From Sphyrna mokarran (taxonomy: Eukaryota): a stretch of DNA of 64,000 nt. The translations under genes and the position numbers were made by a program. Below are positions 1 through 64,000 of this stretch, in pieces; the stretch's first letter is position 1; each line of letters starts with the position of its first letter. The stretch spans positions 4,278,001 to 4,342,000 of the forward strand of contig JAGIQG010000017.1 of NCBI GenBank assembly GCA_024679065.1. Direction: 5' to 3'. Below the pieces are notes generated by a model. The model made no database searches, was not told where the DNA came from, and saw only the letters and a list, made by a program, of their open reading frames with translations.

Positions 1-389
1 TTCTACAAAAAAGACCACTGCTTGTCCAATTTTTCTATTGATAGGATCTTCTGAACCCTACAAACATCAAAAAGCCTTAGATATTGATGAAACGCTTATA
101 ATCATGTTTCCCACACATCGCTCAGCTTTTCATGCATATATTGCAACCGTTAATGGATAGTTCAGCCCATCCGTGCCCTGGCACCATGAGAAATGAGATT
201 GAGAAAAATTGCATGGATTTCTGTGCCCAGCAGAGGGTAGCAAACACAGAAATTGCATCAGGAGCACCAACATTTTCTCATCTGAGACAGAAACTTATTT
301 TCTCTCCGTATAAAGCAATGCCCTGTATGTGACATCACACCCCAGGTACAGGCAGTGGAACTAATTCATGCTCTTTCCTTTTCCTCCAG

Positions 390-512
390 GTTTTCTTCCT
401 GTCCTCGCCCAGCAGTAGCCCGGTGTACTGCCTCCGATTCACTAGCTCACATCTGTATACTGCCTTGGCCCACGCACTTTACATGCTGGATTTTACACAC
501 TCTGACCCATAG
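390..512 (+). CDS. FBXW4: F-box/WD repeat protein 4 (dactylin), last coding exon; rest of gene lies upstream of the window
   Basis: Polypyrimidine acceptor ttccttttcctccAG|G at 388-390. Translates VFFLSSPSSSPVYCLRFTSSHLYTALAHALYMLDFTHSDP* (TAG 510-512), matching the recalled FBXW4 C-terminus (SSPVYCLRLTTKHLYAALSYNLHVLDF). Tail-to-tail with DPCD as in human. Not in the ORF track. Confidence 0.93.
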   Translation, partial: VFFLSSPSSSPVYCLRFTSSHLYTALAHALYMLDFTHSDP

Positions 513-834
513 CAGGGGAAATAAACTTGTGAGCACCGTTATAAAGTGGGGATCCCGATACTGTACATCAGAAGTCAGTACAACGTCAATCAATACTTCG
601 AATCAAGGAGTGTTCCTTCATACTCACAATGCAGGAAACCCTTTCAGGATCACGTTTTGGTTTTGTTAAAAATAGAAGAGGAACCCTTTATTTGCATCAA
701 ATTTTATATGACTAGTCTACTTCTCAGTTGATTCCTGCTACTATCCTCACCTGAAGAAGCTGCCGAGTGACATCTTGATGTTTGGAAGCAAATATTTTGT
801 AAAAAGAATTTACCCAGAATACTGCCTTGTTTCC

Positions 835-1115
835 CAAAAGATTCCACACTGCTTCACATGTAATCACAGTTATTATGTATGCAAACACAGCAGTCAATCT
901 GTGAACAAGATCCCTCAAACAATGAATGAAAAATAATCAGAAATACTTGTTTTCAGCAATAGTGATTCAGAAAGAAACTCTGAACCATAAAAGCTGGGAA
1001 AATATCTTGCTGATTGAAGCCAGCCATGGAGTTTAATGACCAGTCAGATCAGGTTTTTACTTCATCTCATTTAAAGCTCTGAAAATGTGGCACTCCCTCA
1101 ACATTGCTCTGATGT
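835..1115 (-). mobile_element. Decayed SINE, probably DeuSINE (SacSINE1/AmnSINE-like) family
   Basis: Reverse complement resembles the copies at 26.9-27.67 kb, 21.28/23.9 kb, 7.4-7.7 kb and 53.8-54.1 kb (..gggagtgc..gatgaga..ttaaac.. core; tail gctgtgtttcc..aca..). Family name is from memory. Confidence 0.45.
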
Positions 1116-1246
1116 TTCAGCGGAGATGGATACACTAATAAATACTGTTTCCTTGGGGAAAAGAATCCAGCAGCATTCCTGCTTGTGCTTGTTCGCTGTT
1201 TGTCGCAGCTTCTTGGATAAAGGTATCTGTATCCCAATAATGAACA

Positions 1247-2020
1247 AAGCTCCCATCAAACACTCCCAGGACAGGTACAACACAGGGTTAGATACAGAGT
1301 AAAGCTCCTTCTACACTGTCCCCCCCATCAAACACTCTCCCAGGACAGGTACAGCACAGGGTTAGATACAGAGTAAAGCTCCCTCTACACTGTCCCCCAT
1401 CAAACACTCCCAGGACAGGTACAGCACAGGGTTAGATACAGAGTAAAGCTCCCTCTACACTGTCCCCCCCATCAAACACTCCCAGGACAGTTACAGCACA
1501 AGGTTAGATAGAGAGTAAAGCTCCCGCTACACTGTTCCCCCATCAAACACTCCCAGGACAGGTACAGCACGGGGTTAGATACAGAGTAAAGCTCCCTCTA
1601 CACTGTCCCCCCATCAAACACTCCCAGGACAGGTACAGCACGGGGTTAGATACAGAGTAAAGCTCCCTCGACACTGTCCCCCATCAAACACTCCCAGGAC
1701 AGGTACAGCACAGGGTTAGATACAGAGTAAAGCTCCCTCTACACTGTCCCCCATCAAACACTCCCAGGACAGTTACAGCACAAGGTTTGATACAGAGTAA
1801 AGCTCCCGCTACACTGTTCCCCCATCAAACACTCCCAGGACAGGTACAGCACACGGTTAGATACAGAGTAAAGCTCCCTCTACACTGTCCCCATCAAACA
1901 CTCCCAGGACAGTTACAGCACAAGGTTAGATACAGAGTAAAGCTCCCGCTACACTGTTCCCCCATCAAACACTCCCAGGACAGGTACAGCACACGGTTAG
2001 ATACAGAGTAAAGCTCCCTC
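1247..2020 (+). repeat. ~70-bp minisatellite, about 11 units
   Basis: Unit ctccctctacactgtcccccatcaaacactcccaggacaggtacagcacagggttagatacagagtaaag is directly visible in tandem. Confidence 0.97.
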
Positions 2021-2426
2021 TGGTGAAACCTTAAATCAAATCCAGGTACCAAAGGTGAAAAAAATACCTTAAACTTAAAAATATAGAACAATACTTTTAA
2101 GAACAGCAGGCTGAGGGTATGGTATCTGGATCATGGATAACAAGCAGGGGCCCCAGATGTTATTTGTAATCAACAGCAAGAAGGGAGCTGTGTGAGTCAA
2201 ACATTAAACAGCTGGATGTTGTATTGCGAAGACAAGAGGATTGATTTTTCTGGAAGGATGTGCTGCATCAGGTGAATAAACTTTGTGAAAGTATTGTGCA
2301 CAATACTAAGCAAAAATGTAATTTCATCAAATTTTTAATACCCTTATGTCACTATCGTTCCCCCATTGTGTTGTCAGTGGAAGTTAAAACAAAATTATAA
2401 ACTCATTCAGACTGATTACGTATCAG

Positions 2427-2680
2427 AGGCAGCACAGTGGTTAGCACTGCTGCCCCACAGTGCCAGAGATCCGGGTTCAATTCCCAGCTTGGGTCACTGT
2501 CTTTGTGGAGTTTGCATGTTTTCCCATGTTTGCATGGGTTTCCTCTGACAGACTGAAAGATGTGCTGGTTAGTTATATTGAACCAAACAGGCACCGGAGT
2601 GTGGTGACTAGGGGGACTTTCACAGTAACTTAATTGCGGTGTTAATGTAAGCCTTACTTGTGACTAATAAATAAGCTTTT
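2427..2680 (+). mobile_element. tRNA-derived SINE (HE1/V-SINE type)
   Basis: A box (cagtggttagcactg), B box (gggttcaattccc), then the ..tgtggagtttgcatgtt..gggtttcctc domain. Many copies in the window. Confidence 0.85.
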
Positions 2681-3258
2681 TAAATAATCTATAACAGCCT
2701 TGTGAAACTGAGGTGATCCTACAGTCAGAAGGAGCATTTGTAACATATCAAATGTTGAGGCAAATATTTGGTTACTAAAAACCTAAACATGCAATCAGAA
2801 AATCAACTGTGATGGAATGATATATATTACAGGATGTACCTCCTAAATCCAAATCTTCACTTTATAGCTGTGTTGGGATTGGTGAATGTTGAGTGAAAGA
2901 AATAATGTGACCTGGTGATGATTGCCAGGATAATGAATAGCCGTCCTTTTCCTGTACTGGAATCATTGGTCCCTGTGGGGTACAGCGCTTTAATCAAGTC
3001 CTTTCAGAGTGTTAGTCTCAGTAACTCTCATTGCCATCATCCTCAGCACTAGAAACAAATAATTTAGGAAAAACATGACTAATTTCTCAGATAAAGGTGG
3101 TGAGGCACTGAATGATGAGAAAAGTGAATATTCAAGGGAAAAGATATGTTCAATTTATTTTCTCCCCAAATCAGTAGATCGACTGGAACAAAGTACTTCT
3201 GTGCCAATGATACTGGTCAATAAATCACACAATGCACATTTACTTTAAAAAGCAGTAA

Positions 3259-3264
3259 TTTATT
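3259..3264 (-). terminator. Probable DPCD polyadenylation signal (AATAAA)
   Basis: tttatt on + strand, ~265 nt past the DPCD stop codon. Confidence 0.55.
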
Positions 3265-3527
3265 GATGTTCTGCAATTTACAATGTGACTGAGAAATTTC
3301 TAATCCTCCAAAATAAAACCATTCCATCAAGCTTGCAATTTAATTTAAACCTCTATCCATTGCCATCAAGTTGTAAAGATCTGGGCCACGAAGTTCACGT
3401 TTAGCTGCACAGATGCTAAACACAATTAAAACACCACTTCTTACCCCGACCCATTCCTCAAAGTAGGATTCTGCGTTCAAATAGCTTCAGACAGGTCTGT
3501 GTGATTTTAAATGGTAAGTGTTCAGTT

Positions 3528-18113
<14,586 letters not shown>

Positions 18114-19799
18114 CTTACGACAACTTGCCCGGTCTCCCTGACAACCGCGGCCCCGCCCACCGACCCGAGGCTCCGCCCACCGACCCCGCGGCCTCAGTCA
18201 CGTGGCTGCACTGATTTAGTCGGAGTTTTAACGGAAAACCGAATTCCCGCCTTTGGGCCGATCATTGTAAACATTGACAAACACGGTGAACATTTGTAAA
18301 TATTATTAAAAGTTATTATTGATTTTATTCAGTGACTGTCCGAATGAGCCGGAAGTGCAGTGTGTTTCCGGTGCGGTGGGTAAGTGGTCAGGTAATTATC
18401 CCCAGCAGGAGGCCATTCAGCCCGTCCTTCCCGGTGAGGGATAGGAGTGACCGGGGGTGGTTTAAGCCGAGGGTTCCCCACCTCTCAGACCGGGGGCGAG
18501 GTGGAGGAATCACGGCCTTCCGCCGGGGCGGGATTTGAGCCCGCGCTGCTGGAGTCTGTCCACATCAGCAGCCCCCCCCCCCGTGCTGGCTGTCCCAATG
18601 AGAGCCCTCACCACCACTAAAACTTCTTAATGCTTATTTATTAGGGTCTCAAGTACATTAACGCTGCAATGAAGTTGCTGTGAAAATCCCACTAGCGCTC
18701 TGTCAGGCATCCGACTCCCAACTCCACTCTTTGGAAAAGGTTTTCCTCATGTCACTTTTATCAGTTATTTTAAACCTCTGGCTCTCCATCCTTTCACAGG
18801 ATCTCTCCTCTCCTCTGGCTGGACCTCTCCTGGTTTTTGAATACTTTCACCAGATCTCCTCTCAGCCCCTTTTTTTTCCCCTGAGGAAAACATTCCTGAT
18901 GTCTAAGTAACTAAAGTTCCTCATTCCTTGAACAATTTCAATGAATCTTTCCTCCCTTTTATAGATTAGAGGATTCTCTTCAATCGGATTTGAATGGGAT
19001 GTGGGGTCCTGATTGGCTGCTTCTCAATGGCGTTTGACCTGTTAATAGAAGATCATTTGTGCATGTAAAAGTGTTTTTTTCACATAAAGCACAATTTAAT
19101 TGTGTTTGTTCCTGGCAGCTAGCAATAAGAATAAATATCCTCCAGGACAGAAAAATTAGAAATACTTACATAAAGGTCACTGTTTAGTATCTTGTGGATG
19201 TGTTTATGAATTTTAACCAATGCATCCTCCCCATTATTTCCCCACTGGAAATCAAGGTATTTGCTTTTTCCATCCCCTAGCTGTACATAGATGTTCATTA
19301 ACAGTCTGATGAAAATCAGATAATGACATAGAAGAATGATTAAAACTGTGTTTATAAATTCTCAAAATAAAAATAGTTTGGGAAATAACCACTGAATCAT
19401 AGTTGATACATAAAGTGATAAATATATGAAAATGTTTCAACAAAGTTAAATCCAATTGCTGATGAGCATCAAGCTATGACCTAAAGTGGGTCAGCTTTGA
19501 CAAAGGGAAGTTTGGACTCAACATCAGCCTTTTTTCCTCTCCTGACAAATGCTGTCAAACTGCTGAGATTTTCCAGCATCTTCCCTTGTTTCAGATTCCA
19601 GCATCTGCAGTCATTTGCTTTTATCCAGCGTATTAATGCTTCCAGTCTTATTCAGGAAGCTATGAGAGATGGATGTTATGGGAAGTGACAAAAGTATACT
19701 GGTACATTAGATTTTATTTTTGGTTGGGACTGAATGGAGTTAGTTTTATTCTGTATCGAATGTCTGAAAGTGTTTGATGCTGATACTGGGCCTCAGATG

Positions 19800-20165
19800 G
19801 ATGTTGAGGGGAGACGTGATAGATTATGAGAGACATAGACAGGTTGAATAATCAGAGGCTTTTTCCCAGGTTAGAAGTGTCAGCTACAAAGAGGGCAGAG
19901 GTTCAAGATGAGAGGGGGAAAATTTAAGGGAGACATGCAGGGGAAGTTTTTTTACACAGAATGGTGGGTGTCTAGAACGAGCTGCCAGAGAAGGTGGTGG
20001 AAGCAGGCACATTAGCAACATTTAAGAGGCATCTGGATGAGTGCATGAATAGGGAGAAAATATTGGAATGTGGACCAAGTCAGGGCAAAAGATTTTTTAG
20101 TTTAGTTAGGGCATTGTGATCAGCATAGGCTTAGAGGGCTGAAGGACCTGTTCCAGTGTGGTACT
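19800..20165 (+). mobile_element. CR1 3' fragment
   Basis: ORF2 C-terminal remnant and gggctgaaggacctgtt tail. Confidence 0.75.
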
Positions 20166-21066
20166 TTTCTTTGTTTTTAAGGAAGTATTCTGTAGCCCAG
20201 TATTAACATAATTCACCATGAACACCAAAACCACACAGAAAAGATTAGCAGTCACTGCTCCCAGTAACCTGGTGAGTGAATCAGACCAGAAGAAAAGGGG
20301 AAGACAGCCATGAATTTTGACTCCTGTTTTTGTGATTCCTACTGAAAAGTGCATGTGTGTATTCATCTACAATCATTAGATTAAAACACTCTAGCAATTC
20401 AGATTGTTTTAAAAAGCTGGCTCTGCATGTTTTTGAGAAATGTAGACATAAGGGAGGCCTGACCACGGTCTACAAAATAATAATAGGTTCCATGTTATTT
20501 CAGTTAGATTGCAGAGGACCAAAGGTCAGTCTTGTAAGTTCTGTGAATAGAATGCTGTTACATGTTAAATGGTTCATTTCTCAGAATAAGAGGTTGCTGA
20601 CTCGTGAATTCTGATTTGCTCAATACAATCAAATGTGACCCAGGGATCAAGTCATACAACAGGTGGATACCAACTAAAATAATCCTGGTCAGTGTGGTCT
20701 TCTGCGTTAGTTTTGATTGCTTTAGGAAATTGAGAAACAAATTTTCCAAATTTCCTTTTACTGGAATTCATCTTGCGTTTTAATACTCTTTTAAACTGCC
20801 CCTGGTAGGTTGCATTAACCTAGCGAGTAGGAACAGTCTTAGTCATGAAGCATTATGTAGTTATACTAAACCAATAATCATGGATTAGGCCTCAGCTGAA
20901 GTATTTTGTCTGATTCCGGAGACAACGTTTTAGAATGGAAGCAAAGAAACGAGAAAATGGAAATGATCATGGAGCATTTGAGTATTCATACGGCAATCTT
21001 AAAATCTCGATTGTTGGAACAGGTTGATTCCCAGCTCAACCAGATTGAGAGTCACTCATGCAATGT

Positions 21067-21181
21067 ATGGAGCCTCGGGGGATTGTAAAGGCATTTCGGA
21101 AAGTGAAACGAGTGCAGGATATCCCACCAGCAAGCGCCAAAGTGACTGTGAAGAAAGCAAAGCCGAATGAAGTCAGTAAAG
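21067..21181 (+). CDS. POLL: POLL coding exon 1 (exon acceptor probably at 21023)
   Basis: [39 protein letters not shown]|GTAGAA; 115 coding nt, phase 1. Confidence 0.9.
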
Positions 21182-24100
21182 GTAGAAAATATTGTAACGT
21201 TAATCCTTATAGTGTGGATGTTTTAACAGACAGAAACTAAACAATCAAAAAGTGAATAACAAAAGGAAGGATGTGTATTTAGACTGGTCATTATTGCATT
21301 GCTGTTGGAAGTTGCTATGCACAACTGGCTGCTGTGTTTCCAACATAAGAACTCAGTAAGAATTTAGCAACACCAATTTATAATCCAACCGATTTATTTG
21401 ATAGTAAAATTGCGAGCTTTCGACACTGTGTCTTCCTCAGGCAAATGCAGTGTTCTGGTCTGCAATAGCACACATCAGCACAGACAGTCAGAGATTGCTG
21501 ATTAGAATGCGAATCCTTACATCTAACCTGCTATTCAAGTGTTAAAGTGGCTAACAATGTGTGTGAAGGGAATCCTGAGCATTGGTTAGAGAATTGTGTA
21601 TTTTCTCCAGACAGCACAGTAAGTGAGGTTTTTTGCTAACCCAGGCAAGTTACGGGGGTTACAGATAGTGTGTCATGAAGCCAAGATCCCTGTTAAGACC
21701 GTCCTCATGTGTGCGGAGCTTGGCTATCAGTCTCTGCTCAGCGACTCTGCGCTGTCGTGTATCACGAAGGCCCCCTTGAAGAACATTTACCCGCAGGTCG
21801 GAGGCCGAATGCCCATGACTGCTGAAGTGTTCGCCCACAGGAAGGGAACTGTTTTGCCTGGTGATTGTTGAGCGATGCTCATTCATCCGCTGTCGTAGTG
21901 TCTGCATGGTCTCCCCAATGTACCATGCTTCGGGACATCCTTTCTTGCAACGTATTAGGTAGACAACGTTGGCCGAGTTGCAAGAGTATGTACCGTGTAC
22001 CTGGTGAATGGTATCCTCACGTTTGATGATGTCGTCCATGTCTATGATCTGGCATGTCTTGCAGAGGTTGCTGTGGCAGGGTTGTGTGGTATTGTGGTCA
22101 CTGTTCTCCTGAAGGTTGGGTAGTTTGCTGCGAACAATGATCTGTTTGAGGTTGTGCGGTTGTCTGAAAGCAAGAAGTGGGAGGGTGGACACCAACATCC
22201 CCCACGACAATGGTATTGCTGCAACTGCCTCAGTACTCAATGCCAATAACTGCCAGTTTCCGGATGCAATTTTACAACTCATCGGCTTCATCTTGGACCA
22301 CAATATCTTCACCTTCAACAATCAGCTTTTCATCCAGACACACGGAACAGCCATGGGGACCAAATTCGCACCTCAGTATGCCAACATCTTCATGCACAGG
22401 TTCGAACAAGACTTCTTCACCACACGAGATCTCCAACCAAGGTTATATACTAGATACATTGATGACATCTTTTTCCTTTGGACTCATGGTGAACAATCAT
22501 TGAAACAACTGTATGATGATATCAACAAGTTCCATCCCACCATCAGACTCACCATGGACTATTCTCCAGAATCAGTTGCATTCTTGGACACACGCATCTC
22601 CATCAAGGACGGTCACCTCAGCACCTCACTGTACCGCAAACCGACAGACAACCTCACAATGCTCCACTTCTCCAGCTTCCACCCTAGACACGTTAAAGAA
22701 GCCATTCCCTATGGACAAGCCCTCCGTATACACAGAATTTGCTCAGATGAGAAGGATCGTGACAGACACCTCCAGACACTGAAGGATGCCCTCGTGAGAA
22801 CAGGATATGGCGCTCGACTCATCGATCGACAGTTCCAACGTGCCACAACGATAAACCGCACTGATCTCCTCAGAAGACGAACACGGGACACGGTGGACAG
22901 AGTACCCTTTGTTGTCCAGTACTTCCCCGGAGCGGAGAAGCTACGACATCTTCTCCGGAGTCTTCAACATATCATTGATGACGATGAACATCTCGCTAGG
23001 GCCATCCCCACCCCCCCACTTCTTGCTTTCAGACAACCGCACAACCTCAAACAGATCATTGTTCGCAGCAAACTACCCAACCTTCAGGAGAACAGTGACC
23101 ACAATACCACACAACCCTGCCACAGCAACCTCTGCAAGACATGCCGGATCATAGACATGGACGACATCATCAAACGTGAGGATACCATTCACCAGGTACA
23201 CGGTACATACACTTGCAACTCGGCCAACGTTGTCTACCTAATACGTTGCAAGAAAGGATGTCCCGAAGCATGGTATATTGGGGAGACCATGCAGACACTA
23301 CGACAGCGGATGAATGAGCATCGCTCAACAATCACCAGGCAAAACAGTTCCCTTCCTGTGGGCGAACACTTCAGCAGTCATGGGCATTCGGCCTCCGACC
23401 TGCGGGTAAATGTTCTTCAAGGGGGCTTTCGTGATACACGACAGCGCAGAGTCGCTGAGCAGAGACTGATAGCCAAGCTCCGCACACATGAGGACGGTCT
23501 TAACAGGGATCTTGGCTTCATGACACACTATCTGTAACCCCCGTAACTTGCCTGGGTTAGCAAAAAACCTCACTTACTGTGCTGTCTGGAGAAAATACAC
23601 AATTCTCCAACAATGCTCAGGATTCCCTTCACACACATTGTTAGCCACTTTAACACTTGAGTAGCAGGTTAGATGTAAGGATTCGCATTCTAATCAGCAA
23701 TCTCTGACTGTCTGTGCTGATGTGTGCTATTGCAGACCAGAACACTGTTGTGGGACAGTGTCGAAAGCTCGCAATTTTACTATCAAATAAATCGGTTGGA
23801 TTAAAAATTGGTGTTGCTAAATTCTTACTGAGTTCTTACCACCCCAATCCAACGCCGGCATCTTTACATCATTTCCAACATAAGGACAGTGATTACACTT
23901 CAAAAGCAATGCATTGACTGTAAAACATGTTGGCACTTTCCGAGACCGGGGAAGGCTCTATCCGAATCCAAGTCTTTTATTTATTTACCATCGTAATATT
24001 GACAATGCAAACCAAATTGGCAACACGGCAGCAATTTTCAGTAAAGAAAGATCCATCTAGAAGAACATAAGAAATAGGAGCAGGAGTAGGCTATCTAGCC

Positions 24101-27100
24101 CAACGAGCCTGCCCCGCCATTCAATAAGATCATGGCTGATGTGAAGTGGATCCGTTCCATTTACCCGCCTGCTCCCCATAACCCTTAATTTCTTTATTGA
24201 TCAGAAATCTATCTACCTGTGACTTAAACATATTCAACGAGGTGGCCTCCACCACTTCAATGGGCAGAGAATTCCAGAGATTCACTACCCTCTGAGAGAA
24301 GTTGTTCCTCCTCAACTCTGTTCTAAACCGACCCTCCTTTATTTTGAGGCTGTGCCGTCTAGTTCTGGTTTCCTTTCTAAGAGGAAAGAATCTCTCTACC
24401 CTATCCAGCCCCTTCCTTATCTTATATGTCTCTATAAGATCCCACCTCAGCCTTCTAAACTCCAACAAGTACAGGCCCAATCTACTCAATCTCTCCTCAT
24501 AAGCTAACCCTCTCATCTCCAGACAAAGGCAACAGGTGCATGTGAACACCACCACCTGGCTTAGAAATGTATCAGCTGTCCCTTCACTATCACTGGGTCA
24601 AAATCCTGGAATTCCCTTTCTAACAGCGCTGTGGGTGTACCTACAGGATATCCCACCAGCAAGCACCAAAGTGACCGTGAAGAAAGCAAAGCCGAATGAA
24701 GTCAGGAAAGGTAGAAAATATTGTGACGTTAATCCTTATAGTGTGGATGTTGGAACAGACAGAAACTAAACAGAATCAAAAAGTGAATAACCAAAGGAAG
24801 GATGTGTATTTAGACTGCACAGACCGCAGCAGCTCAAGAAGACAGTTCCCCATCAGCTTCTGTAGTTGACAAGTCTCCAGAGCTTTGCTGCAAAACTCTC
24901 CAAAATCTGTGTGTAGGTCCAGATGTCTTTTGAAATTTCCTGTGGAATCTATTTGCATCTAATTTTCAGGTTGTGGATTTTAAAATTCTCTGATAGGAAA
25001 AAATTCTTATCTCCCTTCTGAGCCTTTGCTAATTACTGCTCAATTTGTAGCTGCCTCCATCCAGCTCTAAACCCTCCTCAATCCCAGCTCTCTGACCCTC
25101 AATCCCAGCTCTCTAATTCCCAGCCCCAGCTTTCTGCCCCCCAATCCAAACTCCAAATCCCCCCAACTCTAATTCCAAATCCCCTCCAATCCCAGCTTCC
25201 TGCTCCTCCAACCCCAGCTCCCAGCCCCCCCAAAATCCAGATTCATAGATCAGCGTCCATCCCCCAGCTCCCAAACCCAGCTCTGTGCCTCCTGCCATTG
25301 TCAGCTTTACATTCTCCATGCAAAACAACATTGAAAACAAATGGTTGCAGTTCCTGTCAATGGTCAGGATGCACTCCATCACGTGGCAGTGGTCCGGGCA
25401 CACTTTGCCACATCGCAGTTGACGTTAGCTGATCTTTCCTTTCTTTATCTCATTTTGACAGAAGCCTGGCTGAGTGGATTGACAGTGTACATTGTCCAAG
25501 CAGGAATTGGTAAGGCTCGGACAGAAATCTTTCAGAAGCAGGTCATACAGAATGGTGGGGAAGTTAGCCTTGCTTTCTCCCCTGCCGTTACCCATGTGAT
25601 CATTGATGATGGAATGGATTGTGAGCGTGCCTTTCGCCTCCTGAAGCTGGAGGTGCTGCCTCCCAGTGTCCAGCTTGTGCGATCAACGTGGCTCAGTTTG
25701 TGCATTACAGCGAGGAGAGTCCTGAGCACTGCAGGTTACAGCGTCTTCATCCCAGACAGATACTTGCCACCTGAACAGTGGGCCAAGATTCAAGTATCAG
25801 CAGGTGAGGGTCAGCAAGGGAGCACAGAGACCAACTGTCAATCAGGGACACACACAAAGGCCCAATTGAATTGTACAGAGGCAATAAAAACAATTACTGA
25901 GCAGCCAAGAGAGACCACACCGGAGGAAAAGAGTGAAATAGTACAAGCTGCAACAGCACAGGTACAGTAACTCTCATTTCTCCCACCCTCTTCTCGAACC
26001 CCTTTGGCTCTTCAGTTCTCCTCGATCTCTTCAAACCTTCAATTCTGATCTCTTGTCCATCCCCAATTTTAATCTTCACACCATTGGCGGACATGTCTTC
26101 AGCTGCCTGGGTGCCGAGATCCAGAATTCCCTTCCAAAATCTCTCCACCTCTTCATCTCTTTCCTTTAAGATGCTTCTTAAATCTCTCTCTTTGACCAAA
26201 CTTTTGGCCTCCTGTTTAGAATACTTGATGTCAAGCTGTGTCTGATAACCATTCTGAGGCATTTCGGGAAGCTTTACTACCTTAAAGGTGCTAGACAAAT
26301 GTAAATTGTTGTTGTCCATTTTCACTTTGGAGAATTCTCCAGCATTTCCACCTGTACATTCTTCACCAGTTAGTGGCACCTAGCCTGAGGCCAGGCTTGT
26401 CCTCAGCCTTTCAGAGTGGGAACCAGATTTCTGGAATGAGAATCAATGCATTCAGGTTATCCCCAGAGTGGGAATCCGTATTCTTGGAGGGATTAACTAG
26501 GACTCTTGACTGATTCCCAGCTCCTCTTGCTCTGCTGTGGCCAGTTATTGGAGCACAGTTACTGTTCTGCAATGATCATTTATTTCACCCGCTGTCATTG
26601 GGAGGTGGGGATCAAGTCGGGTTGCATTGCATCAGGGTCAACCTGGAGAAGCAGAGATATGGGGAGGCACTAGTGATCTTTAGAAGAGATTAGAAGTGTG
26701 TCCAGTGGCACTCAAGCATTGCATTAATCCGATGCTCTTGATAAGATTCTACATGAAGTACTGATAATAACCTGTCTTTGGGAGTGCAGTTTGCCCATTC
26801 TAAGCCGCTATTAAACAAAATACCTGCCTACTGTCCCCTTTGCCTTTATGTCACTGAGGCATAAGGAGATGAAAATGTCCCTCGTGGTACACAGTGTCAG
26901 GTGTGTCTCAGTGGGTAACACCTTTGCTCTTGAATCAGAACAATCAATTTGAGTCCCATTCCAGAAATCTGATCTCTTTGACACTTCCATTGCAGTACTG
27001 AGGGAACACAATAACATTGGATGGCAATACCGAGGGAGTGCCGCATTGTCAGAGGGTCAGTGCCGCGCTGCATTGTCAGAGGGTCAGTGCCGCGCTGCAT

Positions 27101-30100
27101 TGTCAGAGGGTCAGTGCCGCGCTGCATTGTCAGAGGGTCAGTGCCGCACTTCATTGTCAGAGGGCCAGTGCCGAGAGAGTGCCACGCTGCATTGTCAGAG
27201 GGCCAGTGCCGAGGGAGTGCCGCACTGCATTGTCAGAGGGCCAGTGCCGAGGGAATGCCACACTGCATTGTCAGAGGGCCAGTGCCGAGGCAGTGCCGCA
27301 CTGCATTGTCAGAGGGCTAGTGCCTAGGGAGTGCCGCACTGCATTGCCGGAGGATCAGTGCCGAGGGAGTGTTATGTTTGATCTGAGACATTAAACTAAG
27401 GCCGCTTGTATCCTGTTCAGTGCCAATGTTTAGAAGAAGAGTGGATGACTTGTCGGGATGCTGAGCAATTTTTGTTAACAAACATAACTAAAACAGATTC
27501 CTTGGTCAAGATGGTTTTGCTATTTGTGCAATCTTGCTGCTAGGCAAATTGACTTCTGTATTTCCTACGTGACAACAGTTCCTGTACTTTTAAACATATT
27601 TCACTTTATGGTGAAGCTTTTTTGATTGTCCTGATGTTGTGAAAGGTGCTATAGAAATACAAGTCTTTATTACACATTTACAAACTGAACCTGTGAGGAG
27701 TGGTGGGAGAAGGCTGTGTGTAAATGTGGTGGGTTGATAGAATATTCACTCCTTTCACTGAGTGTTGTTCATGGTGTCTCCTTAGTTATCTGAAGATGAA
27801 GGTGGAAGTGGTGCTGAAGATGATGGAGTGTCTGAACAAGACCTGCAAGCGCTGATCACTGGGGGCAGCCATTCTCCTAGTCTGTCTGGTCCACGTGAGC
27901 CCACCATCAGTAGCAAGTGGGTGTGTGCCCAATCATCTGACTGCAAAAAGCAAAACTACAACAAAGCCATCACAGATAAGCTGGAGATGTTGGCGGCTGC
28001 ATACACACATCAAGGTGACAAGTGGAGAGCGCTGGGATATGCCAAAGCCATTAATGCCTTGAAAAGTTACCAGAAGCCAGTGTCTTCCTTTCAGGTAAAA
28101 TCTCAGCCTTTTCCTTCCTCTTCGTTCCCAAGTGGAGGGGCCTCCATTTGCAGTACACACTGAGGGTAGGTCTAACCTGAACGTCCCTACCCACTAGCAA
28201 ATTGACAGCATCCAGTATTGTGCACTTTTCCAGATTTTACCCTTCATTAATCTCATGTGAAAATGACTTGAATTGTCCCAATTCTGCTCTTTGACTGATT
28301 CCCTCTTAATGCTCGTGTCCACCTCAACCACTGGCCCCTGACATTGCCCAGGGGGCATCTTGGCATCACCTACCAAGGCATGCCAAGGATGGACCTAATG
28401 GGGTGAGTTAGGGTCTCTGTGGGGGAGATCAGTGGGCGGGTGGGGAGTAGGTCGATGCTGGCCCAGACATGTTTGGGTTTTGTGGTGGGGGGGGGGGGGG
28501 GGGGGGGGGGCAGCGATCAGGCCATTGTGGCAGTCTGTAAGCCAGCAATAGGTGGGGTCACAGGGCTTGCCAGAGATCAAGTAGGCCAGCGATTGGAAGG
28601 CCAACAGTGTGGGTACTGCGCATGCACCGATCCTGGTACTAGCAGATTGGCGCATGCGCAATGGCCCACTCAGCATTGCGTTGCTGGCCTCTCCAGCAGG
28701 AGTTGGCTCTGCCCCCTGCATTTTTGCGAGATTTAAACTAGGGCTCTGTGTGGGAGATTCACTTCGAAACTCCTGCTGAAGAAAACCAGCACTATTTACT
28801 CCAGTTTTTACATAAAATTGATGCTTAGAATTTTTTTGAGAGACCTCTATGTTCCATGCACTCCCTATATTCTGCACACTCTCCTTTTCTTCTCTCCTAT
28901 GTAATCTGTATATGGTAAGCTTTGTCTGTATAGCACACAAGAAACAATACTTTTCATATATGCCAATGCATGTGACAGTAATAATCAAAAACATCAATAT
29001 GTGACCTTGATATAATAAAATCCACTACACACATGGATGGAAAATGTTAAGAGCAAGCATTGCTGGGAGTGTATGTATATAGATCATTGAATCATTGCAA
29101 GGCAGGTCGAGAAAGTATTCGGGATCCTGGTTTTATTAATAGGGGCATAAAGTAAGCAAGCCAGGAAGTTCTGATAAATTTGTAAACACAGTTTCAGCCT
29201 TAGTGGGGTATTGTGTCCAGTTCTGGACACCATACTTGTGAAAGTATTAAAGAAGGCTCAGAAAAGATTCACGAGATGGTCTTTCAGTTACATGGACAGA
29301 TTGGAGAAGCTGGGACTCTTTTTCCCGGAGAAGTGAAGGTTTGAAGAAATTATGAGAGGTCTAGACAGAGTAGGCAGGGAGAAACTGTTCCCATTGGTGG
29401 AAGAATGGAGAAGCAGAGAGTGTCGACTTGAGGGGAATGAAACAACGGTATCATGAGGAGAAACCTTTTTACGCAGCAAGTGGAAACAGTTTCTCCCAAT
29501 CTGCTCTGTTAAAGCCTTTCAAAACCTCCATTAACCCCAATCTTCTCTGCCTTAAGCAGAACAGAGGTGATGGAGTCCGATAATGTGATTGAGCTAGTAA
29601 TCCAGCTACCCAGACCAATGACAAAGCTTGAGATGACAGAGCTTTGACAAAGGGTCATCTGGACTCAAAACATCAGCTCTTTTCTCTCCTTACAGATACT
29701 GCCAAACCTGCTGAGATTTTCCAGCATTTTCTCTTCTGGTTTCAGATTCAGCATCTGCAGAAATTTGCATTTACCCAGACTAATGCTCTGGAGACACAGG
29801 GTCAAACCTCACCATGACAACCAGTGAAATCTAAATTCAATTCATAAATCTGGAACCAAAAGTTAGTCTAAGCTTGTCCATTATCATAAAACCCTAACAA
29901 GTTCACAGATGTTGTTTAGGGAAGGAAATGGATGGCATGGTAACAAATGATTAGCACTCCTGCCTCACAGCTCCAGGGACCTGGGTTTGATTTCCAGTTT
30001 GGGTCAGTTTCTGTGTGGAGTTTGTATGTTCTCCCTGTGTCTGTCTGGGTCTCCTCTGGGTGCTCCGGTTTCCTCCCACAGTATGAAAGATGTGCATAAA

Positions 30101-33100
30101 TACGGGAATAAGGCAGAGGGGTTGGCCTGGGTGGGACGTTCTTTCAGAGAGTCAGTGCATGCTTGATGGACCAGATGGCTTCTACCTTCACTGTAGGGGT
30201 TCCATGGTTCTGTGATGGTGAGGGGAACCAACCTTGTGGGGATAAAGAATCACCTTCACATTGAGGATCTTGTTCTGTGGCATTAAATGGAATAGATTTC
30301 AAACACATCTAGTGCCTCAGTGCATCCATGAGGCACTGTGGACTATCAGCAGCAACTTTCTAAGGGTTACCATTGATCAGAATTCAACTGGACCAGCAAT
30401 ATATACACTATAGTTACAATAGCAGGTCAGAGGCTAGGAATCCTTCAGCAAATGACTCATCTCCTTACTTTCCAAAGTCTGTTCACCATTTAAAAGGCAC
30501 AAACCACGAGTGTGATGTAGTACTCCCCACTTGTTTCGGTGAGTGCAGTTCCAACAACACTCAACCAGCTGGATATTGTCCAAGACAAACAGTCTGTGTT
30601 ATTGTCATTCTCTTCATCACTGATGCATAGCGGTAATAGTGTGTACCATCTACAAGATGCTGGAACTCACCAAGGTCCCTTAGACAGCACCTTCCAAACC
30701 CACCACACCTAGAAGGACAGAGGCAGCTGACACATGGGAACACTACCACCTGCAACTTCCCCTAAAAGCCACACACCATCCTGACTTGGACATTTATCAC
30801 TGTTCCTTCACTATTGCTGGGTTAAAATCCTAGAATTCCTCCCTAACTGCACTTTTGTGTACCATATCACATGGACTGCGGTGGTTGAAGAAGGCCACGT
30901 TTTCAAGGGCAATTATGGATGAGCAATAAGTGCTGGTGAACATAAGAACATAAGAAGTAGGAGTAGGCTATCTAGCCCCTTGAGCCTGCTCTGCCATTCA
31001 ATAAGGTCACGGCTGATCTGATAGTGGTTCAGTTCCACTTACCCGCCCACCATAATCTTTAATTCCCTTATTGTTTAAAAAATCTATCTATCCGTAACTT
31101 AAACACATTTAACGAGGTAGCCTCTACTGCTTCAATGGGCAGAGAATTCCAAAAATTCATTACCCTCTGGGAGAAGAAGCTCCTCCTCAACTCTGTTCTA
31201 AATTGACTCCCCTGTATTTTGAGGCTGTGCCCCCTAGTTCTTGTTTCCATTCTATGTGGAAATAACCTCACTGCTTCTACCCTGTCTAGCTCTTCATTAT
31301 CTTATATGTCTCTCTAAGATCTCCCCTCAACCTTCTAAACTCCAATGAGTACAGACCCAGTCTACTCAATCCTTCTGGAATCAACCTGGTAAACCTTCTC
31401 TCTACCCCCTCCAAAGCTAATATAAACTTTCTTAAATAAGGGGACCAAAATTGTACATAGTATTCTAAATGCAGTCTTACCAGTATCTTGTACAACTGCA
31501 GGAAGACCTCCCTGCTTTTATACTCCATCCCTCTCACAATAAAGGCCAACATTCGATTTGCAATTATCTAGCCCACATTCCTGAACAAATACTTAAAACA
31601 ATCCTGTTTCTCCAATCTGTCCACATACCTGAAGTCCCTTATCCCTAGTATCATTCTAGTAAATCTCCTCACATTCTCTACAAGGCTGACAATCTTCCTG
31701 AAGAATGCCACCCAGAATTTGCCACAACCCTCTAGCTGAGTGTTGCATAAAGACTTAGCATAATTTCTTAATTTTGTACGCAATGTAGAAAATCCAGGAT
31801 TCTGTTTGCGGCTTTCAAAACTTAAAGACAGATTTGGTGTGTGTGTGTGTGTGTGTGAAATTACTGTGGAGTCTGATTTCCCATTGCCTTTCACAGGAAG
31901 CTTGCAAGATCCGTGGCATCGGAAAAGGCATGGCTGAAAAAATCAGAGAGATACTAGAAAGCGGGCACTTGCGCAGGCTGGACTACATCAGTGAGAGAGT
32001 GCCAGTGCTGGAACTCTTCTCCAACATCTGGGGAGCTGGTGTGAAGACAGCCCAGATGTGGTACCAACAGGTGGGATGCAGGTTGCGCAGTGTGGTATAT
32101 TCTGAGCAGATGCTTGAATTTACTGTTGTTGCTCTCATGGTCTCCTGTACCTAGTTTGACAGAGTTACAGTTGGCAAATTACAGAAAGCCATTTCCATGC
32201 TACTCCAAAACCTGGCATTTCTATACTACCCGGTCTTAACATGACAATGTTTCATACAGTGTAGATTGCTTTAAAATGAAATGATTGTAATGTAAATACA
32301 TAGCTTCCTTTATGAGGTGGACTGTTGTCTGGAAGTCCTGGAGCTTTCCAGTTTCAATAACAATTTTGTCCACTCCTACAAGCCTTTGGTTTTATTGGAA
32401 AACATTGCTGGTGTGTCATTCTGTGGCATGAAGTGACCGGGTTTGATTCTAATATTGCATTTGTTGATGAGACTTAAATAATTCCACCTCTTTGCTGGTA
32501 ATCTTTTCAATGTACTCACTCTTCTGATGCAAAGAAAGAAGTCTTGTAATGGTTCTGTACATTGCATTGTGAAACTTTAGCATTTTGGCATGTTTTACAG
32601 GGATTCAGAACCTTGGATGACGTTCGCATGAAAGCTAGTCTCACTAAGCAGCAGACCATTGGCCTCAAACACTACCACGATTTCCTAGACCGAATGTCCA
32701 GGGATGAGGCTGCAGAGATCGAAAAAACTGTGAGTACACTGTGCTTCTGTTTACAAGATTAGGCATCCTCTGGAGAGAGTCATTCGACCCATCTGCCCTG
32801 TGCGCTCTCCCTGAGAGACTGCAACCTCTGATACTCCCCACTCTCATTGTGGAAAGAGTTTGTGCTATGTTTGGGAATATGTGGACAAGATTAACTGGGA
32901 TTTTGGGATGTGGGTATAGGATTTGATGATCATAGAATCATACAGCACAGAAGAGCCCTTTGGCCCATCGAGTCTGCATCGACACATTAGGAAGATCTGA
33001 ACTCCCATCTAATCAGCCAGCACTTAGCCTATAGCCCTGAGTGTTATGATGTGAAGCACCAACCACCACCCTCCCAGGTAGCACATTCCAGACTGTCACC

Positions 33101-36100
33101 ACCTGCAGGGTAAAAATGTTTTTCCTCACATTCCACCATAAACTTCCTGTTCCTCACTTGAACCTATGTCCCCTCGTGACTGACCCTTGAACTAAGGGTC
33201 AGGTCGGTCCTCCATCATCATCTCAGAGCGGCTGGAACTCTTCTCAGCAGATGCTAAATTAGTCTTACATCCCATACTTCCAAATGATATTCTCCAGGTA
33301 GACATCCATGCCCTATAAACACCTTGATTTGATTTGATTTGATTTATTATTGTTACGTATATTAATGTACAGTTTCTTGCATGTTATACAAAGTATATGT
33401 TTATAGAGAAGGAAAGGAGAGAGTGCAAAATGTAGAATTACTGTCATGAAGTGTAGAGAAAGGCCAACTTAATGCAGAGTACATCTATTCAAAGTCTGAC
33501 AGCAGCAGGGAAGAAGGTGTCTTGAGTCTGTTGGTACATGACTTCAGACTTTTGCATCTTTTTCCTGACGGAAGAAGGTGAAAGAGAAATATGTCTAGGG
33601 GGCATGGGGTCCTTAATTATGCCAGCTGCTTTCCTGTGGCAGTGGGAAGTGTAGACAGATGGGATGCTGGCTTGCGTGATGGATTGAGCTATGTTCACAA
33701 CCTTTCGTAATTCCTTGCGGTCTTGGACAGAGCAGGAGCCATACCAAGCTGTAATACAACCAAAAAGAATGCTTTCTCTGGTGCATCTGTAAAAGTTGAT
33801 GAGAGTCATAGCTGACATGCCAAATTTCCTTAGTCTTCTGAGGACGTAGAGGCATCAGTGGGTTTTCTTAACTATAGTGTCAACGGGGGGTAGGGGGTGG
33901 AATCTGAAACTGTCGATCCTGCATACTTCGTCCCCATTGATGTTGACAGATGCATGCCCTCTATGACACTTCTTGAAACTAATGACAATCTTCTTCTTTT
34001 TGTTGACACTGAGGGAGAGATTATTGTCACACCAGTTTACCAGATTTCCCATTTTATTCCTGTCTCCTCATTGTTTGAGATCCTACCTACTATGGTGGTG
34101 TCATCAGCAAATTTGAGACTCAAATTGGAGGGGAATTTGGCCGCACAGTCATAAGTGTATAAGAAGTACAGTTGGGGGCTGAGAACACAACCTTGTGGGG
34201 CACCGGTGTTGAGGATGATGGTGGAGGAGGTGTTGTTGCTTGTCCTTACTACTTGTGATCTGTGGGTTTGGAAGTTTGGGATCCAGTCACAGAGGGAGAC
34301 CAAGGCCCAGGCCACGGAGTTTGGAAATGAGTTTCATAGGAATAATGATGTTGAAGGCTGAGTTGTCATCAATAAATAGGATCTAACGTAGGTGTCTTTA
34401 TTATTTAGGTGTTCTAGCGTTGAGTGTAGGGCCAGGGATATGGCATCTGCTGTAGACCTTTGCGGCAGTAAGCAAACTGTAATGGATCCAGGCAATCTAG
34501 GAGGCTGGAATTGATGCGTGCTGTGACTAACCTTTCAAAACACAACTTTGTACTCCTCTAGGATCTGTTCACTGGTCAATGGTTTTGTGTGCTGTGACAC
34601 ATTGTAAATCTCTGGCACATTTAAGGTTACCAGTCTAAGCTTTAAGCTTGTTCTCGCTAAGATGAGTGGTACAACAGCCTCAATTCTCACCAACTTTTAC
34701 AGATGCACCATAGAAAGCATTCTTTCAGGTTGTGTCATAGTTTGGTATGGCTCATGCTCTGCCCAAGACCATAAGAAACTACAAAAGGTGTGAATGTAGC
34801 CCAATCCATCACGCAAACCAGCCTCCCATCCATTCACTCTGCCTACACTTTCTACTGCCTCGGTAAAGCAACCATCCACGTGCTCCGGACATTCTCTCTC
34901 CCACCTTCTTCCATCAGGAAAAAATACAAAAGTCTGAGGTCGTGTACTGACCAATGCAGGAACAGGTTCTTCCCTGTTGCTCTCAGGCTTTTGAATGAAC
35001 TCCTCCTTAAGGCTGTCTTGACCGATCTGGTTTGTCCAATTGATATGTAGATTAAAATCCCCCATGATAATTGTTGTATCATTTCTACATGTATCAGTTA
35101 TTTCTTTGTTTGTTTCTCACCCCACCATGATGTCATTATTTGGTGGCCTTTTGATTACGTTTATCAGTGACTTTTTCTCCTTACTATTTCTAATTTCCAC
35201 CCAAATGGATTCAACCTTTTTGTAATGTATCTCCTGGTCTTTTTTGTCATGCATGTGCTCTAGAAATGTTTTCCAACCTCCATGTTTCTGCACACATCTA
35301 TTGCTTTTTTGGAAGTAAATTGCTCTTCTAGTAGACTCGCTCATACAGTTGGACCTCTCATGCCTAGTTCTATCTTTAATGAGATCATCTTTTAATTGCC
35401 CAAATTCACAGAATTCTGCGAGCTGTTTACAACATTTGCATATTGGTCAGTGGATTCTTTATCACTTTGAGATTTAGTGCTGAATACATAACATTCATAA
35501 GTTACATTCATTTAGAATTTAAAGTGTGCTGTTAAGACTTTCAAAATCTCCACAGTCTGTATTTTCTGTTATTGGATTGGCTTAAGGTGGAATAAAATTT
35601 GTAGCTGTTTTTCTCCAGCAGTGTTAAAAGTGTTGCTATTCATAGGAGCTCTGGCTTGTTAATTAGACTTGTTGCAAGTGGAACAGGATACCATTCCTGC
35701 TGCATATCTCCTTTAATTTCAACTGGAGCTGCTAGTAGGAAATTTACAGCCATGTTTGACTCACACCTTGTTTTACTTGCAGCCTTCAGCTGCCTAGGCC
35801 CCAAGCTATGGAATTCCCTCCCTAAACTGCTCTGCTCTCTACCTCACTCTCCTCCTCCAGACATTCCTTCAAATCTTTCTCTTTGACCAAGCATTTGGCC
35901 ATCTGTCCAAATCTTTCTTTCTGGCTCAGTGTCAAATGTTATTTGATACTGTCCCTGTGAAGTCTCTAGGGACTTGTTGCTGAGTTAGGATGCTATAGAA
36001 GTTCAAATTGGTGTTGTTAAAATGTTGTCATTGTTGCAGCATAAACAAATGTACCAATTCCTGCTTCAGAACTGGTTATACAAGAGCAGCTCAGAATCCA

Positions 36101-38042
36101 GGGTTTTAATTGAAATCGGGAGGGAACTCGGGAGTATTTTGCACAAACAAAGCAATAAAGGAATCTTGTCTGCATGATTAAAAGCTGTGCTGTAATAGAG
36201 ATCTACACTTGTGATAGGCAAGTCCTGCTGAACATATCCCCACATGCACAGCTGTCCCCAACAGTTGTCACAGGAACAGTGAACAGCTCACGCCTGCCAC
36301 AGAGTGTCAAACCCAAGGAATGCGACACAGTGGGAGAGGGAAGAGGTGCAGTTTTTCATTCCCGCTTCATTGTGCTGAATAAAGAGGGAATGGCCTTCCT
36401 ATCCCAGATTGGAGGAGCTAACAGCAGCTTCAGATCACAAATCAATCAGAATCCAACAGTTGTCACTCCGAGGGGAGCAAAGCCTATTGTTGAGTGAAAG
36501 TGTAACTCACGGCGATGACTGAGACCCTATTGAGGCTATAAGGAGTTGAGAAAGGGATTAACAGGATTATACCATCTATCTGTGTGTCAAACGGATTAGC
36601 TCAATTTGAGTGGAAGTGTCAAGATTCTTTCAGCTCAGCTGCCAGACCGCCAGTGGCTTCACTCCAAAAACCCAGGTGTTTGGCTATTCAGAATGAATGT
36701 TTAGGAGAGCAATAGAGTAGGAGGCATAAGAAATTAAAATAACACAATCAAAGAAACAGGAGTTAAACTTCTAGTGGAAGAAGCAAAAATGATAAGACAA
36801 AGGAGAGAGAGAGAGCCACAAAGAAATGGGGGGAGAAACAACCGAGAAGTATACGAAATCCAGCGTCGGGGCGGAGGGGGAGTGGGGGTGAGGTGAAACC
36901 CAGTGTTGGGCAGAGGGGGTGAGCCGGGACCCAGCGTCAGGGCAGAGGGGGAGTGGGGGGTGAGCTGCGATCCAGTGCTAGTTATTATCAGTTGCTTTTA
37001 CCTGTGTTTCAGGTGAGAGACATGGCTCACTCCATTAATCCAACCCTGATTGCCCTGGCTTGTGGTTCCTATCGACGTGGGAAGCCCACCTGTGGGGATG
37101 TGGACGTTCTGATCACACATCCGGATGGAAAATCGCACAGAGGTGTTTTTAGTAAAATCTTGGCTGGGCTGAGGGACACAGGTGAGTGTGACAAGCAATG
37201 TGGCAATGGGCAAGGAACAGGCTTATCAGCATAGATATCTCAGTGTTTGATGGGGAGAGTGTAGAGGGAGTTTTACTCTGTATCTAACCCTGTGCTGTAC
37301 CTGTCCTGGGAGTGTTTGATGGAGACAGTGTAGAGGGAGCTTTTCTCTGTATCTAACCCTGTGCTGTACCTGTTCTGGGAGTGTTTGATGGGGAGAGTGT
37401 AGAGGGAGCTTTACTCTGTATCTAACCCCACGCTGTACCTGTCCTGGGAGTGTTTGATGGGGCACAATGTAGAGGGAGCTTTACTCTGTATCTAACCCCA
37501 TGCTGTACCTGCCCTGGGAGTGTTTGATGGGGACAGTGTAGAGGGAGCTTTACTCTGTATGTGACCTTGTGCTGTAGCTGACTCTAAACTGAACTGTGTA
37601 GATTTGCAGAGAGATTTTGCAGTTTCCTGAGCATAGAACATTTCCTGTTTGAAATTTGATGTTGAATTTTCTGTTGAAAGGATTTCTCACCGATGATCTG
37701 GTGATTCAGGAGGACATTGGAAACCAGAAAAAGTACCTGGGAGTTTGTCAGCTCCCGGGAGTGAAGCGTCGTCAGCGCCGGCTCGATATCATTGTGGTGC
37801 CGTACAGCGAGTTTGCCTGCACTCTGATGTACTTCACCGGCTCCGCACATTTTAACCGGTCCATTCGTGCATTGGCCAAGACAAAAGGCATGAGTCTATC
37901 GGAGCACTCACTGAACTGCCATGTCCTAAGAAAGGGGAGTACCAAAATCAGCAGCGGCGTCACAATCCCCACCATAACTGAACAAGATATCTTTGAGCAG
38001 CTGGGACTGCCGTACAGAGAGCCGTGTGAGAGAGACTGGTGA
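21067..38042 (+). CDS. POLL: DNA polymerase lambda, complete; join(21067..21181,25462..25961,27786..28094,31897..32070,32601..32729,37013..37181,37681..38042), 1758 nt, 585 aa
   Basis: GT/AG boundaries and phases are consistent. Motifs: N-terminus [14 protein letters not shown] domain, 8-kDa lyase domain ([22 protein letters not shown]), [39 protein letters not shown] and C-terminus YREPCERDW*. Confidence 0.97.
21350..23871 (+). mobile_element. Penelope-like retroelement, 5'-truncated RT + GIY-YIG endonuclease, preceded by an inverted copy of its own 3' ~840 bp
   Basis: Open frame 22189-23537 with [34 protein letters not shown], then NVVY..C..C..WYIGET..R.NEH..HF..E..LN. Inverted arms ~21346-22188 vs 23008-23838. 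13-bp TSD tttccaacataag at 21337-21349 and 23872-23884. Confidence 0.95.
21410..21444 (-). ncRNA. Minimal type-I hammerhead ribozyme motif in Penelope pLTR
   Basis: Minus strand UUGC-CUGAGGA-A-GACA(cag)UGUC-GAAA-GCUC-GCAA: intact core, stems I and II, palindromic AGCU stem III. Confidence 0.7.
24062..24520 (-). mobile_element. CR1 3' fragment
   Basis: ORF 24130-24555 gives [25 protein letters not shown]; tail cttatgttctt. Confidence 0.9.
24644..24817 (+). repeat. Local duplicate of 21115-21286 (3' part of POLL coding exon 1 plus start of the intron)
   Basis: Direct comparison shows near identity with a few substitutions and indels. Inserted into a LINE 3' remnant (24520-24860). Confidence 0.95.
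25060..25285 (+). repeat. C-rich low-complexity tandem repeat (cccagctc-like)
   Basis: Degenerate repeats of cccagctc/ccaaatccc. Confidence 0.7.
25462..25961 (+). CDS. POLL: POLL coding exon 2 (BRCT domain + linker)
   Basis: ttttgacAG|AA GCC TGG; [29 protein letters not shown]. Donor CAG|GTACAG is the phase-0 option required by the next exon (weak donor). Confidence 0.9.
26890..27670 (+). mobile_element. DeuSINE-like SINE with internal tandem expansion
   Basis: tRNA-like head at ~26900, core cagtactgaggga..tgagacattaaac..aggcc, tail gaaaggtgctatagaaatacaagtc. Confidence 0.55.
27025..27370 (+). repeat. GC-rich minisatellite with 27-bp and 38-bp units
   Basis: Units tgccgcgctgcattgtcagagggtcag, then tgccgagggagtgccgcactgcattgtcagagggccag. 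Confidence 0.93.
27786..28094 (+). CDS. POLL: POLL coding exon 3
   Basis: ctccttAG|TTA TCT GAA; ..[46 protein letters not shown]|GTAAAA. Confidence 0.95.
29933..30210 (+). mobile_element. tRNA-derived SINE (HE1/V-SINE type)
   Basis: Head, V-type domain and tail as in the other copies. Confidence 0.8.
30938..31800 (-). mobile_element. CR1 3' fragments
   Basis: ORFs 31068-31271 and 31286-31552 ([19 protein letters not shown]). Confidence 0.88.
31897..32070 (+). CDS. POLL: POLL coding exon 4
   Basis: tttcacAG|GAA GCT TGC; [28 protein letters not shown]...[14 protein letters not shown]|GTGGGA. Confidence 0.96.
32601..32729 (+). CDS. POLL: POLL coding exon 5
   Basis: ttttacAG|GGA TTC AGA; GFRTLDDVR...[24 protein letters not shown]|GTGAGT. 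Confidence 0.96.
33325..35000. mobile_element. Two Rex1/Babar-like LINE fragments (33325-34545 minus; 34660-35000 plus)
   Basis: [31 protein letters not shown]; (aaatc)n tail. Confidence 0.85.
37013..37181 (+). CDS. POLL: POLL coding exon 6 (catalytic DxD)
   Basis: gtttcAG|GTG AGA GAC; [24 protein letters not shown]; G|GTGAGT. Confidence 0.97.
37240..37580 (-). repeat. Same ~70-bp minisatellite as 1247-2020, ~5 units, opposite orientation
   Basis: gtgtttgatggggacagtgtagagggagctttactctgtatctaaccc.. units fill most of POLL's last intron. Confidence 0.95.
37681..38042 (+). CDS. POLL: POLL coding exon 7 (last)
   Basis: gttgaaAG|GA TTT CTC ACC GAT GAT; [38 protein letters not shown]. Confidence 0.97.
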
Positions 38043-38186
38043 CGTTCTGCTGCAGGCTGGCAGAGGCCTGATTGCCTATGACTGTAGGTGCATCATGATG
38101 TAGAGATGTCGGTGTTGGACTGGGGTAAACTCAGTAAGAGTCTGGCAACACCAATTTTAAATCCAACCGATTTATTTGGTAGTAAA

Positions 38187-38222
38187 TCTACAAGCTTTCG
38201 ACTTTCATCTTCGTCAGGCAAA
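38187..38222 (-). ncRNA. Minimal hammerhead ribozyme motif (left arm)
   Basis: Minus strand UUUGC-CUGACGA-A-GAU(gaaa)GUC-GAAA-GCUU-GUAGA. Confidence 0.65.
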
Positions 38223-38803
38223 GGCAATGTTCTGGTCTGTGACAGCACACATACCAGCACAGACAGTCACAGATTGCTGATTAGAATGCGAATCCTTATA
38301 CCTAACCTGCTATTCAAGTCTTAAAGTGGCTAACAATGTGGGTGAAGGGAACCCTGAGCATTGGTTAGAGAGATGTGTATTTTCTCCAGACAGCACAGTA
38401 AGTGAGGTTTTTTGCTAACCCAGGCAAGTCCTGGGAGTTATAGATAGTGTGACATGAAGCCAAGATCCCTGTTAAGACTGTCCTCATGTGTGTGGCGCAG
38501 AGTCGCTGAGCAGAGACTGATAGCCAAGTTCCGCATACATGAGGACAGTCTTAACAGGGATCTTGGCTTCATGTCACACTATCTGTAACCCCCAGGACTT
38601 GCCTGGGTTAGCAAAAAACCTCACTTACTGTGCTGTCTGGAGAAAATACACATTTCTCTAACCAATGCTCAGGGTTCCCTTCACCCACATTGTTAGCCAC
38701 TTTAAGACTTGAATAGCAGGTTAGGTATAAGGATTCGCAATCTAATCAGCAATCTGTGACTGTCTGTGCTGATATGTGTGCTATTGCAGACTAGAACATT
38801 GCC

Positions 38804-38839
38804 TTTGCCTGACGAAGATGAAAGTCGAAAGCTTGCAGA
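38804..38839 (+). ncRNA. Minimal hammerhead ribozyme motif (right arm, sense to POLL)
   Basis: UUUGC-CUGACGA-A-GAU(gaaa)GUC-GAAA-GCUU-GCAGA; predicted scissile bond after 38834. Confidence 0.68.
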
Positions 38840-38849
38840 TTTACTATCA

Positions 38850-38855
38850 AATAAA
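38850..38855 (+). terminator. Candidate POLL polyadenylation signal supplied by the Penelope pLTR
   Basis: First AATAAA found by eye downstream of the POLL stop codon. Confidence 0.45.
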
Positions 38856-39779
38856 TTGGATTTAAAATTGGTGTGGGTGCATCACCCAGTGAGGGCCTGA
38901 AACACAGGCTAGGAACACGCCAGCTTCAACTCCCGTGTGTGCTACACTGCTGCTTTGAGTGGTTTTTATGTCTTTATCATGAAACGACAGTTCACCTTTG
39001 GTGAGCTTTATGGTCTGAAAAAAACAAACGGGTAGGAACCTAGGGAGGTTTTTAATCAATCACTGGGTCAGTTGTGGCTGCTTGGACCACCACTAAATAT
39101 CAGGGAAAGGATGCAAAGAAAATGTACTGCAGGTATACTGTTTTAAGTTATGTAAAGATACTGGAAAAGCAGATATTCTTCTCATCAGGGCCGAGAAAAT
39201 TAATAGAGATTTAATAGAGATGTTCAAATCATTTATGCGATTGGATAGAGTCAATCCATTTTACCCACAGACAGCTGAAAGATCAAAGATTTATCGTAAT
39301 TGACAAAAAAAAACCAAAAGGGGAGTGAGATTTTTTTACGTAGTGAGTTGTTATCTGGATTACGCTCCCTCAATGGATGGAGAAACAGACTCAATAATAA
39401 CTTTTAAAATTGTAGAATGGAAAAAGGAAGGAGAGGTGAACTAAGTGAATCTCTCTCTCAAAGAGCTGGCCAGACATGATGGGCCAAATGGCTTCTCACA
39501 TGTTATGATTCCACATCTCTGCCGTCTGCTTCATCTCATTCTTCTTTGCCTGTGAATCCCTCAAAACCTGGGTGCCCTCCTGCACTCTGCAGTTCAGCTT
39601 TCCCCACGGCCTCACACAGTAACAGGGCAGGACAGGCCCACCATCCCGGCTCCATACTCCCATCTTCAAGGAGCCAACAGCCTACTATCCTGTGCAGATA
39701 TGCAATCAACAATTAGAAACAAGAGGCAGTCACTAAACCCCTTAAACCTTTCCTCTAAAGACAGGCATTAGAATCTTCT

Positions 39780-42700
39780 ACAAATGAGTAAAAAGGAAAA
39801 GAATAGCTGAAATGAGATGGGAATTGATGGGAAATGAGGCGGAAGCTTTGAACAAGAATTTTTATGTCCATCTTTGTGGAAGAAGTTCCAAAAAGCATCC
39901 CAAGAATAGTTAAAAATGAAAAGGCAAAATGAAGGGAGGAACTTAGAACCATCAGTGTTCAGAGAGAAAAAGTAATACATGCCCCCAGACTTGATTTTGG
40001 CCGGAATCCAGGCTCTTTAAAAAGGGAATAATGGATGCATTTAATGCATTGATTTTTGTATAATTTCTTAGATGCTCGAAAGATCCAATGGATTGGAAAA
40101 TCACAAATCTAACACTTCTGTTCAAGAAAGAAGACAGAGAACAAGAAACCCAGTTAGTCTGGCATCTGTTATTATTGGAATCCATTCTTAAAGAGGTGGT
40201 AGCAAGACGTTTAGAAAAAGCACAAGATAGTCCAGCTGAGTCAACAGTTTTGTGAAAGAGAAATCATGTTTGACAAATCTGTGAGAGTAGATTTAACAAA
40301 CAGGGTAAATAAAGGAGAACCAGTAAATATGATATATTTGGATTTCTGAATGGCATTTCTTAAGTTATCATATAAAAGATCGCCATGCAAGAGCATAGGT
40401 ATGGGGGATGATACATTAGCATGGAGGTCCAGCTAACTAACAGAACACAAAGTCACGGGAAACAGGCCCTCCAGCCCAACGAGCCCGCGCCGCCATCCCG
40501 ATGTTCCCACCTCTACCCGCGATCCCTGTCCGTGTTTATAGATCTGACACAGGATTGATAATTTTCAGGTGGGCAAACTGTAACTAGTGGAGTGTTGCTG
40601 GGGCCTCAGCTATTTACATCCAATACTAATGACTTGGATGAAGGGACAAACTGAAGGGACAAATTGCTGATGATACCAAGGTAGATAGAAAAGCAAGTTG
40701 CAAGGTGAATACAATGGGTGGGATTTTGCAGCTATGCATTCCAGGGAATTTCTCAGCTGTGCATTCCAGGGAATTTCTCAGCTGTGCATTCTGGGGGATT
40801 TTCTGATCCTGCTACAGTGAATAGAGATTTGGTGAAGAGCTGAAAAATTCCAGCCAAAGAGTTTGAAATACACTGTCATGGATTGAGGATTGTTTTCTGC
40901 CCAATAATCAGAGTTGGGATAAAGGGATCATTGTCAGATTGGCCGGCTGTTATTACTGAGGTACCACAGGGATCAATGCTGGGGGCTGCAGCTATTCACT
41001 CTCTATCATTTGAATGTGAAGACTGAAAGTAATATTTTCATGTTTGCCCATGACACAAAATGTAGTGAGAATATAAATGTAAATATGTGGGGTTAAGAAG
41101 ATAGAGTCTGGGTGGAAATGTGGTTGGTGCAGGCTTGATGGGCTGAATGGCCTCCTTCTGCACTGGGAAATAATTTAGCAATCATATATCTGCTATGCAA
41201 ATCTTTGGTGAACTTGCTACTAAAGTAATGTTAAAATTCAAGTTTTTTTATTAGTCACAAATACGCTCATATTAACACTGCAATGAAGTTACTGTGGAAT
41301 TCCCCTAGTTGCCACACTCTGGCGCCTGTTTGGGTCAATTCACCTAACCAGCATGTCTTTAAGAATGCTGGGGGGGAAATGGGAGTACCCGGAGGAAACC
41401 CACGCAGACAATGTACAAACTTCGCACTGACAATGACCCAAGCTTGCAATCAAACCTAGGTCCCTGGCACTGTGAAGTAGCAGTGCCAGTCATTGTACTA
41501 CTGTGCCATGAATGTGAGCTGTGAGGAGGATATAAAGTGACTTCAAGGGGAGTTAGGCAGGCTGAGTGAGTGAAAGAACATGGCAGATGGAATATAGTGT
41601 GGGAAAAAGTGAATATATCTACTTTGGTAGGAAAAGCAGAACTGCTTGGACTGGAGATTAGATTGGAGAGTGTCGATGTCCAGCTGTTCTTGTTCATGAC
41701 TTTCTGAAAGCTGCAGGTACAACAAGCAATTAGAAAGGCAAATGGTATCTTAGCCTTTATCTGAAGAGGATTTGAGTACAGGAGTAAGAAAGTCTTGCTG
41801 CAATTTTTTGTCAGATCACGCTTGAGTATAGTGTGCAGTTTTGGTGGCCATGGAAGAAATGTAATAAAAGTTAACCAGACTAACCAGTTGGATGCTAGAG
41901 GGAGTTTTTTCACACAGAGGGTGGTGGGGGTATGGAATGCGCTGCCAAGTAAAGTGGTGGAGGCAGGCTCTCTGGAGTTATTTAAGAAATACTTAGATGG
42001 GCACATGAACAGAATGGGAATGGAGGGGTATAGAAAACTGATTTAAAATAGAGATCATGAGCCTTGGGAGTCCTGGGAAGTGTGTAAATAGATGATGATA
42101 TTGATGTACTTGTTCTTATCCTACAGGTGCTTTGGTCCACCTTCTTGTCTAATAAGGGGCATACATGCAATGGGTCGTGAGAGGACTGCTCTTGGATTTT
42201 TTTTTAAAGTATCCTAGTGCTTTACGTCGCTAGTGTACACTTGACCTGGACATTTGATGGGCAACACGACAGCTCAGTGACTATCACTGTGTTGTGCAGA
42301 TACATGGATTTGGGCCTGTGTCCGTGGGAGTTTGCACATTCTTCCCGTGCTTGCGTGGGTTTTCTCTGGTTTCCTCCCACATAGAACATAGAACACTACA
42401 GCACAAACAGGCCCTTCGGCCCACAAGTTGTGCCAAACACATCAAAACCTACCCAGCCATAGACCTATCTATAACCCCCAATCCCATTGGATCCCATATA
42501 CTCATCCAGAAGTCTTTTAAAAGACCCCAGCGAGTTCGCCTCGACCACCACCGACGGCAGCCGATTCCATTCACTCACCACCCTCTGAGTGAAAAACTTT
42601 CTCCTAGCATCCCTCTGTACTTGCTTCCCTGCACCTTAAATCTGTGCCCTCTCGTCGCGACCATTTCAGCCCTGGGAAATAGTCTCTGAGAGTCCACCCT

Positions 42701-45630
42701 ATCTATTCATAGAACATAGAACAATACAGCACAGAACAGGCCCTTCGGCCTTCGATGTTGTGCCGACCAAAATAAAAAGCAATGCCCCTCCTAACTAAAC
42801 CATTCTCTTCTCATCCATATACTTATCAACTAACCTCTTAAACGCCACCAAACTTGGCGCATCTACAACAGCTGCAGGCAGGGCATTCCACTCCCTAATC
42901 ACTCTTTGAGATTTCTCTCAACATCTTGTAAACCTCTATCAGGTCGCCTCTCAACCTTCGTCTCTCCAGGGAGAACAGTCCCAGCTCCCTCAACCTGTCT
43001 TCATAAGGCATGCCTCCCAATCCAGGCAACATCCTTGTAAATCTCCTCTGCACCCTTTCAATAGCTTCCACGTCCTTCCTATAGTGAGGCGACCAGAACT
43101 GCGCACAGTACTCCAAGTGTGGTCTGACAAGGGTCCTATAAAGCTGCAGCATTACCTCCTGACTCCTGAACTCAATCCCTCGATGAATGAAGGCCAGTAC
43201 ACCGTAAGCTTTCTTAACCACATCCTCCACCTGGGAGGCCGATTTGAGAGTCTTATGGACCCGGACCCCAAGATCCCTCTGCTCTTCCACACAGCTAAGA
43301 CTCCTACCTTTGATAGTGTACTCATTCATCCCGTTGGATCTGCCAAAATGGACCACAACACATTTATCCACGTTGAAGTCCATCTGCCACTTCTCCGCCC
43401 AGTCTTGCATCCTGTCGATGTCATGCTGCAACTTCTGACATCCCTCCAGACCATCCACAACACCACCGACCTTCGTGTCATTGGCGAACTTACTCACCCA
43501 TCCCTCCACTTCCTCATCCAGGTCATTTATGAAAATGACAAACAGCAAGGGTCCTAGAACAGATCCCTGGGGCACTCCACTGGTGACCGACCTCCATGCA
43601 GAAAAAGAGCCATCCACAACCACCCTCTGCCTTCTGCAGGCAAGCCAGTTCTGGATCCACAAGGCCAAAGCCCCTTGGATCCCATGGCCTCTCACCTTCT
43701 CAAGAAGTCTTGCATGTGGGACCTTGTCAAATGCCTTGCTGAAGTCCATGTACACCACGTCCACTGCTCTTCCTTCGTCAATGTGTTCAGTCACATTTTC
43801 GAAGAACTCAATTAAGCTTGTAAGGCACGACCTGCCTTTTACAAAACCATGGTGACTATTTCTAATCAACCTAAACTTCTCCAAATGCTCGTAAATCGTA
43901 AGCACATCCCAAAGATGTGCTCTTAGGCTAATTGGCAAAACAATTTCTCCCTAAATTGTCTCAAATTTGGTTTTAATCCATAGATCTATAAACATAGAAG
44001 GGATCACGGGTAGAGGTGGGAACATTGGGGTGGTGGCGCAGACTCGTTGGGCCGAAGGGCCTGTTTCCCGTGCTGTTTTGTTCTTTGTTCTAATCCCTAA
44101 ACAGCAAAATTGTCCTCTGCAGATAGGTTGAGGAGACTGAGGTGTATATAGTATAGTTTAGATAAATGAGAGGCCACCTCACTGAAGTGTACAAAATCCT
44201 TAACAGGGCTTGACAGGATAGATACAGGAAGGATATTTTCCCTGTTTGGGTGGGTCTTGAACAGTCTCAGAATAAGAAGTAGGCTTGGAGAGAGAGGAAG
44301 TGTCTCTTTGGAATTCTCCACCTCAGAGCTGAGGAGGTTCAGTCAGTGAGTATTGTGTACAACAGAGGCTAATAGATTTCTAGATATCAGTGACATCAAA
44401 GGATACATGGACAATGTGAGAAGATATAAGATCATCAATGCTGTAGTTAAATACAGTGAAGCAGACTCGAGGGATCAAATGGCTGATTCTTGCTCCTTAT
44501 GTTCCTGAAGGTTAAGTGAACATACAAAAATTTGGTACTTAAGAGTATAATGTGGGAAGAATGTGATGTTATCCACAATGACAAGGAGAATAGAAAAGCA
44601 AAATATTATTGAAATAGTGATAGTGTGGAATGCTGTATTGCAGAGGGATCTGGGCGTCCTTGTACACGAATCACAAGTTAGCATGCAGATATAGCAAGCA
44701 ATTAGGCAGGCAAATGGAAAGTTGACCTTTATTGCAAGGGGAATGGAGTATAAAAGTAAGAAAGAATTGCTACAACTGTACAGGAGATTGGTGAGACCAC
44801 AACTATGGTACTGTATAGAGTTTATATCACCTTGTTTTAAGGAGGGACATCTTTGAATTAGAGGCAGTTCAGACAAAATTCATCAATCGATTCCTGGGAT
44901 GAAATGGTTGTTTTATGAGGAAAGGTTAGAGTGTAGAAGAATGAAGAGTGATCTGATTGAAATATAGAAGATGCTGAGTTGGACAGGATAGATGCTGGAT
45001 TTTTCCTCTCCTGGGGGAATCTAGAACTGGAGGCACATCTTAAAAAAAAGAGGATCAGCCATTTAAGACAGATGATAGGAGGAATTTCCTCTCTCAGAAA
45101 GTCGTTTGTATTCGGAATTCTCTTCCACATGAGTAGTGGACTCAATCATGAAAAATAGTTAAAATTGAGATAGATATGTTTTGATTGACAATGGAAGCAA
45201 GGGCTTTGGGGACAGATTGGAAAGTGAAATTAAGGCACATTAGATCAACCAGCATTTTATTGATTAGCAGAGCAAACTTGAGAAGCCAAATGGGTCAACT
45301 CCTGTTTCTTTTGTTCTTATGAACTTGTTCTGTCATTCATTTACATTAAGAGGTAATCTGTATCTTAACTCCATTTACCCACATCAGTTCCATTTCCTTA
45401 AATATCCTCACCCAATGGTAATCTATCATTGTCAATTCTGAAAGCTCCAAGTGACCCTAGCCTCAACAGCTTTTCTGAGGAAGAGAGTTCCACTAGTTTT
45501 TGTCTGAAGTGTTTCCCGATATCACCCCTAACCAGCCGAGTTCTAATTTTAAGGGTATGTACCTTTTTTCTGGACTTGCCCACGAGAGAAAGCAATTTCT
45601 TTCCATCTACCACTTCTAATCATCGTAAAT
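39780..45630. mobile_element. Cluster of nested CR1 LINEs and SINEs
   Basis: Old plus-strand CR1 remnants interrupted by a SINE (41240-41510, -) and a CR1/SINE composite (41890-42380 + 43900-44092), which is itself split by a younger CR1. Confidence 0.8.
42381..43898 (-). mobile_element. Young CR1 LINE, RT region largely open
   Basis: ORF 42895-43938 (347 aa): [37 protein letters not shown] (from FADD), HLEYCAQFWSP. Carries a second CR1 tail at ~42708-42895. Confidence 0.95.
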
Positions 45631-46259
45631 ACCATGAAAGGATATGATCCCCATCAACACTGAGGTACATTTTAAGAAATTGTTGCATTAAGTGAACCTT
45701 TGGATCTGTCTGTCAAAGAGACTAAATGTAAAATCAACTTTATCCAGAACAGCTGATGTTCAGTTGAAGCTGAAATGATACATGTTGCCACCTTGTGGTC
45801 AGAAATAAACCATGACCATTGCCTGTTTAAAGAGACATCCGCAAGCTGGTGATACCAAATAAATCCGTTGGATTTTAAGCTGGTATTGTGTGACTTCTCA
45901 ATATTTAAAGAGGAAAATGGGTCACTGACAGACAAACATTTGGAAACTGATTTTTAGTTGATGGGCACATAACCAGAAGGCCAATATTCAGACAATACAG
46001 TTAGCCCTTAGGAACATTAGAAATCAAATAGGATCCTTCTGACACTGTACAGTACACTTCTGATAGAAAAGTGTGTGGACATTAATTAAAGGTAATGTAA
46101 TGCTCAGCTATGATGCCCTCCACAGTAGAATAACCTGCTTGGGAAAGGGTACCCATCATCTGAGTGATCCTTTCAATTGGGGTTGTTGTGTCAGGCAAAT
46201 GACTAAATAACAGGCACACATTGTTTTCACACAATGCCACAGTATCTACTTTGATCTGG

Positions 46260-46565
46260 GGACAACACAGTGGTTAGCACTGCTGCTTCACAGCACCAGA
46301 GAGCCATGTTTGATTCCTGGCGTGAGTCACTGTCTGTGTGGAATTTGCACATTCTCCCCATGACTGTATGGCTTTCCTCTGGGTGCTCCAGTTTCCTTCC
46401 ACACTACAAAAATGAGCGGGGTTGGGTGGATTGTCCGTGCTAAATTGCCCCTAGCTGAGTAATTGCATGGCGTTATGGGGATAGGGCCCGAGTGGGATTG
46501 TTGTCGGTACAGACTTAATGGGCTGAATGGCTTCCTTCTGCACTGTAAGATTCTATGATTCTACA
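46260..46565 (+). mobile_element. tRNA-derived SINE (HE1/V-SINE type)
   Basis: Full-length head, V-type domain and gattctatgattct tail. Confidence 0.85.
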
Positions 46566-47262
46566 ACTTCCCTAGCATCTTAATTCTTTCCAGATCTGTG
46601 GATGAACACAAAGTCATTCTTGAGCAAGATGACTAAATTTGTATTTATTTGTGACTTAAGTGTACATGTGCTGAATAAAATTAGGTTACAGCGAGTGAAT
46701 GAAAGGGTAATTCCACTTTATGTCTGTGTATTGGATGTAGTTTAGCAGTTCTCCAAATGTGTGAATAAGAGTGTGATGTTATCAGTTTACTGACATGTCA
46801 TAGCGTGCAATAAATAATATTAAATCTTACATCGCTGCTGTTTCCAATGCTGCATCATTCCCTGGACTGAGCAATGCTGAATCTCTAATTTCCTCCATCC
46901 TATTGACTAAATGGGTAAGGACAAAAAGGTTTCCTTCTCTAAAGGTCATCAGTAAACTAATTGGGTTTTACAGCAATTATTTAACTCTTATTGTTTGTTA
47001 TATACGTAAATAACAGATGAAAATGTGCTGGGAATATTAAGCATGTTTGTTGATGACACCAAGGTTGGTAGGGTGGTTAATAATGAAGATGGTTGTAAGT
47101 TACAGGAGAGAGACATGCTTGGTTAGGTGGATTGGCAATGCTAAACTTTTCCCTCAATGCACCTGAACAGATGGTGACAAAGATTTTCACAATACCTTCA
47201 TTGCAGTGTCAAGGTAAGAATATTTGTGACATTAATAAATAATCCTTAAGATATAGATGGAT

Positions 47263-48035
47263 TAGAACATGGAACATTACAGGCCCTTCGGCCCTCGATG
47301 TTGCGCCGGCCAGTGGCCTCTCTAACCTAAACTATTCCAATATCATCCATATGCCTATCCCCTGACCATTTGAATACCCCCAAAGTAGGCGAGTCCACAA
47401 CTGCTGCAGGCAGGGCATTCCACGCTCTCACCACCCTCTGTGTAAAGAACCTGCCTCTGACATCCGTCCTATAACTACCACCTCTTAATTTAAAGTTATG
47501 TCCCTCGTGTTGGTCATCACCATCCGAGGAAAAAGGCTCTCACTATCCACCCTATCCAGTCCTTTGATCATCTTATACGCCTCAATTAGGTCACCCCGTA
47601 ACCTTCTTCTCTCTAATGAAAATAACCTTAGGTCCCTCAGCCTTTCTCATAAGGCCTTCCCACCATACCAGGCAACATCCTGGTAAACCTCCTCTGCACC
47701 CTTTCCAATGCTTCCACATCTTTCTTACAATGCGGCGACCAGAACTGTACGCAATACTCCAAGTGCGGCTGCACCAGAGTTTTGTATAGTTGTAACATAA
47801 CCTCACGGCTCCTAAATTCAATCCCTCTACCAATAAAAGCTAACACACCGTACGCCTTCTTAACAACTTTATCAACCTGGGTGCCAACTTTCAAAGAGCT
47901 ATGTACTTGTATCCCAAGTTCCCTCTGCTCGACAACACTATTAAGGGTCCTTCCATTAGCCCTATATTTCATATGCCTGTTATTCCTACCAAAGTGAATC
48001 ACCTCACACATCTGTATTGAATTCCATTTGCCGAT
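47263..48035 (-). mobile_element. CR1 3' fragment nested in an older plus-strand CR1 (47000-50360)
   Basis: ORF 47637-48011 (HLEYCVQFWSP..ALERVQRRFTRMLPG). Confidence 0.9.
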
Positions 48036-48555
48036 TGGATTGGTCAGAGCGGTGGCAGATGGTATTTAATCCATAAGTATGAGGTGATGCATTTTGTAAG
48101 AAGAAACCAGATGAGCGATATTTAATGAATGGTAGGACATTGGGAAGCTCAGAGGAACAGCAGAATTATTGTATAATTATTCATAAATTCCCAAAGTTTA
48201 GCAAGGCTCGTGAATAGAATAATTAAGAAGAACATGCAACCTTTGCTTTTATCAATTGTGGCAAAGAGTATAAGAGCAAGATTATATTCATATTACACAG
48301 AGCATTGGTTAGACCACAGTTGGATATTATATGCAGTCTGGTCACTTCGCTCTAGGAAGGATGCGATAGCATGTGAGGGGATAGAGGAGATTCACCAGGA
48401 TTTGCCTGGGATGGAGCACTTGAGCTATAAGAGACTTGGATTGTTTTTCTCTAGAGCAGAGAAGGCTGAGGTGGAGTGGGGGCTGTGGGGGAACATGATT
48501 AAGGTATTGTAAGATTATGAGGGGTATGGACAGGGTGAGTAGCAAGCAGCTGTTT

Positions 48556-50090
48556 ACAAAGAACAAAGAACAAAGAACAACACAGCACGGGAAACAGGCC
48601 CTTCGGCCCAACGAGCCCGCGCCGCCATCCTAACGTCTTAATGACATATAGGAACCAATTTGTTACCCAATTAGCCTAAGAGCACATTTTTGGGATGTGG
48701 GAGGAAACCGGAGCACCCAGAGAAAACCCACACAACCACGGGGAGAACATGCAAACTCCCGCAGACACAGGCCCAAATCCATGTGTCTGCACAGCAACAG
48801 CGATAGTCTCTGAGCTGTCATGTTGCCCATCAGATGGTCCAGTTTAAGCATACACTAACGACTTGAAGCACTAGGCCACTCCTGAAGCAACATCCAAGAG
48901 CAGCTCTCGCACGACCTGCCGAATGCATGCCCTTGTTGGTCAACAAGGTGGACCAAACATCCTGTGGAAACAAATAGGATATTTAAACAGTCCTACTACA
49001 TCCCTCTATCTGCAAACCGCTCATGTGGCTGTCCAAGAGACTCTTAAACAACCCTAGCATGGCTGCTCCCACCACCTTACTCGGTAGTGCATTCCACACC
49101 CCCACTACCCTTTGTGTGAAAAACTGCCCTCTAATATTAAGTCTTATACATAGCCCCCCTCACCCTAAGGCCGTGACCCCTCGTTCTATCCTTTTCTAAT
49201 AGTGCAAAAAGCTTACCACCATTTACTCCATCTACACCCCTCATAATCTTATACACCTCTAATAGATCCCCTCTCAGCCGACGTCTTTCAAGGGAAAACA
49301 ACCCCAGTGCATTCAATCTTTCCTCGTAAGACAGCCTTTCCATACCAGGCAGCATCCTGGTAAATCTCCTCTGCACTCTCTCCAGGGCCTCCACATCCTT
49401 CCGGTAGTAAGGCGACCAGAACTGGATGCAGTACTCCAACGTTCTATACACTTGCAACATTAGACTCCTACTCTTGTATTCTATACCTCTTCCTATGAAG
49501 GCTAACATACCATACGCTTTCTTTATCACATTCTCCATCTGTACTCACACCTTTAGAGACTTGTGAACCTGCACCCCCAGGTCTCTCTGCATCTCTATAC
49601 TCCGGATAGTTTTACCTTTTATCCTATAATTCCCCACTACATTTTTTCGGCCAAAATGCATCACCTCACATTTATCCGGATTAAATTCCATTTGCCATCT
49701 ATCTGCCCAATCTACCAGCCTATGTCCTGTTGTATTGCCTGGCACTGCTCCTCAGTTCCTGCTAATCCAAGCATCTTAGTGTCATCAGCAAATTTGCTGA
49801 TCACACCACCTACCCCCTCTTCCAAGTCATTTATATAAACCACAAATAGAAGAGGTCCTAGTATTGAGCCCTATGGCACACCACTAGTGACTGACCTCCA
49901 GTTGGAAAAAGAGCCTTCCACTACTACCCGCTGTCTCCTCCTCCCAAGCCAGTTCTCAACCCATCTACGTACCTGGCCCTGTATCCCATGCGCCTTCACC
50001 TTTTCTATCAGTCTACCATGAGGAACCTTGTCAAACGCCTTACTGAAATCCACGTAGATGACATCAACGGCTTGTCCTTCATCAATCCTC
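48556..50090 (-). mobile_element. CR1 with SINE-like module in its 3' tail (same family as 4581-5341)
   Basis: RT fragments (ORFs 49871-50110, 49545-49745, 49137-49538) followed by the same spacer, SINE-like module and (aacaaag)n tail. Confidence 0.92.
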
Positions 50091-51559
50091 TGGGTTGAGG
50101 GGTCAATCATGAGGGGAAAGTTTTAGGCTAAGGGGCAGAAGAATTAGAAAAAAAATCACTTAGAGTGGTGGATTCTGGAATGTGCTGTCTGGGAAGGTAA
50201 TGGAGGCTGGAAACTTTACAACCATTAAAAAATATTTGGATGAGCACTTGAAATATCATAATATTCAAGGGTATGTGATGAGTGCAAGGAAATGGAATTG
50301 GCATGCCTTTGTGGTAGTTATCCTCAGTGCAGCAAGGACCTTTTCTGCACCATATGGCTCCTGGCCACTTGATTTGATTTAATTCAAATTCTTGTCAGGA
50401 TTTTGTCCAGCTTTGTAGTCTTTTTAAATTCCCTCCTCCGTAATCGCCTCTTTCGACAGAATGCAGTTAGCATTGTGAGACTGATGTTTATTATCCATTG
50501 GTTACTGAATGGGCGTGACACTGGCCCACTCACATTACAACACATTGGCAGAAGAGTCCAGTTTTTTTTTAAACTACCTTGTATCAGGACATTCCTGTTG
50601 AGATTGTGAATGTAATATGCACTTGGGTAAGAATCAGAAACGTAGGACCCAAGGAAAGCAGAACGACAGCTGACTGATAACATAGCAGTGGGCTGTAAGA
50701 CATGACAGGGCATTGCTAACTAACACTTCGTGGAAAGAAACATTGGAAACTGCAGAAATTTCTGATCAATAACCACACGGTCATCAGCTTTCTGCTGGGA
50801 GCAGTAAGAGCATTGTATCTATACTTTCCACAATTACTTCGTGAGGAGAGAAGAGCAGTTAGTGCAGCAGATAATTAGCCTTACACTGGAGGTTCAATCC
50901 CTGTAGTCATCAGGACAAAAGATTAAAGTATGATGTAGATCCAGAATGATTTCCTCTGAGGAGCTATAAAAAAGGGGCCATAATTTTCACCAAAAAAAAA
51001 GGCCAAACTTTAATTTTTGGAGAAAATCTGGAGCACATTCCCAAAACCCTTGGGACAATTACAGCTTTCAAAACTGAGATTCATAGTTTTCATAAAAATA
51101 TTAAGGGGTAAGGGGTGAACTATTTAAACCTCAAGTCTGTTCTGCTATGCAATAAGATTCATAGCTGATCATATTGCCACCTTTGTTCCAATTAACAAAA
51201 AATCTAAATTAACACACTGGTTATTTGTTGAGGAAGAATTACAAACTTATTCCACTGTTTGCTCGCAGAAGTGTTTCCTCACTTCACTGTTGAAAGGCAA
51301 CCTCTAAGTGTTAAACATTTTCTCCAGGACCTCTAGCATTTCATAATGAAATATATTAGAGACGTATTAGCAATCGCCCAAAGATTAGAATACAAGGGAG
51401 TGGTTAATGAACAATTTACAGTTTGATGGACTGTGAGGAGTGGAGTCTTGTAAGAATTACTGCTGGGGTCTCATCTATTAAGAATCTATATTAATGAGTG
51501 GATTAATAAATGGAAGGTTTGAGGAGAGGGTCGATGAGTTTAGGAGGGGGTAGTTTTTT

Positions 51560-52900
51560 ACATTCATTTTATGGGATGTGGGCATCACTGGCATTTATTG
51601 CTCATCCCTAGTTGCCACTGAAGTGATGGTGAGTACCTTCTTGAACCACTGCAGTCCATAAGTGTAGGTACACCCACAACAGTGTTAGTGAGCACGTTCC
51701 ACAATTTTTACCTTGTGACAGTGAAGGAGCAGAAATATAATTCCAATTCAGCATGATGAAGGACTTGGAGATGAACCTCCAAGTGGTGAAATTCTCAGAT
51801 ATCTGCTGCTCTTGTTCTTCAAGATGGTAGTGGTTGAGAGTTTGGAAAATGCTACCTAAGGAACATTGAGTTCCTGCAGTGCATCTCGTAGATGGTACAC
51901 ACAACTGCCATTGTTTGTCAGTGATGTACAGAGTGAATGTAACAATCAAGCAGGCTGTTTTGTTCTGGATGGTGTCACACTATTGCTAGTGTTGTTGGAG
52001 CAGCACTCATCCAAGCAAGTGGAGGGTATTCCATTACACTCCTGACTTATGCCTTGTAGTGCACAGGTTTTAGGGAATCAGGAAGTGAGCTACTCATGGC
52101 AGAATTCCCAGTCTTTGACCTGCACTGGTAGCCACTATATTTACATGGTTAGTCCAGTTCAGTTTCTGGTCAGGGTGGTAAAGGCAGCATTTGGCATGCT
52201 TAGTTTAATTGCTTAGAAGATTGAATACAGGAATTGGGATATCTTTTTGAAGTTATCCAAGACATTCATAAGGCCACACTTGGAATACTGTGTACAGTTC
52301 TGGTGACCCTATTGGTGAAAGGATATTATTAAACTAGAAAGAGTGCAGAAAAGATTTACTAGAATGCTACTGGGACTTGGCAGGATAAACCAGGCCTTTT
52401 CCCCCTGGAGTGTGGGAGGCTTAGGGGTGATCTTATAAAGATACTGATTAGCTGATCTGTGCCCCTTATTATTTTAAAGGTAGGGGAGTCTAGAGAGGCA
52501 AGAGATACAAAAGGGTTCAGAGAGACATTTTCTTTTTACTGAGGGTCTGGAACAAGCCACAGGTACAATTTTGTCTTTAAGTATTTAGAATTACATGGGT
52601 GAGATGGGTATAAAGGATATGGGCCAAATGCAGACAATTGGGACTAGCTTAATGGTTAAAAACAGCAGCATGGATAAGATGGGCTAATGGACCTGTTTCT
52701 ATGCTGTAAATCTCTATCAACATGCAGGGAGGGGTACTATTATAATAGGAAATACAGTCATGGTAGTGCCAGTTAATGCCAATATTCTCTCGTCAGAGAT
52801 CGTCATTACTTGGCCCCCATGTGGCACAAATGTTACTTGCCACTTGTCAGCCCAAGCCTGAATATTATCCAGGTTTTGCTGCATTTGGGACATAGGCTAC
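51560..52900. mobile_element. LINE 3' remnant (minus) interrupted by a CR1 fragment (52170-52720, plus)
   Basis: Homologous to remnants at 30380-30935, 24520-24860 and 14590-15300; nested HLEYCVQFW CR1 piece. Confidence 0.7.
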
Positions 52901-55900
52901 TTCAGTATCTGGGTTGCAAAGATACTAAATGTCCCCAATTGGAAGGAAGGTTATTGACAAAGCTGACCAGCATTTACTGGTCTCCCCTAGTTGCCTAAAT
53001 GCAGTTGAGTCAATCCATTCTGTAGTTCTAGAAGCAAATGTAAGGACAGATTTCCTTCCCTAAAGGATATTAGTGAACCAAATTGGTTTACAGTCCATCA
53101 GTTTGTGAATCCTCATTCTTTGTCTCACCTAGATTTCCCTTTACTGGTCCCACTGTCATCGTAATACTGCATTCTCAGTTGAGTTTGGTTTGAAACTAAT
53201 TGTAGATAGTTATTGAGTAGGTACGTGATTTGGAGATGCAGGAGGGGGACACTGTGAACTTGAGAAACTGGGTTCACTTTTGTTGCGCACAAGCTCCCAC
53301 CTTTCAGATGCACAGCCTAGTCTGGCACAACTTAATTTTTTTTTTGCACACCAATTTGACTAAGTACACAAAACATGGGAATATTTATAACTCTAGCTGA
53401 CACAAATCTCTACAATTATTTGATGAAAAAGCAGTAGCACCTTCCTCGCTCTGCATCAAATGGTCACATTTCACTCTGGTTTGGATGCACTCTGTTCTTG
53501 ACAGCACTACGCGAGCAGCTGAACTGCAGATCAACATCATGGAATAGACTCAGGCAGCTGAATTGCTTCCTTCTTTCCAAGATTTCAATGAGGAATTGAA
53601 GGTAGTGTGTGTCTCAGTGATACCTCAGTCAAATAAACCATTTCCCAACAGTGAGCCTGATGTCTGACCATGACAAGAATCACAACCACTGTCCAATTCT
53701 GGCCAGCATGGATTAATCAGACAGCAATCAGGCTTAAATATACCCCAGCTGTTATAAGACTGCCAAAATAGCCATATATTTACATCAGGATCTTGGCAAA
53801 TGCTTCACAATCAAGTACTGAGCTACAAACACAGGGAGCTATTTGAAAAGCAAAGTTCCACAAAAGTAATATAAATGATGACCTATGGCATTTAATTATG
53901 GGATTATACTGGTCAGGATACTGAAGACCTGGCCTGTTTTATTTCAAAACAGTATCAGGCAATCTTTTACATCTAGATGGGGTGGGTAAGAAATCATGGT
54001 TTAAAATGTCTCATTTGAAAAATGCAACCCTCAGACAGCATAAACCTTTGCACCATTGGGAGTATCAGCCTAGCTAAATATTCAATTAGGATTTAAACCA
54101 AGGACGTTATCAGTGAAAGCTCTCTCCATACACAAGGAATCGAATGGCAAAATGGTGAATGCAGAACAAGTGTTACCAAAATTAGAAAATCTGACACAGA
54201 GCAACATTCAAAGTACTAATAAACACAAGATTCAACTCAACATTATTTTCAGTAAATTTAGCTGGGCCAGGATCTCTTTCTCTACAAACCAGATCCAAAA
54301 ACACATCAGGAAAATGTTTCTACAGCCACTACACAGGAGGCATTTTGACACGACATGACTGTGCCAGCTTATTTGCAAAAGCCATTCAATTAATCCAACC
54401 ACCAATCTTTCTTTGCCTTTGATCACTGTTCCTTTAGTTCACATTTTTTGAAACAAAGAATGGGTTGAAAAATGGGAATAATTAAATTGAAAATTATTTA
54501 TGCGCTTTCTTAATTATTGGCAACAACTGCAGGGAACAGCCAGAGAAAAGTGGTACCATGGCACCCTCTAATGCTCAGTAGTACCATTAGCCAATGTTAA
54601 CTTGATCTGGCTATGAAATTAATTTTCTTCACGAAATATGACTTTATATGACTTTGCATGTTCTTCCCTCTCAACTATATCGTAGCTTCAAAAAGATTAC
54701 ATGGAGGACATCCAGAGTGTGAAAAACCACGAAGCACTACCCTAATTGAAAATATATGTCTTCCTTCATGATTGCTGGGTCAAATTCCTAGAATTCTCTC
54801 CCTAAAAGCACTATGGGTGTAGCTGGCACTTAAGAACATTGATTGTTCGTAGTTGCAATAAACATTGTTATGACAGAGTGAAGTAGCCATGCAGGAACAC
54901 CACCCTGTAAATAAAGTTCTATTATTTTTAATCCTCCGTGTTCCTAGTATCAATTCTCCAATACACAAACAGCACTTACACTTCAGGGACTTCAAGAACA
55001 CAATTCACCATGTTCTGAAGGGTAACTAAGTGGGTCGAGCCAGCAATACCCACATCCCATAAAAACCCAGAACACAACCTCCCACCAAATAGCAAGCACA
55101 CTTCTGCATCATCATATTAGTCCCACTGCAACCAGAAGGTGCTCACCGACGTATAGCAAGGTGTGACTATAAAAATAGTGCATACCATTCTGGCTGTAGT
55201 CATGTGACAGTTTTGCCCAGGAATGATTGCAATGAGATGATCAGTGCTAATGGAATATAAATACTTCCTACTAAATTAAAATGAGCAGCAATGTCACCTG
55301 CAGCAGCAAATTTCAATTTACACAGAAGACAATAACCAGATCATTGGGAAGATGGAAGCTCCACCATCTTCCCAATGGTGGAGCTTCCTAACACTGATGG
55401 TGAACTACAACCAGAGGAAATGGTGCTTTACTTGAACAATATCCCCAAAGTAGCAATTAACCAGGGCTATTTTAGCTGCTCAGGTTTCCACGTTCACTCA
55501 GATTATGCTTCTAAACATTTTCCCTCAGGGTCCCCACTCCAGGACTGGTTTAGTTTTCCATATTGACAACAAATCAGCATAACTGTTGAATTTCCTGCAA
55601 TTGGGATCGTGATTAAAAACAGACCAGAAGCATATGTTTAGGTATTAGTGTGTCAACACTGGAACAGTTAATACTGAGTAAACAAATCCTCCTAACTTAC
55701 ATCCTAACATTTTAAAAACAAAAGACACACAAAAAGATGATCTTTTAAAAAGATTTATATGTACACAGTTCTTTCCTTATCTGGGCTGTACTCCACTGAT
55801 GAGTGTCACAAGTTTTGGCAAGAGGACACCAGTTAACTTATCAAAAGCTAGCAGTACGTCTGTGCGTTTTGAAAATGGGCTGTGGAAAGTAAAGGAGTTT

Positions 55901-58900
55901 GGCTAAATTCCCATGTTACGGAAATAAACGAAGAAGGGTTGGCACCCGCAGAGTTTGGTATTACAATATTATGGTAATGATCAAAGTTAATATTCTTTAT
56001 AGTTTAAGACAGGCAATATGGACCTCCAGCGTAGTTTGTAAAACTGAAGCCATTAGTATGTTCATTGTATTGTTTTAAAGCTCAATGTTTGCACTAGCCA
56101 CGCCTCAGGTTTGGGAGGCTAGAATCTGTAACCATACCATTGGGTGTAAAGAAAGCTTTCCTTGTTTTACCTGATGAAAAATACTGAATCAGTTTAATCC
56201 TTGGAGGGGAAAGAACCACTGAAACCTGCCTTAAGCATCATGACCCAAGCTCACAACATCTACTGCCTAGGACAAGTGGCAGATGCAAGGGAACACTGTC
56301 ACCCGCACACCTCCCTCAATTGTATGTTATCCTGAATTGGAGTTCATCATTGTCACTGGGTGAAAATCCTGGAGTTTACATATTTTTGAGCACCTACATT
56401 GCATGTATTGCAGTGGTTCACTTTTTCAAAGGCAATTTGGTGAGGAAATGTTAAACAAGTTGCCACTTCTATTTTTAGCTAATGGGCAAAAAAACCCATG
56501 TGCCAGAATACACAGCAGGTTGATGTTTGCAACAGAAAATCTAACAGGCAGGCAACTCTATCCAATCTGCTAAGTATTTGGTTCCATTTCTTTCCTTCCT
56601 TCAAAAAAGAGTGGCTCATTAATTTCCATAGAGATTTGTGCGCACTGTCATGCTATCAGTTTCTGGAATCACAGACTCAGTCTTCCTATAGTACTGATTC
56701 TTCAGCACAGGCCACATATCTTCATGCAACTCCACTCTCCCCATACTGTTCCCATAGACTGGTTTCTAGCACTTGTGCAGAAAACAGCACTGCACAAAAA
56801 ACAGCACTGCACAACCAAAGGAAGCAAGGAAGCCAGAAGCTAGTCTCAAGTATGCAGCAAGCAAACCAAATACACAAACATGTCGCAGTGTAATCTGGGA
56901 GATAGTAAGGGGCAGGGCAGAAATGAGACAGAAAAGATGATTTAAAAAGGGTATTAACCTGGTTTTATAAAACATGGGTTTTCAAACAAGATTGATCTGT
57001 AGACCAAGGAGTCTGTAAAATCAGATTTCTATGTGGCTAGATCTGGGAATGTGACTGGAACCGACCTGGATAATTCTGTATTCCCTCTGTTCCCTGCATC
57101 ATTCACACAGAATCATATAATAGCAGCATTATTTCTGTCCAATTCTGTGTACATTACATAACAAAGTTCTTTTATTTGATTGGAGATGAATTGAGATGTG
57201 AGAGGTGGTAATGGGTGGGGCAGGGAGCAGGAGATCTGAAAACTTTGACCGCATTTGAGTGTTTTGCTTGGTTTGATGAAACCAGGCATGGTAAGAGAGT
57301 AAATAGAAAAGCTAGATTTGCACAGTGCATGCAGATGTAGACTCAAAAGTGTTCAGAAAAATATCCAGACAAGAATGAATGGAATTTAACATGAGTTGCA
57401 GCTAATTTTCACTCAATCCAGGATTTAAGAATCGAGTACAACAACTAAATGCAGAATTTAAAAAAAGCTATAACAGACACAGGTTGCGACAACAGATACT
57501 GGTTGCAGGAATAAACAGAAAATGCTGGAAAAACTCAGCAGATTTGACAGCATCTGTGGAGACAGAATCATAATACGATTTCTTCAGAGGAAGCAGAAGT
57601 AGAAGTTGCAGGAATGCGGATGTCAGTATAATGAAGATGGAAAAGCAAATTTGTTTCCTCCCAAATATCAGAAACATTACAAGCTATAAAATGAGTATCA
57701 TTGGCTTTGCTCAGTGCTTGAACCCATCTTCCTGATTCCCTCCTCTCTGCTGCAGACATTAGGGGATCTCATCTCATCCTTAGTGTCTCTCCCAAACTGA
57801 CAGCCAGAAGACATACCGTGGACACAGACACCAGAATCAAACGCAAGAGAATTGGTCATAAGGCAAATGCTTGCTGGTCCATGCAACAAACCAAGCCATG
57901 AAACCAGAAATCGCATGTTCATTGTTTCAATTCCTCTACAACAACTTCTGTAATGAAGCCTTCTTACTCAGCAGGGCAAGACGTACAGGAGGTTACTGAA
58001 ATTTACTGAGGGCTGTGGGTACAGGGGAGGAAGGTAAAGTCACATACCAGGACTGGGCTATTCTACCTATATTAAGGTGGTAATTGTAAGTCTACGTTGT
58101 TACTCATGAAATCAGTGTAGGTCTACTTCCAAGTCAGACTTCACGTGGTCTTTATACAAACAAATTCTCCCACCTCAATAAACGGCTTAGATGTACAGTC
58201 AGATCAGGTTCTGAAAGGTAGGCACTCAAAATATTAGTCTACCTTTCGCCTTTACAGATGTTGCCTAACCGGCTGTGTATTCCCAGCACTGGTGCACTTA
58301 TTTCAGATTTACATTTATAGTTTGATCCTTTATTCGGAAACAATTCTATAAAATGCTAAATTAGATTATAAGAATCTCTACATACAAGGTGCCTTTTTAA
58401 AAAGAAATCAATTTAAAGTCGAAAAGACCATTAGTTTTCACAAAACAATACTGCAGAAAGCAGACTCCAAGGTACCAGTTAGAAATCCCAGAATCTCATT
58501 CAAACTGAACTTGGCTCGTTTCATCACTGCAAGCCAAGATGTTCAAACTTTCCTCTGTGATGGAGGGTTAGTTATAAACAGCCTCATCATGACAATATGG
58601 TTTAAATGGCTGCACAGCAAGCAAACACTGTCAGTCTGTTACTCGTGTCAGAAGTGAGAGAAACCATTCTCCACCTTATCAACTTCCTGTTTAATAACAG
58701 AGAATTTCTGATGTGAGATGGGAAAAATATTAAAAGGGCAAAAACAGAAAATGGAAAAGGCATTGCTTTGTTACTGCATCAGTGGAGCTCTGCCCATCTC
58801 ACAAAGTGCCATCTAGATCAAGTTCACCTTATTATGCATTTCAAATAAAAAAAGATAAAATATAAAACATTATTAAACACAGGTTATTCAGCTTAAGGCT

Positions 58901-58961
58901 AAATTTAGATACATTTAATTATACACATCCTTTAATTACACTACGTAGCACAGGGCAACCG

Positions 58962-59098
58962 TTACAAGTTCCTTCCCAGAACCAACATCTCTTTCGGAAA
59001 TCCCTCCATTTTGGCCAACTCCAAGAAGCCCAGCTTTCTGTAGAATTCCAGCCCTCGTCGATCATTGGGTTTTACTTCACAGAATGCTCCTCGTGACC
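58962..59098 (-). CDS. OGA: O-GlcNAcase (OGA/MGEA5)-family gene, last coding exon; possibly a paralogue rather than the orthologue
   Basis: tcctttttttAG|GG TCA CGA; (G)[44 protein letters not shown] vs recalled human [45 protein letters not shown]. 137 nt, phase 1. Not in the ORF track; no upstream exon found within the window. Confidence 0.88.
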
Positions 59099-60231
59099 CT
59101 AAAAAAAGGAAATAAGTAGGAATTTAACTCATCGGAACCCATTGCAAACAACCTGCAATGGAATAGGCACTCCAATATACCCTGGATCCATCACAGGCCA
59201 TCTATTCTCTGTCATCTTTCAGCCACTTGACTGAAAAAGCTTTTGATCACTTATCCCAATATCTTACCTGGCTTGGTGTCAAATTTTGTTTGATAACTGC
59301 TCCTGTAAAGCACTCTGGCATGCTTAACTACATTAAAGGTGCTATAAAAATGTAATTTGCTGATGTTACGTAGAAACTACGTGACAGTGACATTTCCTTT
59401 CTACTGCTACCCAGTAACAAGAATGTGCCAATTCAACCAAGGCCCCGCTTCCCCATACCATCCCCACACATTCAGAATTTTGGGTGAAATTCAGAGTTTG
59501 CAACACAGCATAAGCATGTTGCTTGTTAGGACAGCACATTTCAACATGCCTGAAATATGGGCCTTGGGCCTAACTAATGTATCCTGCAACTGCAATTTAG
59601 GATTAAGAAGTTCAGTGTTACAAGATAGAATCAAGTATGTTTTAAAGCAATCCTAGGTCTTGATTAGACACATTGATGTTTGAATGCTTGCCATGACAAT
59701 TTATATTTATATAAACATTGTATAATTAACTTTTAAATTAGAAATATGTCAACCAATTAGAAATGCAAGTATCTAAATGCTATTTCCAGCAGTTGGAATC
59801 AAATAGAAGAAATGGAGACATAAAACAGGAAACAAAGCTACAGCAGTGCCTCAGTTACCAAATAAAAATGCACCCAAATCAAAATATACTATCTGTAATC
59901 ACAGGGTATTATTCTCTCTCTCATGTCTGAGTCAGAAAAAGATACACAGCACAGAAAAAGGCCCTTCAATCCCATCTCATCTGCACTCAAGACAAACCAC
60001 CCAAACTATTACAATGTCATTTTCCAGGACTTGGCCCAAAGCCTCGTAATGCCTTAGTTTTGCATCCTCAATCTCCTCTGCTCTAAAGATAATCTTAGAG
60101 TATCCAATCATCCTTCATAACTCAAACTCTCCAGCCAGGCAACATCCTGGTAAATCTGCTCTGCACCCTTTCCAGTGCTATCACATCACTCCCATATGGA
60201 TTCCAGAATTACTCACAATACAGAGTGGCAA

Positions 60232-60545
60232 ATTGGCACAGTGGTTAGCACTGCTGTCTCACACCGAGAGACACCTGGGTTCGATTCCAGCCTCAGGTTA
60301 TTGTCTGTGTGGAGTCTGCACATTCTTACCATATCAGTGTGAGTTTCTTCTAGGTGCTCTAGTTTCTTCCTATGGTCTAAAGATGTGTGTGTTAGGTGGA
60401 TTGGCCATGCTAAGTTGCTCTTTAGTGTCAGGGGCACTATTAATAGTACATGCATGGGGTTGTGAGAATAAGGCTCGGGTAGGATTGTGGTTGATGCAGA
60501 CTTGATGGGCCAAATGGCCTTGTCCTGCACTGTAGATTCTACATC
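60232..60545 (+). mobile_element. tRNA-derived SINE (HE1/V-SINE type)
   Basis: tggcacagtggttagcactgctg..gggttcgattcc..tgtgtggagtctgcac. Confidence 0.85.
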
Positions 60546-60884
60546 CATTTATGGTTGGTCAGAAATGACACCAGCCTTCTGGAAGGACTATTTCAGAGAC
60601 AGGGAGAAGGCAGCTAGCGAGGATTTGGGCAATGGCCTTCCTGGCAAAGGAGATCAGGGATATTCCTCGTTAGTTCCACAGTCCATTTTGTGTCCTCTCT
60701 GTGCCATCTTCCCTCAGCTGCTCTTCAGGACTCTCACAGGACAGTGATATCAATGTTGAAAGGCTGACTTCATGGACAACACAATTCTGATTGGTTGTTT
60801 TGTTCATTATCCATTCTAGGGTCTCACAATTACCAGGCAAGATATCACTGAAGATAGAAGTCACCTACCCCTCGAATGGAAGTC

Positions 60885-61328
60885 CTTTCTGGTTGCATCA
60901 CAGCTTGGTATGGTTCCTACTCTGCCCAAGTCCACAAAAAACAATAAAGGGTCGTGAATGAAGCCCAGTCCATCATGCAAACCAGCTTCCCATCCATTGA
61001 CTGTCTACACTTCCTGCTGCCTCAACAAAGCAGCCAGCATAATTAAAGATGCCATGCACCTCAGACATTCTCTCTTCACCTTCTTCTGTTGGGAAGAGAA
61101 TATAAAAGTCTGAGGTCACGTACCAACTGACTCAAAAACAGCACTTTCACTGCTGCCAAACTTGGATCTACCTTGCACTAAGTTGATCTTTCTCTACACC
61201 CTAATTATAAATATAACACTACATTTGGCACTCTTCTTCTCTATGAAGAGTTTGCTTTGTCTGTATAGCGAACAAGATACAATACTTTTCACTGTATACT
61301 AATACATATGACAATAAATCAAATCAAA
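60885..61328 (+). mobile_element. Rex1/Babar-like LINE 3' fragment
   Basis: Homologous to 10250-10710. Confidence 0.8.
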
Positions 61329-61689
61329 CCCTTCAGTGGAAAAAAGTACATTTTCTCAACACCAGCCTCAAGGAGCTGTAAGTTATTGGGAGATTTGCCA
61401 AGGGATCAGATATTACACAATCTTCAGCCTGATCAAATATGTCTATTCGCAGTTCTCTAATTGACAGTCATTGTGCACCATGCACTTCAAATGTAAGCTG
61501 GCTAAGGATCATCTTCCAGTTAAATATCTTGACCAAGATCCTCACTGTAGGAGACAGAAACACACAGCCAAAACCTAGAATGTGAATCCTTTTAGAAAGA
61601 GACATGTTTGGGCAGTAACCAATTCATTTGTAGAATTTCCAAGAATGTGGGAGAAATAAAAAAAAAATTAATATTCAGGAGGTAATCAT

Positions 61690-62860
61690 TTAGAATATAG
61701 AACATTACAGCACAGTACAGGCCCTTTGGGCCTTGATGTTGCACTGATCTGTGAAACCAATCTAAAGCCCACCTAACCTACACTATTCCAATATCATCCA
61801 TATGTTTATCCAATGATCATTTAAATGCCTTTAATGCTGGCGACTCCACTACTGTTGCAGGCAGGGCATTCCACATCCTTACTACTGAGTAAAGAGCAAC
61901 CTCTGACATCTGTCCTATAGCTATCACCCCTCAGTTTAAAGCTATGTCCCCTCATGCTAGTCATCACCATCCAAAGAAAAAAGCTCTCACTCTCTATCCT
62001 ATCTAATCCTCTGATCATTTTGTGTGCTTCTAAGTTATCTCTTAATCTCCTCTCTAATGAAAATAGCCTTAAGTCCCTCAGTCTTTCCTCATAACACCTT
62101 CTCACCATACCAGGCAATATCCTAGTAAATCTCCTCTGCACCCTTTCCAATCCTTCCTACAATGCGGTGACCAGAACTCTATGCAATACTCTAGGCACAG
62201 CCGCACCAGAGTTTTGTACAGCTGCAACATGACCTCATGGCTCCGAAACTCAATCCCTCTACCAGTAAAAGCTAACACACTGTGCAGCTTCTTAACAACT
62301 CTATCAACCTGGGTGTCAACTTTCAGGAATCTATGCACGTGGACACGGAGATCTCTCTGCTCATCCACATTACCAAGTAACTTACCATTAACCCAGTACT
62401 CTATATTCCTGTTACTCCTTCCAAAGTGAATCACTTCACACTTTTCCACATTAAACTCTATTTGTCACCTCTCAGCCTAGCTCTGCAGATTATCCATGTC
62501 CCTCTGTAATCTGCAACCTGCGACATCCTTCTGTACCGTCCATAATTCACTGACTTTTGTGTTATCCACAAATTTATTAAACAATCCTTCTAACCCTCAT
62601 CCAGGTCATTTATAAAAATGATGAACAGCAGCGGCCCCAAAACAGATCCTTGTGGTACACCAATAGTAACTGAACTCCAGAATGAACATTTCTCATCAAC
62701 CACCACCTTCTTCTTACAGGTAGCCAATTTCTGATCCAAACTGCTAAATCACCCTCAATTCCGTGCCTCTATTTTCTGCATAGCTTACCGTGGGGAGCCT
62801 TATCAAACACTTTACTGAAATCCATACACAACACATCAACTGCTTAACCTTCATCCATCA
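61690..62860 (-). mobile_element. CR1 LINE fragment
   Basis: ORFs 61821-62150 and 62102-62449. Confidence 0.9.
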
Positions 62861-62861
62861 A

Positions 62862-64000
62862 CCTTTGTTCAAGAAGGGGAAGAGAGACCTTCCAGGGAAT
62901 TATAGGCCAGTTTATCTTATTGAAACATATAAGATAATTAGAGGTTTGGATAGGGTGGACAGTGATAGCCTTTTTCCTAGGATGGAAAAAGCTAGCACGA
63001 GGGGACACAACTTTAAATTAAGGGGTATGAGTTATAGGACGGATATCAGAGGTAGGTTCTTTTCTCAAAGAGTGATTAGGGAGTGGAATGCCCTGCCTGC
63101 AGCTGTTGTAGATGCGCCAAGTTTGGTGGCGTTTAAGAGGTTAGTTGATAAGTATATGGATGAGAAGGGAATGGTTTAGTTAGGAGGGGCATTGCTTTTT
63201 TATTTTGGTCGGCACAACATCGAAGGCCGAAGGGCCTGTTCTGTGCTGTATTGTTCTATGTTCTATGTTCTATGTTCTATGAGTCTTACTTCTGTTGTGG
63301 GCAAAGTATTGGAGAGAATTATTAGGGATAGGATTTATAGTTATTTAGAGAGAACTGAATTGATTGGGGATAGTCAGCATGGTTTTGTGAAGGGTAGGTC
63401 GTGCCTTACTAACCTTATTGAGTTTTTTGAAAAAGTGACCAAAGAGGTGGATGGGGGTAAGGCAGTTGATGTGGTATATATGGACTTTAGTAAGGCATTC
63501 AATAAGGTGTCCCATGGAAGGCTTCTGCAGAAAATGCAGATGTATGGGATAGAGGGTAATTTAGCTAATTGGATTAGGAATTGGCTAGCAGATAGAAGAC
63601 AGAGGGTGGTGGTTGATGGGAGATATTCATCGTGGAGTTCGGTGACAAGTGGTGTGCCTCAGGGGTCTGTGTTGGGGCCCCTGCTGTTTGTAATTTTTAT
63701 AAATGATCTGGATGAGGGTATTGAGGGATGGATCAGTAAATTTGCAGATGACACTAAAGTCGGTGGAGTGGTATATAGTGAAGAGGGGTGTTATAGTTTA
63801 CAGAGTGACTTGGACAAGTTGCAGAGCTGGGCCGAGAGTGGCAAATGGAGTTTAATGTGGAAAAGTGTGAGGTAATGCACTTTGGCAGGAACAATAAATG
63901 TGTAGAGTATAGGGCTAATGGTAGGACTCTTAATAGTGTTGATGAACAGAGGGATCTTGGTGTTTATGTGCATAGATCCCTGAAAGTTGGCAATCAAGTT
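62862..64000 (+). mobile_element. CR1 LINE RT region (runs off the window) with a CR1 3' end inserted at ~62913-63280
   Basis: PLFKKG..NYRPV | insert ending (gttctat)n | [33 protein letters not shown]. Confidence 0.92.

Follow-up and report, generated by a model that had tools for sequence, protein, structure and literature searches.

POLL and its gene neighbourhood

We analysed a stretch of 64,000 nucleotides from the shark Sphyrna mokarran (contig JAGIQG010000017.1, positions 4,278,001 to 4,342,000, forward strand), hereafter the window, in whose coordinates all positions are given. POLL lies on its plus strand as a frame of 585 amino acids without internal stop, built from seven GT-AG-joined coding exons. 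In a comparison with human proteins, the last exon reaches E 4e-53 for DNA polymerase lambda and no better than 2e-17 for pol beta. From the ATG to the site of a transposon insertion behind the stop, spliced POLL measures 1,798 nt. The own-species run X1 contains 39/39 sampled words of 37681–38095, which covers the exon and the proximal UTR. The region behind the last intron has the following features:

37681–38042, plus strand: last coding exon of POLL, TGA at 38040–38042
38043–38095, plus strand: proximal native 3′ UTR, 53 nt, with the left target-site duplication at its end
38083–38095, plus strand: left copy of the target-site duplication, 13 bp including one mismatch, of which the 9 bp at 38087–38095 are exact
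38096–38147, minus strand: 3′ end and tail of a Penelope-like copy, which the inverted arm lacks (alignments to the family extend to query position 399, those of inverted arms to 347–375)
38148–38495, minus strand: left arm, the tail-bearing pLTR copy antisense to POLL
38496–38530, plus strand: loop of about 36 nt, element sequence prolonging the sense strand of the right arm (the longer copy L032 aligns over 38494–38874)
38531–38871, plus strand: right arm, an inverted pLTR copy in sense orientation to POLL, 5′-truncated and without a tail (pairing with the left arm continues to 38874 over 3 nt that also belong to the duplication)
38804–38839, plus strand: minimal type I hammerhead motif, found by motif inspection, predicted cut after U38834
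38850–38855, plus strand: first AATAAA after the POLL stop, predicted to be fully paired
38872–38884, plus strand: right target-site duplication (exact 9-bp core 38876–38884), at whose first base the contigs of relatives begin to fit
38885–40452, plus strand: downstream flank, inferred distal POLL 3′ UTR, covered by one own-species contig and by relatives' contigs

Upstream of POLL lies an exon that we take, from protein motifs, to be the last of an FBXW4-like gene (plus strand, near 400–510, within window 333–18197). The minus-strand exons from about 18110 presumably belong to a DPCD-like gene, named in the same way. Exons for a beta-TrCP D-domain and for FGF lie on the plus strand of the same contig, 190–560 kb upstream, and this order of genes is not the human one.

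The POLL introns carry repeats of their own. The intron behind the first coding exon repeats the 3′ half of that exon, donor site included, over 174 bp (24644–24817; 94.8%). The repeated stretch has AG before 24647 and GT after 24710, and the 64-nt piece would shift the frame if spliced in. The last intron hosts a tandem repeat at 37242–37580 with a unit of 69–70 bp in about five copies, and similar units occur near 1200–2000.

Anatomy of the insertion

The insertion is 776–780 bp long, with its first base 53 nt 3′ of the POLL stop. An alignment of its two arms (38148–38495 and 38531–38874) over 348 columns shows 13 substitutions and a single indel of 4 nt, and the measured arm identity is 96.5%. 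The predicted fold has a minimum free energy of −667.6 kcal/mol (z −52.6), which was equalled by 0/20 shuffles. The target duplication comprises an exact 9 bp, or 13 bp when one mismatch is allowed. The right end of the insertion is probably at 38871, since the duplication thereby extends to 13 bp, within the 12–14 bp of other family copies.

A preliminary description of this DNA had placed a duplication-bounded insertion with two near-identical inverted arms, and hence a long duplex, in the POLL 3′ UTR 53 nt past the stop, and both the coordinates and the predicted fold agree with it. It had missed that the loop is element sequence, and that the left arm together with 38096–38147 is a tail-bearing minus-strand copy with its own hammerhead (core near 38217–38192) and its own AATAAA (38171–38176).

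At 7 positions both arms deviate from the family majority in the same way, as would be expected if a single insertion event had produced the two. Arm-specific changes number nine in the left arm and 4 in the right. On the POLL strand, 8 G-U stand against 4 A-C mismatches (p 0.39), so that no constraint on the duplex is seen in this comparison of low power.

The insertion belongs to a Penelope-like family

Judged from its longer copies, the insertion is a truncated EN+ Penelope-like element (PLE) with no ORF sequence remaining, in line with the name given to it in the preliminary description. A search with the left arm plus tail yielded 8,204 first-look candidates, of which 40 were scored. L032 extends the pLTR upstream into a match to the reverse transcriptase (RT) model RVT_1 (PF00078; E 1.4e-4, under cut-off), with GIY-YIG in the next frame (E 8.9e-5, over cut-off). 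In a longer copy, GIY-YIG (PF01541) reaches 23.2 bits against a cut-off of 22.6. The nearest Atlas clusters are HTH_animal/RVT_1, at 0.95–0.96. Pfam gave no match for 5/7 frames from longer copies, nor for the 378-aa frame of L031. The family thus combines RT followed by GIY-YIG in longer copies, a head-to-head inverted 5′-truncated copy, a one-sided tail and a short duplication, as expected of PLEs. In the longer copy P0001, a C-x4-5-C-x2-C motif lies 3′ of RT, in the linker; this position fits the Neptune or Nematis clade as characterised in PMC8557442, and the family may belong to one of the two.

Further copies occur elsewhere. The intron after the first POLL coding exon holds a second, larger fold-back of the same family (21350–23871), with 843-bp arms of 97.5% identity and a 13-bp duplication (21337–21349 / 23872–23884). 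Its 474-codon open frame (22113–23534) matches RT and GIY-YIG in a single frame, each slightly below cut-off. An older, diverged Penelope-like fragment (72–83% to the family) at 13205–14002 consists of two pieces in opposite orientation. A pair of hammerhead matches on one strand at G000:C1:146634585-146637645, separated by 3,031 bp, possibly represents both pLTRs of a full-length family copy.

We then inspected how common the fold-back is. An inverted copy lies on the 5′ side within 1.5 kb in 15/29 other best-matching copies (these being the top matches of one query, 15/29 is no genome-wide rate), and a duplication of 12–14 bp brackets both arms in 12 of those 15 fold-backs. Searching for a 30-nt hammerhead pattern gave 733 exact matches; the first 100 listed, counted by eye, include 11 head-to-head and 0 tail-to-tail pairs. 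The arm identity behind POLL is ordinary, as 16 measured pairs span 91.8–98.0%. An inverted 5′-truncated copy plus tail is presented as the typical PLE insertion in PMC8557442 and PMC3846280, and opposite-strand hammerhead pairs spaced 100–700 bp appear in PMC4209133. The fold-back is therefore the usual, previously published insertion shape of the element family, and no POLL-specific explanation of the layout is needed.

Compared with the canonical EN+ PLE unit, as PMC3846280 and PMC8557442 outline it, the POLL insertion shares the head-to-head inverted copy, the tail on one arm, a duplication within 9–13 bp, the pLTR hammerhead and, in longer copies, RT followed by GIY-YIG. It differs in lacking ORF sequence and in sitting in the 3′ UTR of a protein-coding gene. 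The tail-side extension is 52 nt here, against the 30–40 bp quoted there, because the inverted arm behind POLL ends early (query position 347, against 357–375 in most others).

The hammerhead motif and the first AATAAA are predicted to be buried

The right arm contains the boxes of a minimal type I hammerhead. Specifically, stem I is formed by 38804–38808 and 38835–38839 (UUUGC/GCAGA), and the core boxes are CUGACGA (38809–38815) and GAAA (38827–38830). There is an additional A38816 between positions 9 and 10.1, a G38817–C38826 pair, a palindromic AAGCUU helix III and a CUU triplet. CUU is a weak hammerhead cleavage triplet. The motif thus has the sequence elements of the PLE-type minimal type I hammerhead, for which self-cleavage would take place as a dimer or with the help of protein. 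Over 37500–39500, Rfam at E≤5 returned no hammerhead family and two weak matches far under gathering scores; the assignment is by motif inspection, and the Rfam models do not detect it. The core boxes, the extra base between 9 and 10.1, the G10.1–C11.1 pair, the short helix I and the palindromic helix III are like those of metazoan PLE minimal hammerheads (PMC4209133). In the POLL motif, by contrast, helix II is limited to 3 bp, its loop is GAAA, and one pair is G-U in both arms, where 20/29 other copies have C.

AATAAA occurs after the POLL stop first at 38850, then at 40308, 41863 and 42771, and the variant hexamers AGTAAA (38181) and AATACA (38645) precede the first. Other copies keep AATAAA in 26/29 and both hammerhead core boxes in 21/29 cases, so their survival behind POLL is unremarkable.

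Both elements had been listed in the preliminary description, the core at 38804–38839 and the first AATAAA at 38850, with the proposal that the antisense arm buries them. The predicted fold bears this out: in full length it pairs the hammerhead core and AATAAA with a probability of 0.99–1.0, and the burying duplex (−97.9 kcal/mol) exceeds the hammerhead fold (−4.6 kcal/mol) by about 90 kcal/mol. AGTAAA at 38181 is likewise predicted to be paired once the right arm is transcribed. The two other hammerhead motif matches in the window are both on the minus strand; hence, the POLL pre-mRNA has no detected dimer partner in cis. In PMC4209133, a single minimal hammerhead was not cleaved in vitro and dimers were cleaved little. 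The hammerhead of an anole element required protein, and RNA-seq ends at the cut site were absent (PMC11167929). Among Xenopus dimers, 1/9 cleaved (bioRxiv 10.64898/2026.07.22.740005).

Coverage runs past the element

Assembled contigs were compared over 38496–40500 in 4/22 runs, namely the own-species run X1 and the relatives X15, X2 and X16. Such contigs reveal neither strand, RNA ends nor levels, so that clustered starts or ends of molecules, of which none was reported, would escape them, and assembly drops minor poly(A) tips. X1 is the sole own-species run found, and its RNA status is guessed; its size of 98 million letters, 3.5% of the genome size, argues against DNA without proving the point.

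In X1, a single unbranched and gap-free contig of 1,598 nt covers 38855–40452 and is identical to the window throughout. It spans the zone in which cleavage would be expected, runs 1.6 kb past AATAAA and stops at the start of another high-copy repeat. It includes 17–21 element letters, below the 31-letter bar for bridging. Its start at 38855 coincides with the duplex edge; editing, a loss of coverage and branching into paralogues are possible causes. A transposon-donated poly(A) site would leave ends 10–35 nt after AATAAA; the contig, in this one run and by contigs only, spans 38855–40452 instead. X1 contains sequence on both sides of the hairpin, and the transcript would be continuous from the exon through the hairpin into the flank.

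The preliminary description had also raised presence or absence of the insertion in related sharks. In the relatives (3/3), nothing of the flank contig fits ahead of 38872, where the 13-bp duplication begins; the empty site as such is read from lengths and from where the fit starts. Upstream of 38872, the letters that do not fit number 1,902 in X15, 2,859 in X2 and 514 in X16. The 514 letters of X16 would reach 37569, the edge of the intronic tandem repeat, and the length in X15 fits spliced POLL. These lengths and the start of the fit are consistent with an empty site in relatives. The contigs of the RNA-sized relatives' runs X15 and X2 reach 40455.

The X1 contig passing AATAAA by 1.6 kb, together with relatives that cover the flank without the arm, makes it likely that the native POLL 3′ UTR is older than the insertion and reaches past 40452. 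A minor share of the transcripts may still end at the 38850 signal as a proximal poly(A) isoform, given that 570 loose ends fall outside the listing. Old LINE-like fragments, recognised by eye, lie within the inferred distal UTR (window 39150–40700). A high-copy repeat at about 40453 is where the long X1, X15 and X2 contigs stop, and AATAAA 40308 lies inside them.

A convergent neighbour as the source of the downstream RNA was rejected. The convergent gene found, an O-GlcNAcase on the minus strand with its last exon at 58965–59123, ends 18.5 kb past the contig end, and the beta-TrCP and FGF matches are on the plus strand and upstream. The downstream frame scan had a floor of 40 aa, at which a small or non-coding antisense gene could be missed.

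X1 shows 3 A>G and 2 T>C among 7 places. Hundreds of paralogous records pile onto the arm and swamp any editing signal there; the listed place 38727 is a family allele that also occurs in a DNA-sized run.

Discussion

We hold it to be quite probable that the insertion rides in the POLL 3′ UTR as a passenger, a duplex that hides its own hammerhead and AATAAA while the RNA is read through to the far side. A lineage-restricted, 5′-truncated Penelope-like insertion, made of a tail-bearing and an inverted copy, would have landed inside an older and longer POLL 3′ UTR. In transcription of POLL the antisense arm precedes the sense arm, which would therefore pair while emerging. The hammerhead and AATAAA would remain buried and unused, and the mRNA would continue to its native end past 40452. 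The duplex of about 345 bp would then likely share the fate of inverted Alu pairs in 3′ UTRs, namely ADAR editing and perhaps some nuclear retention or Staufen binding, with an effect on POLL output that would be at most modest and unselected. In the open literature, we found nothing on an insertion at the POLL locus.

Known systems resemble the hairpin in part. Typical Alu pairs are less tight than the POLL hairpin. Inverted Alu pairs in 3′ UTRs are likewise a transposon-derived long duplex, expected to be a substrate of ADAR, NONO and STAU1 (PMC11263572), whereas the POLL arms come from one insertion event, are 96% identical and are separated by a 36-nt loop. The POLL duplex is likely an ADAR substrate, since PMC5625713 reports Penelope as heavily edited in lizard and hyper-editing as abundant in repeats of the elephant shark. 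The HIV-1 polyA hairpin, which occludes AAUAAA (PMC2645353), also holds a poly(A) signal within a stem; it is small and has a described role in regulating polyadenylation, whereas the POLL duplex spans 345 bp, and nothing about it points to a second conformation or to selection. Xenopus retrozymes that overlap exons tend toward 3′ UTRs (bioRxiv 10.64898/2026.07.22.740005).

It is rather unlikely, in our estimate, that the hairpin is an unselected but real modulator, in which editing, retention, Staufen binding or an excision resembling SOS splicing alters the level, place or UTR of POLL mRNA while the distal end is kept. Such a role would suit a near-perfect duplex of about 345 bp that begins about 105 nt past the stop, given that PMC11263572 attributes retention and effects of STAU1 to inverted Alu pairs in 3′ UTRs, and that worm SOS splicing excises inverted repeats from 3′ UTRs (PMC12779559). 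Among the 8 X1 records listed, there is also no long exact own-locus piece over the right arm, which editing, a block to reverse transcription or tangling with paralogues could each explain. Against this, the X1 contig is unbranched over 38872–38885, where assembly would be expected to join an abundant excised or empty form, and the SOS splicing described in PMC12779559 is from worm, not shark.

The preliminary description had gone further, taking the element to supply the POLL 3′ end and the left arm to toggle between duplex, hammerhead cleavage and polyadenylation at about 38870–38890. Neither part is supported, and we regard such a switch as very unlikely. Although 38850 is the first AATAAA after the stop, the core boxes of the sense-arm hammerhead are intact, editing might in principle loosen the duplex and a minor proximal isoform is compatible with the contigs, the own-species contig continues 1.6 kb beyond the signal and the contigs of two relatives, on which the arm is missing, cover the flank to 40455. 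Both motifs are fully paired in the predicted fold, the antisense arm is transcribed first, the duplex stands at about −98 against −4.6 kcal/mol for the hammerhead fold, and no trigger is apparent. According to PMC4209133 and PMC11167929 the motif requires a dimer partner or protein, and single minimal hammerheads go uncleaved in the former; within the window, all further matches to it sit on the minus strand. Retention of the signals in most other copies makes their survival here unremarkable.

That the downstream coverage is antisense RNA, unspliced RNA or DNA, with a variant signal ending POLL upstream of the left arm or inside it and the hairpin mostly outside the mature message, is scarcely credible: the contigs give no strand or molecule type and AGTAAA stands at 38181, but three RNA-sized runs from three organisms share the same flank to 40452–40455, the upstream length in X15 fits spliced POLL, the convergent gene is 18.5 kb off and AGTAAA is predicted to be paired.

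Read as a passenger duplex, the locus adds a 3′ UTR example to the Penelope-like insertions of a shape already published. If editing did free the buried poly(A) signal or ribozyme, the insertion would be a transposon-built RNA switch, from which the coverage points away. A broader conjecture, which we consider unlikely, is that Penelope fold-backs neutralise themselves in either orientation, because a transcript crossing one would begin with the antisense arm and so bury the ribozyme and the poly(A) signal, and that editing, retention or excision of the inverted repeat behind POLL measurably tunes the mRNA of this DNA-repair gene, heavy editing possibly setting the proximal poly(A) site free; sharks would then carry hundreds of such hairpins, some of them in mRNAs. 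Aside from this, the locus offers a natural test case for how a non-mammalian vertebrate handles near-perfect mRNA hairpins, as a tight duplex of about 345 bp lies in the UTR of a single-copy gene and relatives apparently lack it.
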